Assembly: GCA_963817895.1 (NCBI GenBank)
Contig: CAWFQB010000014.1
Coordinates: 608,001 to 672,000, forward strand
Length of the DNA stretch: 64,000 bases
From: an uncultured Chthonomonadaceae bacterium
Lineage (GTDB): Bacteria; Armatimonadota; Chthonomonadetes; Chthonomonadales; Chthonomonadaceae
Reading direction: 5' to 3'
In this document: positions 1-64,000 of the stretch, in pieces
How the letters are laid out: every line of letters starts with the position of its first letter
Numbering within the stretch: position 1 is the first letter of the stretch
The notes under the pieces: model-generated
What the model was told of the DNA's origin: nothing
Database searches by the model: none
Seen by the model: only the letters and a program-made list of their open reading frames with translations
Translations under genes and position numbers: made by a program

Positions 1-903
1 GCGCATGTCTTCGGCGAGCGTCTGGATTTCGTCCGTTTCCAGCCCCACGAGCGGCGCAAGCGGCGTCAGCAGTTCCATGACGCGAACGCGCTGTCGTTCC
101 AGAATATCGCGCCCCCTTTCCGCATCCTCATCCTGCAAACGGTCGCGCCTGTCCTCGTATTCCGCATACGCTTGCAGGTGTCCATCCAGTATCCCCCGCG
201 CTTCCGCCTGCAAGTCTTGCAGCAGGGTTCGCACCGCGCCCACGAGCATCTCCTGATTGGCCTCATGCCCGCCGAGCGGATACGCCTGCCGCTCCCACGC
301 CTCCAAATCCATTGCCAGATCGCGTTCGATCTGCTTCCAATCCGCAAACGTTTCACGCCGAAACCGATCCCACAGCAGTTTCAATCCGCGTACCGTATCG
401 GGCGCAAGGCCGTTCGCGCCCTCCTGCGCCCACTCGGTCAGCGCAAGGGCAACGTCCAAATCCAGAGCGCAGACGGGTTTGAGCGGATCATCGAACTGCC
501 ATACCATCAGCCGCCTGCCGTTCGTCAGCCAGCCCGCGCGCAATCCCAATCCGCGCAGATACCCGGACAATTGGGCTAAATGGCTTTCCGGGTCATTCGG
601 ATCAAGCGTCAATTCCAGTCCCGTGCTTTTGTCTTCTATCACGAAACAGGGGCCGAAATCCGGCACCTGCGGCGCGAAGTCCGGGCGTCCGTTCTTGTTG
701 TTCTGGTTGTACACCTGCTCACCCGGCGCAAAGCCGAGTAAACTCAGCAGCGGGCCGACAATGGCATTATCCACAACAGACGCTTCATCGCCACCGCGTT
801 TGGGCGCGGGGCGTTGCAGGTAGCGCAGGAAATCACTCCCCTTGAACTGCGGCTGCATAAAGAGCGCGAAAAAGCCTGCCTGAAATTCGTCAAATGTGGA
901 CAT
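1..903 (-). CDS. Restriction endonuclease-like protein (HsdR N-terminal / type IIG-like PD-(D/E)xK domain), runs off window edge
   Basis: Not in ORF track; manual translation from ATG 903: MSTFDEFQAGFF...GRPDFAP...FVIEDK...LAQLSGYL...GWLTNGRRLMVW, the PD...ExK...QxxxY...LTNG pattern. Confidence 0.7.
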   Translation of the reverse strand, partial: MSTFDEFQAGFFALFMQPQFKGSDFLRYLQRPAPKRGGDEASVVDNAIVGPLLSLLGFAPGEQVYNQNNKNGRPDFAPQVPDFGPCFVIEDKSTGLELTLDPNDPESHLAQLSGYLRGLGLRAGWLTNGRRLMVWQFDDPLKPVCALDLDVALALTEWAQEGANGLAPDTVRGLKLLWDRFRRETFADWKQIERDLAMDLEAWERQAYPLGGHEANQEMLVGAVRTLLQDLQAEARGILDGHLQAYAEYEDRRDRLQDEDAERGRDILERQRVRVMELLTPLAPLVGLETDEIQTLAEDMR

Positions 904-1038
904 GAGGGACACCTTACCGCGCCGGGGATGTTTGACAGCGCAGGACTATTATATTCAGGCGTCTACGTTTTGTCAATACGCATTCAATAGGCGGTGGGGC
1001 AGGTTGCGGGTACAATACAGGTGGAGGAACCAATTGCC

Positions 1039-1830
1039 ATGAAAGCGCGACGATGGTTACTGATGCTGACGCTGATTTTCGCAGCAGTCGGGGCGTGTGG
1101 ACTGTGGGTATGGCAGGCAAAGCGGCAGTACGCGCTCAATCGCCAACTCATTGCCGCTCTAGTTCACAACGACAGCAAACAGGCGCTTACCCTCGTCAAT
1201 ATGGGAGCCGACCCGAACACGCGCTACGCCCCGCCGCCTTCTCCTACTTTGAAACTGCTGCTCAACCAACTGCTGCTGCACCGTTCCTCTGTACCTGCCG
1301 ATGACAGTTCTACGGCATTCATGTTCGTTTGTAGCGCGGCATGGTACGGAGCAGGCAACCACATCAGGATTAGTTTCAACTCGCCGGAAGACATACCTCT
1401 GGTTCGAGCTATGCTTATACATGGCGCGGACTGTAAGGCAACCGCCTCACAACAAAACTGGTCTGCTCTGCATTGCGCCGTTTGGAAGGGCCGCCCGCAG
1501 ACGGTTCAACTGCTGCTGGAACACGGCGCGAACATTAACCAACAGGATATTTTGGGCATGACGCCGCTGATGCAATCTGTGATGCCCAATCGTGGGGATA
1601 TGACGCGCCTGCTGTTAGATCATGGCGCAAGTGTCTCTATTGAGACGCGCAGTGGGGATAGCGCTTTACATATGGCCGTATGGTATGAAATTGACAAGAG
1701 CATCATTCGTCAGCTTCTAGCGCATGGAGCCAACCCAAACCTTGCAGACAAAAAGGGAGAAACTCCCCTCCTGCTTGCGCAAAAGCAAAGCCATTCTGAC
1801 ATTGTGAAATTGCTGTGGCGAAAACGGTAG
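1039..1830 (+). CDS. Ankyrin-repeat protein with N-terminal membrane anchor
   Basis: Repeated SALH/TPL...LL.HGA.N motifs; GGAGG upstream of ATG 1039. Confidence 0.9.
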   Translation: MKARRWLLMLTLIFAAVGACGLWVWQAKRQYALNRQLIAALVHNDSKQALTLVNMGADPNTRYAPPPSPTLKLLLNQLLLHRSSVPADDSSTAFMFVCSAAWYGAGNHIRISFNSPEDIPLVRAMLIHGADCKATASQQNWSALHCAVWKGRPQTVQLLLEHGANINQQDILGMTPLMQSVMPNRGDMTRLLLDHGASVSIETRSGDSALHMAVWYEIDKSIIRQLLAHGANPNLADKKGETPLLLAQKQSHSDIVKLLWRKR

Positions 1831-1832
1831 CC

Positions 1833-2034
1833 TCTACCCTCATCCGGCCTCCGGCCACCTTCTCCCTGCAAGGGAGAAGGCTAAACTGCTCATCTGGCGC
1901 GTTGGTTATGGGGTTGTTTCAGGCGTAGAATTTTCTTCTTTATACGCTTGCTTATTCCCTGTTGAACCGCCCATTGAACAATTTAGCCTTCTCCCTTGCA
2001 GGGAGAAGGTGGCCGGAGGCCGGATGAGGGTAGA
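1833..2034. repeat. REPIN-like doublet, 53-bp perfect inverted arms
   Basis: 1833-1885 is the reverse complement of 1982-2034; each arm has an internal CCTTCTCCC..GGGAGAAGG hairpin. Confidence 0.9.
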
Positions 2035-2159
2035 AACCCCCAACTATTTCCCCAAAAACGCCCTGAACATACTTCTAAAAACGCCGCCCAATGTTAATAT
2101 AACGTTGCTTGCCTAAACCGAATACCGTCCCCACTAACAAGGGAGGGAGGTGCAAAAAG

Positions 2160-2186
2160 ATGCCGATTTACATCCGCCCGCCCTGA
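2160..2186 (+). CDS. Candidate micro-ORF MPIYIRPP
   Basis: GGAGGTG 7 nt upstream of ATG; TGA at 2184-2186. Confidence 0.3.
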   Translation: MPIYIRPP

Positions 2187-2240
2187 CGCGCCCGAGGTCA
2201 CGACGCCTCTTCTTAAAAACTAGACACAACGAGACCGAGT

Positions 2241-2287
2241 GCTGAAAGCGCTGCATTGCCACTATTTCGACAACGTCTCTACATATT
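2241..2287 (-). repeat. 47-bp dispersed repeat (copy 1)
   Basis: 44/47 identical to the reverse complement of 29833-29879. Confidence 0.85.
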
Positions 2288-2295
2288 TCTCTCCC

Positions 2296-5200
2296 TCACC
2301 TATCGAATTCCAGCAGCCAGTGGTCAGGGAATGCGCCATCATAGACGATCTGCCCGTCCGTTTCACCTCGGCGCAGGTTGGTTTTGCGCAGCAGGCTTTT
2401 GGCTGTGCCGGGAATGACGATGTGGGCGATATGCTTCCCGAAACACGTATGTTGACCGGCCCCGAAGTGGATGTAATCCGCGTAGGGACGACCGGCATTG
2501 AAAGCATCGGGATCGGGGAACTTGTCTTCATCGAACATGGCTGAGGTGGTGCCGACAATAACCAGCGTACCCTTGTGAATCAGGCGTTCGCGGGTTGTTC
2601 CCTGTGCCACAACCGTATCCTGTTCGCAGTGCCGCAGCAGGAACGGATTTTGCGGGTTGAAGCGCAGCGCCTCGAACACATACGCGGCGACAGTCGCGTC
2701 GTCATCGGCAAGCGCGGCCTGATGCGCGAGGGCAAGGGCGTCCGGGCGATCCAGCAGTTGATCCAACGCCTGCGTAATGGCTTTGGAATTGGTGTCTACC
2801 GTGCCGACAATCGTGCCGCCCAGTATCCGGCGAATGGTATCATCGTCCACGCTGCCGGGCTGTTCGTTTTCCATTTTCAGCAGGCGGCTGAGAAAATCGT
2901 CATGGCGTTCAGGGTTGGCGAGGACATCGGTTTTGAGCGACGCGATGCGCGCGTTCAGATAGGCGTTCAAGTCTGCCGCATCGGCAACCGCCTGTTCGCG
3001 CATCCCCGTATCGTTGCCCAGATTCAGGAAAATATCGCGGAAGATAGAGCGCATCCAGCGCATCTGCGTGGCCTCGTCCGGCCCCGGCATTCCAAAGTAG
3101 CCGGCGACAAGGCGCGACGGCACAACGCGGGAAAGCTGTCCCACCGCGTCTATGCGCCCTTCCGAAGCCACCGTTGCCACCAATGTATCCGCCGTTTGCG
3201 CCACAAACTTTTGTATGTACGCGAGATCATCCGCGTGAACGGTCTGGTGCATCAGTTCACATTCCCGATGGTACTGCGGCGTATCCCCCATACCCAGCAC
3301 AAAGTCGCCGGTTTCGCGCTCCATTTTCGCGGCATAGATTTCCGTGACCGAAAACGAGGCTTCATTGTTCAGCACTTCCAGCACATCGGCGTATTTGGAC
3401 ACGACCGCGAGGCCGGGAACCACCATAATGGGGTCGTGTTCGCGCAGGTGCTTGAACAGGGCGCGTAGAGGTATCGGGCGCGCGAGCATACCCTCCAGTT
3501 TTTTGGTGAATACTTCCTTCAAATTAACCAGTTCGTGATGCAGAGTCTGCTCTTCGGCAAGCGCGTCCTGCCATAAATGGTGCAATATGCCGCCCATCAT
3601 TCCTCCTGTTGTTATCGTTGGTCCGGCAGTCTGCCCGACGGCTGCTGCCGGTTCCGTTATGGTCGCCTGAATTGGCGCAGTTGCCTGACTTGGCGCGGCC
3701 GCCTGCGTCATCACAGGTGTCGCGTTTGCCGTAGGCGTTTCATCCATTGCCGACTTTTGGTTTGCCGCAGGCGTTGCGTTTGCCGCAGATGTTTGATTTA
3801 TTACCGATGTTTGAGTTGTTACCGGCGTCTGGTTTGCCGCTCCGGGCAGGGCTGTTTCGGCTAGAAATCGGAGGGCGCGGACACCCGGCATAAAGAAATA
3901 GCCGCCGCCCCGCACCCGCACGAAGCGGGGAATATCGTTGAGTTTCATGCGAACGGGCTGCGCGGGGATGCTCAATCGGCCTTTGCCGTCGTCGTTGTCG
4001 CCGATGAGCGGGTCCTTTTCATCGTACAGGCCGCCGAATTTCGTGCTGTTGAGCCACGTCTGCTGCACGAACTCGAACTGCCGCTGAATGTCGGCGTTCA
4101 AACAGATAAAGCACAGCCCCGGTTCCACGCCGGTCGGATTCCACGTTTCGCCCGGTTTGCGCTTGTCTTCAAAGTGCCGCCCGCGCCGCACAATCCTATG
4201 TCGGTTGGAAAGCACATTGGAACGGGCGGGATTGGGCAGCAGCGAGTCGCGGGGGTTGGCGCGGCGAATATGCGCCCCAATCGGGCAGGCCAATCCCTCG
4301 GCGTCCGTCGTCATAAAATGAAAATCGTTGGTATCGCGCAGGTCGGGCTTGTTGTCCTGAGTTGGGGAGAGCGTGAGCGGAGCGCCGCTCGGCCAGCGCC
4401 CGACAATTTTAGCGGCAATCCAGTTGGTCGTGTCCTGCGTATCGTCCAGTCCCAACTGCGCGGCTTGCCCCTTGACGTAGTTCCAGAAGCCGTCCACGTT
4501 CTGCCCCAACTTGCGGTAAATCAGGTACGTGCCGTTCCTGCCGAAATCCTTTGTGTTGGCGCTTCCACTCGTCGGCGCGGGCAGAAGGGCATTGGTGTCG
4601 GCGGAAGCGGGAACGGTTGGCGAAGTGGGAATCATGTCGTAGCCGTTGCGATAGCCGAACACAAACTCGCCCGCGTTGACCGGCGTATCACCGGGCGTAC
4701 ATTTGCCCGGACTGCCCGAAATGAACGGCTGCGAAATGCCGTCTTCAAAACCGAACGGCTCCTTGTTGCTGATACGCCCCGTATCCTGCTCATACACGAT
4801 TTTCAGCCCGCCGGTTTCTATCGCGGGCAGCAGGCGATTGCGAACCTCTGTCAGAACCTCATCCCCCTCCGCGTACAGCATCAGCAGCAGGTGAAACGGA
4901 GGGTTGTTCGGCCCGCCCATGTCCCATTTGTCGGGCGCGCTGTCGCCCGTATCGCCCAGGACGCGGGGCCGTTCGCCGCTTGCCATGCCCTCCTGAAACT
5001 CGCGGGCGAACATCGCCAGCGATTCGGGGGGAAGACCAAGCAGGCGCAGTCCCTCATACGTGAACGCGATATTGAAGCCGAAGGTGGGTTTGGGTTCGCC
5101 GCTCGGGCGGTACGCCGATGTGGTAATGAACGGCAACAACTGCTTCAATCCCGCCCGCGCCTGTTCGGGCGACCCGATTTGCAGGAACATGAACAGGGAA

Positions 5201-5307
5201 CAGGTGAGATGCCCGTATCCGCTCGTTACCAATCCCTGTATGTCGGGCAGTTCTTCCCGGCGCAGCTGCGTGTCGCTCGCGCTGTTTTCTAAAGTTTCTT
5301 GAGCCAT
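2296..5307 (-). CDS. DyP-type peroxidase / cytochrome P450 fusion
   Basis: DyP motifs GFEDGISQP, AHIRRANPR, RIVRRG; T/A/P-rich linker; P450 motifs EALR and HFGAGQHTCFG. Confidence 0.9.
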   Translation of the reverse strand: MAQETLENSASDTQLRREELPDIQGLVTSGYGHLTCSLFMFLQIGSPEQARAGLKQLLPFITTSAYRPSGEPKPTFGFNIAFTYEGLRLLGLPPESLAMFAREFQEGMASGERPRVLGDTGDSAPDKWDMGGPNNPPFHLLLMLYAEGDEVLTEVRNRLLPAIETGGLKIVYEQDTGRISNKEPFGFEDGISQPFISGSPGKCTPGDTPVNAGEFVFGYRNGYDMIPTSPTVPASADTNALLPAPTSGSANTKDFGRNGTYLIYRKLGQNVDGFWNYVKGQAAQLGLDDTQDTTNWIAAKIVGRWPSGAPLTLSPTQDNKPDLRDTNDFHFMTTDAEGLACPIGAHIRRANPRDSLLPNPARSNVLSNRHRIVRRGRHFEDKRKPGETWNPTGVEPGLCFICLNADIQRQFEFVQQTWLNSTKFGGLYDEKDPLIGDNDDGKGRLSIPAQPVRMKLNDIPRFVRVRGGGYFFMPGVRALRFLAETALPGAANQTPVTTQTSVINQTSAANATPAANQKSAMDETPTANATPVMTQAAAPSQATAPIQATITEPAAAVGQTAGPTITTGGMMGGILHHLWQDALAEEQTLHHELVNLKEVFTKKLEGMLARPIPLRALFKHLREHDPIMVVPGLAVVSKYADVLEVLNNEASFSVTEIYAAKMERETGDFVLGMGDTPQYHRECELMHQTVHADDLAYIQKFVAQTADTLVATVASEGRIDAVGQLSRVVPSRLVAGYFGMPGPDEATQMRWMRSIFRDIFLNLGNDTGMREQAVADAADLNAYLNARIASLKTDVLANPERHDDFLSRLLKMENEQPGSVDDDTIRRILGGTIVGTVDTNSKAITQALDQLLDRPDALALAHQAALADDDATVAAYVFEALRFNPQNPFLLRHCEQDTVVAQGTTRERLIHKGTLVIVGTTSAMFDEDKFPDPDAFNAGRPYADYIHFGAGQHTCFGKHIAHIVIPGTAKSLLRKTNLRRGETDGQIVYDGAFPDHWLLEFDR

Positions 5308-6548
5308 TCCGTAATCTCCGCCTCACCGGGGTTGCCGTTCAGCGTTTCGCTGATTTGTACCGACTCGGTGATGTTGCGCACGGTTGCGTTGGGATACGCG
5401 CTGTACCAGATCGCCGCATACTCGTTGCCGCGCCGGCTCCACGCTTTGAAGTCCTCGATGTGCTGCGCGCCGCCGAAAAACAGAAAGCGCGTGGTGGGGA
5501 AGTTGTCCGTGTTGCTCCACACCGAGGTCAGGCCGTAATTGGCTTTGTCCACAAAGTCGCCTAAATAACTGGCCCAACTGCCGTCATAGTTGCTGAAGAA
5601 CAGCAGGCGTTTATCATCGTCAATCAGCAGCCAGCGGGCAAAGTGAATGGTCGGGATGCCGCCCAGTTGCCCCGTGATAAACACGGTCTTCGCCAGCAGA
5701 TTGATGATCCAGAGGACGCCTTTGAGCGTGTTCAGCCTGAATTTACCGGGCTTGATGTTGGTCAGCGTGGTAAGGTGGTTTTGTACCCAGATGTCTTCCT
5801 TGCCGAACAAGCGCGGGTCTACTCCCAACAGGGGTGGTCCGGGCGTGGTATCGTCATGGTGTTCGTACCGGCGCAACGTGGGGACATACCACAGCAGAAA
5901 CAGGAGCAGGGCGGGCAGCAGCAGGATGCCTATGACAACCGCCAGCGCCATATTCAGGTGTGAACGCTTTACAAGGCTGCTGTACGAGTCGGAAGTTTGA
6001 AAGGCCGGAACAACCGGATTTTTGCCCAGATACGCACGAACCCGCTCGAATATCTGTTTGGGTGTCTGGCCGCGCAGGGTTTTGGCGGACTGTTCCGCGT
6101 CCAGACAGGCTTCGATGCCTGCCCGCGTGGCGAGAGCGCTTTTGATGACGGGAAGCGATTGCCCGTAGCAGCCGATGTAGAACGCGGCGTCCGCCACCCG
6201 GTTCGCCAGCAGATATTGCTTCAGTCGCGCCGGCGCGCCGTCCGTTCCAACCGCAAAGCCCTCGCAATGGGCGTAAATCTGCCGCAGTCCTTCGGGCGCA
6301 AGAGTGACAAACTCCTCCAGATGCGCGTCTATTGTGCCGTCGAAATTGGTTTCCCACACGAGGCAGGGCGCGAAATTCGTGTCCCGCTTCAGCACCACCC
6401 AACAGGTGAAGTGCAGCGTTTGAAATTTGGGGAACGGAATCAGGGAGTTGCCCTGAATATCCCCGCCGATGCTGTCCAGCAATGTTTCCAGCGCGTCCAC
6501 TTCGCCTGCTTTGATGCGCGTGACCACACTGAGCGCGTTTTGCGCCAT
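5289..6548 (-). CDS. DyP-associated hypothetical protein with two homologous domains and one TM segment
   Basis: AGGAGG before ATG 6548; QNxL..IK..HFxxW..NxDG pattern occurs twice; stop overlaps DyP-P450 start. Confidence 0.8.
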   Translation of the reverse strand: MAQNALSVVTRIKAGEVDALETLLDSIGGDIQGNSLIPFPKFQTLHFTCWVVLKRDTNFAPCLVWETNFDGTIDAHLEEFVTLAPEGLRQIYAHCEGFAVGTDGAPARLKQYLLANRVADAAFYIGCYGQSLPVIKSALATRAGIEACLDAEQSAKTLRGQTPKQIFERVRAYLGKNPVVPAFQTSDSYSSLVKRSHLNMALAVVIGILLLPALLLFLLWYVPTLRRYEHHDDTTPGPPLLGVDPRLFGKEDIWVQNHLTTLTNIKPGKFRLNTLKGVLWIINLLAKTVFITGQLGGIPTIHFARWLLIDDDKRLLFFSNYDGSWASYLGDFVDKANYGLTSVWSNTDNFPTTRFLFFGGAQHIEDFKAWSRRGNEYAAIWYSAYPNATVRNITESVQISETLNGNPGEAEITEWLKKL

Positions 6549-6870
6549 AATGTCCTCCTGACGCGATGCAAAAAGCCAACGCTCCATACAACGTTTCGGT
6601 CTAACTCTTTCGTAGCATATTGTTCTGTAAAGAATACCTGTATTCCTTTGTCCTGTATGTAACTTTCGTAACATTTTCGCCGTTAATTGCGCCACTTGTA
6701 TCCAAACTGCCGTTTGACTTTGCGTGTCGCTTCGGCCTATAATAGTGTATCTACTTCTGTGCCGCCTTCAGGAACAGCCCGTCATGCCCTGTCACCCATT
6801 TCGTCAACTAAGTAGACCGAGGGCTAAAGTTCGTAGATTCTACATCTCGAAAAACTACGAACTTAGTCCG

Positions 6871-7638
6871 ATGCCCGCCTTAGTCATTCTGCTTTTCCTT
6901 TTTATTTTGCTTCCGCCTGCAAAGGCGTATGTGCCGACTTCCGCGTACAAGCCCCGGCAGATGGAAGGGTTTACCGTTCTGGTCAATCCTGAACTGGAAA
7001 CCCATGCGGAGGAGGCGAAAGCGGCGTTTCAGGAACTGACGGCGCAGTTGAAGGCTATCAATGGCGTTGTGCCGGATAAGCCGCTGAACGCCCTGCACAA
7101 AGTAAAAATCTGGCTGGAATGGGAGAACCGCAAGGATGGGGCGGCGGAGTTTCACCCCTCCGCGCAATGGCTGCGGGAACACGGCTACAATCCCGACAAA
7201 GCGGGTTGCGTGGAGATTTCCAATGCGGCCCACTTCGTACAATGGTCCCATAACGAACAGCCCTGGATGCTGCTGCACGAGATGGCGCATAGCTATCGCT
7301 TTCTGACGCTCGGCGATAAATTTACGGGCGTACAGGAGGCGTATGCGCAGGCGATGCGCGACAAACTCTATGATTCGGTCGCGTATGTTCACGGAACCGA
7401 CAGGCGCAAAGCCTACGCCGCCACCAACGCGGAAGAGTATTTCGCGGAGTTGTCGGAAGCCTACTTCGGCAAAAACGATTTTTACCCGTTTGTCCGCGAG
7501 GAGTTGGAGCGGCACGATCCCACAGGTTACAAACTCATGGTTCAGGTTTCGGGCAAGCCGAAATCTTCGTCCCGAATTGAAGATGTACCCGTACCTGTTT
7601 TCAATAACAACGAACAAAAGAGCAAACCACACTTATGA
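6871..7638 (+). CDS. Secreted zinc metallopeptidase
   Basis: Signal peptide, HEMAH (HExxH), YAATNAEEYFAE. Confidence 0.8.
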   Translation: MPALVILLFLFILLPPAKAYVPTSAYKPRQMEGFTVLVNPELETHAEEAKAAFQELTAQLKAINGVVPDKPLNALHKVKIWLEWENRKDGAAEFHPSAQWLREHGYNPDKAGCVEISNAAHFVQWSHNEQPWMLLHEMAHSYRFLTLGDKFTGVQEAYAQAMRDKLYDSVAYVHGTDRRKAYAATNAEEYFAELSEAYFGKNDFYPFVREELERHDPTGYKLMVQVSGKPKSSSRIEDVPVPVFNNNEQKSKPHL

Positions 7639-8537
7639 CTCAACCGACACCATGGAAAGGCGTATTTCCCGCCGCCACAACCCAATTGAAAGCCGACCAA
7701 TCCCTTGATCTGGACGCCACAGCGCGGCATCTGGAAATTCTCATTCAGTCCGGCGTTCACGGCATTGTGATGTGCGGTTCACTCGGCGAGAACCAGACGC
7801 TTTTGCCGGAAGAGAAGCGCGACGTGATGCGAATGGCGATTTCCGCAGTGGATAAGCGCGTTCCCGTTCTGAGCGGCGTGGCCGAAAATTCTACATCTGC
7901 CGCCTGCGCTTACGTCAAAGACATGGAGAGGATGGGCGCGGATGGCGTGATGGTACTGCCCGCAATGGTGTACAAAGCGGATGCGCGGGAAACCGCCGCC
8001 CACTTCCGCGCCGTCGCCGCTTCCACATCCCTGCCCATTATTGTCTACAACAATCCTATCGGCTATCACGTAGACGTGACGCCCGCGATGTTCGCGGAAC
8101 TGGCGGAAGTGGAAAACCTTGTCGCCATTAAAGAATCGTCCGCCGACACAACCCGCATTACTGAATTGTTCAACACGGTCGGGGATCGTTACGCGATTTT
8201 CGGCGGCGTGGACACGCTTGCGTTGGAATGTACGATGCTTGGCGCGGTCGGCTGGATTGCGGGAGTGGGGCTGGCATTCCCCCGCGAAAACGCCCGTTTG
8301 TGGGAGTTGATGATGGCCGGGGAATGGGAACAGGCGCGAACCTTATGGCGCTGGTTCCTGCCCCTGATGACGCTCGACATCGGCCCCCATTTCGTGCAGA
8401 AGATCAAACTGGCCTTGCAGGAGGTTGGCATGGGGCAGGAGTGGGTACGCGCCCCTCGTCTGCCGCTTGCGGGCGCGGAGCGCGAATCGGTGTTGAAACT
8501 TATTCGGGCTGGTATTGAGACACGGCCTTTGTCTTGA
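7635..8537 (+). CDS. DapA-family protein, probable 1-pyrroline-4-hydroxy-2-carboxylate deaminase
   Basis: GSLGE, YNNP, IKESS motifs; hydroxyproline operon context. Confidence 0.85.
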   Translation: MTQPTPWKGVFPAATTQLKADQSLDLDATARHLEILIQSGVHGIVMCGSLGENQTLLPEEKRDVMRMAISAVDKRVPVLSGVAENSTSAACAYVKDMERMGADGVMVLPAMVYKADARETAAHFRAVAASTSLPIIVYNNPIGYHVDVTPAMFAELAEVENLVAIKESSADTTRITELFNTVGDRYAIFGGVDTLALECTMLGAVGWIAGVGLAFPRENARLWELMMAGEWEQARTLWRWFLPLMTLDIGPHFVQKIKLALQEVGMGQEWVRAPRLPLAGAERESVLKLIRAGIETRPLS

Positions 8538-8660
8538 ACCCGGATTTTCAGGATTAACGGATTTCAGGATTTCAGGGCGCAAGATTACCGATTTCACGAT
8601 TAATGGGCAGTGAGCCATCCTGTTCATCCAGTAATCCTGAAAATCCGGGTTCAAGACAAA
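8528..8660. repeat. Inverted-repeat element with GTCTTGAACC ends
   Basis: 29-bp perfect IR TTTGTCTTGAACCCGGATTTTCAGGATTA; contains the upstream gene's stop codon. Confidence 0.9.
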
Positions 8661-8670
8661 AATACCCTTT

Positions 8671-9675
8671 ATGAACAGAGTCACTGTAATAGATTCACAT
8701 ACGGGCGGGGAGCCGACGCGGGTTGTTGTCAATGGTGCGCCGGAGTTGGGCAACGGCAGCGTTGCGGAACAGTTGCGCATGTTTCAAACGCGGTTTGACC
8801 ACTTCCGCGCCGCCGTTGTCAATGAGCCGCGCGGTTCCGATGTGCTGGTGGGCGCGTTGCTCGTCGAGTCTCAGGAACCGGATTGCGTGACGGGCGTGAT
8901 TTTCTTCAACAACGTCGGCTATTTGGGCATGTGTGGACATGGAACCATTGGCCTTGTGGTTACGCTGGCACATTTGGGGCGAATTTCTCCCGGCAAACAC
9001 CGCATTGAAACCCCGGTTGGCATTGTCACGGCGACGTTGCACGAGGCAGGCGACGTTTCGGTTCAGAATGTGCCTGCGTATCGTCATGCAAAGGGCGTGA
9101 GCGCGTCGGTTGAAGGTATAGGAACCCTGCGCGGCGATGTGGCGTGGGGCGGCAACTGGTTTTTTCTGGTCGAGGAACACGGACAGGAATTAAACCTGCG
9201 CAATGTCGAAGCCCTGACGGATTATACATGGCGGATACGGCAGGCGCTATCCACTCAGGGCATTACAGGACGGGATGGGCAGGAGATTGACCATATCGAA
9301 CTGTTCGCGCCCTCCGAAACTCCCAACGTTCACAGCCGCAACTTCGTGCTGTGTCCCGGCAAGGCTTATGATCGCTCGCCCTGCGGAACCGGCACAAGCG
9401 CGAAACTGGCCTGTTTGTATGCGGACGGCAAACTACGCGCCGGTGAAATCTGGCGGCAGGAGAGCATCGTCGGCAGCCTTTTCGAGGGCAGTATCCACGA
9501 GGAAAACGGTTCGCTCATCCCGACCATTCGCGGTTCCGCCTACGTCAACGCGGAAGCAACCCTGATTTTCAACCCTGACGATCCTTTCTGTTGGGGGATT
9601 GCCCTCACCCCCGCCCCTCTCCCAAAAAAGCCTGAGAGAGGGGAGACTGATATACTGGAAAATGGGGCTGAATAG
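8671..9675 (+). CDS. 4-hydroxyproline 2-epimerase (proline racemase family)
   Basis: [15 protein letters not shown] and DRSPCGTG catalytic Cys motifs. Confidence 0.92.
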
Positions 9676-9786
9676 TTGCCTGTTTTATTCTTGCCTCGGA
9701 AACTGCAAAAGCAGAAAACATAACTTCATCAAAAATAAAGCCCCCTCTCCCAAGCTTTTTGGGGAGAGGGGGTTGGGGGTGAGGGC
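9601..9786. repeat. REPIN-like doublet (CCCTCACCCC family)
   Basis: GCCCTCACCCCC..CCCCTCTCCC at 9601 and GGGAGAGGGGG..GGGGTGAGGGC ending 9786. Confidence 0.8.
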
Positions 9787-11070
9787 TTGAATATTTGCAT
9801 TGTTGGCGGCGGCGTTATTGGACTGTTTACGGCGTATTATGCCATGCGGGAGGGACATCGCGTCACCATTCTGGAGCGGGGCGCGCCGGACCATGACGCC
9901 TGCTCGCTTGGCAACGCGGGCATGATCGTGCCGTCGCACTTTGTGCCGCTTGCCGCGCCGGGTATGGTGTCGCTCGGCCTGCGCATGATGCTCAATCCCA
10001 AAAGCCCGTTCACCATTCGCCCCCGCCTTGACCGCGATCTGGCGCGTTGGAGTTTGGCGTTTGCCCGCGCATCCACCCACGCCCACGTCGCCCGTTCCGC
10101 CCCCCTGCTGCTCGAACTCAATCTTGCCAGCCGCGCGTGTTACGAGGAACTGGCCGCGCTGTGGGGCAATGCCTTTGAACTGACGCGAAACGGCCTGCTG
10201 ATGCTGTGCAAATCCGCGCAAACGCTGGACGCGGAAGCGCATCTGGCGGAACGAGCGCGGGAACTGGGACTTGCCGCCGAGGTTCTCAACCGGGAACAAA
10301 CGGCGCAGCGTGATCCCGGCTTGCGCATGGACGTTGCCGGTTCGGTCTATTTTGCGCAGGATTGTCACCTGTCGCCGGGAAAATTGCTGGCGAGATTGAC
10401 GCAGGAGTTGCAGCAAAACGGCGCGTGTTTCGCGTGGTCAACCGAAGTGACCGGCTGGCGCACTGAGGGCAATCGCATTGACGCCGCGCAAACCAATCAG
10501 GGCGATGTGACGGCAGACGAATTCGTGATTGCGGGCGGGTCGTGGTCGCCCTGGATTGTACGCGGGCTGAATATACGGCTGCCGCTACAGGCGGGCAAAG
10601 GGTACAGCATTACCCTGCCCCACCCCAAACAGCAGCCCAATCTTTGCTCCATTTTAACGGAAGCCCGCGTCGCCGTGACGCCGATGGGCGATACCCTGCG
10701 CTTCGGCGGCACGATGGAGGTGTCGGGCTTGTTGGATACGCGCGTCAATGCCAATCGCGTACAGGGCATTTTGCAGGCCATTCCCAACTACTTTCCCGAC
10801 TTCACGCCCGCTGATTTCCACGATTTGCCCGTGTGGAGCGGCCTGCGCCCCTGTTCGCCCGACGGCCTTCCCTACATCGGACGCTTCCCGCGCTACCAGA
10901 ATCTCAGCGCGGCAACGGGACACGCCATGATGGGCATCAGCCTCGCGCCAATAACAGGTAAACTAATGGCAGCCATCCTTTCCAATGCGCCGACTCCGAT
11001 TGCGGTTGGAGCACTGTCACCGGAAAGATACGAGATAGGAGATAGGAGATACGAGAAGATGCACAGATAG
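9787..11070 (+). CDS. FAD-dependent D-amino acid dehydrogenase, probable D-hydroxyproline dehydrogenase
   Basis: GGGVIG FAD motif, GNAG, GLRP, GHAMMG; operon context. Confidence 0.85.
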   Translation: MNICIVGGGVIGLFTAYYAMREGHRVTILERGAPDHDACSLGNAGMIVPSHFVPLAAPGMVSLGLRMMLNPKSPFTIRPRLDRDLARWSLAFARASTHAHVARSAPLLLELNLASRACYEELAALWGNAFELTRNGLLMLCKSAQTLDAEAHLAERARELGLAAEVLNREQTAQRDPGLRMDVAGSVYFAQDCHLSPGKLLARLTQELQQNGACFAWSTEVTGWRTEGNRIDAAQTNQGDVTADEFVIAGGSWSPWIVRGLNIRLPLQAGKGYSITLPHPKQQPNLCSILTEARVAVTPMGDTLRFGGTMEVSGLLDTRVNANRVQGILQAIPNYFPDFTPADFHDLPVWSGLRPCSPDGLPYIGRFPRYQNLSAATGHAMMGISLAPITGKLMAAILSNAPTPIAVGALSPERYEIGDRRYEKMHR

Positions 11071-11125
11071 AGTGGCGTATTTGCCAGACAAGTATTCCTC
11101 GTATCTCCTATCTCCTATCTCGTAT
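11026..11125. repeat. Paired inverted heptamer arrays (GAGATAC/GAGATAG)
   Basis: Purine-rich left array and complementary right array around a unique spacer. Confidence 0.85.
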
Positions 11126-11145
11126 TTTTCCTCAAGGACAAAATC

Positions 11146-11976
11146 ATGCACCTTTACCGCACCACGCGCGGCGTTTTAGCGCAGGTGGACGACACTATTT
11201 ATTCACTGGGCGATGTGGCCTGGGATGTGGTATTCAACAGCGACAACTTGAGGGATACGGTTCAGCGGCTTGTGGATGATTCGGCAGGCATGGAGGACGC
11301 GCTGAAACCGGAGGAACTGCTGCCTCCCATACACGGGCAGGAGGTATGGGCGGCGGGCGTGACGTACTATCGCAGCCGCGACGCCCGCATGGAGGAATCT
11401 AAAACGGCGGGCGGCGAGGATTTTTACGCCCGCGTGTACGAGGCCGAACGCCCCGAACTGTTCTTCAAAGCGCCACCCTATCGGGTTGTCGGGAGTGGGC
11501 AGAACGTTCGCATCCGCCGCGACTCGCAATGGAACGTGCCGGAACCGGAACTAACCCTTGCCATCAACGCAAAGGGTGAAATCGTGGGTTACACCGTCGG
11601 CAACGACATGAGTTCCCGCGACATTGAGGGCGAAAATCCGCTGTATCTGCCACAGGCCAAAGTGTACGACGGAGCCTGCGCCCTCGGCCCCGGTATTCTG
11701 GTTACGAACGAACCGCAGTCCCCGGAAACCGCCATACGCCTTTCCATTCAGCGCAGCGGCCAGCCCGCCTTTGAAAGTGAAACCACTCTGGCGCAACTTA
11801 AGCGGACACCGCAGGAACTTGTCGAATATCTTTACCGCGAAACCAGTTTCCCGAACGGCTGTTTCCTGCTGACGGGTACGGGAATTGTGCCGCCGTCCAC
11901 CTTCACGCTGCAATCCGGCGACGAGATTACCATTGCCATTGACGGCATCGGTATATTGGTCAATACAGTATCCTGA
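11146..11976 (+). CDS. Fumarylacetoacetate hydrolase family protein (2-keto-3-deoxypentonate dehydratase-like)
   Basis: [38 protein letters not shown]. Confidence 0.88.
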
Positions 11977-12013
11977 GTTCGCATATCAGAGAGCCAACGA
12001 GACATAACGTAAA

Positions 12014-12499
12014 ATGAAACATAGCCGTCACGATCTTCTTAAAGCGCGATTCGCCTTAGCGCGACGCGATCTCAACTCAATCATGGTCCGCCTCACGCCT
12101 GATCTTCTGGATTGGGCGCCGGCAACAGGGATGCGAACCATATCGTGGCAACTCGTTGAAATTGTGGGAACAGAGATACAACTGATTTCGCTTTTGAAAG
12201 CCGACCAAAACATCTCTGACCCTGCTGCGCGGGAGATCATTGGCGATTGTGGGAGCCTGGACAATCTACGCCACGCTTTGATTGATTTCCGTCAACAAAC
12301 GCTTGACTATCTGGATTTGCTGTCAGAAACCGATTTAGCCGAGGAAATTAGCTTTGACGGCGGATGGTTTGCCTCGCTCATGTTACCCACAGTTCCACGC
12401 GCGGAAGTCTTCCTGAACATTGCCGACCATGAATGGTATCACGTCGGGCAACTCACCTCCTATATGTGGACACGCGGCGACAATCCCTATCAATGGTAG
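12014..12499 (+). CDS. DinB-family protein
   Basis: W.P..GMRTI and C-terminal HEWYHVGQL. Confidence 0.75.
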   Translation: MKHSRHDLLKARFALARRDLNSIMVRLTPDLLDWAPATGMRTISWQLVEIVGTEIQLISLLKADQNISDPAAREIIGDCGSLDNLRHALIDFRQQTLDYLDLLSETDLAEEISFDGGWFASLMLPTVPRAEVFLNIADHEWYHVGQLTSYMWTRGDNPYQW

Positions 12500-12532
12500 C
12501 GCGACCTTTTACATCATCAGAAAGAACTTTTC

Positions 12533-14128
12533 ATGGAACTACACGGACAGAATTTTATCGGCAACGCCGTTTCCGCAGAGGAGACGGACAAGATAACAGC
12601 TACTAATGCCGCGACAGGCGAAGCGCTTGAACCCGGTTTTCATGTCGCCAATGACGCGGAAGTGGATCGCGCCGTCAGGCTGGCAAGTGACGCCTTTCCT
12701 GTTTATCGCGGATTGACGGCGGAACAGCGTGCCAGTTTTTTGGAGCGGATTGCGGACGAGATTGTCGCGCTTGGCGATGAATTGCTGGAGCGGGCAAATC
12801 AGGAAACCGCGTTGCCCCTTGCGCGTCTGACTGGAGAACGCGGGCGTACAGTGGGGCAGTTGAAACTGTTCGCTGCTGTAGTGCGCGAAGGGTCGTGGGT
12901 GGATGCGCGTATTGACCGGGCGCAGCCGGACCGCCAGCCACTGCCCAAACCCGATTTACGCCGCATGTTGATTCCGCTTGGGCCGGTCGGCGTGTTCGGC
13001 GCGAGCAATTTCCCATTCGCGTTTTCGGTTGCGGGCGGCGATACGGCTTCTGCGCTGGCGGCGGGCTGCCCGGTTGTCGTGAAAGCACATCCCGCGCACC
13101 CCGGCACATCGGAACTGACCGCGCAGGCCGTTCTTCGGGCGGCAGCCGCAACCGGAATGCCTGAAGGCGTGTTTTCCCTGCTGCACGGCCTGAAAGACAC
13201 GGGCATGGCGCTGGTGAAGCATCCCCTCTTGCAAGCCGTCGGCTTTACGGGTTCGCTCGGCGCGGGACGCGCCCTGTTCGATGCCGCTAATCAGCGCGAA
13301 CGCCCCATTCCCGTGTACGCGGAAATGGGCAGCGTAAATCCGGTTTTTGTTCTTCCCGGCGCACTGAAGGAGCGGGGGGAAAAGATCGCGGAGGGGTTGG
13401 CGGCATCCGTGACAATGGGCGTGGGGCAATTCTGCACCAATCCGGGTCTGGTCATCAGCCTGCAAAACGACGACATACAGGGATTTGTCACGAAAGCGGC
13501 GGAAAAGATCGGGCAGACCGCGCCGGGAAACATGCTGTATCCCGCCATCTGCAACGCTTACGGGCAGGGGATTGCGCGGTTACAATCCACACAGGGCGTT
13601 CGGCAGGAGCATGAAATTACCACACAGGCCAATGCGTCACTCGGACAGGCCAACGCCGCGATTTTCTCTACTCAGGCCGAAACGTTCCTCCACAATCCCG
13701 AACTGGCGCATGAGGTTTTCGGACCGTCCACCCTGCTCGTGATGTGCAAAACCCCGGACGAAATGGCAGCCGTAGCGCAGGGATTGGAAGGCCAGCTAAC
13801 CGCAACCATTCACGGCACCCCCGACGACCTGCGCGAGTACCACAAACTCATTTCCATTCTGGAAACCAAAGTAGGGCGTTTGCTCTTCAACGGCTTTCCG
13901 ACCGGCGTGGAAGTCTGCCCCTCCATGCAGCACGGCGGCCCATACCCCGCCACAACCGACAGCCGTACTACCAGCGTCGGCACAGCCGCCATCTTCCGCT
14001 TTGCCCGCCCCGTTTGCTACCAGGATTTCCCCTCCGAAGTCCTGCCCCCCGAACTGCAAGACGCCAACCCGCGCAATCTCTGGCGACTTGTGGATAATTC
14101 GATGAGCAAAGAGCGTCTTGAACCATGA
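12533..14128 (+). CDS. NADP-dependent aldehyde dehydrogenase (alpha-ketoglutaric semialdehyde dehydrogenase type)
   Basis: ASNFP, FTGS, EMGSVNP, GQFCTNPG, HGGPYPAT. Confidence 0.92.
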   Translation: MELHGQNFIGNAVSAEETDKITATNAATGEALEPGFHVANDAEVDRAVRLASDAFPVYRGLTAEQRASFLERIADEIVALGDELLERANQETALPLARLTGERGRTVGQLKLFAAVVREGSWVDARIDRAQPDRQPLPKPDLRRMLIPLGPVGVFGASNFPFAFSVAGGDTASALAAGCPVVVKAHPAHPGTSELTAQAVLRAAAATGMPEGVFSLLHGLKDTGMALVKHPLLQAVGFTGSLGAGRALFDAANQRERPIPVYAEMGSVNPVFVLPGALKERGEKIAEGLAASVTMGVGQFCTNPGLVISLQNDDIQGFVTKAAEKIGQTAPGNMLYPAICNAYGQGIARLQSTQGVRQEHEITTQANASLGQANAAIFSTQAETFLHNPELAHEVFGPSTLLVMCKTPDEMAAVAQGLEGQLTATIHGTPDDLREYHKLISILETKVGRLLFNGFPTGVEVCPSMQHGGPYPATTDSRTTSVGTAAIFRFARPVCYQDFPSEVLPPELQDANPRNLWRLVDNSMSKERLEP

Positions 14129-14261
14129 TCAGGCATGATTACGATGATTACCATGATGATGCACAGGTGGAAGAACGATTTGTCTCATCTGGAAAGGTTA
14201 TGATAACGCGCCTCCTCAATCATGTTAATCATCGTAATCATGCCTGATCATGGTTCAAGAC
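14115..14261. repeat. Inverted-repeat element with GTCTTGAACC ends
   Basis: 36-bp perfect IR 14115-14150 / 14226-14261; contains the ALDH stop codon. Confidence 0.9.
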
Positions 14262-14312
14262 AAAAAATTAGTACAGGCCGCTAACAATCTCTTGTTAGCG
14301 GCCTGTACTAAT
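14262..14312 (-). terminator. Intrinsic terminator downstream of ssrA
   Basis: Perfect stem TTAGTACAGGCCGCTAACAA / TTGTTAGCGGCCTGTACTAA followed by a T-run on the minus strand. Confidence 0.8.
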
Positions 14313-14320
14313 CGTATCTA

Positions 14321-14672
14321 TGGAGGTGGCGAGACTCGAACTCGCGTTCCCAGCGTTGCGCCCCTAGCGTCTACAAGCATAGTCTCTGATTGTGTTTCGC
14401 GTCCGTCTGTCACAGGGACCAGGCTAACGGATCGCTAGATTGCGAAGTGATTCCCGCTCAGACGGCAAACAGGCCTGAGTGTCGGTAAGCCGGCATAGGT
14501 TATGCCCGGATCACGCTCGGCTGGCAGGAGCATGGCGGACATCGCAGCACTTAGGCCGCGAGCGCGTACTGATTAGTGTTCGCGTTTATGGTTTTGCCGC
14601 TTTTTACGAGGCCAGCGGCGCCTCGGCTCGCAACTAGAAACACTATCCACCAGGTCGATTCCAATCACCCCC
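14321..14672 (-). ncRNA. ssrA: tmRNA
   Basis: 5' GGGGGTG / 3' CACCTCCA acceptor stem with G3-U wobble, T-loop TTCGAGT, tag ANTNQYALAA* at 14583-14551. Confidence 0.97.
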
Positions 14673-14717
14673 GGATATAATTTATTATACGGCAGGAAGA
14701 GGAAAAAAGCAAGAGGC

Positions 14718-14784
14718 GGAATATAGGAATATAGAATATAGGAAGAGGGTAGTTTCCTTCCTATACTCCATATTCCTATATTCT
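14718..14784. repeat. Paired inverted 7-8-mer arrays (GGAATATA)
   Basis: GGAATATAGGAATATAGAATATAGG ... CCTATACTCCATATTCCTATATTC. Confidence 0.75.
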
Positions 14785-15321
14785 TTACTTCCTTCTTGGT
14801 GAAATGACAATACGCCGGTGCGGTTCGTCGCCTTCGCTGTAGGTTTCTATATCCGGGTCATCTACCAGAGCGGAATGGATGATGCGGCGTTCGTGAGCGG
14901 GCAGGGGTTCCATTTCCGCTTCTTCGTTGCGCTCTTTTACTTCGCGGGCATACTCCTGCGCAATGCCGCGCAGGGTATCGGCGCGGCGTTCGCGGTAATT
15001 GTCTGCATCCAGCATCAGGCGCACGTCACCGCTGACGCGCCGAGATAGGATCATATTGACGAGCATTTGCAGAGCATCGAGAGATTGCCCCATGCGTCCC
15101 CACGTCCCGGCAACATCGCTCCCCACCAGCGTAACGTGCATATACGCGCCCTGAACGGCCTGCACAACCGGGCGCGTGTCCTGCCCGATAGCCGCGCAAA
15201 TCTCCTGCATTAGCGCCAGCGCCGTCTGCTGATCCGGTCGGAGCGTGGCCGGGTCAATACCGGTTTGAGACGCGCTCTCTTCCGTATCGGACGTACTGTC
15301 TGCGGCTTGCAAGTCGGTCAT
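14785..15321 (-). CDS. jag: Jag/EloR RNA-binding protein (KH + R3H)
   Basis: GQSLDALQ, ERRIIH, SEGDEPHRRIVI; downstream of yidC. Confidence 0.9.
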   Translation of the reverse strand: MTDLQAADSTSDTEESASQTGIDPATLRPDQQTALALMQEICAAIGQDTRPVVQAVQGAYMHVTLVGSDVAGTWGRMGQSLDALQMLVNMILSRRVSGDVRLMLDADNYRERRADTLRGIAQEYAREVKERNEEAEMEPLPAHERRIIHSALVDDPDIETYSEGDEPHRRIVISPRRK

Positions 15322-15335
15322 GTCAGTCTCCTTGA

Positions 15336-15415
15336 GTAGATACAAGATACGAGATACGAGATAGGAGATAGGAGAAGCATTGCCTCATATCTTGTATCTC
15401 GTATCTCGTATCTAC
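15336..15415. repeat. Paired inverted heptamer arrays (GAGATAC)
   Basis: Direct read of both arms. Confidence 0.85.
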
Positions 15416-15418
15416 CTC

Positions 15419-16744
15419 CTACCGCCGTGTTTTCCGCTTTGGGCGCGGGGGGTTATTTTTGGACGCGGGGGCTGCGCTGCCATTGCGCGAACCGTTCGCG
15501 TCGTCCTTTTTGGTTTCCACAAACGTGACATCGTGAACGCCGGGTGACGCTTTGGGCGTGTATTTATTTGTGGGCGGCATTGGTTCGGGCGGGTTGTTGA
15601 GCGCGTTCAACTTGTTGGGCTTGTACATGTACTTGTACTGCTGCCAGGTGGAGATGATGTTCTGCACCAGATAGTACAGCAGGAAGGCCGACGCCCATTT
15701 TGTCACCATAAACCAGTAGATCATCATGCCCGTCATCATAATGGACATGGATTTCTGCTGCTGCGCCATCTGTGGGTCGGGCGAGGGCGCGAGTTTCATG
15801 GAGATGTACATGCTGGCCGCGTACAAAATCAGGATCGGCATATCCAGATGCGCCAGATCGGGAGCGATTCCCAAACGGTGGCCGATAGCCGAATTCGCGA
15901 CAGCCGGATTGATCCACAGGAAATGCCCGTGCTGAAAGTGGATCTCATACGCCCGTATCAGCGCGAACATCAGGAAAAAGACCGGCATCTGAATCAGGGA
16001 CGGCAGGCACGAGGCGAACGGGCTGACGCCGTGTTCCTTGTACGCCGCCATCGTCTTCATCTGCAATTCCTGCGGATTGTCCTTGTATTCGGCCTGAATT
16101 TTCTTGATAATCGGCTGAACGCGCTGCATCTCGCGCCCGCTCTTATAGGTTTTGAGCAGGAGGGGGAAGGTAATCACCTTGATAAAAATGGCGATGAGGA
16201 CAAGCGCGAACCAGTAGCTGAATGCAGGCGCGGAGCCGGTCATTTTTACAAGGCCGTCTACAACCTTGTAGTAGGTGCTGTGGGAGTTGTACTCGTCCAA
16301 GCTGCTTTCAATCTGTTGCAGCAAATTTTGACCGCGCTCGTTGGGCATACGCGCTATTTGCGCGGCTTTCGTGGTCGGGTAGCTCTGTTCCAGTTGCTTG
16401 ACCGCCGCGCGCGCCGCTGTATCGCCTTCAATGTACAATTCGCGAAGCTGCTGCGCGTTCGTGGTGGCCTTCTGCGCGGGCAGCACATAGCGATCCGGGT
16501 CGGAAGCCAGTTGGGTGGCTCGCAGGAGCGCGGTTGCCGACGTTTCGTTGTCCTTGCCGTCGAACTCGTTGCGCGTAGCCATGTACGTTTCGACTGCCTG
16601 TTTAGGACTGGTGGCTTCCAGTTGTCGGGCATGTTCCAGCGTAAGCGGCGCAACGCCCTGCGGCCCCTGCCCGCATCCACCAAGCATCAGGCCCAACACT
16701 ACCAGCATTATGCTCAACAGCGAATTTCGCGCGGATAATTTCAA
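15419..16744 (-). CDS. yidC: Membrane protein insertase YidC
   Basis: MQRVQPIIKKIQ..YK, SCLP.LIQMPVF; lipoprotein-like LGGC N-terminus; synteny. Confidence 0.93.
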   Translation of the reverse strand: MKLSARNSLLSIMLVVLGLMLGGCGQGPQGVAPLTLEHARQLEATSPKQAVETYMATRNEFDGKDNETSATALLRATQLASDPDRYVLPAQKATTNAQQLRELYIEGDTAARAAVKQLEQSYPTTKAAQIARMPNERGQNLLQQIESSLDEYNSHSTYYKVVDGLVKMTGSAPAFSYWFALVLIAIFIKVITFPLLLKTYKSGREMQRVQPIIKKIQAEYKDNPQELQMKTMAAYKEHGVSPFASCLPSLIQMPVFFLMFALIRAYEIHFQHGHFLWINPAVANSAIGHRLGIAPDLAHLDMPILILYAASMYISMKLAPSPDPQMAQQQKSMSIMMTGMMIYWFMVTKWASAFLLYYLVQNIISTWQQYKYMYKPNKLNALNNPPEPMPPTNKYTPKASPGVHDVTFVETKKDDANGSRNGSAAPASKNNPPRPKRKTRR

Positions 16745-16776
16745 GAGTTTTTCCTCAGCATCGTCACAAGCACTAA

Positions 16777-16864
16777 AGGTGTCAGGTATCAGGTGTCAGG
16801 TATCAGGTGTTGGGAAAGCCTGCCGTACTTGCGCATTGCCCTGACACCTGATACCTGACACCTA
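16777..16864. repeat. Paired inverted heptamer arrays (AGGTGTC/AGGTATC)
   Basis: Direct read of both arms. Confidence 0.85.
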
Positions 16865-16868
16865 CGTT

Positions 16869-17105
16869 TTATGGAATCGGATCATAGCCGCCGGAACTTA
16901 ATGGGTTGCAGCGCAGTATACGGCGTATTCCCAATGCCACGCCCGCGAACAAGCCGTGTTTTAGCACGCACTGCGCGGCATACTCCGAACACGTCGGATG
17001 AAAGCGGCACACGGCAGGACGCATCGGAGCCGTTGACTGATAGGCCCGTATGCACAGCACGACCAATCGGCGCGGCCATTCTCCCAATTGCTTAACTGGA
17101 TTCAC
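16869..17105 (-). CDS. yidD: Membrane protein insertion efficiency factor YidD
   Basis: CRFHPTCSEY, RILRCNP..GGYDP. Confidence 0.95.
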   Translation of the reverse strand: MNPVKQLGEWPRRLVVLCIRAYQSTAPMRPAVCRFHPTCSEYAAQCVLKHGLFAGVALGIRRILRCNPLSSGGYDPIP

Positions 17106-17478
17106 GTTCCCGTTTCGCCTCGTTCAGCGCGCCGCTCCGCTGTAGCAGTACGCGAACCCCCTCCTGAATTTCGAGCCAGGTGGCTGTTTTCAGGCGTCCG
17201 CGTCCCACAAAGACCAGATCAACCGCGCCGGGTTTCAGTTCATCGAGTATCAGGCGCATGGCTTCGCGCAATCGTCGCTTGATACGATTACGAACCACCG
17301 CGTTCCCCTGCTTCTTGCTTACCACAAATCCCACGCGCCTGCCAGGAATCTGCGCGGCCTCTTCCCCCGTCCGCCGCATCACGTACAGCACGGCAAGCGG
17401 ATGGACGTACTCGCGCCCGCGCTTGTACACGCGCCGAAAGTCCTGATTTCGCTGCAAACGTTGGTTGGCGGGCAGCAT
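17092..17478 (-). CDS. rnpA: RNase P protein component
   Basis: GFVVSKK.GNAVVRNRIKRRLRE (RNR motif). Confidence 0.96.
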   Translation of the reverse strand: MLPANQRLQRNQDFRRVYKRGREYVHPLAVLYVMRRTGEEAAQIPGRRVGFVVSKKQGNAVVRNRIKRRLREAMRLILDELKPGAVDLVFVGRGRLKTATWLEIQEGVRVLLQRSGALNEAKRERESS

Positions 17479-17482
17479 GGGA

Positions 17483-17600
17483 GTAGGTTGTTAGGTTGTT
17501 AGGTTGTTAGTTGTTAGGTTTTCAGTCAGTTAAGTTCGCTATACTTGATATGCCAACTCCTCAACCTAATAACCTAACAACTAACAACCTAACAACCTAC
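17483..17600. repeat. Paired inverted 7-8-mer arrays (TAGGTTGT)
   Basis: Direct read of both arms. Confidence 0.85.
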
Positions 17601-17757
17601 TCTTCTTGTCCTTACGGACGCAAGGCGCGAACGGTTTCCCTTTCGCGCCTTGACGTAATATTAGGTAGAGGGTTTGCGGAAATATGCGCGATAGCGCGAA
17701 GGCAGTGGCCTCAATCAAAGATTTGGCTCAACGATTTGAAGGCAGCAGAAGACGGCT

Positions 17758-17892
17758 CTACTTGATCAGTTCGTGACGGCCTTTGAAGCGGCGGCGGCGC
17801 AGAGTGTTGCGGCCATCCAGCGTCTGCATTTTCTTGCGGAAGCCATGCACCTTTTTGTGACGACGATTATGGGGCTGAAAAGTACGTTTCAT
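17758..17892 (-). CDS. rpmH: 50S ribosomal protein L34
   Basis: Not in ORF track; [44 protein letters not shown]. Confidence 0.97.
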
Positions 17893-17987
17893 AGATTGGA
17901 AAACTCCTCGACAAAGCATTTACACGGAAACTGCGTTTAGTATAGCACAATCCGCGCCGTTTAGGGAACCTTGTTGGCGAAATCTCT

Positions 17988-18413
17988 TCAGCCTGTTTTC
18001 GGATGGCAGGTACGACAGGCGCGACAAAGCCTGTGATTAATCTGATGTGAAAAGGCGATTGTCAGACCGCCCGCCACCACAAGGCACGTTCCCCATGCTT
18101 CCGCGCCCCGCGCTTCAATGCCATGCCCCCCGGCGAGCAGGGCCAGCCCGACCGCCAGAAAAGCCAGCGCGTTTCCCCGCCGATGCCTGCGGTAGCCGAA
18201 GCAGAGACTGCTCACGCCGAGCAGCGCGGACAGGGCAAGCAGCCCCCACTCCACCGGTTCGCTTGCCAGAAAACTCAGACCTATCAGCGGCAGCAGGGTG
18301 AGAATAAACGGCATTACAGCGCAGTGAACGGCGCACAGGAACGAGGCTGCCGCGCCTGCCGTGTCGAGATCGAAGCGCTGTCGCCAACGCAGAATATGTG
18401 TGTACGTGTTCAC
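17988..18413 (-). CDS. MerC-domain membrane protein
   Basis: ASFLCAVHC motif, several TM segments, C-terminal CRACRTCH. Confidence 0.8.
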   Translation of the reverse strand: MNTYTHILRWRQRFDLDTAGAAASFLCAVHCAVMPFILTLLPLIGLSFLASEPVEWGLLALSALLGVSSLCFGYRRHRRGNALAFLAVGLALLAGGHGIEARGAEAWGTCLVVAGGLTIAFSHQINHRLCRACRTCHPKTG

Positions 18414-18415
18414 GG

Positions 18416-19210
18416 CTAATGAATGTCCCAGTAATTGTCGTCAGGCGATTTGTACGTCGCGGCGAAGGGTAGTGTTTTGACGTGACCATCCACGAACGAG
18501 TAGGGAGCCTGATTCGCGTAGCGTTTCGTATCCAGCAGCGGCTCCCAATCGAGACAGTAAGAGTCGTTGGGAAACAGGGAACAGGGCGGAAAAATTCTGC
18601 CGTTGCTCCACCAGTAGGGACTCGCCTTGTCCGCTTTCTCATACGGGTCTACTCCAAAATCAAAGAATTCCGAAATCCAGAAGGGGTCACCGGCAGGCGG
18701 CGCAGGCACAGGCAGCGGCGCGGTTCCCGTCACGACATCCCAATTGCTGGCGCGCAGGGTGCTGTAGATCGTTTCCGCCGGTTTGTCAATGGCTATTTCG
18801 CTCGTGTTGTTGCACGTCAGCAGGCCGTTATTCACAAACGAACCCCACATATAGGGCATATTCTTTGACGGGTCGGAGGGGTCCCACCAGACGCTCTGCT
18901 TGTTGGCGGTTCCACGCCCCATTTTAATGTACGGATCGAGCGCCTGTTGATAGAAGTGAACGGCGTACCAGCTCACCACTTCCCAATCGCCATTGCCGTC
19001 GCTGGACTGGATACGCGGAAAGTAGCCGTCGTAGTCGTCGCTGTACATCCGGTTGGCAAGAGTGATCTGCTTCATGTTGGAAATGCAGATCGCCTTGCGG
19101 GCTGCGGAACGCGCCTGCGAAAAGACGGGGAACAAAATCGCCGCTAATATCGCAATTATAGCGATTACTATAAGCAATTCAATCAGGGTGAAACCGCGTT
19201 TTGCTTGCAT
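18416..19210 (-). CDS. Prepilin-type N-terminal / H-X9-DG (DUF1559-like) protein
   Basis: [34 protein letters not shown] before ATG 19210. Confidence 0.9.
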
Positions 19211-19245
19211 TGTATGACTCCTTATTTGTGACATGTTCCATCTAT

Positions 19246-19542
19246 TCATCGTCTTCTTCCTTTCACGCGCCGGGAGAGCGCAGGACGCAAACGGCGACGG
19301 GGCAAACGCGGCGGGATAAAGTGAGATCGCGCGTTTTTTGGCGGATGCAGGCACACATACAGCACGAAAATCAGCGTGGCAACAAAGCACCCCAACCCCC
19401 AATAAATTTGTTCGGGAGAGGGCCTGTCATCGTCGCCATGCGCGCGGGCGGCAGGCATTGCGGCCAGCATACACACCACGATGTAGCACCACTGGTAAAA
19501 AGCCGTTCGTATCCATTTGCGCCCGGTTGCCACGCTGTCCAC
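19246..19542 (-). CDS. Small membrane protein
   Basis: AAGGGAG before GTG; signal-like segment ending ARA-HG, one TM, basic tail. Confidence 0.55.
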
Positions 19543-19610
19543 AGAACTCCCTTTCCGTATTATGTAAATAATGAATCAGGCAGATACCCGGTCGAGTCGC
19601 TGATTGCGTA

Positions 19611-19717
19611 TGGACGGCTGCGGCAAGACGTGCTATAATGCCGTTGGTCAACGGTTGTGGCCTTGCCGCAATCGCCCGGTGGACGGCTGCTGCGAACAGT
19701 CGTCCACGTTTTGCTTT
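19611..19717. ncRNA. Structured module copy 1 (candidate cis-regulatory or antisense sRNA)
   Basis: TGGACG-17-TATAAT, long hairpin, 11-bp hairpin plus T-rich tail; homologous to 19880-19980 and 25077-25178. Confidence 0.5.
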
Positions 19718-19879
19718 CAGCGGACCTGGGTTGCGCCTGTTGATAACAAAGCGGCGTGGCACATGAAATTGCGCTTTAAGCAGGCGAAACAGCCCGCACA
19801 CCGGCGAAGTCAGCAATCTGACAGACGGGATTTACATTCAGCGATCTAAGATTAAGGTTGTGAAAATAGCGTGAGGTGA

Positions 19880-19980
19880 AGAACGATTGGGGTACGGGGC
19901 GGGTAAAAACGCGTTGGTCAACGGTTGAAGCCCTGCCGCAATCATCCGGCACAAGTTTGCTGCGAACAAATCTCTGCCCC
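19880..19980. ncRNA. Structured module copy 2 (degenerate promoter)
   Basis: Shares CGTTGGTCAACGGTTG, TGCCGCAATC and CTGCGAACA with copy 1; outer stem retained despite substitutions. Confidence 0.4.
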
Positions 19981-20096
19981 TCTTGTAGTTTCCGGTGTTG
20001 TATTTACTCTGGAATTCGCCTGCTCTTTCTGAACAGCGCTGCATAGATACGTCTATTGATACCGCCTGTTGCCTGATGCACAGGATCGTTGAATGA

Positions 20097-21131
20097 CTAC
20101 TCCACCAGAAACTCGAACTTGAACCGCTGCACGCTGCTTATGGGTTCGCCGTTTTTCAGGGCGGGCTTCCACTTCCACTTTTTCAGGGCGCTCAGAACGC
20201 GGCTGTCAATCTCCTGATTGCCCGACGAAGTGCGCAGAGTGACGTTGGCGTTGCCGTCCGCATCCACTTCTACGGCTACGCGCACGAACGACTTGAAATC
20301 TCCGTGCTTGAGTTCGTCAGGAATGTCGGGTTTTACCTGATCCTGCGGCTCGGCTTCCTTTGTCGGGCCGCGCTTTTTAGGCTTTGGCTCCGGCGCAGGG
20401 TCGGGGTTCGGGTCCGGTTTCGGCTGTGGTTCCGGGGCGGGAACATCCTTTTTGTCGCTGCCGGAGGGCTGCGGTTTCGGGTCCGGTTTGGGGTCAGGCT
20501 TTGGGTCCGGTTTGGGAACCGGCTGCGGAACCGGGGTTTTCACAACCACATCCGGGTTGGTTTTGGCGTTGCCCGCGCCCTGCTGATTGGTCGGCTTGCC
20601 CACATCCGCGTTGCCGCCCGGCAGTACGACATGCTCATCGGGTTTGGGCGCGGTTTTGTTGTCTGGCGCGGTGAGAACGCGATTATGCGAAGTCTCCGGT
20701 GTCGGTACGGGATTGCTTTTTGCAGGTTTGGGTGGCTCCGGCGGGCGGGGCGTGTCCCGACGCGCGATTTGCGGACGCTCCCGATGCGGCGCCGGCGCGA
20801 CGATATGCGGGCGTTCGCGAGGAACGACAGGAACCGGCCGGGGCTTCAGCATCTCCTTGTGTACCTGAACGATTTTCTTCGCGATCTGCTCTTTCTTGAT
20901 GATCTTTTCCACCCGTTTGCCATTCGGCTGAATTACGACGCGCGTAATTTCGACGGGTTTTGGATCGTGAAAATGCGCCGGATGCACCGCCACAGCTGCC
21001 GCCCCGCTCCACAGCAGCAGGTTTAGCAGCAGGGATACGCCCACGCTGATGCTCAACCGCTTGTCCAGAGGGTCGTTCAGAAGCGTACTTTGCCCCTCAG
21101 ACAGTTCTTTCAAGCCGGGTTGTGTACTCAT
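20097..21131 (-). CDS. tonB: TonB protein
   Basis: N-terminal TM, (KPDP)n Pro-rich spacer, C-terminal SSG...WKWKPA. Confidence 0.9.
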   Translation of the reverse strand: MSTQPGLKELSEGQSTLLNDPLDKRLSISVGVSLLLNLLLWSGAAAVAVHPAHFHDPKPVEITRVVIQPNGKRVEKIIKKEQIAKKIVQVHKEMLKPRPVPVVPRERPHIVAPAPHRERPQIARRDTPRPPEPPKPAKSNPVPTPETSHNRVLTAPDNKTAPKPDEHVVLPGGNADVGKPTNQQGAGNAKTNPDVVVKTPVPQPVPKPDPKPDPKPDPKPQPSGSDKKDVPAPEPQPKPDPNPDPAPEPKPKKRGPTKEAEPQDQVKPDIPDELKHGDFKSFVRVAVEVDADGNANVTLRTSSGNQEIDSRVLSALKKWKWKPALKNGEPISSVQRFKFEFLVE

Positions 21132-21146
21132 CGCGAACTCTCCTTG

Positions 21147-21572
21147 TTATTTCCCCTGCTCCGGCGCGGTGGCAATGGCGAACTTTGTAATGCCGACGCT
21201 CCGCGATTCATCAATGCACTTCACGACAATGCCGTGCGGCACGGTCAGGTCGGCGTTGATGACAACCGAAGCGTTCGCCAAATCCACGTTCGGGCCGCCC
21301 GCTTTTTGTACCAGAAGCGTTCCCAGATCGGCCAGCGCAACCGGCTCCTTGTTGACAAAAACCTGCTGGTCTTTGTCAACCGTAATCGTCAGGTCGCTTG
21401 CCGGCTGTTTGGGCGCGGTAGATGCGCGGGGCAGATTGACGGGCAGGCCATTCAATCGCACAAGCGCCAGCGACGACAGCATGAAGAACACGAGCAGAAA
21501 GAACATCGTGTCAATCATGGGAATAATCTCGATTCGGGTGCGTTTAAGCTCGCGGCGTCGTTTGAATTCCAC
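21147..21572 (-). CDS. exbD: ExbD
   Basis: IIPMIDTMFFLLVFFM, VNLP, INAD. Confidence 0.93.
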   Translation of the reverse strand: MEFKRRRELKRTRIEIIPMIDTMFFLLVFFMLSSLALVRLNGLPVNLPRASTAPKQPASDLTITVDKDQQVFVNKEPVALADLGTLLVQKAGGPNVDLANASVVINADLTVPHGIVVKCIDESRSVGITKFAIATAPEQGK

Positions 21573-22251
21573 GAATAGCTCCCTCCTCGAAATTCATTCC
21601 CGCTTCCGTATGGTTCTGCTGCGCCCGCTCCTGATGATGCCGCTCGGTCAGCGCGTTGATAAGCTTCGTCGCGGCTTGCTCGGTTTCGGATGTAATCGTT
21701 CGCAGGCGCGCGGCAAAATAGTTGTACGCGACAAAGCAGATTACGGCGACGAGAATACCCGTCGCGGTCGCGTACAAGGCTTCGCCCACGCCCGCCAGAA
21801 CCGCGTCGCTGTTGTTGTGGTTGGCCTGACTGGCAATCGCGCTGAACGTGCCGATCATGCCGACAATGGTTCCCAACAGTCCCAACAGCGGCGAAATGGT
21901 GGTTGTCGTATCCAGCACGGGCAGCATCCGCTCCAATCGGATAAAGTAGTCCTGTCCCGCCTCCTCCACGAGCCGCTCCACTTCCCGCGTCGGCTGATTG
22001 CGGTGCTGCAAAACAACCGTCAGACACGCGGCAACCGGCCCACTCCGCGCCTGACACGCCTTTAATGCCGCCTCATACTGCCCGCCCCGGCACTGCTTGA
22101 GAACTTCCCCGAGCAGTCCGGGCGCGATATTGCCGAACTGCCGGTACGCCAATCCCCGCTCCACAATGACCACAATCGCCACAATGGACAGCAGCAGCAA
22201 GGGGTACATCACAAATCCGCCCGCCCGTATAAAATGTAGGATGCTTGACAT
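21544..22251 (-). CDS. exbB: ExbB / MotA-TolQ-ExbB proton channel
   Basis: SPLLGLLGTIVGMI, EALYATATG. Confidence 0.93.
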   Translation of the reverse strand: MSSILHFIRAGGFVMYPLLLLSIVAIVVIVERGLAYRQFGNIAPGLLGEVLKQCRGGQYEAALKACQARSGPVAACLTVVLQHRNQPTREVERLVEEAGQDYFIRLERMLPVLDTTTTISPLLGLLGTIVGMIGTFSAIASQANHNNSDAVLAGVGEALYATATGILVAVICFVAYNYFAARLRTITSETEQAATKLINALTERHHQERAQQNHTEAGMNFEEGAIRGIQTTPRA

Positions 22252-22264
22252 GAGTAGTACCTGA

Positions 22265-22386
22265 GTAGACAGTAGACGGTAGACGGTAGACGGTAGAAAC
22301 CCATTGCGCCTCACCCATTATCTATGTTGAAACGGAGAGTAGAAGCGCAGGTTCCTACCGTCTACCGTCTACCGTCTACTATCTAC
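22265..22386. repeat. Paired inverted heptamer arrays (GTAGACG)
   Basis: Direct read of both arms. Confidence 0.85.
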
Positions 22387-22393
22387 CTCCTTT

Positions 22394-25034
22394 TCAGAAA
22401 TTCCCCGACAGCGACAGCAGAACGCGCCTTCCCTGCTGGAAGCGGGTGCCGCTGAAGCCGGAGTTGAAGTTGATAACCGTACGGTCGTCGAGCAGGTTTT
22501 CAATGGCAAGCGTCAGGCCGCCCCGCCCGCCTGCCCCGCCGCCGAAGAGTCGGGGGCCGGTGGAAAGCGACAGGTTCAGTTCCGTGCGCGGCTGCCGCTG
22601 GCCGTTGAACAGGGTTGCCGTGCTTTTGGGATTGGCGCTGACGATCACGCTGGACGCCACTCCACTGCCGTGATAGAGATTGAGGCCGGCGTTCGCGCCG
22701 GATTTCAGCGTATACGCCAGTCCCGCGCTGATGGTGTTCAGTTGGTCGTGGTCGTTGAAGGTGGGAGCCTGTCGCCCCGTGTTGTCCAGACCGTTGGGCT
22801 TGGCGATAGCATAGGCGTAGGACACGTAGGAACTCAGGCCGACGTTGTTGCGGGGCGTGAGGTTATAGGAGAATTCCGCGCCATGCACCGCTCCCCGCTC
22901 GAAGTTGACCGAAGAGTACACGCCGATCTGCGAACCGGGAATCAGCAGGCCAGTATCAATCTGGTTGGAAATGTCCTTGTAATAGTAGGCGACTTTCACG
23001 GTCTGCCCTGTCCCAATCTGCCGCTCCACGCTGGCCTCGTACTGGTTGAGCGTTTCAGGGCGGATGGGCTGCGCCGATGATTGCGCCCTGCGCCAGTGGC
23101 GGCTGAATGAACAGGCGGTTGAAGGAGAGGCGGCCTACGGTTTTGGGCGTGAGCAGATAGGCGAGATTGATGCGGGGCGACAGGTGTACCTGATCAATGG
23201 AGGGCTGCCCCAGATTCTGCTTCTGCTGATACCAGTCCACGCGGAAACCATAGTTGAGCGTGGTTCGGGCAGTGGCAAGCCACGTATCCTGCAAATATCC
23301 TGCCGCATAAAAACCGGTACGATGCACGTTGACAACGGGCGATGTACCCGATGTGGGCGTATAAACCGGATTGCCGTTGACATCCATTGCCATCCCCGAC
23401 GTTCCCTGCGGAGCCAGATTGGGCGTGAAGACGGCAAGCGCGTTCAGCGCCAGTTGGCTGCCTGGAGTGATCTGGTACGACTCGTCGCCCTCCTGATTGT
23501 CGTAGAGCAGGCCGCCCTTGTAGGTGTGCTTGGGACGCGCGGCGGTGATGCTGCCCTGTATCTGCGCGTGGTGGTAGTTGCGAATGATGGTCGGATTGAA
23601 TTCCAGCGAACTGTCAACCGGCAATCCGAAGTCGGCGGCAAGGGGATTGATGTTCAGCGAACCGTTGTTGTTCTTGATATCCTGCCCTGAATGGACAAGC
23701 CCGAAGGAGAGCAGGCCGGTCGTGGTATCGCTGAATGAGTGGCGGACGCTAATCAGGCCGAAGTCATTAGTGTCGCGCTGGTTGATGTCCTGCCCCAACT
23801 GCTGCTGTGAGCCGAGCTGCAAAGGAGCCGCGCCAAGCGCGTTGCCGTTGAAGTTGGGATCGTTGGGATTGGTGATAACGTCCGGGCGCGTTCCATCCGC
23901 GTTCCGCGCTCCAAACAGGCCGTATCCCTGCCCGACGGGTTGAAACGCGCTCGGCAGGCCCGCCCGGTTAGCAATTTGGGTATACGCGGGCGCGGTGTTG
24001 AGCGTGAGGGAAACCTGATCGCGCGCCCCGGCCTGATAGGTGATGTTGCCGAATCCGCTGAGTTGCGAACCCGTATTGTGCGCTTCCTGATTGTCGGGTT
24101 GGGGCGGTTCCAGCGCGTTTGTGGTACGCCGCGCGTTGAGGTTGAAGAAGTAGCCGATGGAACGCGCCTGCCGCCCGTTCGCGTCCGGCGCGCCGATGGG
24201 TTTGCCCAACTGCCCGCCGAAAGTGAACGCGCCATAGAAGGTGGAATACTGGCCGCCCTGAAATTCCGCGCTTGCAAAGGGCATGATCGGGCCGGAGCGC
24301 AGATTCAGGTTGAGAATGGCGGCGGTTTCCCCTCCGTATTCGGGCGCGAAGCCGCCCGTCTGAATGTCGAGGTTCTGAATTACATCCGGCACAAGGATTT
24401 GACCGGCGCGGCCCTGAAGCGCGTCCGGCAATTCAAAGCCGTTGAGGAAAATGGCGGTTGCCGAGTGTTCGCCGCGCGGATGATACTGGTTTACCGAGTC
24501 CTGCGCGAAACCGGGAACCGTGCGCGTGACTTTACCCAAATCCTGCGGGTTGCCCGCTGTGGCGGGAAATGTCTTCACAAATTTCTGGTCGCGGCGGGTT
24601 TCGTTTGTGGTGTTGCGCTTGTCGGTCGTCTCTTTGCCCGACGTGATCTTGATAACCTTTTCCGGCCCGACAGGTTCGAGCAATACTTCCACATCGGTCA
24701 CGCGATCCGTAATGACCGTCTTGACCTGCTTATCCGGCTGGTAGTTTTCCGCAGTGGTGGTGATTTGCCAGTCGCGGTTGTCGAGTTCGGGGCTTGTGGC
24801 ATTGCCCTTCGGGTCCGAGGTCAGCGTAATGTCGGGGCGTACCCCGGCGGTGTCATGCAGAACGATTTTCGCGCCCGCAATGGGTTTTTCGTTCTTGTCG
24901 TTGGCGTCCTTGACAGTGAAACGCAGGCGTCCGACAACGTCGGCGCAGGCGCGTCCGGCGGCCATCAGGCTGAAGAAAACAGCCATGACGACCAGGCCGG
25001 ACAGACGCAGGATCGGTTTGTACCGATCTCTCAT
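22394..25034 (-). CDS. TonB-dependent receptor (one frameshift near 23070, probably sequencing error)
   Basis: Signal peptide, N-terminal Ig-like domain, plug motif GGFAPEYG, barrel strands, C-terminal Phe; ORFs 23055-25034 and 22394-23029 join. Confidence 0.88.
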
Positions 25035-25076
25035 GAGAATGTCCTCCCTTATTCAAAATAAATGAACAGTAACGGG

Positions 25077-25178
25077 TGGACGAAAGGGCGAGGACGTGCT
25101 ACAATCACGGTTGGAACCGGACGTGATTCGTCACGCTCGCCCGGCGCGTAGGTGTTACCAGCACCTATGCGCCTTTTT
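25077..25178. ncRNA. Structured module copy 3 in the TBDR leader
   Basis: TGGACG-17-TACAAT, long hairpin, 12-bp stem GGCGCGTAGGTG/CACCTATGCGCC plus TTTTT. Confidence 0.5.
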
Positions 25179-25408
25179 GTCGTCTGCCGGGGGCAACCTG
25201 CCAGATATGGCGTAAACAATCCGGTGTCAACGGATCGTCAACAGCCTGCCACTGGCAAGTTACGATGAGCGCGGCAACGTCAGCAAAACCATTGCGGCAG
25301 GCGTAATGAAACGTCAGATAGCCGCAAAACAGGTGTCGCAAAACGCCACCGCAAGGCATTTGTCGCAGTAAAGATGCTCTCGCGAAGCAACTGCAGGCCG
25401 CGAAGACA

Positions 25409-25432
25409 GGACATAACAAGTTATGTCCCTAC
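25409..25432 (-). repeat. GTAG-type REP
   Basis: GGACATAACAAGTTATGTCCCTAC; relatives at 35198, 35243, 38141, 42230. Confidence 0.75.
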
Positions 25433-25614
25433 GTTACCACAGCCGCGAGATTTATCTCACGGACTTTCGATAGTCTCTTATGCGATAAAATCAGGCAAGA
25501 ATCAAGCAGCCAAAAGCCTGTAAACAGGCGTCAGGACGCTTAACCCAAGACATTAAATTGTAAAATGTAAGTAGTGAAACAGCGAACATGCGCGGGGAAG
25601 CGCATTTTGAGGAA

Positions 25615-26115
25615 TCAAACAGTGGGCGGGCCACGCGAGGAAGTGGCAATCGCCCGCGAACGAAGGCAACGCGGCAGGGTGGTGACGACACGCGGCAGGG
25701 TGATAGGTTCCGTCTGAAACAGCGTGAATGGCTGCAAGGCGGCGGAAACCTGCATAGCCTGCCATTCGCAAGCCATACAATGCGCCGAGTGCGTTTTGCC
25801 GGCTTTCACAATCACGGACTTATGTGTCGCGCGATTTTTGGAAGCAGGCTTCTGCACGGCCTTATGCAGGTCGGGGTTCAACGCGGAGGCAGACTGCGCC
25901 ATCCTGTGGGGCTGCAAATTAGCTTCTGAAATCGTGAGGACGGAAAAACCGGTTTCTACCTCTTCGTTGCCGATATGCGTATGCTGAGAGGGCAGGAAAA
26001 CGCTGAGCATAAGGTAGCACAGGCCAAGCAGCAGCGTCCACACGCGCATGGACCGCTGACAGCGAAACGAGCGGCGTAAAGAACGTTGAAGCGAGCGCTC
26101 AAATGGACCGACCAT
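25615..26115 (-). CDS. DUF2946-like uORF with CxxC and C-terminal RGPP
   Basis: AGGAGG before ATG 26115; hydrophobic N-terminus, QHTH, HCMAC, ends SSRGPPTV; upstream of TBDR. Confidence 0.8.
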   Translation of the reverse strand: MVGPFERSLQRSLRRSFRCQRSMRVWTLLLGLCYLMLSVFLPSQHTHIGNEEVETGFSVLTISEANLQPHRMAQSASALNPDLHKAVQKPASKNRATHKSVIVKAGKTHSAHCMACEWQAMQVSAALQPFTLFQTEPITLPRVVTTLPRCLRSRAIATSSRGPPTV

Positions 26116-26156
26116 TGGTTTTCCTCCTTTCTCCGGCATTTGCAACTAGTCTTTCG

Positions 26157-26184
26157 ATTATAGCACAGTTTACGCCCATTGCAA
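26157..26184 (-). promoter_or_regulatory. Sigma70-like promoter of the TonB operon
   Basis: TTGCAA-16-TATAAT with TG extension. Confidence 0.6.
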
Positions 26185-26570
26185 CCGCAAACGTAAAATT
26201 TTCTGCGCCCGCTTTCTTCCCGCAAAATTCAAGCGCAAACTTTTTTGACAAAAGGTGTCACGCTGCAATCCCCGCCGCGTTTTCTTACCCTGTGCGAAGG
26301 AGCAGGGTTGGGAAGAACATTTCGACAGCCGACGCGGTTCAGCGTAGATAATCGGCAGTCCCATTCGCGTTCTCCCGGCCCGTGCAGCGCAGCCGCGCTT
26401 TCACCCTTTCCACTTTACATAGCGCAAGACCTTCAAACCAGATTTTGCGAATTCGGGATCAAGGGCCGGCCTGTTTTGGAGAAACCGGAACGGCCTGCCC
26501 TCCCTTACCTACGTGCCGTTCGCCGGCAGTGACGACGGGGGCGCTGACGTTACTGACGGGAACACACGAC

Positions 26571-26612
26571 GCGGGCAGTCCGAGGCGGAACGGACTGCCC
26601 GCAATTTGTTTA
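26571..26612. terminator. Terminator-like hairpin
   Basis: GCGGGCAGTCCG / CGGACTGCCCGC perfect 12-bp stem. Confidence 0.6.
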
Positions 26613-26614
26613 TT

Positions 26615-26745
26615 GTTCACCACCAAGACGCCAAGAACACCAAGGGGAGGCTAAAGAAAACTACAAAGCAGCACAACTCGCAAAGCTGTTTACTTCTCCT
26701 CTTCTTCTTGTCTTTCCTGGTGTTCTTGGCGTCTTGGTGGTGAAC
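26615..26745. repeat. Inverted-repeat element with ~9-mer subunits
   Basis: GTTCACCACCAAGACGCCAAGAACACCA ... TGGTGTTCTTGGCGTCTTGGTGGTGAAC abutting the accA stop. Confidence 0.85.
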
Positions 26746-27761
26746 TACTCTGTGCCTGTTTTCAGCAACACCGCCGGGTCTTCCCATTCGCCGATGCGCC
26801 GGAATTTCTCGTAGCGGGTGTGCTGTAGTTCGTCGGGGGAGAGTTTGCTCAACAGGGTCAGATTGCGGCTGATGCCCTGTTTGAGCGTGGCGGCCATTTC
26901 GGGCAGATTGCGGTGCGCGCCGCCCAGTGGTTCGGCAATGATTTCGTCTATGATACCGAATTCTAAGGCGTGGCGGGCGGTCAGCTTCAGGGCGTCGGCG
27001 GCTTCGGGAGCGCGGGCGCGGTCGTTCCACAAAATGGCCGCGCAGGATTCGGGCGGAATGACGGAATATACGGCGTGTTCCAGCATTAAAATGCGGTCGC
27101 CAACGGCAATACCCAACGCGCCGCCGCTGCCGCCCTCGCCGATAACCGCCACCACAATCGGGATACGCAGGCCAACCATTTCGCGCAGATTGACGGCAAT
27201 CGTCGCGCTGATCCCCTCTTCTTCCGCCAGCAAGTTCGCTTCCGCAGCGGGCGTATCCACGAATACGATTAAGGGCTTGTTAAACTTGTCGGCCAGTTTC
27301 ATCAGGCGCAGGGCTTTACGGAACCCGGCGGGACGCGCGCTGCCGAAGTTGCGCAGTTGCCGCTCTTTCAGGTCGCGCGCCTTCTGGTGTCCCAGAACGA
27401 CAACGGACTCGTTATGGAAACGCGCAAATCCGCCCACCACTGCGGGGTCATCGGCGTTCACGCGGTCGCCGTGCAATTCGGTAAAATCCTCAAAAAGCAG
27501 GTTGATATAATCTAAAGTATAGGGGCGTTGTGGGTGACGCGCCATCTGCACTTCATTCCACGGCGTCAGGCTGGAAAAGATATGCCGCATGGCCTGCTCC
27601 CGGCGGGTTTCCAATTTGGCAATCTCCGCGTCAATATCAATGCCCCGCGATTCGGCATCCGCCCGCGCCCCGGCTTCGGTCGCGAATCGCTTCAGTTCGA
27701 CGATCTTTTCATCTAAATCGGCTATCGGTTTTTCAAAATCAAAGGGGCTGTTAAGCGACAA
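26745..27761 (-). CDS. accA: Acetyl-CoA carboxylase carboxyltransferase alpha
   Basis: [28 protein letters not shown] before TTG 27761. Confidence 0.96.
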
Positions 27762-28604
27762 GAGGAGCCTCCTCCGCAAAGAACGTCAACAGACGGCCCA
27801 GCGTTGCCCGCAATTCCCTGCGTGGCACGACCTGGTCAATCTGCCCGCTGCGGAACTGGAATTCGGATGTTTGAAAATCGTCCGGCAGTTTCGCGCCCAC
27901 ATCCTGATTGCCCACGCGCCGTCCGGCAAATCCAATCAACGCGCCCGGTTCGGCTAAAATCACGTCGCCAAGCGAGGCGTAGGAGGCGTACACGCCCGCC
28001 ATTGTGGGGTCGGTCAGCACGACAATATACGGCACGGCAGCGCGATCCAGACGGGCCACGCCCGCGCTTGTTTTCGCCATCTGCATCAGGGAGAAAATCC
28101 CCTCCTGCATCCGCGCGCCGCCGCCGTTGGCCGTGACCATTACAACGGGCAGGCGTTCGCGCGCCCGGATTCCATCAGGCGCATAATTTTTTCGCCTACC
28201 ACACTGCCCATCGAGCCGCCCATAAACGCGAAGTCCGCCACGCCAAGCATACAGGAATTTTCTTCTATACGCGCTTGTCCCGTTAAGATTGCATCGGTCA
28301 GGCCGGTTTTGGCGCGCGCCCGTCCAATTTTATCGGCATAATCGGGAAAGCCGAGCGGGTCTAAGGACTTCAATTCGCTGTTCATCTCCACGAAACTATC
28401 AGGATCAACCAGCATCTCCAGCCGCTCTTTCGCCGTCAGTTTGTGATGATACTCGCACTTGGCGCATACCATCAGGTTGCGCTGCACGTCCTTGGTAAAC
28501 GAGATGTCGTTACACCGGTCGCACTTGGTCCACAGACCTTCGGGAACATCGGCGGGCGCGCTGCCGTTGCGCTTGTGCCGGTTAAACCAACTTCCACGAG
28601 CCAT
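27751..28604 (-). CDS. accD: Acetyl-CoA carboxylase carboxyltransferase beta (frameshift near 28165, probably error)
   Basis: LWTKC..C zinc finger, [21 protein letters not shown] across two frames. Confidence 0.93.
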
Positions 28605-28696
28605 AACTATTAAGCCCTCAACTTCTTTATGCAGGATTATTCAGACGCAATGCAGAATCTTGGGCCACTCTCAATAAACCAAAGGAAACGAACCCT

Positions 28697-29761
28697 ATGA
28701 GTTTGCCCGAATGGCGCAAGGAAATTGACCGCATTGACGCGGAAGTGCTGGAACTGCTGAACCGCCGCGCGCAACTGGCGCAGCAAATCGGACACGCCAA
28801 AGCCAACACGCGCTCCCATTATTTTACCCCGGAACGCGAACATATCGTATTCAATCGGCTGTCCGCGCTGAATAAAGGGCCATTGGAGTCCAATTCGGTG
28901 CGCGCCATCTACAAAGAGGTCATTTCCGCGTGCCGCGCATTGGAAAAACCGCTGATGGTCGCGTTTCTCGGCCCGGAGGGAACGTTCAGCCATCTGGCAA
29001 GTCTGGCAAAGTTCGGCACGTCGTCGCAGTTTTCGCCCGAAGCCACGATTTCAGACGTGTTCGCGCAGGTAGAGCGCAGCGCGTGCGACTATGGCATCGT
29101 GCCGGTAGAGAACTCATGGGCGGGCGTGGTTCCCGAAACGCTGGACACGTTTATGAATTCCAACCTGCGCGTCGTCTCGGAAGTATACCAGCCCATCCAT
29201 CATAATCTGCTGACGAAATGCGAGGATTTGGCGCAGGTGAAACGCCTGTACTCCCATTTCCAGCCGCTCGCGCAGTGCCGCCAATGGCTGCGCAGCCATC
29301 TGGGGCATGTGGAGGAGGTTGAAGCGTCCAGCACATCCAAAGCGGCGGAACTGGCCTCGCACGACCCGGAAAGCGCGGCGATTGCAACCCTGCTGGCGGC
29401 GGAAAAATACGACATGCCCGTGTTGTGCGAGCATATCGAAGACAATCCGAGCAACCGAACCCGCTTTCTCGTCCTGGGTTACAACGAGCCTGAGCCAACG
29501 GGGAAAGATAAAACCTCTTTAATGTTCGCGGTTCCCAACCGGGCGGGCGAACTGGTACACGCGCTGAACGCCTTTGAAAAGTATGATGTGAACCTGACCA
29601 TGATCGAATCGCGCCCCAGCAAAACTGCCGCATGGCAGTACGTGTTTTACGTGGATGCACAGGGACACACCAAAGACGTGGCGGTTACAAAAGCCATCAC
29701 CCTGCTGAAAGAACACGTTTTGTTCGTTCGCGTCCTCGGTTCCTACCCGGAGTCGAGTTAG
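28697..29761 (+). CDS. pheA: Chorismate mutase / prephenate dehydratase
   Basis: N-terminal CM domain, LGPEGTFS, PVENS, NRTRF, IESRP. Confidence 0.96.
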   Translation: MSLPEWRKEIDRIDAEVLELLNRRAQLAQQIGHAKANTRSHYFTPEREHIVFNRLSALNKGPLESNSVRAIYKEVISACRALEKPLMVAFLGPEGTFSHLASLAKFGTSSQFSPEATISDVFAQVERSACDYGIVPVENSWAGVVPETLDTFMNSNLRVVSEVYQPIHHNLLTKCEDLAQVKRLYSHFQPLAQCRQWLRSHLGHVEEVEASSTSKAAELASHDPESAAIATLLAAEKYDMPVLCEHIEDNPSNRTRFLVLGYNEPEPTGKDKTSLMFAVPNRAGELVHALNAFEKYDVNLTMIESRPSKTAAWQYVFYVDAQGHTKDVAVTKAITLLKEHVLFVRVLGSYPESS

Positions 29762-29832
29762 CGCTTTGCAGGCGGGGCGAACGTCTCTGTGACGCATGAA
29801 TACCGAAAAGGCCGTATGCTGAAAAAGAGAAG

Positions 29833-29879
29833 AATATGTAGAGGCGTTGTCGAAATATTGGCAATGCAGCGCTTCCAGC
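29833..29879 (+). repeat. 47-bp dispersed repeat (copy 2)
   Basis: Matches 2241-2287 in reverse complement. Confidence 0.85.
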
Positions 29880-29980
29880 CATCCGGGCTTCGCCCGGATG
29901 AGGGTAGAAACTCCTACGTGGCGCAACACTATCGAAATGAATTCTCCTGCACAGACGAAATTAGCAGAGGAGGAAAACAG

Positions 29981-30259
29981 ATGCCAGCGCGTACTCAATA
30001 CCAGCAAGACAAACTACATATTGAGCAGGAAACAAATGCTGAAATAGCCTTCGGGATTCTCCTGGAACAAGCGGGCGTGGATTTTGACGCCTTTATGCAG
30101 GAGTGGAGTATCAGCCACAATCAGTTCAACTGCATCAGCCACTACCTGTACGGGCTGGCGGAGGAACTTCCCGAACTGCCACCCGCGCTTGCCGTGCTGC
30201 TGTTAGTGGCAGGCCGCAGAATCCTGTTATGGTCTGATTTCACTCGTCTTTGCGTTTGA
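29981..30259 (+). CDS. Hypothetical protein
   Basis: GAGGAGG before ATG 29981. Confidence 0.55.
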   Translation: MPARTQYQQDKLHIEQETNAEIAFGILLEQAGVDFDAFMQEWSISHNQFNCISHYLYGLAEELPELPPALAVLLLVAGRRILLWSDFTRLCV

Positions 30260-30734
30260 GCAATTCGCGTACTTGCTCGGCCAGCGGATGCGCCGGGTCA
30301 TCAAAAGCCGAACGCGCTGTTTTGCTGCTGCCGTTTGCCAGGAGGAGGCTGACCGTAGGAATGTCTCTTTTGTCCACCGCGATATGCAGCGGCGTAATCC
30401 CATGTACCCAGGTTTTATTTACCTGTGCGCCGTGTTTTAGGAGCAGGCGAACCAGAGCCGTAGAGCGGTTTTCCACTGCAATCAGCAGGGGAAACCTCCC
30501 ATCGCCATCCATCGCGTTAGGGTCGGCTCCTTTTTCCAGCAAAGTCAGAACGGATTTACTGTCCTTTTTAGGAATCGCATGAATCAGCGCGCTGTTCAGC
30601 GCCTGTTGCTTTTTGGCGTCAGGCTTCTGCTGCGCTGTGCCGGACTTTGAAACCAGGAGGGCGCTCCCTGCCAATCCCGCGCCAAGCATCCAGAATATAA
30701 ACACCTTTCGCGTCATTGCCTGCTCCTTTGGCAT
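30240..30734 (-). CDS. Secreted ankyrin-repeat protein
   Basis: Signal peptide, GADPN, FPLLIA, TPLHIA. Confidence 0.85.
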   Translation of the reverse strand: MPKEQAMTRKVFIFWMLGAGLAGSALLVSKSGTAQQKPDAKKQQALNSALIHAIPKKDSKSVLTLLEKGADPNAMDGDGRFPLLIAVENRSTALVRLLLKHGAQVNKTWVHGITPLHIAVDKRDIPTVSLLLANGSSKTARSAFDDPAHPLAEQVRELLKRKDE

Positions 30735-30877
30735 GGTTACTTATCATAAAGAATAACCGCGCAGTTGGCGACCTTATGCCGCATATAGCCACTTCGCGTT
30801 ATAAGCGAGTTCAGGAGAAAAGACGAACATTCCGAGAGGAAAGTTACAGCGGAGTATCCGGCATGAAGGGAGAACGC

Positions 30878-31048
30878 ATGAACACGATGAGCCAGCGCAA
30901 ATTGACCTCCCTTGAAAAGCGCGGGGGCGGGTTGGAGGCGGTAAAAGCCATCGCAAAGCAGAAGGGGGTTCACCTGCTGCTGCTGGAGGACGATAAGGGC
31001 AACGAGTTGGTGGCGGCAAGCGTGAAACCCTTTACCATGATTTGTTGA
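30878..31048 (+). CDS. Small hypothetical protein
   Basis: AAGGGAG before ATG; globular-looking 56 aa sequence. Confidence 0.55.
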   Translation: MNTMSQRKLTSLEKRGGGLEAVKAIAKQKGVHLLLLEDDKGNELVAASVKPFTMIC

Positions 31049-31189
31049 ACGCCTTTGGATGTCAATCTGGCAGGATGCTGTACCCGCGCATACGTATAGT
31101 TATACGCGAATATATATTGGATAGCCTATGTATTTTCCGCGTAATTATGCCGATACTCTCTATTCAGCTCTTATAACATTTTCAGTGAT

Positions 31190-32638
31190 ATGTCGCTGTT
31201 GAAGCGTATGAAAAGGAGAGAATCAATGCGGGGCGAACCAGGTATTCATAAGGCAGATGCGGAAGTCGCTTACTCGCTGGCGGAGGTGTTGTCTTCCCTG
31301 AGCCACGCGCTGGACTTGACGAGCGGCCATGCGGTGGGACACGCGCAGCGTACATGTCTGATCGGAATGCGAATTGCCCGCGAAATCGGACTGGCCAGCG
31401 AACGGCAGCACTCCCTGTACCATGCAATGCTGATGAAGGATGCCGGATGTTCCAGCAACGCCGCGCGCATGTATGAGATATTCGGCGCAGACGATCTCGC
31501 GCTCAAACAACAGGCCCGCATCACGGACTGGTCTAATCTGGTGGAAGCGACCAAGTACGCGGCTGCCAACGTTCTGCCGCACGGCCCCCTGCTCGAACGC
31601 GCCCGCCGTATTCTGCAAATCGCCGTCAATCCCGCCGGCACGACAGCCGCGTTTTCCCATTCCCGGTGTGACCGGGGCGCGCAAATCGCGCTGGCTATCG
31701 GACTGGGACAAGACGCCGCGCAATGCATCCGGCAGTTGGAAGAGCATTGGGACGGGCGCGGCGCTCCGCTGCATTTGAAGGGCGACGCCATTTCCCTGCT
31801 CGGCAGAATCGCCACCCTTGCGCAGACGCTGGAAGTTTTCGCCAACACCTTCGACGTGCCGACCGCATACGAGATGCTGCACAAGCGCAGCGGCAAATGG
31901 TTTGATCCCGAACTTGTACGCGCCGCCGATACTTTCGCGCAGGACGCTTTTTTCTGGCAGGCCGTACAAACCGATACCCGCCACGCTCTGCTCACCATGG
32001 AGTCGCGGGCGGCTCTGGAAGTCGCCACAGAACAGCGCATTGACACTATTTGCGACGCTTTTGCCCAGATCATTGACGCCAAATCGCCCTTTACAGCGGA
32101 ACACTCATCGCGTGTTCGCGACTTTGCGGTTGAAATAGGGCAGGCAATGGGGTTCGCGCCCGCCCGCCTGACCGTGCTTCGCCGCGCCGCCCTGCTGCAC
32201 GATGTCGGCAAACTGGGCGTATCCAACGCCATTCTGGATAAGCCGGGAAAACCCGATGAGGACGAATGGGCTTCGATTCGGAAACATCCGATGTTCACAA
32301 ACCAGATTCTCAGCCACATTCACGGCTTTGCGCGTTTGACGGAAATCGCCAGCGCGCACCACGAGCGGCTGGATGGAAAAGGCTACTTTCGGGGATTGGG
32401 CGCGGATCAGCTTGATCTGGATATGCGAATCCTTGCCGTTGCGGATGTATTCGACGCCCTTTCCGCCAAACGCCCGTATCGCGACGCCCTGCCCCTGCCG
32501 CAAGTCTTCGCCATTCTGGACAAGGACGCCGGGATCGCTCTGGACGCAGAATGTATCGGCACACTGAAGGAGATTTATCGCGACGGCGACCTTCACGCGC
32601 CTGCGCCGGTTACGCTGCAAACCACCTTAGCCGCGTGA
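31190..32638 (+). CDS. HD-GYP domain phosphodiesterase (tandem HD domains); start may be 31227
   Basis: LLHDVGK, HHERLDGKGY, ADVFDAL...RPYR; degenerate N-terminal HD domain. Confidence 0.92.
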   Translation: MSLLKRMKRRESMRGEPGIHKADAEVAYSLAEVLSSLSHALDLTSGHAVGHAQRTCLIGMRIAREIGLASERQHSLYHAMLMKDAGCSSNAARMYEIFGADDLALKQQARITDWSNLVEATKYAAANVLPHGPLLERARRILQIAVNPAGTTAAFSHSRCDRGAQIALAIGLGQDAAQCIRQLEEHWDGRGAPLHLKGDAISLLGRIATLAQTLEVFANTFDVPTAYEMLHKRSGKWFDPELVRAADTFAQDAFFWQAVQTDTRHALLTMESRAALEVATEQRIDTICDAFAQIIDAKSPFTAEHSSRVRDFAVEIGQAMGFAPARLTVLRRAALLHDVGKLGVSNAILDKPGKPDEDEWASIRKHPMFTNQILSHIHGFARLTEIASAHHERLDGKGYFRGLGADQLDLDMRILAVADVFDALSAKRPYRDALPLPQVFAILDKDAGIALDAECIGTLKEIYRDGDLHAPAPVTLQTTLAA

Positions 32639-32654
32639 AGAAAAATTGGGACGG

Positions 32655-33464
32655 TTAACGCGCAATCTGACGGCGGCGTGTTTTGAAGCGACGGCCTAAT
32701 GTCACCACGCCCGAACTGAAGACGCTTAGAATAATCCACAGGGGCGCAAAGGACAAGGCGACATGAAAGCCTGCGCCAATATAAGAATAGGAATATTGCG
32801 CATACGTCTTCCCTGTCAGCCAACTGACATAAGAACTCTGTGCCGCATTGATGGCGGCAAAACCGATGATGAGCAGGGGAAGCGTCAGAGCATAACCCGA
32901 CAGTGTCGCAAGAACAGGATGACGGCGCGCGCGTAGACCGATGAGGGTTCCCGATACAAGCGGCGGCGCGTAGAATATGGTCATCATCAGCGGAAGGCGC
33001 AGGGGCGCTTCATGTTCCATGAAGGTCATCATCATCAGGATGGCCGAAGCGAACAGCGCCAGAACTTCGGAAACCGTCCACATTTTCCATGCCAGTTTCA
33101 ATGACGGCCAGAAGGAGACGGCTTTTGTTTCTACCAGCGTGGTTTCCCACTCCTCCTGCCACTGTCGGGCAACAACCTGCGGCTTGCCGAACTGCGCGAG
33201 GGCGTGTTCCACCGCCTGTTCGGGAGAATAGCCGAGTTCCTGCATAGCAATCACAGCCGCCTGCAAATGGCCCTGCATCTCCTGCCGCATTTCCAGAACG
33301 GCATTAGCAGGCGTTTCGGGAGGCAGGCCCGCGCAAATGGCGTCCAGATAGGCGTCAATCTGCGTATCAACGGTTACGGCATCAGCCTGTGGGTTCAGGA
33401 TGGGGCTGTAGTCCGAGACGGGGAATTGGTTTTGATGGTTGGGTTCCTGCTGATGTTCCTGCAT
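32655..33464 (-). CDS. Permease-prefix-domain membrane protein
   Basis: EM..HL...AL.QFG.P motif followed by TM helices; downstream of PadR. Confidence 0.75.
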   Translation of the reverse strand: MQEHQQEPNHQNQFPVSDYSPILNPQADAVTVDTQIDAYLDAICAGLPPETPANAVLEMRQEMQGHLQAAVIAMQELGYSPEQAVEHALAQFGKPQVVARQWQEEWETTLVETKAVSFWPSLKLAWKMWTVSEVLALFASAILMMMTFMEHEAPLRLPLMMTIFYAPPLVSGTLIGLRARRHPVLATLSGYALTLPLLIIGFAAINAAQSSYVSWLTGKTYAQYSYSYIGAGFHVALSFAPLWIILSVFSSGVVTLGRRFKTRRRQIAR

Positions 33465-33807
33465 GATGTTCTCCCTGTTGACTGCCCGCGATCACGCTTT
33501 GTACCGCAGTTGCAAAAGCGTTCCACGTTTGTGTTCGCCGCTCCAATGCGGCCAGTCCCTGCGGCGTGATGTCATAAACTTTGCGTTCCCGCCCGCCGTT
33601 TTCTTTCTGCCACGCGCCCACGATCAGCCCTTCGCGTTCGAGGGCGTGAAGCGCGGGGTACAGCGTCCCCTCCTTGAACTTCAGAGCGTTGTTGCTGCGC
33701 CGCTCGATTTCACGGGCAATGCCGTAGCCATGCAGGGGCGCGTCACTCAGCACGGCCAGCACAAGCGTCGGCGTATTCCCTTTGAGCAGTTCCCGCTCCT
33801 CGTCCAT
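33382..33807 (-). CDS. PadR-family transcriptional regulator
   Basis: LHGYGI, EGTLYPALH.LE, RKVY.IT..G. Confidence 0.93.
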   Translation of the reverse strand: MDEERELLKGNTPTLVLAVLSDAPLHGYGIAREIERRSNNALKFKEGTLYPALHALEREGLIVGAWQKENGGRERKVYDITPQGLAALERRTQTWNAFATAVQSVIAGSQQGEHHAGTSAGTQPSKPIPRLGLQPHPEPTG

Positions 33808-33826
33808 AGTCACTCCTGAAGGCATT

Positions 33827-33867
33827 GCATTGGATTACAGTATACATCGGAATCCAATGCTTGTCAA
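33827..33867 (-). promoter_or_regulatory. padR promoter with overlapping inverted-repeat operator
   Basis: TTGACA-17-TATACT; GCATTGGATT-N14-AATCCAATGC straddles the -10. Confidence 0.7.
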
Positions 33868-33873
33868 GCAAAA

Positions 33874-33937
33874 TTAGAGAATAGAGAGTAGGGGGAATTT
33901 TGTTTATCCTACTCCCTATCACCTACTCCCTACTCCC
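33874..33937. repeat. Paired inverted heptamer arrays (degenerate)
   Basis: TAGAGAATAGAGAGTAGGG ... CCTACTCCCTATCACCTACTCCCTACTCC. Confidence 0.6.
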
Positions 33938-35140
33938 CGGCCTTAGCAGTTGTTCGGGAAGCGCGATAAGCGTGGTGGAAATGGGGCGCAGCAGTTGGTC
34001 GCCCGGGGTCTGGGGCGGGGCGGAACCGCGCAGCAGCAGGCGCGGGTTGTTTTCCTGCTTCTGTCGCTCCTGCAAGACGGGGAGGATTTGACGGGCGGCG
34101 TCGCGAACCGATTGCGTCCAGCCGTTTTCCGCCACGCTTTCCACAGACCGAACCGCGCTGCCATCCCCGATTTTACCCAATGCTGCCAGCGCGTCGAGTA
34201 CCAGTTGTTCGGTATGCGCGTGGTTGGCGAACAGGCGTTCTTTTTTCACATTGAGCAGTCGGCACAGGGCGGGAACCGTGTCCGCGTCCAGCCGCGCATA
34301 GTGGTCAGGGGTTATCTCCGGCAGGCATTGTCGCAGGCTTTCTTCAGCCACGCTCCGAATACCGGGGCTGACATCCAGCGTGGCGCGGGCAAGCGCGCCA
34401 ACGGCTTCCGGCGACCGCAGCCGTCCCATCGCCAGAACCGCCGCCATACGGACGCGATTAGCGCGATGGACATTCAGCACGCCGCCAAGCCCAAATAGAA
34501 CGATAAATACGGGAATCAGAAACGCGACAAACAGTACCGCGCTCATATATTCAAACAGCGTAGCGTCTGCCACAAGTTTGTTTGTGATGGGCGCGGCCAT
34601 CATCTGAATTGTGATTGCCACCGCGCCCAATGCAGAGACAGGCAGAGTCCGCCAGAGGGATACTTGCAGATGCCCGCGCAGTTGTTCGGCTTGCGACACA
34701 TGACGGTTTCGCGTGACCCTGCCGAGTTCGCGCGCCGCTTCCGCCTGTTGTGAGGGCGTCAGGGGCGAATGTCCGAGCAGCCACGCGCACAACATGCGCT
34801 CACGCCACAGAGAGGGCGCGGGACTGCACAATCCGCCAATCACGGCAGCGAATTTGTACGGACTGAGCGGGCCGGGATTTTTCCAGTAAGCGTCCTGTTG
34901 GGGCAGAAAAGAGTCTCGGGACAATTTCAGGCGCAGCCGCCTGATGTGCAGCGATTGTTCCTGTGTTTTCAGCGCACACATTGCCGCTTGCGTATCTACT
35001 CCTGCGGCTGTATCGGAAGCCTGATAAGCGTCTTCAGTCAGGGACGTTTCCGGCGTTACGGAAGGCCATGCTCCTGCCGTATACAGCGGGCCTGTTTCGT
35101 CCGTTTCTTCCTGTGTTTGCTGATGCAGCATGTGTGTCAC
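33923..35140 (-). CDS. HEAT-repeat membrane protein (paralog 1)
   Basis: Two TMs, RANR.R.AA..A.GR, LDAL..LGKIGDG, C-terminal LLR..LLRP repeats. Confidence 0.75.
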   Translation of the reverse strand: MTHMLHQQTQEETDETGPLYTAGAWPSVTPETSLTEDAYQASDTAAGVDTQAAMCALKTQEQSLHIRRLRLKLSRDSFLPQQDAYWKNPGPLSPYKFAAVIGGLCSPAPSLWRERMLCAWLLGHSPLTPSQQAEAARELGRVTRNRHVSQAEQLRGHLQVSLWRTLPVSALGAVAITIQMMAAPITNKLVADATLFEYMSAVLFVAFLIPVFIVLFGLGGVLNVHRANRVRMAAVLAMGRLRSPEAVGALARATLDVSPGIRSVAEESLRQCLPEITPDHYARLDADTVPALCRLLNVKKERLFANHAHTEQLVLDALAALGKIGDGSAVRSVESVAENGWTQSVRDAARQILPVLQERQKQENNPRLLLRGSAPPQTPGDQLLRPISTTLIALPEQLLRPGSRE

Positions 35141-35157
35141 CGGGGCTTTCTAAGAAG

Positions 35158-35345
35158 CCCTCAACCCTTGGCCCCAATCCCATTCAAATAAGCGTTTGTA
35201 GGGACACAACTTGTCGTGTCCGCATTGGACAAGGACGGAGGAGGACACAACAAGTTGTGTCCCTACGGAATTGTTTTTGCGGCAGAATTGCCTTATTTAA
35301 CAGTATTACCTCTAACCCTTTCTCCAAAAAGCATGGGAGAAGGGA
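35158..35345. repeat. GTAG-REP doublet (35198-35266) between CCCTCA-family fragments
   Basis: GTAGGGACACAACTTGTCGTGTCC / GGACACAACAAGTTGTGTCCCTAC. Confidence 0.75.
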
Positions 35346-35364
35346 AACCTACAGGTAAAAGTTC

Positions 35365-36501
35365 TTATCCGCCGTTGATGGGGCGTAAGAGCGTATGCGG
35401 CTGCGTTTCGTCGGCAGGGTTTGCGATGGGGCGCAGCAGAATGAGGGGCGATTCGGACGGCATTGCCGCGCTCCGCAGCAAAATGCGCTGATTCGTCTCC
35501 TGCTGTTGGCGGGCGAGCAGAATCGGAAGCAGTTCTTTCGCGGCCTGATTGACCGGGGCCGTCCAGCCGGTATTAATCAGATTGCGGGCGGCATAAACGG
35601 CGCGGCCATCTCCTATTTTGCCAAGCGCGTCCAGAATACACAATGCCAGTTCGGTCGCGCTTGCGCTGTTGTGGTGCAGTTGTTCGCGCGCCCGTTCCAG
35701 CAGGCGGCACAGATTGGGAACCACATCCGCCTCCATATCGCCGTAGCGCGCGGGCGTGAGTTGCGCAAGGCAGGCCATCAGCGCGGGTTCCGCCGCGCCA
35801 CGCACCATGCGGCTGCTATCCAGAGCGGTACGCGCAAGGGTGGCAACGCTGTCCGAGCAGGCGATACGGCCCAACGCGGTTGCCGCCGTCACGCGCAGGC
35901 GATTGGCGCGGATGGTTGCGGCGGTTTTCAGCGAGTGGTTCAGCCGATAGCCGATGTACACGCTGCCCAACAGCGCGCCCGCCTGAAAAAGCAGGGGACT
36001 GCCGTGTCCCTCGGACGAATGCCAGGTCAGGGCGAACAGCCAGCACAGCAGCCAGGGGATTGCCACCATGACAACGGGCGCGTCCAGCCAGCGTTCCTTG
36101 TGGCCGCCCCGCGCCAGCATTTTGCGGCGCAGGATATGGCACAGCGCGCGGCTGACGGTTTGCCGTTGACGGCCTGTTAGATGCGCCAGTCCCAGCGCCC
36201 ACACTGCCGCCCCGCGCTCCTCCCAATGCTCCTCGAACGGCCCCTCCAGCATCGTGAGAAGGGCGTGGAGCGTAGTATTCGGCAGATGCGCCTGCCCCAG
36301 TTGCATCAGCGCGTCGGGCGTGAGCAGGCTGCGCCGCCGGATACGCCGGATACGCTGCTGCATTTTGCGCCGCTCTTCGGGCGTGACGGCAAGGCGTTCC
36401 CCGCGCAGGCGCTCTTCCGGCGACGCGGTTCCCGCCTCCTGCCACAGCAGAGGCGGGGCGGAACGCGCTATGGTTTCCGATGCGACAAGGCTTTGCAGCA
36501 T
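35365..36501 (-). CDS. HEAT-repeat membrane protein (paralog 2)
   Basis: Clearly similar to 33923-35140. Confidence 0.75.
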   Translation of the reverse strand: MLQSLVASETIARSAPPLLWQEAGTASPEERLRGERLAVTPEERRKMQQRIRRIRRRSLLTPDALMQLGQAHLPNTTLHALLTMLEGPFEEHWEERGAAVWALGLAHLTGRQRQTVSRALCHILRRKMLARGGHKERWLDAPVVMVAIPWLLCWLFALTWHSSEGHGSPLLFQAGALLGSVYIGYRLNHSLKTAATIRANRLRVTAATALGRIACSDSVATLARTALDSSRMVRGAAEPALMACLAQLTPARYGDMEADVVPNLCRLLERAREQLHHNSASATELALCILDALGKIGDGRAVYAARNLINTGWTAPVNQAAKELLPILLARQQQETNQRILLRSAAMPSESPLILLRPIANPADETQPHTLLRPINGG

Positions 36502-36638
36502 AAGCCCTCACTCCTCACCTTATTCTAAAATAGCCCTCAACCCGGGCGTCCACTTGTGGACATAACCCCTTCTCCCAGGCTTTTTTGGGAGAAGGGGAGA
36601 AGTTTTTCATACCAGCCCGGAAACGAGAACTGTTCAAT

Positions 36639-37967
36639 TCAATACGGGCGAACGGCCTGACACAGATCGAGCGGATGGGATTCGCCGGACACGCGCAGGC
36701 GCGGGTTGGCCTGCGCTTCGGCAAGCAGGGCGGACGAGATTTCCAGAAACTGCGTGTCCGCGGTGTTGCGGATACGGGCGAAGCGCACCGTTTCCGGGTC
36801 GGCTTTGCCACAGCAGGCATACGCGGTACGGACGCAATCCTCACCCGTCGGCTGAATCATCGGCAACCGCCCGCGCAGGATACCGCCCTCGCCACTCGTC
36901 CGCATGTTGATGTAACTGGCGGTGAAATCGGTTTTCTCAATCAACTTGCGCGTGACCAGATCGGCCAGCCCGAACGCGGTGGCGTTGCCGTGCGAGGCAG
37001 CGGTCAAATCCAGCACGGCAATAATCCGAATATCCGGCCCGCCCCACGTATGTTCGGCGATTCCGGGCATGGTTCCCCTGCCGATGACATGCGTATCCAT
37101 TCCCGCCCCGCTGATGTTTTTTCCCATCTCGTCTATAACCAGCGCGTCAATTTCGTCGAACGGCAGACTCGGCGCGATCTGGCGGGCGCGTTTAAGCAAC
37201 GCCTTTTCGCCCTCCTGTCCAATCTGTTCCGGCAGCACGGCGTGTAGTTCGGATACATGGCCGAGTTCGTTTTCAATGGTGGCGATGCCGCCGAGCAGGG
37301 GCAGATGCTTCGCGTTGTAGCGGGCCAGTCGGGGTATCAAATCCCGCAGGCCCCGCGCGCCGTAACGGTGTACGCTTTCCGCGCCGTGCCGCTTGCCCAA
37401 TCCGATCACGCTCATCTTGCCGATGCCCGACTCCCATTCGCCGCTGAAGTCGGTATGCGCTTTGATACGATTGATCAGCAGAATCGCGTCGGCGGCAAGG
37501 GCGTTGCGTTCGCAATACACGGGCTGCCCCGCGTACTCGCCCGCGTCTTCGCCCTCCAAAGTGCCAATCTGACCTACGTCCATCGTAGCGCGAATTTCTG
37601 CCCCGACGGATTCGGGCGTGATACCGTAGCCCTCCAGAACCTCTATCTGCCCTGCTGCTGTCGCGCCGCCATGACTGCCCATCGCGGGAACCACATAGGG
37701 TTTCATGCCGCGCGTTTTCAACTGCGCAATGGCAGCCGCAACAATCGTCACCAGATTGTCAAGGCCGCGACTTCCGACTCCGACTGCCACCGTCGCGCCG
37801 GACGCAAGCCCTTTCTTGTTCAGCAACGTATCTACCGCCGCCTGCGCCTGAAGGGTAATCTGCTCCCCACTCAGCGCGGGAGTGTCGTACAACTGCTCCA
37901 CCGTCCAGACGGTGGGAAGCGGAATATGGGGAAAAGTAAATATATCAATCGGCAAATCAATGCGCAT
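36639..37967 (-). CDS. LarA-like / DUF362-related protein
   Basis: GSRG, PAMGSHGGAT, NRIKAHTDF, GKNISGAGMD. Confidence 0.8.
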   Translation of the reverse strand: MRIDLPIDIFTFPHIPLPTVWTVEQLYDTPALSGEQITLQAQAAVDTLLNKKGLASGATVAVGVGSRGLDNLVTIVAAAIAQLKTRGMKPYVVPAMGSHGGATAAGQIEVLEGYGITPESVGAEIRATMDVGQIGTLEGEDAGEYAGQPVYCERNALAADAILLINRIKAHTDFSGEWESGIGKMSVIGLGKRHGAESVHRYGARGLRDLIPRLARYNAKHLPLLGGIATIENELGHVSELHAVLPEQIGQEGEKALLKRARQIAPSLPFDEIDALVIDEMGKNISGAGMDTHVIGRGTMPGIAEHTWGGPDIRIIAVLDLTAASHGNATAFGLADLVTRKLIEKTDFTASYINMRTSGEGGILRGRLPMIQPTGEDCVRTAYACCGKADPETVRFARIRNTADTQFLEISSALLAEAQANPRLRVSGESHPLDLCQAVRPY

Positions 37968-38092
37968 GGCGGGTTTCCTGAATCGCGCTTACTGAAGGAC
38001 AAGGTTACGGGCAGAACAGCAATCGCGGAAGTGTGTTGCCGCATAGTTTCGACACCGGCGCGAAATCCCCTTCTTTTGGCGACAGAGGTTTC

Positions 38093-38231
38093 CAGGGATT
38101 AAAAATCCCTGTCTGTACAAAGCAAGCGTCCTGCTCACGCGGACGCAACATGTTGTGTTCCTACGCTTCTAAACTTTTCCGCGTCTGAGGGACGCTTGCG
38201 CTTTCCTGCCGGATATTTTCAATACCCGGCA
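38093..38231. repeat. Composite palindromic repeat with nested GTAG-REP (38141-38164)
   Basis: CAGGGATT..AATCCCTG, GCAAGCGTCC..GGACGCTTGC and TGCCGG..CCGGCA hairpins. Confidence 0.6.
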
Positions 38232-38403
38232 CAGAGACAGGTTAAATCTGAAACGCGCCCATGTTTAAGCCTGCGCGTGGTATAATGCTGTATACCCCCA
38301 CGCAATTCTCACAAGCGAAAGTCTGCTTTATATAATGACCCCAAGAATTCGGACAGTGGTTTAAGGTGGTGGCTGTGTCACAATAAACACAGGAGAACCC
38401 ACT

Positions 38404-38694
38404 ATGTCTACCATCCGTAAACGCTATTCTGCCGAGTTCAAAGCAAAACTGGCTTTGGAAGTGGTCAAAGGCAACCACACTCTTGCCGAGATTGCCAGTG
38501 ACGCGCAAGTGCATCCCAATCTGCTGATGCAGTGGAAAAAGCAACTGCTCGACAGTTTGCCTACGGTCTTTGCCGATAAGCGCGTCAAAGACACCAAAGA
38601 CCAGGAAGAGAAAGAAGCCCAACTTTACCAGCAGATCGGCCAACTCAAGGTTGAACTGGACTGGCTCAAAAAAAAATCAGGTCGCCTCGGTTGA
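38404..38694 (+). CDS. IS3 transposase OrfA
   Basis: RKRYSAEFKAKLALE HTH; A-run at WLKKK. Confidence 0.92.
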   Translation: MSTIRKRYSAEFKAKLALEVVKGNHTLAEIASDAQVHPNLLMQWKKQLLDSLPTVFADKRVKDTKDQEEKEAQLYQQIGQLKVELDWLKKKSGRLG

Positions 38695-39523
38695 GACGCT
38701 GCGGCAGCGCGTGGAAGTCGGGCATCCGCATCTGAGCATTGGGCGTCAATGTGAACTGCTCGGTCTGTCGCGTTCCGGCTACTACTACCAGCCAACAGGT
38801 GAAAACGCGTTCAATCTGCTTCTCATGCAGCTCATAGATAAGGAGTATACCAAGCATCCATTCTTCGGCTACCGGAAGATGGTTCATGTCTTGCGCGAAG
38901 ACGGGCATCTTGTCAACAAGAAGCGGATTGCCCGCTTGATGCAGGTTATGGGATTGCAGGCCATGGTTCCCGGCCCGAATACGAGCCGCCCGCATCCTGA
39001 AAATCCCATCTACCCGTACCTTTTGCGCGGCGTCAAGATAAACGCAGTCAATCAGGTGTGGAGTTGCGACATCACCTATATTCCCTTAGAGAAAGGATTT
39101 GTCTACCTGTTTGCCATTATCGATTGGTACAGTCGCTTCGTTCTGACGTGGCAATTGTCCAACACGCTCGACACGGCTTTTTGCTGCGAAGGACTGGATC
39201 AGGCTCTGGGAAGCGGTAAGCCCATGATCTTCAATTCGGATCAGGGCGTCCAATTTACCAGCAAGGAGTTCACGGGTCGCTTGCTATCCGCCGACATTAC
39301 CATCAGCATGGATGGACGAGGCCGGGCGCTGGACAACATCTTCGTGGAACGCTTGTGGCGAACGGTCAAATACGAAGACGTGTATCTCAAAGGCTACGAA
39401 ACGCCAAAAGCCGTGTACAACGGATTGCACAGCTACTTCCAGTTCTATAATGAAGCGCGTCCGCACCAAGCGCTGGCCTACAAAACACCAGCCCAAGTGT
39501 ATCAACAAGCGCTCGGTTGCTAG
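38668..39523 (+). CDS. IS3 transposase OrfB (DDE), fused via -1 frameshift on the A-run
   Basis: WSCDITY, NSDQG.QF, DNIFVERLWRTVKYE. Confidence 0.9.
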
Positions 39524-39628
39524 AGCAAAACAACCGATGCGGCGACCACCTTAAACATGACGAAAATTTGTCTTGACAAAGGGGGTCACTATATTATTTT
39601 GCTTCGTAAATGTGTATACACAACGCGA

Positions 39629-40609
<981 letters not shown>

Positions 40610-40614
40610 CCACA

Positions 40615-40857
40615 GAGGAAGAAAAGGAGAAGAGGAGAGGGAACCGCGAAAGACGCTAAATAAACGAAAAAAGGATAAAAAGAAAATGCACCCCCCGGAG
40701 AACACGGATAAATGCGGATAGGAACAGTACGAAATTAGTTCTTCCTCTTTGCAATCCTATTAATCCTCTGTATTCCTTTTTGTCTCTTCTTCTTTTTGCT
40801 TATTTCGCGTGTTTCGCGGTTCCCTCTCCCTTTCTCCTTTTCTCCTCTTCTCCTTTT
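40615..40857. repeat. Nested paired repeat element (8-mer arrays outside, ~9-mer arrays inside)
   Basis: GGAGAAGAGGAGAGGGAACCGCGAAA ... TTTCGCGGTTCCCTCTCCC..TCTCC. Confidence 0.75.
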
Positions 40858-42189
40858 CTAGTTCGTCAGGTACTCGGCGGCGGCTTCGCGCAGGAGGGTG
40901 CGGCGGTAGCGGGCGAGGCGGAGAGTTTCCTGAGGGTCGGGGGGCGAGGACAGGGTCGTCAGGTCGGCGGTGACGGTGGCGTTGGCGCGATTGTAGCCGC
41001 GTGGCAGGGACAGAAACCCGGCAGCCGCCAGCAGTTCTTGATACTCGGCAAGCGCGAATTGCAGGCGTCTGAGGTTGACGGGAAACGTCAGGGGCAGATA
41101 GGCGCGAGTCCACGTTTCCACTTCGGCCAGCCACCAGCGATCTTCCACGCGCCGATGAATAAAGCGGTAGTAGATGGCCGCCTGCCATGCCCGGTCTTCG
41201 CAGGCGAACACGCCCTCGTGTTTGATTGGCAGCCCGAAAAACCCGTCGAGCGTGAGCGGCGTCACCCGATGCCGCTGCGCCAGCCATTCCCATAGTTGGT
41301 GGTTGGTGGCTGGGGGTTGGTGGCTGGTTTTTCCTGTTCCCTGTCCCCTGTCCCCTGTTCCCTGTATCGGACTGTTCGGCTGTAGATTGTGGGGCCAGTC
41401 GAGGAGGGCGAAGGGGAAGGGGAGTTCGAGGAGGGGGCGGGTGACCAGACGACCGGCGGGGCGCATGGCCTGCGCGTCCGGGTTGGGGCGGAAGCGGGCG
41501 AGCGTACTCGCGGGAAGCTGTTCGCCGATGGCGTCCAGAAACAGCAGGGGCGCGCCATCCCACAGCAGGCCGCGTTCCAGTTCATGAGTGCGGAGAATGG
41601 CAACGGCAGGCCGCCCGGCGGGAACCGGAGAAGGGGACGCGATTGTGTTGTAATTGTGTGGCTTGCCGGTGGCGTTGCTGTTGGGAATTGGGGCGGTTTC
41701 GCGCAACAGGCGGGAACCGCCGAGCAGCCACAGGTCTTGAATGTCCACGCTGCGATACAGTTCATGCCGTCGCCGCCATTCCCGCGCAGTCATGTTGGCG
41801 CACTGATATTCGATGGCGATGCGCTGTTGCGGCGAAACAATCACAAGCACATCGGCGCGCTGGTTGGTTTCGGGAATATGCGCTTCCACGATAATGTCGG
41901 CATCGGGCAGGCAGGTTCGCAACCATTGCGTGATCAACAGTTTGCCGGCGCGGTGTTCTTCGGTTTCAGGTTCTGTTTGCGGGGCGGTACATACTGCCCC
42001 CGGAAGATGCGCGAAGTGGTGGGCGCGAACAGTTCCCGCATGAAGAATTACGGACGCGCGGCAGCCGGGGCAGGTCAGCAGGCGCGCGTTGGACAGGCGG
42101 CGCAGTTCGTCCGGCGGCGTCAGTCCGATGGTAACGCGAACCTTGCCCCATTGCGCCGCCAGAAACGTTTGCCCGCTCTGCTCTTTCAT
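40858..42189 (-). CDS. CoiA-like protein (Zn finger + PD-(D/E)xK nuclease-like)
   Basis: CPGC, HFAH, ETEEH..GK, RADV, AIEYQC. Confidence 0.82.
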   Translation of the reverse strand: MKEQSGQTFLAAQWGKVRVTIGLTPPDELRRLSNARLLTCPGCRASVILHAGTVRAHHFAHLPGAVCTAPQTEPETEEHRAGKLLITQWLRTCLPDADIIVEAHIPETNQRADVLVIVSPQQRIAIEYQCANMTAREWRRRHELYRSVDIQDLWLLGGSRLLRETAPIPNSNATGKPHNYNTIASPSPVPAGRPAVAILRTHELERGLLWDGAPLLFLDAIGEQLPASTLARFRPNPDAQAMRPAGRLVTRPLLELPFPFALLDWPHNLQPNSPIQGTGDRGQGTGKTSHQPPATNHQLWEWLAQRHRVTPLTLDGFFGLPIKHEGVFACEDRAWQAAIYYRFIHRRVEDRWWLAEVETWTRAYLPLTFPVNLRRLQFALAEYQELLAAAGFLSLPRGYNRANATVTADLTTLSSPPDPQETLRLARYRRTLLREAAAEYLTN

Positions 42190-42338
42190 CGGGTTCCTCA
42201 CAGGTCACAGGATAACTTCCTGCTTTGTTGGGCGCAGCAAGCAACGCCCCTACCAATACGGCTTCTCAGGGATATAATCAGCAGGAATTATTCTACCATT
42301 TTGGCGCGCGTTTGACAATCACGCGGCAGGCGAAAATT

Positions 42339-43445
42339 TCAAGGAGATGGGGAGGAGGAGGGATGTTGCAACACATTTTCGACTGCCTGCGCTACTTCCG
42401 CCGCCTGAATCTGGCGCAGACATTCGCTGTTTTTGCGGCATAGGTAGAAGGTACATTCCGGGCAGGCAGCAACTTTGCGCAGTATGGTGTTGCCGGGAAC
42501 GTGTCCCGGCCCCGTTTGCGCGGGATTTGTCGGGCCGAACAGGGCAACTACGGGCGTACCAACAGCGCAGGCAAGGTGCATCGGGCCGGTATCTCCCGTG
42601 ACAAGAACGCGGCAGGATTTCAGCAGGGCTGCCAGTTGCAGAATACTCAGTTTTCCGGTCAGCGTGATGGGTTGGGTGTTCATGCCCGCGCGGATTTCGT
42701 TCGCCAGAGTTTCGTCGCCCGGTCCGCCGAGCAGAATCAGGCGCGTGTTGGGCAGGGGCGACAGCAGGTTGCCCAATTCCGTAAAGCGTTCGGCAGGCCA
42801 GAATTTCCCGGCCATAGACGCGCTGGGATTCAGGGCAATCAGGGTCGCGCCAGACGCAACGCCTTCCGCTTGCAGCAGTCGCGCCACGAATTCAGTGTCT
42901 GCCTGAGAAGGAAACACTTCGGTACGCGCGTCCGAAACATCGCCGCCCAATCGCGCGATCACGTTGCGGTAGTTGTCAAGGGTTTCGTGACCGTTCGGGT
43001 CCCACGCGACCAGAACGGTCAGGCAATCGGCAAACCTCGCCTTGCGCACAATCCCGATGCGTCGGGGGGTTCCGCTCAGGCGCAGAAACAGGCGCAGGTC
43101 GGGGCTGTCGTACAGCACAATCCCCATATCAAAGCGATGTTTGCGCAGCCAGAACACGTATTTCGCTTTGCCGCCAATCCCCTGATGCGCGGGCCGCTTC
43201 ACAACTTTATCTACATACGGGCAATTTTCAAGGACGCAGGCGGCGCGTTCGCCCACGTCAACGGTGATATGGGCGCGCGGATACAGGCGGCGCAGACTGC
43301 GCAGGGCGGGAATAGTGTTGACCAGATCGCCGATATGCTCTTTGGCGATTACGACAATGGAACGGGGCGCGTCTTCATCCTTTCGTTCCGAAACGTCGTT
43401 GCTGTTGGTGTTAGGATTAGAGGATTTGGAAGGCGTGTTCATCAC
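42339..43445 (-). CDS. Glycosyltransferase family 9 (heptosyltransferase-like)
   Basis: IGDLV, K.WP.ERF, DTGPMHLA.A, LFGPT. Confidence 0.92.
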   Translation of the reverse strand: MMNTPSKSSNPNTNSNDVSERKDEDAPRSIVVIAKEHIGDLVNTIPALRSLRRLYPRAHITVDVGERAACVLENCPYVDKVVKRPAHQGIGGKAKYVFWLRKHRFDMGIVLYDSPDLRLFLRLSGTPRRIGIVRKARFADCLTVLVAWDPNGHETLDNYRNVIARLGGDVSDARTEVFPSQADTEFVARLLQAEGVASGATLIALNPSASMAGKFWPAERFTELGNLLSPLPNTRLILLGGPGDETLANEIRAGMNTQPITLTGKLSILQLAALLKSCRVLVTGDTGPMHLACAVGTPVVALFGPTNPAQTGPGHVPGNTILRKVAACPECTFYLCRKNSECLRQIQAAEVAQAVENVLQHPSSSPSP

Positions 43446-44539
43446 GAGACACTTACCTCGGTAACAGAGGTTTCAATAGCCGGTTTGCGCGTCACGTTGG
43501 AGGTGGAAGCCAATAAGTCCAGCGCGGCGGCAACAACCTGCGCGACCGTGATACTCTCCACGCAGGCATTTGCTGTTTTCGTACATTTGCGCTCACATCC
43601 GGCACAGCGAAAGGACGGGCCGAGCAATCGCTGCTGCGCTTCGGGCTGCCAGGGACGCCAGCGAACGCGCTGATCCCAATGCTTGCTATAGGGAAACAGA
43701 GTGACGTTGGGCGTGTCCATCGCGGCGGCGAGATGGGATGTGCCGGTATCTATGCTGATGTGCAGACGACAGCGCTGCAAAATGGCGGCAAGGCGGGGAA
43801 CCGATGTTTTCCCGGTCAAATCTACGCAGGCCGACCCGATGATGGCGCGAAAGTCGTTTTTCATTTCGGTATCGCCGGTTCGCCCGATAATCAGGATACG
43901 CGCATGGGTTTCGGCAGCAAGGCGCTTTCCCACTTCGGCAAACCGTTCGGCGGGCCAGGGCCGGGAACTGCCCGCGTAGCCCGGATTGATGGCAATCAGG
44001 GTTTCGCCCTTGCCGATGCCGTGTTCGCGCAACAGGGCGTCTGCCTGCGCCTGATCCTGCGGGGAAATGGGAAAGCATATCCGCGTATCGGTCGCGTTGA
44101 TTTCCAACGGACGCAGTTGTTCCAGATTGTACTCGATCTCGTGACGGTCGGGAACTTCGCGATTGTCGCCCGTATTGTGAGTAATCAGGAATTTCACGTA
44201 GCGTTTGGAACCGGCGATCCGCATGGGAATGCCCGCCAGCCAGAACATCCAGACGAAATTAGCGCGGCGACCGCGATAAATCGCCACATCGAAACGGCGT
44301 TTGCGCAACTCGCGAACCACGCCCTCCATTCCCCGCCGCCCGGGTTGATCGTCGGGATTGCACCAGATAATTTCATCCACGAGCGGATGCCCGGTGAGCC
44401 ATTCGCCGGGATCGGGGCGGCGCAGCAGCAGCGCGATATGGCAGCCGGGAAAATGGGCGCGCAAGGCGGCGAGCGTGGGAACGCTCATCAGGAAATCACC
44501 CACTTTGGAGTCGGGAATACACACAAGAAAACGTTTCAT
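43442..44539 (-). CDS. Glycosyltransferase family 9
   Basis: VGDFL, WPAERF, DTGTSHLAAA. Confidence 0.9.
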   Translation of the reverse strand: MKRFLVCIPDSKVGDFLMSVPTLAALRAHFPGCHIALLLRRPDPGEWLTGHPLVDEIIWCNPDDQPGRRGMEGVVRELRKRRFDVAIYRGRRANFVWMFWLAGIPMRIAGSKRYVKFLITHNTGDNREVPDRHEIEYNLEQLRPLEINATDTRICFPISPQDQAQADALLREHGIGKGETLIAINPGYAGSSRPWPAERFAEVGKRLAAETHARILIIGRTGDTEMKNDFRAIIGSACVDLTGKTSVPRLAAILQRCRLHISIDTGTSHLAAAMDTPNVTLFPYSKHWDQRVRWRPWQPEAQQRLLGPSFRCAGCERKCTKTANACVESITVAQVVAAALDLLASTSNVTRKPAIETSVTEVSVS

Positions 44540-44660
44540 GGGCAATTAGGAAGCAGGCGTTGAAATCATCGGCGGTATTGGTATTGTTGGTATAGTTTAC
44601 CACGCAGCCGCCCGTTCCCGTTCAGAGGCACACAACACAGCAACGATTTCAAGGAATTGG

Positions 44661-44690
44661 TTGACGGAAAGGAGTGGAGAGGGTTATAAT
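44661..44690 (+). promoter_or_regulatory. tRNA promoter
   Basis: TTGACG-18-TATAAT. Confidence 0.7.
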
Positions 44691-44701
44691 AAGGAGTGCG
44701 C

Positions 44702-45020
44702 GCGGGGGTGGCGTAATGGCAGCCGCACAGGTCTTATAGAAATTGAGTGCTTGAACTGAAAAGTTCAATGTAGAAGTTTCCAAATTCGGTGAACCCTTCG
44801 TTATTCTGTAACATGGCAATACCGAGCCAAGCCTGACAGAAAGGTAAATATCTGTCAGGAAGGTGTAGAGGCCAGATGGAAACCTCCTAAAATCTTGCTA
44901 ATTTTTGCAGGACATGGAGAAGATATGGTCCAGACCACAAACCATAGTGGGCAGTGAAAACTGTAGTGGTAAGAAAAACCTGAGTCGAAAGACGTACGGG
45001 TTCGAGTCCCGTTCCCCGCA
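44702..45020 (+). tRNA. tRNA-Leu(UAA), exons 44702-44735 and 44974-45020
   Basis: Acceptor GCGGGGG/TCCCCGC, anticodon stem CAGGT/ACCTG with spliced loop CTTAAAA, long variable arm, TTCGAGT. Confidence 0.93.
44736..44973 (+). ncRNA. Group I intron, 238 nt, no ORF
   Basis: Follows U, ends in G; P AAATTCGGTGAA, Q AATACCGAGCC, R GTAGAGGCCAGA, S AAGATATGGTCC. Confidence 0.92.
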
Positions 45021-45023
45021 TCC

Positions 45024-45058
45024 GAGGCCGTCCCACAAGGAACGGCCTCTTTTTATTT
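45024..45058 (+). terminator. Intrinsic terminator after tRNA
   Basis: GAGGCCGT..ACGGCCTC plus T-run. Confidence 0.8.
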
Positions 45059-45157
45059 TGTTACGACTCGGTTCTAACTCCGGTTCTTGCCTGTAAAATG
45101 CGATGTTGCCAAGATACTACATGAAGGGCTAATGCGATAGCGTTGCGCATCGCCAAA

Positions 45158-45355
45158 GGCTTGTACCCTCACCCCCGGCCCTTCTCCCTGATTCCCTCTC
45201 TGCGTTCGGAGGGAGAAGGGAGCGAGTGTGGAAGCCTTGCTTGTTGACTGTACAACGTTACTGTTACGAGATAAAGTGAGCAGTTTCGCTCCCTTCTCCC
45301 TGATCGTCCGCTGCGGACGAATCAGGGAGAAGGGCCGGGGTTGAGGGTACAAGCC
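45158..45355. repeat. REPIN-like doublet (CCCTCACCCC family)
   Basis: GGCTTGTACCCTCA..CCCTTCTCCCTGAT / ATCAGGGAGAAGGG..TGAGGGTACAAGCC. Confidence 0.85.
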
Positions 45356-45395
45356 CCCGCTTCGCAGAGATGTGTAGATTTAGGTCTTTTCGTCG

Positions 45396-46572
45396 CTATT
45401 TTGCCGGGGCAGTCCAACTGAACACGCGCTTAGAGTCGTCGGCGTAGGGCAGTTCGTTGAATTTGCGTGTGGTGTGCTTGTGGAAGAATTGGAGGTCGGC
45501 GAAACCCAGCAGGGTTTGCCAGTCCCAGAGCGTCTGCGCGTGTTCGCCGGGACGGTAGGCGATGCCGATTTTATCGCCCGCGCCCAGATAGTCAAACACC
45601 ACTTTCGCCGCCTGATACGTCGCCTGCGCCCCCTGCGGATTGGCCCACATATCGCCCAATGCCTGCGTTTCCAGCAGGGCGCGGGGCGCGATTAGCGCTT
45701 TCATGCTGTGCTGATCGAACGGCAGTTGCTCCTCATGTCCGATGAATTCCGTCAAGCGGGGCGAAAACCAGTAGGGGAAAGTTCTTCGTGATGATGGGGC
45801 ACGGTTTCCCCGGAATAGATCAGGCGCGTACAGCCGGTTCCCATGCAGCCCGCGTCGTTGGGCGCGGTCAGGGCAATGCGCTCATCCAATGCGCCCGCCA
45901 GAAGTACCGCTTTGCCGCCCCGCGAATGTCCCGTCGCCGCAATGTGTTTTGTGTCCACATTGGACAGCGTGTGCAGGTAATCCACCACGCGCTCGAAAGC
46001 CCCACGCCCACCCCGCCACCGCGCCGAACTCGCCATTGGGATACGCATCGTACAACCCGCCCGTATGAACGTTCTTATCCGCTACAATTTCAGTACGGTC
46101 AAATTCCGCCAGAATGTAGCCGTGTTTTACCACATCCGCCACAATCTCCGGCGACACCTTGCCCCAACATAAATCGCCCACAATAATCGCGGGAAACCGC
46201 CTGTCGCCATCGGGAACAGTCAGCATCAGATGCGTCTGAACTTTCCCTTCCGGCCCCATGCGCAGCAGCAATTTCTTTTCGGTCGCGCCAAGCGCAGGGT
46301 TATGGCTTGATTCCAGTTCCTCGGCATGAACCGTTCCCCCACCCGGCGGCATCACGCCATACCATAATGCTGCGCCAGCGTTTTTAGTTCGTTCCGTCGC
46401 CGCGCCCAATCCTTTTTGCTTGACAACCCGCGTTCCATCCATAAACAGAAACGGGTCGGGCAATTCCTTCACAACCGGCAATTGCTCCACAGAAGGAAGT
46501 TCCGGCTGTTGCCGCCGGAATCGCCATGCCCATTGTCAACAAAGCCCCAAGCAGAAGCGTCAAAGTTATCAT
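45396..46572 (-). CDS. CE15-like (glucuronoyl/acetylxylan) esterase, several frameshifts
   Basis: ELPDPF, WAWG, GHSRGGK, LPFDQH..ALIAPR spread over successive frames. Confidence 0.75.
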
Positions 46573-46592
46573 CAGCGTATTTCCTTCTAAAG

Positions 46593-46762
46593 CACCTCAC
46601 CCCAACCCCTCTCCTTGCCGCGCAACGCGCTAGGAGAGGGGCTTTTCATGCTCTAAGCCACACTGAAACTCAAGGATTTAAATTGAAAGCGCGGCCAGGA
46701 GAGAACAAAATAGCCCCTCTCCTAGCGCGTTGCGCGGCAAGGAGAGGGGTTGGGGTGAGGTG
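46593..46762. repeat. REPIN-like doublet, 51-bp perfect arms
   Basis: 46593-46643 is the reverse complement of 46712-46762. Confidence 0.9.
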
Positions 46763-46773
46763 AGGTAGAAAAC

Positions 46774-47522
46774 CTACGGCAGTTCGCTCGGCGCGTTGGG
46801 GTTGATGACCGGGAACTCGCCCTGCGCGCCTGCCGCCGCGGGGCAGCGGATTTTGGCGAGCGGAATGTACTTGGCATGACCGTCCGCGTATACAAACTGC
46901 GACCCGTTATGACGCGGCTTGGGATTGCCATTGGTTTTGTTCGCCAGGGCCACACGAGCCAGATAGTTGGTGTCAAAGCCAGTCGTGCCGCCTGTACCGC
47001 CATTATCCCAATCGTTGTAGATGCCTGCGAAGTTGCTTTCGCCAATGATGGCGATTTTGGCTACGCCATAAGTGCTGCCTGCCAATGCCGCTAATTTGGA
47101 ATTGCCACGCCCATTGTCCATGACGTACTCGCTGTAACCATAGCTCATGTTAAACTGCGGATACGTCGCGTTGTTGGCGGCTCCGGCAAAGTTGTCGTTT
47201 GCGCTGGGACATTATAAATCTGGACGTTCTTCAGGTACGGCTGCCAGAAGAAGAAAGCATAGGACCAGCCGTAATTGTTCCATTCAGGCGTTCCCCACAG
47301 GCCAAGCGGGGAATTGTTGAATGTCCATGCGGCCATGCGCTCATCGTAGTCCTGCGCGTACATCTGCGTGGCAGTGCCGATCTGCTTGAGGTTACTCAAA
47401 CAGGAGGCTTGACGGGCTTTTTCGCGGGCTTGCGCGAAGACGGGGAACAGGATGGCGGCCAGAATCGCGATGATGGCGATGACGACGAGCAACTCAATCA
47501 GGGTAAAACCTTTTCGCTTCAT
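46774..47522 (-). CDS. Prepilin-type / H-X9-DG (DUF1559-like) protein, frameshift near 47200
   Basis: [14 protein letters not shown] in one frame, RHNG...YADGHAK in the next. Confidence 0.85.
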
Positions 47523-47882
47523 TACGGGGCTTCTCCTCTGCTATTGCAGAACTATGAAAATGATAAGAAGGGCATACTTCACCTACAATCCTAACACAAT
47601 TAAAAGCGCCTGTCAACATTCATTTCCGAATCATTGGCAAATTAATCTACTTTTGGCAGCAATAGTCGCTTTTCTGGCACATAACGCCGGATCGGGCGTC
47701 AAACACAGGCAGGCAGGATTGTGTTCCGAACCAACCTGTTGTGCCTTTACGCGCAGGAAATCCCCACATTCACATCGAATGATACGGGTGTCACACCGCA
47801 ATGCCTTCTCTGCAAAGGATATTCGCCTTGCAAGCGACAACATCCTGCTTAATTCAACAACTCGAAAGGAAATTTTTTTAAC

Positions 47883-48655
47883 ATGAACGAAACGATAAGC
47901 CGCCGCGCTCTGATTGGCGGAGGATTGGCGCTGGCCGGAGGATTGCTGGCCGGGGAGAGCGCGAACGCCGCGCCCAAAAGCAAGGGCAAAGTGGTCGTCT
48001 GGTCGGAGGGAACCGCGCCGAAAAACGTGTACCCCGACGATGTCAACACAGCCATTGCCGAAGGCTTGAAGCCGCTCAAAGGGCTGGGACGTCGCGACCG
48101 CTAACCTGAAAGACCCGGATCAGGGCCTGCCCGACGATCGTGCTGAACAGCGCGAGTGTCCTGATCTGGTGGGGCCATCAGAAGCACGGCGACGTGAAGG
48201 ATGAACTGGTGCAGCAGATCGTCAAGCGCGTCAAAGAGGACGGCATGGGCTTCATCGCCACCCACTCCGCGCACTATTCCAAGCCGCTCAAAGCCATTTT
48301 AGGCACGAACTGCGGCTGGAAATACTACATTGACGACGGCGCGCCCGTGGAACTGATTGTGAAAGCGCCCAAGCATCCGATTGCCAAAGGCGTCAAGAAC
48401 TTCACGGTTCCCAAAACCGAGCGCTACGGCGATCCGTTCGAGGTTCCCACGCCCGATACGCTGATTTTTGACGGCGTGTACACCCTCAAAGACGGCAAAA
48501 TGGAGAACGCGCAGCAGGGCATGGTCTGGAAGGTCGGCAAGGGCCGCGTCTTCTACTTCCAGCCCGGCCACGAAGCCTACCCCATCTACTTCATGGACGA
48601 GATACGCCAGATTTTCCGCAACGGCGTCCAGTGGTGCGGAGGGAAAGGGAAGTAG
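47883..48655 (+). CDS. Tat-exported ThuA-like protein, frameshifted near 48090-48140
   Basis: SRRALI Tat motif, VVVWSE, IWWGH, HSAHYSK, YFQPGHE. Confidence 0.82.
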
Positions 48656-48658
48656 GGC

Positions 48659-48756
48659 GTTAGGTTGTCAGGGTTTTATGTGATTGGTTGCCCTGTCACC
48701 ATAAAAACATAAAACCTTGAAACCTAACAACTAACAACCTAACAACCTAACAACTA
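48659..48756. repeat. Paired inverted 7-8-mer arrays (TAGGTTGT)
   Basis: Right arm supplies the kinase C-terminus and stop. Confidence 0.7.
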
Positions 48757-50421
48757 CTGTCGTTCCCACTCCCAACTCACTTTCAAACGCGATCGTGCCG
48801 CCGTGCGCTTCCACAATGCTGCGGCAGATGGACAATCCCAATCCCGTGCCGCCGGTGGGTCGGGTGCGGGACTCGTCCACGCGGTAAAAGCGCTTGCCGA
48901 GATGCGGCAGATGCTCCGGGGCGATGCCGCTGCCAGTATCGCGGACAGTGACAACAACATGCCCTGTCTATGCTGCGGGCGGTCACGCGGATTTGGCCGT
49001 CCGGGGGCGTGTAGCGGATGGCGTTGTCCAGCAGGTTGCGGAACAGGCGGGCCAGTTCCGCCTGATTGCCCGCAACCGTCAGCGTTTCCGGCTCCACATT
49101 CATGTCAATGGGCGCGCGGTTGTCTTGTAACGCCTGCTCCCGCGCGGTTTCCAGAATTTCCGCCTACCAACAGTTCTCGCCGATCCTGCCCCATTTGTCC
49201 CTCGTCTGAACGGGCCAGCAGCAGCAAATCCTGCACCAGATTCGACATGGAATCCGCCGCCTCATCAATTTCGTGGAACGCGCGGCGCGAGCGCTCATCT
49301 GTCGTGTCGCGTCCCAACGCCAGTCCGGCGCGGCCTTTGATAATCGTAAGCGGCGTTTTCAGTTCGTGGGAAGCGTCGGCAGTGAATCGCTGCTGCAATT
49401 CCAGCAATTGCTGCTGCTCTTGAAACGCGCTATCCAGCCGTCCCAACATGCCGTTAAACGTGTCGGCAAGTTCGGCAAATTCGTCGCTGCCGACAACGGG
49501 CAAACGTCGCGAAAAGCCACCCGAACCGGGTTCCGTTCCGATGCGCCCCGCCGCCTGCGTCATCCACTGAACGCGGCTGCAAAACGCGATTGGTCAGCGC
49601 CGACCCCATCCACCCCGCCCCAAGCAGGCCGACGGGGATAAGCAGCAGCAGCACGGTATCAATGCCGGACAAAGCCCAGTACACTTCCCGCAGCGGATAC
49701 GCGCTTTGTACGGCTCCCTTTTCGCCGCGAATATTGAACGCGGGCGCGGAAATCACCCGAACCGGCTCCTCATCAACCATGACGGTATTCCAAACAGTTT
49801 TATTTTGCAGGGCGGCGACCAATCCCGCTTTATCCCAGACCGGGCGCGTTTCCGCGTCCCTGTCGGATTCCGATAGCCCTTTACTATTGAACTGGTGTGG
49901 ACGAAATTCGCTGTTCTCTATGGGCGGTCCGGGACCATGTTTCCCGCCATGAAAACCTCCGGGCGGCGGCCCGAAGTGATGATCTCCAGGGCCGTGTTCT
50001 TTCGGAGGCAGTTTTCCCGGCGAATGTTCTTCCCGGTCATGGAAATCGGGGCCATGTTCGTGTCCCTCTCCGTTCCTTCGCTCGGGTCCTAAGGTTCCGG
50101 CCTGTCGCCCGATTTCCCATCCGGCGGTCCGGGCGGGCGCCCATGCTTGCGCGGCGGGTGTATGTACATGCCGATACTGTTTTCCAGATCATGGTCTATG
50201 GACTGCATCAGAAACTTCTCAATGGCGTAGCGGCACACCACGCCCAGTCCGCCGACCAGCAGCGACAGCGCGACAATATTCCAGACAATCAGATGCGTTC
50301 GCAGCGAACCAAGCGAACGTTTCCAGCGGAGTGGCAATTTTGCCGTCCACCGCCCCACGTTCCGCTCTTCCTCCTCATGCTCCATAACCGTTTTTTCAGC
50401 GTTATCCACAGTTTTCACCAT
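48731..50421 (-). CDS. Sensor histidine kinase, multiple frameshifts
   Basis: [28 protein letters not shown] and G-box across frames. Confidence 0.82.
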
Positions 50422-50423
50422 GC

Positions 50424-50528
50424 TCAGGTGTCAGGTGTCAGGTGTCAGGGAATTGTACTGTTACTTCTCTGCTACGCCGAAAAAGCACAAGCAGCAGAGC
50501 ATTTCCTGACACCTGACACCTGACACCT
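50424..50528. repeat. Paired inverted heptamer arrays (TCAGGTG)
   Basis: Direct read of both arms. Confidence 0.85.
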
Positions 50529-50529
50529 T

Positions 50530-51204
50530 TCATCCTTCCGGCATCCGCAGCATATACCCCACTCCATGCACTGTTTGTATCAGCTTGACGGGATGGTTCG
50601 CGTCCAGTTTCTTGCGCAGGGTTCCGATGTACACATTGACCGTATTTTCTACCGCGTCCTCATTCATCCAGATGCGCTCCTGAATGGCTTCCCGCGTCAG
50701 CACCTTGCCCTCGTTGGCGGCAAGCGCTTCCAGCAGGTCGTACTCGCGGTTGCTCAGTCCGATTTCCACGCCTGCGCGCGTGACCCGGCGTTGCGCCGTA
50801 TCAATCGTCAGGTCGGCGACGCGAATCACGCGGGTACGGTTTACCTTATCGCGGCGAATCAGGGCGCGGACGCGGGCCATCAGTTCCTGAAAATCAAACG
50901 GTTTGGGCAAATAGTCGTCGGCTCCCGTATCCAGTCCGCGCACTTTATCTTTGACGGTATCGCGGGCGGTCAGCATCAGAATGGGAACCCGGTTGCGCCG
51001 CATCCGCAGCTCCTCGCACACGCTGTACCCGTCCCGGCGCGGCAGCATCACATCCAGCACGATGAGATGATAGGTCTGCTCCTGCGCCATCTCCAGCCCG
51101 GTCTGTCCATCCCGCGCCACATCCACGCTGTAGTTCGCATCCTCCAGCCCCTCGCGAATCATGGCGGCAATGCCGGCCTCATCTTCAATTAAGAGAATCC
51201 GCAT
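50530..51204 (-). CDS. OmpR-family response regulator
   Basis: LDVMLP, GADDYLPKPF, IQTVHGVGY. Confidence 0.95.
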   Translation of the reverse strand: MRILLIEDEAGIAAMIREGLEDANYSVDVARDGQTGLEMAQEQTYHLIVLDVMLPRRDGYSVCEELRMRRNRVPILMLTARDTVKDKVRGLDTGADDYLPKPFDFQELMARVRALIRRDKVNRTRVIRVADLTIDTAQRRVTRAGVEIGLSNREYDLLEALAANEGKVLTREAIQERIWMNEDAVENTVNVYIGTLRKKLDANHPVKLIQTVHGVGYMLRMPEG

Positions 51205-51549
51205 TTTTGTTACTCCTCTGTCTTTCGCTTACGAAGGCAACCCCGATATGGTTAAGATACGGCTTAAATATAAAATCCAGATAAAGGCAGGAACAGGAGT
51301 GAGTTTCCAACAGCTTAGAAGGCCACGCAACAAAGTTATCACAATTTCCTAAAAAATTCATAAAAATCGGGCAAAATTTTAATTGGTTTTCATGTTCCCT
51401 GTGTATACTCTCCCCGTTCGGAACCCTTCCCTGCGTCGCTTTTCGGAGGACGCCACAACAGGCGTGAATTGCTCGTTCGTATATGAACTTCTACATTGTG
51501 GAAGTTGCTTGCGCGACAAGCGTATTCGCCGCCTTTCAGGAGACTGTTC

Positions 51550-52986
51550 ATGAAATCGTGGAAACCTATTCACACCGTTACGCTGGGTTCCTGCGCCCTG
51601 GCAATCACCGCGCTTGCCCTGCCCACTGCCACGCGTAGCCAGAACGCGGGCGCGCCTGCCAACTTCGTCGATTCCGTCAATGGCGAAGGCGTCTCTCGCA
51701 CACTCACCACTTACCCCGGCTTCGACCTGAACAACCCTTTTTTCAAGCCGCTCGGCACGAATGGCAGAACCTGCGCGACGTGCCACCCCGTCGCACAGGG
51801 CATGACCATCACGCCGACTTATGCCGTTCAGGTTTTTAACGCCACGCAGGGACTTGATCCCCTGTTCGCGCCCGTTGATGGCGCAAACAATCCGAAAGCC
51901 GATATGTCTACCCTCGCGGCGCGGCAGGCCAATTGCAGTATGCTGCTGAACAAGGGACTTATCCGTGTCGGCATCCCCATGCTTCCCAACGCGGAGTTTA
52001 CCCTTCAGGCCATAGACGATCCATACGGCTATTCTAACCCTATGGATGTGTCCTGTTTTCGCCGCCCGCTGCCGTCCACCAATCTGCGCTTCCTTGCCAC
52101 CGTGATGTGGGACGGGCGCGAACTCCTCGGTCAGAAGTCCGTGCTGGACGCGCTCGCGCAGCAGGCAAAGGACGCCGTGAAGGGCCACATGCAGGCGACG
52201 CAGACGCCAACCGACGCGCAGGTAGCACAGATTGTAGACTTTGAGACGCATCTGTATACCAGCCAGATTGCTTCCAACGACGCAGGCAACCTCAACACGC
52301 CCGCAAATCGGCGCGGGGCCAATCAACTTGATCAATCTGCAGTTTCAACCGGGTATCAACGACGCCTTTGGTCTGGTTCATAACCCGCAGCCGTTTAATC
52401 CAAATGTGTTTATCTTCTATGATAACTGGCTACAGATCCGCCCAACAACCCGCCACCCCCGCCGCCGCATAACGGCCTCAATAACCCGCCGCCGCCGCCG
52501 CGCCCCACACCTGCGCAGCAATCCGTGGCGCGGGGCGAGAAACTGTTCAATACACGACAGTTTACCATCAGCGGCGTTGCGGGGTTGAATGATGTGACGG
52601 GCAGAGCCTCCATCAAGGGAACGTGTTCCTCCTGCCACAGCGCGCCCAGTATCGGCAGCAACGCCCTGCCCCTGCTGCTGAATACCGGCGTGGCGGATGG
52701 CAAACTGCGGACGCCCGATATGCCCCTGTACACCCTGCGCAACAAGAAGACGGGCGCGACGCTGCAAACCACCGACCCCGGCGCGGCCATGACAACCGGC
52801 AAATGGGCGGACATCGGGAAGTTCAAAGTGCCGAGCCTACGCGGACTGGAAACCCAATCGCCGTACATGCACAATGGAGTTTCCGGCGACCTGCTCGACA
52901 TTCTCGACTTCTACGACAACCGCTTCCAGATCGGCCTGTCGGAGCAGGAGAAAGAAGACCTCGCGTTGTTCCTGACCACGCTATAA
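51550..52986 (+). CDS. Diheme cytochrome c peroxidase / MauG-like protein, frameshifts between about 52300 and 52500
   Basis: Signal peptide, CATCH, MWDGR, CSSCH, FKVPSLRGL..PYMHNG. Confidence 0.8.
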
Positions 52987-53473
52987 AGCAAACAAACGCA
53001 ACGAACGGGCGTAAGTCACGAGCGGCCATGAGGACTATTCTCCTCATGGCTGCATGGCGTTGTAATAAATTTTGCAACCAACCTCTGCGGAACAGTAACT
53101 GTCCAGAAAACAACAATTGGAGATGGCAAAAGTTTAGCCGCAAATGAACGCGAATAAACGCGAATGAGGAGTGTTTCTGACGGACGGACGGACGCGCTTA
53201 TTTCCAGCGGCTGAATAAAAGAACCCTGTTGCTACGGCGACCGGGTTCTTTTTGCTGTCATACGAATTTTTTGGTGCCAGCATTTATCTGAATTTTATTG
53301 CCGCTCCTTACAATAAAGCGGAAGCGGTAAACCGCGCCAAAACAAAATACATCACCGTCGCCGCTAATGTATTTTTGCGAGTGTCGCGCTTCTCTTAACA
53401 ATCGGCTCCCAACTTTTCGAGCGTCCGCTTACGACAACGCCTGTACAAAATCAACCCGGCAAAAGGATCACTC

Positions 53474-54607
53474 ATGAACTCTGCTCAAAATCTGTTCGCG
53501 TCTCCCCGCCTCTGCCGTTTACTGCGGGTCGCCTTCGCCCTCGGACTTCTGGCACTGCAAATTTCAACGGCGCGAGCGCTTCCCGTATACTCCCGGCAGT
53601 ACGGGGTTGGCTGTCAGATGTGCCATACGGTCACGCCGCGCCTCAACCGGTTCGGCTATGCGTTTCAGGCCAACTACTTCAACTGGCCGGATCGTAGCGG
53701 CCCGCCCAAAATTGATCCCACGCGCTATCTGCCCCTTTCCACCCTGACCACCTTCAGCTACCAGAGCGACTTTACCAACAGGCAGGATACCCTCAACTTC
53801 CGCGCCTTCGAGTTGTTCTTTTCCAGCGGGTTCAGCAGCCAGCAAAGCCCGCCCGGACGCGCCGGAGGGTACTTTGTCAACTTTCTCGCCAGTTCCACTT
53901 CCGCAGATGCCACCAGCGGCGACCTGGGAGATGCGTATGTCGCCCTGCCGTTCGCGGGCAAACGGGGACAGGCCGCTATAGTCATCGGGCAGGCGACGCC
54001 CCTGCGGTATCAGTATAATCCCAACAACAGCCTTACCGATCAGATTCCCTACGCGCTGGATGAGGGCGTTGGGGATTTCGCGTTCGGCGCGTCCCAACCC
54101 TCCATCCGTCTGGAGTACTTCGACAATCGGGGCAATCTATCCGCCGACGGCAACTATGTTACGCTGGCTCTGCCCCTGCAAGGCCATCTCGGGCTGACGC
54201 GGGCAGGAGATATTCACGCCGAAGATGGCGCGTTTGCCCACTACTTTCACCGTTGGGGCTATACCACGCTGGGCGCGTTGAGTTACGTTCATAAAAGCGG
54301 CAATTTGCAGGGGCTTGTCGGAACCTACGCCCTGCGCCGCAATCTCTACCTGACCGGAATTGCCACCCTCGCCCACAGCCCCGGCTTCAATACCAACCAC
54401 GTTTCGCTCGAAACCGAGTACATGCCGTCCACACGCCTCGCGCTGACCGGGCGAGCCGAACTGATCGGCGGGGATCGCAGCGAAGTAGCGACAACAGGGG
54501 CCCTCACCTTTTATCCGCTTCGTACTCAGTATCTCCGCCTGACCGCCGAGGCAAGGGAACGACGGGCTGACAGAGCGTTCAACCTGTTCCTGCGCGTCCA
54601 GTATTGA
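53474..54607 (+). CDS. Cyc2-like monoheme cytochrome-porin
   Basis: Signal peptide then LPVYSRQYGVGCQMCHT..PRLNRFG..F; beta-strand-rich body; C-terminal Tyr. Confidence 0.65.
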   Translation: MNSAQNLFASPRLCRLLRVAFALGLLALQISTARALPVYSRQYGVGCQMCHTVTPRLNRFGYAFQANYFNWPDRSGPPKIDPTRYLPLSTLTTFSYQSDFTNRQDTLNFRAFELFFSSGFSSQQSPPGRAGGYFVNFLASSTSADATSGDLGDAYVALPFAGKRGQAAIVIGQATPLRYQYNPNNSLTDQIPYALDEGVGDFAFGASQPSIRLEYFDNRGNLSADGNYVTLALPLQGHLGLTRAGDIHAEDGAFAHYFHRWGYTTLGALSYVHKSGNLQGLVGTYALRRNLYLTGIATLAHSPGFNTNHVSLETEYMPSTRLALTGRAELIGGDRSEVATTGALTFYPLRTQYLRLTAEARERRADRAFNLFLRVQY

Positions 54608-54698
54608 CATTAAAGTTGACAAGGCGCGGAATTTTATACAAATTTCATACTTCTGCTTTATAATCAAACCAGACTTAACTTTCTATGGCACTCTTACA

Positions 54699-55619
54699 AT
54701 GAAGAATCGGTTTGCAGCAAAGGAGCAGAAGATGGAAAATCGAGAAGACAGAACAGGCTCATGGCAGCCGCCAACCCGGCGGCGCATTCTGCTGATGGGC
54801 GCGGCGAGCGCAGTGGCGCTTGTGGGATTGGGAACCGGACGCGCAGGCAGGGCGTGGGCGCAAAAAGCGGGATCGGCTATTCTGACACCCGAAGAGACGG
54901 AAGGCCCCTTCTGGATTGAGGAGAAGCTGAAACGCGCCGACATACGCCTGGACCCCACCAACAAGACGATGCAAAAGGGGCTGCCGCTGACGCTCAACCT
55001 CAGAGTGTCGCAGCTGAACAAAGGGGTGATTTCGCCCCTGAGCGGCGCGGTTGTGGATTTGTGGCACTGCAACGCGACCGGCCAGTATTCGGACGTGCAG
55101 GACACGAAGGGGCAGAAGTTTTTGCGCGGCTATCAGGTGACGGATGAGAAGGGACAGGCGCAGTTTACCACTATTTACCCGGGGTGGTATCAGGGCAGAA
55201 CCGTCCACATTCATGCCCGCGTCCGCACCGTTGCGGGCGAGAAGACGACGCATGATTTCACGACGCAGTTCTTCTTCGACGACGCTGTGACCACACATGT
55301 TTACAAACAGGCTCCTTATAATACCAACCCGAACCGAGACATTTTCAACACGGGAGATGGTATCTACAACAGCCCCGCCCGAGCCGGCAAAACCACGCGG
55401 GCGAGTGGCGAACTGCTGATGCTGAAACTGGTCGAGGACAGCCGCCACGCTGTCGGCACATTCGATATGCTGCTGGATGTGGCAAACCTTCCCGCGCGCA
55501 GCAATGGCGGCAGTTTCGGAGGACCGGGCGGGCCGGGTGGCCCTGGAGGTTTTGGCGGGCCGGGCGGTCGCAGAGGCCCCGGAGGTCCCCCGCCGGATGG
55601 CCCGCCGCCCGGAGAGTAA
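54699..55619 (+). CDS. Tat-exported intradiol ring-cleavage dioxygenase-like protein
   Basis: TRRRIL, EGPF, WHCNA.G.YS, YPGWY.GRTVHIH; Gly/Pro tail. Confidence 0.88.
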   Translation: MKNRFAAKEQKMENREDRTGSWQPPTRRRILLMGAASAVALVGLGTGRAGRAWAQKAGSAILTPEETEGPFWIEEKLKRADIRLDPTNKTMQKGLPLTLNLRVSQLNKGVISPLSGAVVDLWHCNATGQYSDVQDTKGQKFLRGYQVTDEKGQAQFTTIYPGWYQGRTVHIHARVRTVAGEKTTHDFTTQFFFDDAVTTHVYKQAPYNTNPNRDIFNTGDGIYNSPARAGKTTRASGELLMLKLVEDSRHAVGTFDMLLDVANLPARSNGGSFGGPGGPGGPGGFGGPGGRRGPGGPPPDGPPPGE

Positions 55620-55630
55620 CTCCTCAAGCC

Positions 55631-55680
55631 TTTAGTCTTCCAGGTAACTCCCGGTCACGGGAGTTACCTGGAAGACTAAA
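55631..55680. terminator. 23-bp perfect hairpin between convergent genes
   Basis: TTTAGTCTTCCAGGTAACTCCCG-GTCA-CGGGAGTTACCTGGAAGACTAAA. Confidence 0.7.
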
Positions 55681-55710
55681 CCTAACAACCTAACAACGAA
55701 CAACCTGATT

Positions 55711-56133
55711 TCATGGATTATGCGGCGAGGTGGCGATGAGAACCACAAGCGTTTCCGTACCCGTGTTCTCGATGCCGTGTTCGCACCAGGGCGGCAGGTA
55801 CACGAACATGCCTTTTTCTACGGGTTCCTGCTTCCCCTCCGCGAACGTCATCATGCCACGCCCCTCCAGAATTACATACGTTTCTTCGGTCTCGTGCGAA
55901 CCGGGCGGGTTTTTGGTGTGGGGCGGCAGATAAAACATCACCAGCCCCATGTTCTTCGCGGGCGCGTTGGGGTTGACCGGATGCACCACGCGCACTCCCA
56001 GCCCGTGACAACCCGGGTACGCGACCGGAACCCCCTCCTGAACCGTCACAATCATCGGATACACGGGCGTATCCGGCTTCGGTATCGTCGGTTCCCCCGC
56101 CACATAGCCCTTGAACTGCGTAATCTCCGCCAT
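55711..56133 (-). CDS. Cupin-domain protein
   Basis: SHETEETYVILEG, P...EHGIENTG. Confidence 0.88.
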   Translation of the reverse strand: MAEITQFKGYVAGEPTIPKPDTPVYPMIVTVQEGVPVAYPGCHGLGVRVVHPVNPNAPAKNMGLVMFYLPPHTKNPPGSHETEETYVILEGRGMMTFAEGKQEPVEKGMFVYLPPWCEHGIENTGTETLVVLIATSPHNP

Positions 56134-56219
56134 TGGTTTTGTCCTTTTCAGAGTAATATTGCAAGTATGACGACTTTGGAGTATCCTACTATAATAAGAG
56201 TCCCGTCAGGAGGCCCGAA

Positions 56220-56686
56220 ATGTTCGTTTACGCTCATGCAACCGAAACCATTACACCCAGCCCGCGGAAGAGGAGATTGCCCGCGAGTCGCAAATTGTTC
56301 TGGCTGCGTTCAACCTCCAAAACGAACAGGATGAAATTCAGGTTCATTTGCATACACAGGACAATCAGAATACAACGTTCATTTTACCCCGCGCCGCCGC
56401 GCAACTGCTGCTGAATGGATTACAGGAGATGGCGAAAGGCCATGCGGTTTCTCTTGTACCCGTTCAGGCGGAATTAACCATTCAGCAAGGGGCGGATTTG
56501 CTCTGTGTCTCAAAATCCTATTTCATTAAACTCCTTGATGAAGGCAAAATTATCTACAGCAGGGCCGGATATGACCGTCGAGTAAAGACTAGTGACGTGT
56601 TGGCCTACATCAAGGAGTATCAGGAGTCCGCTGCTCAGGCCATGCAGGAACTGGTCGCGGAATCGCAGGCAATGGGACTCTACTGA
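56220..56686 (+). CDS. Excisionase-type HTH antitoxin, frameshift near 56263
   Basis: AGGAGG before ATG; ELTIQQGADLL.VSK..FIKLLDEG; ends GLY; coupled to PIN gene. Confidence 0.75.
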
Positions 56687-56918
56687 TGCCGACGACCACG
56701 ATTGCCGTTCTGGATGCCTGTATTCTTTACTCGGCAACCCTGCGAGATCTGTTCATGTGGCTGACGATACGGCTTGCCTTTCAGCCCAAATGGACAGAGC
56801 GTATTCATGCCGATTGGGTAGACAACCTTCTGGCAAACCGCCCCGACCTAACGCGCGCCAAACTGGAACGCACTCGCGACTTGATGAACCGGTGGGGCAG
56901 AGACTGGCGCGTAGAGGG
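56686..56918 (+). pseudogene. PIN-domain toxin, 3'-truncated
   Basis: VLDACILY..LRDL...WT..I..W; PIN-like sequence ends near DWRVEG. Confidence 0.75.
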
Positions 56919-58003
56919 TCGCCAGTACGCGGCTCCAGCAGGCGGCGAAAATCGTCGCCTTGATGGGCGAGGGTTTCCAGTTCTTCCCGAACGGTGGCAA
57001 AAGGTCTTTTTCTTTCAATCCAATATTTATACTCCACAAACAGGTGTTTGATGGGGATGTCAACGCCCTGTCGGCTTGCAAGAAAATGCTGCATGAAGAG
57101 ATCGCTTCTGGGACGTAAAAGCCTCCCTTGTCGGACTTCCGCGCGCCAGAATTCATCATCGAAGCGCGCCCAAAATTGAGTGTATAATGCCTCCTGCGGT
57201 TCACCCTGACGTGAAGCCCTCAAAAAGATAAAGTTTCGCAGCAAGTCCGCAGGCAATAATGGCTGCCCACGCGCGTTCAACGTTTCGAATATGACCTGCG
57301 CGTCATCCCCTGGTTCTAAATCTACCACAACTACTTGCAACGCATTCTTCAGTGCCTGAAAGCACTCATCCAACCGATCCGTCAATGGAACCTCCGAATG
57401 TATCGGCAGTTCATCCGGGCCTCCACTGAAAAACCCTTCTATTTGGGCATAGAAGTAAAGATAGGCTTCGACCATCTGAGGGCGTGGATCGGGCTTCTTT
57501 GCCCACTTCCGCCATTGCTGTGGGTACCGGGCAAGAAGTTGATCGCGGGAGAGTGAGAGTACCACATCTTGAAACTGCTTCCTGTCAAGTTGTGTCGGCC
57601 ATACCTTGAACTGCTCGACCGGTTTATCAGTCATCATTCCAGTGTTTAATGCAAAGCCATCGCACTCTTTCGCCATCTCCTCATAGCCTTGAGTACGGCA
57701 GAAATCACGAAATGCCGCAAGGAATATCTGTAGTGTGGTTAGTCTCTGCTGACCATCAATGACCTGTCGCTTTTCCACATGGCCTGTAGGCGTCTGCTTC
57801 TGGTCAAGCACCATTGCGCCGAGGAAGTGAACCGGAGCATCCTTACGCCCATCAAGATATTCAGTTAATTTTCGACTAATATCTTCCCACAAAGGCTCCC
57901 ACTGCTGTTCGCGGTTCCAAACGTATTGGCGCTGAAAGAGTGGCACTTCAAGCTGAATTTTGTTTCGGAATACCTGGAGCAACGGCAATGCTTGTGCCTT
58001 CAC
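56910..58003 (-). pseudogene. DUF262 (GmrSD-like) protein, C-terminus lost
   Basis: VPLFQRQYVW, VIDGQQRLTT, IFETLNARG..L..DL; reads into antisense PIN sequence. Confidence 0.8.
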
Positions 58004-58109
58004 GGATTTACCCCTGTTTACAAATGAATGTTGTAGACTTCGCGTTACTATTACTCCTCTGTTCAACAAATTCCTTCTCCGGCATACAGACAACACTATT
58101 TTCAGGCTC

Positions 58110-58138
58110 TTGACGCATTTCCGGTTTTGGCCTATACT
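58110..58138 (+). promoter_or_regulatory. Sigma70-like promoter
   Basis: TTGACG-17-TATACT. Confidence 0.6.
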
Positions 58139-58180
58139 GTGGGAGTGTCAGTGAAAACGGGAGGCGGGAGGAAGACCATC

Positions 58181-59182
58181 ATGGCAGCAGTGAGCGTACC
58201 ACGCGACAAAAGAATGGGCAACGACCGCGCAGACGGTCACAAACAGGTCAACGGCAACTCAGTCGGCAAAGATAACGGCAACGGCAAGAACAACAACCTG
58301 CAAGAGCAGAATACGGCAGAGAACCAAACAGGCAGCCGTAAGCGAGCATCCAAAAGAAAGATTTACTATCCCACAGGAGACGGTAAGCCGATGGCTGAGG
58401 ACGTGCTGCACCGCAAACAGATGGCTTATGGCTGTGACGCTCTCGAATACCACTTTGCTTCCCGCCCGGACGTATGCGTGGCGGGCAACGACTTTTTGTA
58501 CTATGAGGAAGGCAATCCACAGGCGCGCGTCTCGCCGGACTGCTATGTGGCGTTCGGCGTTGAGCCGAAAACAATCCGCCACTTCTACAAAATATGGGAG
58601 GAGAACGGCATTGCGCCCGCCGTTATCTTTGAATTCACGTCTAAAAAGACAAAGAAAGAGGATGTCACTCTCAAGAAGCCTCTTTACGAGCAAGTGTTGA
58701 AGGTGCAGGAGTATTTCCAGTTCGATCCCACCGGCGATTACCTGAAGCCGCGCTTGCAGGGCCAACGGTTGCAGGATGGAGTGTACCAGCCGATTGCGCT
58801 GATTGACAGCCGTATGGTGAGCGAACAGTTGGGATTGGAACTCGTCATTGAGGGCGACACATTGCGCTTCTACGATCCCGCAAGTGGCGAGTGGCTGCGC
58901 ACTTACGAACAGGCCGAAACACAGCGCCTTGCATCCGAGGCTCGCGCCAATTCTGCTGACCGTCGAGCGGTGGAAGCGGCGCGGCGCGCCGAAATAGAAG
59001 CGCGTCGAGCAGAAGCCGCTGACCGACGCGCCACTGAGGAAGCAAGACGCGCCGAGGCTGCTGACCGACGCGCTCAGGAAGAGGCGCAACGCGCCGAAAT
59101 GGAAGCGCGCCGAGCCGAGGCCGCCGAAGCAGAGATGGCCCGTATGCGCGCGGAGATGGAAGCGATGCGCCGGCAGAAGTAA
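58181..59182 (+). CDS. Uma2 (DUF820) family endonuclease with coiled-coil tail
   Basis: YPTGDGKPMAE, SPD, FEFTS, EYFQFDP; EARRAEAA repeats. Confidence 0.9.
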   Translation: MAAVSVPRDKRMGNDRADGHKQVNGNSVGKDNGNGKNNNLQEQNTAENQTGSRKRASKRKIYYPTGDGKPMAEDVLHRKQMAYGCDALEYHFASRPDVCVAGNDFLYYEEGNPQARVSPDCYVAFGVEPKTIRHFYKIWEENGIAPAVIFEFTSKKTKKEDVTLKKPLYEQVLKVQEYFQFDPTGDYLKPRLQGQRLQDGVYQPIALIDSRMVSEQLGLELVIEGDTLRFYDPASGEWLRTYEQAETQRLASEARANSADRRAVEAARRAEIEARRAEAADRRATEEARRAEAADRRAQEEAQRAEMEARRAEAAEAEMARMRAEMEAMRRQK

Positions 59183-59238
59183 AAAAACTCCCTTTAGCAA
59201 CCACTCTGCGCGGCAGCGAAATCGGCTGGCGAAACGGC

Positions 59239-60021
59239 CTAAAACTCCCGTAAATAGCCTGCCGTCCAGCCGCCATCTACGGTAAGGATATGACCGTTGA
59301 TGTAGCTGCTTTCCGGGGCGGCGAGGAACAGGGCGGCATGAGCCACCTCTTCGGGCGCGCCGGGACGTCCGAGCGGGATGTGGGCCAGCAGGGTTTGGGC
59401 GCGTTCGCGGAACTTGCCGTCCTCGCCATAAAAAAGCTGCCGGGTTCCCTCCGTCAGAATAGAGCCGGGGGCAATGCCGTTTACAAGCACACCCTTCGGA
59501 CCGAGTTCCAACGCCATCGAGCGCGTCAGGTTGACCACGCCCCCCTTCGCCGCCACAAACGCGCTTTGCAATCGGAGGGGAACCAGACCGACAACGGACG
59601 CGATGTTGATAATGCGCCCGCTCCCCTGCGCCAGCATCGGTTTCGCTCCCGCCTGCGACATCAGAAACAGGCCGGTCATATCCACGCGCACAATGCGTTC
59701 CCACTCTTCGAGAGGAAAAGCGTCCACGTTCACCCGATGATGCAGGGTGTTGATACCCGCGTTGTTCACCAGTATGTCAAGCCGCCCGCACTGCTCCAGC
59801 ACAAAATCAACGGATTGCTGCGCCTGTTGTGGGTCGCCCACATCCAGATGCAGGGCAAGACTGCCTTCCACCTGTGCCGACGCGGAACGCGCCCCTTCCA
59901 CGTCAATATCGGAATACACCACGCGGGCATGATTTGCCGCAAGCGTATCCGCAATCGCCTTGCCAATGCCCTTTGCCGCTCCCGTCACGAGGGCTACTTT
60001 GCCTTCCAGATTGACCTGCAT
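59239..60021 (-). CDS. SDR-family oxidoreductase
   Basis: TGAAKGIG, NNAG, FVAAK (Tyr replaced by Phe), VDGG. Confidence 0.92.
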   Translation of the reverse strand: MQVNLEGKVALVTGAAKGIGKAIADTLAANHARVVYSDIDVEGARSASAQVEGSLALHLDVGDPQQAQQSVDFVLEQCGRLDILVNNAGINTLHHRVNVDAFPLEEWERIVRVDMTGLFLMSQAGAKPMLAQGSGRIINIASVVGLVPLRLQSAFVAAKGGVVNLTRSMALELGPKGVLVNGIAPGSILTEGTRQLFYGEDGKFRERAQTLLAHIPLGRPGAPEEVAHAALFLAAPESSYINGHILTVDGGWTAGYLREF

Positions 60022-60053
60022 CCTTGCCGCCTTATTCAATTTCTTGCATGAAG

Positions 60054-60641
60054 TTACAGGTTGCGCATGATGATGCCCAAACTTTTGTTGTCGAGTTTGT
60101 TGATGTCGGGAAATTCGTAGCGGTTGCCGTCCGCGTCCGTGATGATAACCCGCCCTTGCGCCAGTTCCTGTAAGTTGTCGCGCAGGTTGCGGACGACGAT
60201 TTCTTTGGCTCCCCGGTCGGTATCCAGCGTCCAGTAGATGGTTCCGAACTCCTCTTTCACGCTGGTAACGCGCTCCACAAGCGGCACGAAGTAACGCTTT
60301 TCCAGCTCCTCTTCCACAATCTTGCGGGATTCGGGATCGAGTTGGTCGGGGTCATGCAGCATCCCCACATCTTTACCCGCGCCATCCAGAAACCCGATGT
60401 AGTGCTTGGGGTCGGAGAGCGGGAACGCGCGGGCAACGGACACTTTCGCCCACGAGCGATCCTCGAATAACGTCAGGCGCGGCACTCCGGCAGCCCGAAA
60501 CACGCGCGTTTTACGCGGGTCGAGAATCCGCAATTCAAACGCCGCCGGGTTCGCGTTCAGCGTCGGCGCAATCGTCTCTTCGCTCTTTTTCGCTTCCGTT
60601 TTGTTGCCGGCATGGCTGCCGTTACGTCCGTTGTCTGGCAT
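60054..60641 (-). CDS. DUF1854-like protein
   Basis: RAFPLSDP..YI, EEL.KRYF.P, W..DTDRG, D.DGNRY. Confidence 0.8.
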   Translation of the reverse strand: MPDNGRNGSHAGNKTEAKKSEETIAPTLNANPAAFELRILDPRKTRVFRAAGVPRLTLFEDRSWAKVSVARAFPLSDPKHYIGFLDGAGKDVGMLHDPDQLDPESRKIVEEELEKRYFVPLVERVTSVKEEFGTIYWTLDTDRGAKEIVVRNLRDNLQELAQGRVIITDADGNRYEFPDINKLDNKSLGIIMRNL

Positions 60642-60659
60642 AAATCATCCTCATTTGAA

Positions 60660-60762
60660 AGATAGGAGATACGAGATACGAGGGAAGAACTCACTAACTC
60701 CAAATTGTAGCCGCCAGAGTAGCAGCAAATCCACTCCTATCTCGTATCTCGTATCTCCTATC
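60660..60762. repeat. Paired inverted heptamer arrays (GAGATAC/GAGATAG)
   Basis: Direct read of both arms. Confidence 0.85.
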
Positions 60763-60766
60763 TTTT

Positions 60767-62948
60767 TCAATCTCTTTTCAGCACCTGAAACAGGTTGCTG
60801 TAATCGTCGGTCCACGTCCGTAAATGGGGATCGCGGGGATGTCTTCCGCCACGTTTTTCAGCAGGGGCGATTTGAAAAAGCTGTGCTGTCCCGTGATGAG
60901 AACCCATTCGGTCGCGGACAGGGCGTTGGCCTCGTCTTCTCCCGTATTGATAACTTTCGCTTCCTTGCCCAACGCGTCAGCCAATCCCGCCACAACCGGG
61001 ACGAGATTCAGGTAGCGGTTGGAAACGTGGACGCACAAAATGCCATCGGGTTTCAGATGCTTGAAGTACAGTTCAAATGCCTCTTTCGTCAGCAGGTGGA
61101 CGGGAATAGCGTCGCTGGAAAAAGCGTCTACCGCCAGCGCGTCGAACCGCTGCGATTGGCCTGCGGCCAGTTCACTTTCCAGTGTCAGACGGGCATCCCC
61201 CATCACCACATCTATCTGCGCGGGGCAATCCTGAAGATAAGTAAACTCCAAACGCGCCACTTTCAGCACGAGCGGGTTGATCTCGTAGTACCGGTAAACA
61301 TCGCCTTTTCTGCCATAACTGGCAAGCGAACCGGTTCCCAATCCAATCACGCCGACGCGCTCCGGGCGTGAGTCGCTCCGCGCCCGAATTGCCAGCCCGA
61401 CGCCTGTATTCGCGCCGTAGTACGAGGTGTGCAGCCGCCGCCTTTCCGGTTTGAGGTACTGGTTGCCGTGCCGAATGGTTCCATAAACGAGGGTGCGCAA
61501 CGCGTCGTCATCGTTCACATCGTCCGATTGACTGACGCGCAGAACGCCGTAAAAGTTGCGCGTGGTCAGGTGGTAATCCTTGAGCAACTCCAGCATATTG
61601 CCCTGCATATACGCGATTAGCCCGCCCGTCAGAACCGTCAGCGCAATCCAGTTTGTTTCCCGCCACCATTTCTGGCCCGGCTCCCGGTATAGCGCGAATA
61701 GCGAAATCACGGCGCAGGCTCCGATGGCAAGCGGAAGTTCGTATTCGGCGCGGAAAAACTGGGGGGCAATCACGCCGACAAACACGCCGCCAAGCGCCCC
61801 GCCAATGGAAAGCATCAGATAAAAGACGGTCAAATGCCGCGTGTCCGGCTTCAATCGCGCCAGTTCGCCGTGACACACCACGCAGCAGACGAACAGCCCG
61901 CCCGCAAACACGGGGATTAAAATGTTGATTGCCAGGTTCTGGTTGTTGTCGTTGAGGGCATACGCCATCGCCGCGCAAAACGCGAACGGCAGCGGCAGAA
62001 ACGCCCGCTTCCATTCCCACTGTTTGCCCCAAAACACCAGATGAAACTCAGCAGGTACAGACTGAGCGGCAGCACCCACAAAAACGGGATGGCCGCCACA
62101 TTCTGCGACAGATGATTGCTCACCGCCAGCAGCAGCGTAGAAGAACACGCCGCCAGCAGTATCCAGACGGACAAAGGATGAAGGATGAAGGATGAAGGAT
62201 GAATCCGTTGTCAGATTCGACTCTCCTCTTCTCCTTTTCTCCTTTTCTCCTTCTTCTTCCCCGTCTCCCCTCATTCTGACCGCGACCACAATGCACAGGA
62301 GGGCGAAGCGCGATGTAGCCGGTTTGCCAGAGGGTTGCCTGCTGATGGAGAGTAAAGCGAGGTTCCACGAGAACGGGGTAACTGAGGAGGGCGAGGAGGG
62401 AACCCGTGTTGGACAGGGCGTACAGGCGATACGGAAAGGATTTGGCTTTTTCATCGGCATTGGCGTTGGCGCGGACATGGGCGTCGTACCAGGCTTGCAG
62501 CAGGGGGCTGGTGGTGGAAAGCAGGAAGTAGGGCAGGCCGATAGTCAGCAGCAGCAGCAGCAGAATAGGACCGGTCGGTTCCGCGCCGCCCTGCGGTTTG
62601 AGCGTGGAGGAGGGCAGCATGCGCAGGGTAACGATACTGATTGCCAGCAGGCTGACATGAACCCACTTCTGCCAAATGCGGCGGCAAATAGCGAATGGAG
62701 CCGTGCGCGTACAGGTAGCCGAGCAGCAGCACAAGCTGAAAAAACAGCAGGCAGGTTGTCCACACGGCTGCGGTTCCGCCGAACCAGGGCAGAATGATTT
62801 TGGCGATAATCGGCTGCACCTGAAACAGCAGAAACGCGCTGAGAAAAATCGTAAGCGCATACAGGAACAGCGGCAGGCGCGACGCGCTTCCGTATAAATC
62901 GTTGGGTGAGGAGGTAACTGTCACATCAGGAGAATCAGAAGAGGTCAC
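60767..62948 (-). CDS. Membrane-fused spermidine synthase-like methyltransferase, several frameshifts
   Basis: SAFLLFQVQP, CHGELA, GLGTGSLA, GDARL, DAFSSDAIPVHL, WTDDYSNL. Confidence 0.85.
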
Positions 62949-62964
62949 GCCGTTTATTCCTTCA

Positions 62965-64000
62965 TCAGTCTTCAACGCGAAGCCAGTTGGAAACTTCCAC
63001 CACGACGGGCAGATGCCGGATCGCTTCGAGCGCTTGTTTTACGCTGCGTCCGGGCGCTTCGTGCATCACCCATACAATATCCGTGTGCTTGCCCTGAATG
63101 GTTTTCTGCACCATAGATTCGATGTTGATTTCATAATCCCCGAATACGCCCGCAATGGCCGCCAGCACTTTGGGCTTATCCTGCACCACCATGCGAATGT
63201 AGTGCCGCGTGACAACCTCATCCATCGGCACAATCGACTTTTCATCGAAGCACAGGCTGGCGTCGCGCCCCGAGGAACCCCTGCGCAGGTTGCGGCAGGC
63301 GTCAATAATATCCCCGACTACAGCGCTGCCCGTCGGCCCGCTGCCCGCGCCCCGCCCGTAAAACATCACGTCGCCAACGGAGTCGCCCTTCACCATAATG
63401 GCGTTGTACACGTCATTGGTAGCGGCAAGAGGATGCGTTTTCAGCAGCAGCACGGGATGAACGCGCACCTGAATCCGGTTATCGTCTTCGCGTTTCGCCA
63501 CGCCCACCAGTTTAATGACGTAGCCCATTTCGTCCGCGTACTCAATATCGGTACGAGCGATGTGGGTAATGCCCTCCACGTACACATCGGCCAGATTGAC
63601 GCGGGTCGCGTAAGCAATGGACGCGAGAATGGCGATTTTATACTGCGCGTCGTAGCCCTCGATGTCGCTTGTCGGGTCCACTTCAGCGTAGCCATGCGCC
63701 TGCGCTTCCTGCAAAACATCGTTGAAGTCGGCGTGTTCGCGCGCCATTTTGGTCAGGATATAGTTGGTCGTGCCGTTGATGATACCGACGACTTCCTGCA
63801 CTTTATTGCCCGCCAGCGCGTTCTTCATCGGCTGAATAATGGGAATACCCCCCGCTACGCTGCCCTCAAACAAAAAGTCCAGTCCGCGTTGACTGGCCTC
63901 TTCCATCAGCGTCTGCCCCCGTTTGGCAATCAATTCTTTGTTGGCTGTGACGATCTGCTTGCCGTTGCGCAGGGCGCGCAGCACAAAGGATTGCGCCGGT
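62965..64000 (-). CDS. hom: Homoserine dehydrogenase (5' part outside window)
   Basis: VTANK, EGSVAGGIP, INGTTNYIL, GRGAG..PTGSAV; C-terminal ACT. Confidence 0.96.
   Translation of the reverse strand, partial: PAQSFVLRALRNGKQIVTANKELIAKRGQTLMEEASQRGLDFLFEGSVAGGIPIIQPMKNALAGNKVQEVVGIINGTTNYILTKMAREHADFNDVLQEAQAHGYAEVDPTSDIEGYDAQYKIAILASIAYATRVNLADVYVEGITHIARTDIEYADEMGYVIKLVGVAKREDDNRIQVRVHPVLLLKTHPLAATNDVYNAIMVKGDSVGDVMFYGRGAGSGPTGSAVVGDIIDACRNLRRGSSGRDASLCFDEKSIVPMDEVVTRHYIRMVVQDKPKVLAAIAGVFGDYEINIESMVQKTIQGKHTDIVWVMHEAPGRSVKQALEAIRHLPVVVEVSNWLRVED

Follow-up and report, generated by a model that had tools for sequence, protein, structure and literature searches.

The window analysed here, a stretch of 64,000 nucleotides, contains a TonB operon read from the minus strand in which one structured element, directed against the operon, occurs three times, and this raises the question of what such an element does to the genes behind it. 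The operon opens with a predicted sense promoter (TTGCAA-16-TATAAT with an extended -10, 26157..26184, minus strand; relatives carry similar TGnTAnAAT sites upstream of the uORF), followed by a CruR-like uORF of 166 aa, counted from the ATG behind GAAAGGAGG and recognised by its motif spacing (25615..26115, minus). Next come a TonB-dependent receptor whose annotation is divided between two frames, the frameshift lying near 23058-23071 (22394..25034, minus), and the annotated exbB, exbD and tonB (20097..22248, minus). The orthologous receptor of genome G001 is intact (889 aa); a PDB sequence search with it gave 0 hits and therefore no clue to the metal. Further downstream lie an ORF of 98 aa, placed from its sequence and its relatives' leaders (19246..19542, minus), and the annotated N_methyl/DUF1559 and MerC-family genes (17988..19210, minus). 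The 98-aa product has no Pfam family and combines a signal-peptide-like N-terminus, a His/Asp stretch, one hydrophobic segment and a basic tail.

Copy A of the element (25069-25197) is of the receptor type and copy B (19603-19731) of the post-tonB type, with the 98-aa ORF and the N_methyl/DUF1559 and MerC-family genes behind it. All the literal motifs of the preliminary description are in place: the -35 TGGACG at 25077 and 19611, the 17-nt spacer and the TG-n-TATAAT or TACAAT box, which give the plus-strand promoters TGGACG-17-(TG)TACAAT (copy A, 25077..25105) and TGGACG-17-(TG)TATAAT (copy B, 19611..19639). Copy C (19872..20002, plus strand; E 3.5e-9, fold z +1.1), also found in G002, is the third copy with a decayed promoter that had been announced: it appears as a duplicate of copy B with TAAAAA at the -10 position and without the TG. 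The repeat is not a matter of chance, since TGGACG-N10-GACGTGCTAnAAT has 2 matches in the 7.48-Mb genome, both in this operon, and a covariance model run against the same 7.5 Mb returned only these 3 copies at E<0.2. Rather than one module repeated three times, as first proposed, the copies are, judged by sequence, unequal: one A-type with an anti-RBS, one B-type without it and one decayed B duplicate.

About 60 homologues were found, all in a part of the soil-bacterial phylum Armatimonadota and none elsewhere, and nearly all of those inspected lie antisense, directly ahead of a gene that belongs to a metal-homeostasis operon. Their neighbours include TonB receptors, CruR-like uORFs, FeoB, Fur, DtxR, CsoR, NRAMP, CbiX and PepSY_TM. 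The distance from the element to the downstream RBS ranges from 17 to 305 nt across the family, and both the 40-70 nt separation from the start and the TTCATT(T)ATTT leader of the preliminary description turned out to be local, the latter being absent from relatives' orthologous leaders. Three copies in one operon, together with copies before unrelated genes in other genomes, might recall a mobile or repeated element of the MITE or REP kind without any regulatory role. Such a reading is hardly credible given only 3 copies in 7.5 Mb, all in one operon instead of many scattered ones, 1-3 copies in each of the other genomes, an orientation and a position upstream of a start that are fixed, and covariation with a distant RBS; moreover, blastn against plasmids and phages and a viral pattern scan gave no real match (no plasmid match, a chance 21-mer in phages and 0 viral contigs). 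As the preliminary description expected, no Rfam covariance model matched over the element at gathering score or at E<=10. Literature searches on Armatimonadota or Chthonomonas RNA and on cis-antisense TonB or anti-SD control found no paper on the element (supplementary motif tables of RNA-discovery papers could hold it) and, for the phylum, none on antisense RNA. What the comparison supports is an antisense unit of promoter, hairpin and terminator that is undescribed, conserved and covarying and that is linked to metal-uptake genes.

The family promoter is of the sigma70 type (TNGACN-17-TGnTAnAAT) and matches the genome's own promoter class, because TNGACN stands at spacing 17 in 38 of the 640 TGnTAnAAT sites of the genome, against 0-8 at every other spacing. 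Across 46 copies the -10 varies mainly at position 3, an invariance partly built in by the site-locating procedure, and the -35 decays in distant members. On the antisense strand 93% of cells are paired and 15 of 24 pairs are changed on both sides (0/500 among shuffles; 27-55% in slid controls). Hairpin B and the terminator, each with 98% of cells paired, covary and form two stem-loops around a short single-stranded spacer; changes on both sides affect 11/14 pairs of the terminator hairpin, its loops are conserved in sequence and a run of at least four T follows in 23/24 copies. This conserved promoter and the two covarying hairpins, whose G-U pairs favour the antisense strand, predict an antisense RNA of ~70 nt. 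Putative RNA A (25110..25178, plus strand, ~67-69 nt, with its 5' end placed from the -10 spacing) would comprise a weak hairpin A, hairpin B (25122-25135), the linker CTCGCCC (25136-25142) and a covarying intrinsic terminator (25143..25178, plus strand; stem 25143-25173, loop TTACCAG, T5). Putative RNA B (19645..19712, plus strand), drawn from sequence, folding and covariation, would comprise hairpin A (19641-19654), hairpin B (19655-19671), a linker, a stem (19679-19707) and a short T run. The terminator-like stems of the preliminary description are therefore present in both copies, but the T run is clean (TTTTT) at 25 kb and weak (GTTTTG) at 19.6 kb. The long hairpins described across both promoters are also sound (folding z -4.5 to -6.3).

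On the mRNA the same DNA folds into a three-way junction (P1-P4), recovered independently by RNAalifold, with compensatory changes in helices P1 and P3. In copy A the predicted 5' arm of P1 (GACGAC, 25179..25184, minus strand) is partnered by the complement of the -35, as indicated by folding and compensatory changes. The anti-RBS (GUCCUCGCCCUUUCGUCCACCC, 25074..25095, minus strand), revealed by covariation, is the complement of the antisense promoter spacer and -35, and the RBS of the receptor, assigned from sequence and relatives' leaders, is AAGGGAGGAC (25041..25050, minus strand). Anti-RBS and RBS of the downstream gene covary over these 17-305 nt: cognate duplexes reach -13.9 kcal/mol versus -10.9 for permuted ones (n=46, 0/20000), -14.5 versus -11.5 in 20 copies not used for training and -14.2 versus -11.1 in thinned representatives (n=22); the permutation values overstate, because kin copies are not independent. 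Hits excluded from the 46-copy test were the two C copies, which have no promoter; G011:C71, where another sense promoter intervenes before the next gene; G004 and G035, which represent a different RNA; and the terminator-only hits G031 and G159. Matching swaps occur (GTCCTC/GAGGAC, GTCTCC/GGAGAC, GTCTTC/GAAGAC and GTCTCT/AGAGAC), 151 of 180 anti:RBS pairs in 30 receptor leaders are Watson-Crick, and ACGAAAGG is found in 4/1626 control RBS windows but in most A-type RBSs. A strand test on the anti:RBS duplexes was null (11 vs 21, the same as for non-cognate pairs). In non-B copies the anti-RBS otherwise pairs with the mRNA region covered by the small RNA, so that the alternative pairings foreseen by the preliminary description take the form, on the mRNA, of mutually exclusive partners, junction or RBS.

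We consider it fairly likely that the receptor-type (A) copies are cis-antisense translational switches acting by antisense-triggered RBS sequestration. The opposite-strand promoter would drive the two-hairpin RNA, complementary to the intergenic leader. When this RNA is absent the RBS would be open, because the junction P1-P4 ties up the anti-RBS; once bound, the RNA would take the 5' arms of the junction, and the freed anti-RBS is predicted by folding to pair, across spacer hairpins that fold on themselves, with the RBS downstream, turning translation off. With the small-RNA footprint blocked in folding, 17 of the 39 non-B copies gained at least 3 anti:RBS pairs and 1 lost at least 3. This test does not show a switch everywhere, because 10/39 non-B copies never reach 5 pairs and the free equilibrium fold is already closed in several (G019_A, G069, G080, G179c and G171). 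In the window, 25074-25081 of copy A pairs with the RBS with P 0.52 when free versus 0.94-0.96 with the footprint blocked; this copy ranks only 15/46 in the fixed-window test and switches in a shifted register.

The same observations can be read in other ways. The convergent promoter may mainly cause transcriptional interference or a roadblock on read-through, with the RNA as a by-product and the anti-RBS as a constitutive brake opened co-transcriptionally; a near-consensus promoter within a transcribed leader, the copies closed in folding without the RNA, the B copies devoid of anti-RBS and the precedents reported for MtlS (PMC6597380) and synthetic terminator-promoter parts (PMC4731013) speak for it. 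However, conservation on the antisense strand extends to hairpin B and the terminator loop, and the arms holding the anti-RBS are those that the RNA footprint covers, an overlap that interference alone does not need, which leaves this explanation unlikely. It is still less probable that the junction is a metal-sensing riboswitch whose expression platform is the anti-RBS, and that the promoter and terminator on the opposite strand are coincidental or auxiliary. The junction is conserved, its pairing is mutually exclusive with that of the RBS, the link to metal genes is strong and alignments show no variation in the unpaired TA of the -10, but the invariant bases belong to a promoter spaced at 17 nt, the G-U pairs of terminator and hairpin B fit the antisense strand in 31 cases and the mRNA in 2, the T run is also on that opposite strand, the junction sequence varies freely between subfamilies, the neighbour genes cover several metals and Rfam gives no match at E<=10. 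G-U pairs in P1, P3 and P4 show no strand preference (14 vs 12). Of the antisense attenuator or riboswitch-like element first suggested, the antisense unit stands, conserved and covarying, while ligand sensing by the RNA has nothing in its favour; an anti-RBS was overlooked at the time in the complement of the promoter, and for the receptor-type copy it indicates control of translation rather than of transcription. A small RNA of the metal-sparing type acting in trans with Hfq, its operon location being secondary, would fit the encoded Hfq and the conserved terminator loop; it is very improbable, as the helices spanning the promoter and the covariation of the anti-RBS are cis features, RNAs A and B score -147 and -151 on their own targets versus -41 and -48 on each other's, and blastn against the genome gave no second site of significance, although it would miss short seeds.

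Returning to the translational switch, B-type copies, including the one at 19.6 kb, give no anti-RBS signal (-7.7 vs -8.4, p 0.74, n=7), and 4/7 have no T run after the stem. They probably also repress. On the mRNA strand no intrinsic terminator was found behind copy A, and behind copy B there is one weak 5-bp site (19590-19577) which is not conserved in other B copies. B copies perhaps act by exposing a C-rich Rho site: with the footprint blocked, unpaired C rises in 7/7 of them, although the idea is not B-specific because it rises in 4/5 A copies too.

Several known architectures were compared with the element. In type I toxin-antitoxin loci an antisense RNA faces a very small hydrophobic toxin gene; here the targets are proteins of 94-146 aa, or much larger ones of other kinds, and this assignment was rejected. 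A 19-codon leader peptide that this genome could encode within the element was likewise discarded, by eye on relatives' sequences, because its frame or start is lost there. The pT181/pIP501 attenuators, in which antisense RNA removes a pre-emptor pairing so that an inhibitory stem forms with an intrinsic terminator as output (as outlined in PMC5703833), share the pre-emptor logic predicted here; unlike them, the element has on its mRNA no terminator behind copy A and the weak 5-bp site behind copy B, and membership was rejected since a conserved inducible intrinsic terminator before the start codon is missing. The closest analogue is pSK41 RNAI of staphylococcal RepA_N plasmids, described in PMC5703833 as a counter-transcribed RNA of ~83 nt in which a short spacer parts two stem-loops and which is complementary to a region ~100 nt upstream of the initiation region, whose binding induces an RBS-sequestering stem. 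The non-B copies likewise combine a predicted small two-hairpin antisense RNA with a leader anti-RBS having exclusive partners. In contrast to the system as described there, the element is chromosomal, operon-internal, placed before metal-uptake genes (TonB receptors, DUF1559 and others, with no plasmid replication initiator among them) and recurrent before unrelated genes, and no sequence match was found. By analogy it would work like the pSK41 type and is not a member of it. A feature of the element is that its antisense promoter has the anti-RBS as its own complement. MtlS of Vibrio cholerae, a chromosomal cis-antisense RNA in a transporter-gene leader lowered by sense transcription, resembles the prediction in genomic setting; in the description in PMC6597380 it is a single-locus RNA with its promoter within a coding region, from which a refolding anti-RBS relay and recurrence before other genes are absent.

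The uORF upstream resembles CruR (Bordetella) and CutF (Rhodobacter), described in PMC9426467 and 10.1101/2022.11.11.516240 as DUF2946 uORFs carrying CxxC together with RAPP/RGPP at the C-terminus, 45 residues separating CxxC from the RAPP-like motif in CruR, and with an anti-SD stem in CutF, a system in which an adjacent stem is opened by the ribosome. In the window CxxC precedes RGPP by 44 residues, RGPP itself ending two residues ahead of the stop, and the CxxC-to-R[AG]PP spacing is 43-44 residues in 23/23 loci; Pfam DUF2946 was above cut-off in 0/5 of the uORF proteins (best E 0.036, in 1/5). Shared with these systems are a conserved-spacing uORF before a TonB receptor and a long intergenic region, which tends to be C-rich (C>G in 22/23 uORF-to-element gaps, only 104 vs 102 in the window); the gene for Rho is present. 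However, neither main text contains the word antisense (0 occurrences), and the CutF stem is adjacent to its uORF whereas the element lies 37-428 nt from the uORF stop and also occurs without a uORF. For this reason the cooperation with the RGPP uORF suggested by the preliminary description looks serial, not structural.

In such a series the element would act as a leak filter or threshold, behind a CruR-like uORF or a Fur/DtxR/CsoR gene; we propose that the upstream promoter stays partly on because the uORF or metalloregulator gene heads its transcript. Under metal sufficiency low read-through would be silenced by the RNA, and under starvation high read-through would titrate it and probably occlude its promoter. 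More tentatively, and with clear doubt, the element may be a portable, phylum-level threshold gate whose 29-bp antisense promoter is the anti-RBS on the other strand, so that repressor supply and repression strength would be set in the same bases; placed behind unrelated sensors (arrest uORF, Fur, DtxR, CsoR), it might convert graded read-through into all-or-none or bistable uptake, and the junction might also bind metal in competition with the RNA, as a riboswitch-antisense hybrid. If the switch is real, it would be an undescribed RNA family with a testable mechanism, carrying plasmid copy-number logic into chromosomal metal homeostasis. The CruR-type uORFs, described recently and followed by long intergenic regions that lack explanation, would gain a second layer, and the ~130-bp gate, being self-contained and having natural variants that are orthogonal (A and B cross-pair poorly), could serve as a synthetic part. 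Finally, the duplicated TGGACGGCTGC reported earlier does occur in copy B, at 19611 and 19680; as a general switch it finds no support, being seen only in the B copy of this genome (G000) and, imperfectly, in that of G002.

The minus-strand operon is headed by a predicted sigma70 promoter (26184-26157, minus strand) and encodes, in order, a 166-aa ORF with a CxxC motif and a terminal RGPP (hereafter the uORF), a TonB-dependent receptor, exbB, exbD, tonB, a 98-aa ORF, an N_methyl/DUF1559 protein and a MerC-family protein. The receptor is frameshifted near 23058-23071, possibly through an assembly error; its orthologue in genome G001 is intact (889 aa), and that of G002 is broken too, at other places. 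The element, a unit of antisense promoter, hairpins and terminator, occurs three times: copy A (25069-25197), between uORF and receptor, and copy B (19603-19731), after tonB, are antisense to the operon, and copy C (19872-20002) is a promoterless duplicate of copy B. All the motifs and hairpins of the preliminary description, and its third copy, were recovered where it had placed them. Across the genome (7.48 Mb), the 29-bp promoter motif occurs twice, and a covariance model search retrieved three copies at E<0.2, all within this operon. A 7-bp hairpin (GATCGG..CCGATC) in receptor codons 2-8 (25010-25030, minus strand), which recurs in most close orthologues folded, may affect initiation.

The whole element is present in close receptor orthologues, and 5 of 401 genomes of the phylum matched in a pattern search for the motif. 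Model R1, built from 18 copies, gave strong new matches at five other places, each flanked by an R[AG]PP uORF and a DUF1559 gene. Model R3 (27 copies) matched 18 of the 68 class genomes and, in a sample of 150 taken across the phylum, 15 genomes; among the matches were 7 of the 8 genomes from a second family. A GTDB scan using only the promoter part returned 24 records, all of which carry the full element (E<=6e-13) and belong to Armatimonadota (Chthonomonadaceae, Capsulimonadaceae, Armatimonadales, or phylum-level name only); together with kinship labels, they would place the window in this phylum too. A pattern scan of viral contigs gave no match. Every copy entered in the tests is antisense and precedes a start codon by 17-305 nt. 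Distant copies are preceded or followed by genes for FeoB, Fur, DtxR, CsoR/RcnR, NRAMP, CbiX or PepSY_TM, and one follows a zinc-binding dehydrogenase gene. Among the controls, the element is absent from 21 receptor homologues that are more remote (a clade of 35-47% identity) and from the G023 receptor locus; since the latter has a uORF, the uORF does not need the element, and several element copies are found without any uORF. Second CxxC/RAPP uORFs (L047:12771-13745; L046:10798-11172) head paralogous exbB-exbD-tonB-receptor operons that lack the element, in one case divergent from the first.

The promoter belongs to a class, TNGACN-17-TGnTAnAAT, represented in the genome by 38 sites at spacing 17 versus 0-8 at each other spacing (640 extended -10 sites). 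Among the first 18 copies the spacer is 17 nt in 17 and 16 nt in one; over 46 copies, the -10, located by a score favouring TA..T, varies chiefly at position 3, and distant members have a decayed -35. Pairing on the antisense strand extends to 93% of cells, with 15 of 24 pairs altered on both sides, a level reached by 0 of 500 shuffles (slid controls, 27-55%); hairpin A is weak (69%). Wobble pairs in the terminator and hairpin B of 16 A-like copies fit the antisense strand in 31 cases versus 2 for the mRNA, and a T run of at least 4 follows the stem in 23 of 24 copies. From promoter class, hairpins, wobble bias and T run, we infer on sequence grounds that an RNA of about 70 nt would be made. 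In many copies (e.g. L085:1501-1645, L060:1501-1630) the -10 region forms a GTGATACAATCAC palindrome. It may serve as an operator, bound by a regulator of the antisense promoter, or may be a small hairpin belonging to the closed fold. The terminator loop CTGCGAA of copies B and C (G000, the window's genome, and G002; 19690-19696 and 19960-19966 in the window) is the reverse complement of the TTCGCAG loop of the G011 B copy, an apparent loop inversion. On the mRNA side, the terminator-stem loop reads CUGGUAA (25159-25153, minus strand), which fits the YUNR U-turn known from antisense targets; some copies have lost it.

On the mRNA strand, RNAalifold too recovers the three-way junction (P1-P4) into which the region folds; 90% of it is paired, and 13 of its 34 pairs are altered on both sides, 7 of these in P1 and P3. 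As both P1 and P3 span the promoter, they cannot be part of the small RNA. P1, P3 and P4 have no wobble bias to either strand (14 versus 12). The 3' arms of P1 and P3 form the complement of spacer and -35 and have the sequence CUCGCCCUUUCGU. This sequence complements ACGAAAGGGAGG, the RBS of the downstream gene, at a distance of 30 nt as well as of 200 nt; of 1626 control RBS windows, 4 contain ACGAAAGG. Cognate duplexes between this anti-RBS and the RBS average -13.9 kcal/mol versus -10.9 permuted in 46 copies (0/20000) and -15.1 versus -11.5 in the 39 non-B copies. The 20 copies that had not been used for training give -14.5 versus -11.5, and 22 thinned representatives give -14.2 versus -11.1; kinship inflates all these comparisons. 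In 30 receptor leaders hexamer and partner swap jointly (GTCCTC/GAGGAC, GTCTCC/GGAGAC, GTCTTC/GAAGAC, GTCTCT/AGAGAC), with 151 of 180 pairs Watson-Crick, 8 G-U and 21 mismatched, counts that kinship inflates. G195 has a matched insertion in both segments (CCTGTTTCGT/ACGAAACAGG); in G179c, a different RBS is matched over 14 bp.

When the RNA footprint was forced single-stranded in folding, 17 of the 39 non-B copies gained at least 3 anti-RBS:RBS pairs and one lost as many, 29 reached 5 such pairs, and SD accessibility fell in 19 and rose in 4. Several copies are closed already when free, and fit the proposed mechanism only if the junction folds co-transcriptionally. In the window, the RBS that belongs to copy A no longer has the ACG extension and comes 15th among 46 in the fixed test. 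Its probability of pairing with the complement of 25074-25081 is nevertheless 0.52 in the free fold and 0.94-0.96 once the footprint is blocked.

Copy B retains promoter, hairpins and junction and lacks the anti-RBS; the seven B-type copies give no anti-RBS signal (-7.7 versus -8.4, p 0.74). In 4 of 7 a C-rich tail replaces the final T run. B copies may possibly act by Rho-site exposure, the test for which was not specific. Behind B copies lies an unannotated family of 94-146 aa proteins (19246-19542, minus strand, in the window) with a signal-like N-terminus, a His/acidic stretch, a hydrophobic segment and a basic tail, which could be another sensor ORF.

Promoter signature, antisense hairpins, mRNA junction, anti-RBS covariation and metal context are each shown by comparison among genomes. 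We consider it fairly probable that the element, in its receptor-type (A) copies, works by antisense-triggered RBS sequestration: the antisense RNA would be transcribed and bind the leader, whose anti-RBS would then pair with the RBS, and the element may act as a leak filter. The preliminary description had proposed a new antisense-sRNA attenuator or riboswitch-like element and expected no Rfam match; no family matched the element, whether at gathering score or at E<=10, and the papers listed by literature searches included none on it. We therefore regard it as a new RNA family, the proposed mechanism being a variant of a known one. Its predicted architecture closely matches that reported for pSK41 RNAI (two stem-loops within ~83 nt, a target ~100 nt upstream, and induction of an RBS-sequestering stem; PMC5703833), although it falls outside that family because it controls no Rep gene and matched no plasmid. 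What sets it apart is that promoter and anti-RBS are written in the same bases, and that it recurs behind different metal sensors.

The uORF is CruR-like, its CxxC standing 43-44 residues ahead of R[AG]PP at all 23 loci, and scores below the DUF2946 cut-off; C exceeds G in 22 of 23 gaps after it, and the genome has a rho gene. For CruR, copper is reported to relieve stalling, with Rho terminating in the gap (PMC9426467), and for CutF a stalled ribosome to open a stem directly (10.1101/2022.11.11.516240). As the gap varies from 37 to 428 nt, uORF and element look like two layers in series and not a CutF-type stem opening. Reported parallels include MtlS, whose antisense RNA is lowered by sense transcription (PMC6597380), and synthetic parts in which antisense promoters tune thresholds (PMC4731013).

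Other structured sequences were also observed. In G004 and G035 (L065:1501-1662, L066:1501-1662), another conserved unit of promoter, structured RNA and terminator, distinct from the element, lies divergent to a regulator-like gene. The window contains intergenic inverted repeats (15336-15415, 16777-16863, 17481-17602, 22265-22386, 26615-26745), four of them built of short tandem units, as well as a tmRNA match (14318-14672, minus strand) and a group I intron match (44725-44951, plus strand). Finally, ARAGORN predicts tRNA-Pyl and tRNA-SeC in the window's genome, at G000:C11:90528 and G000:C1:245013.
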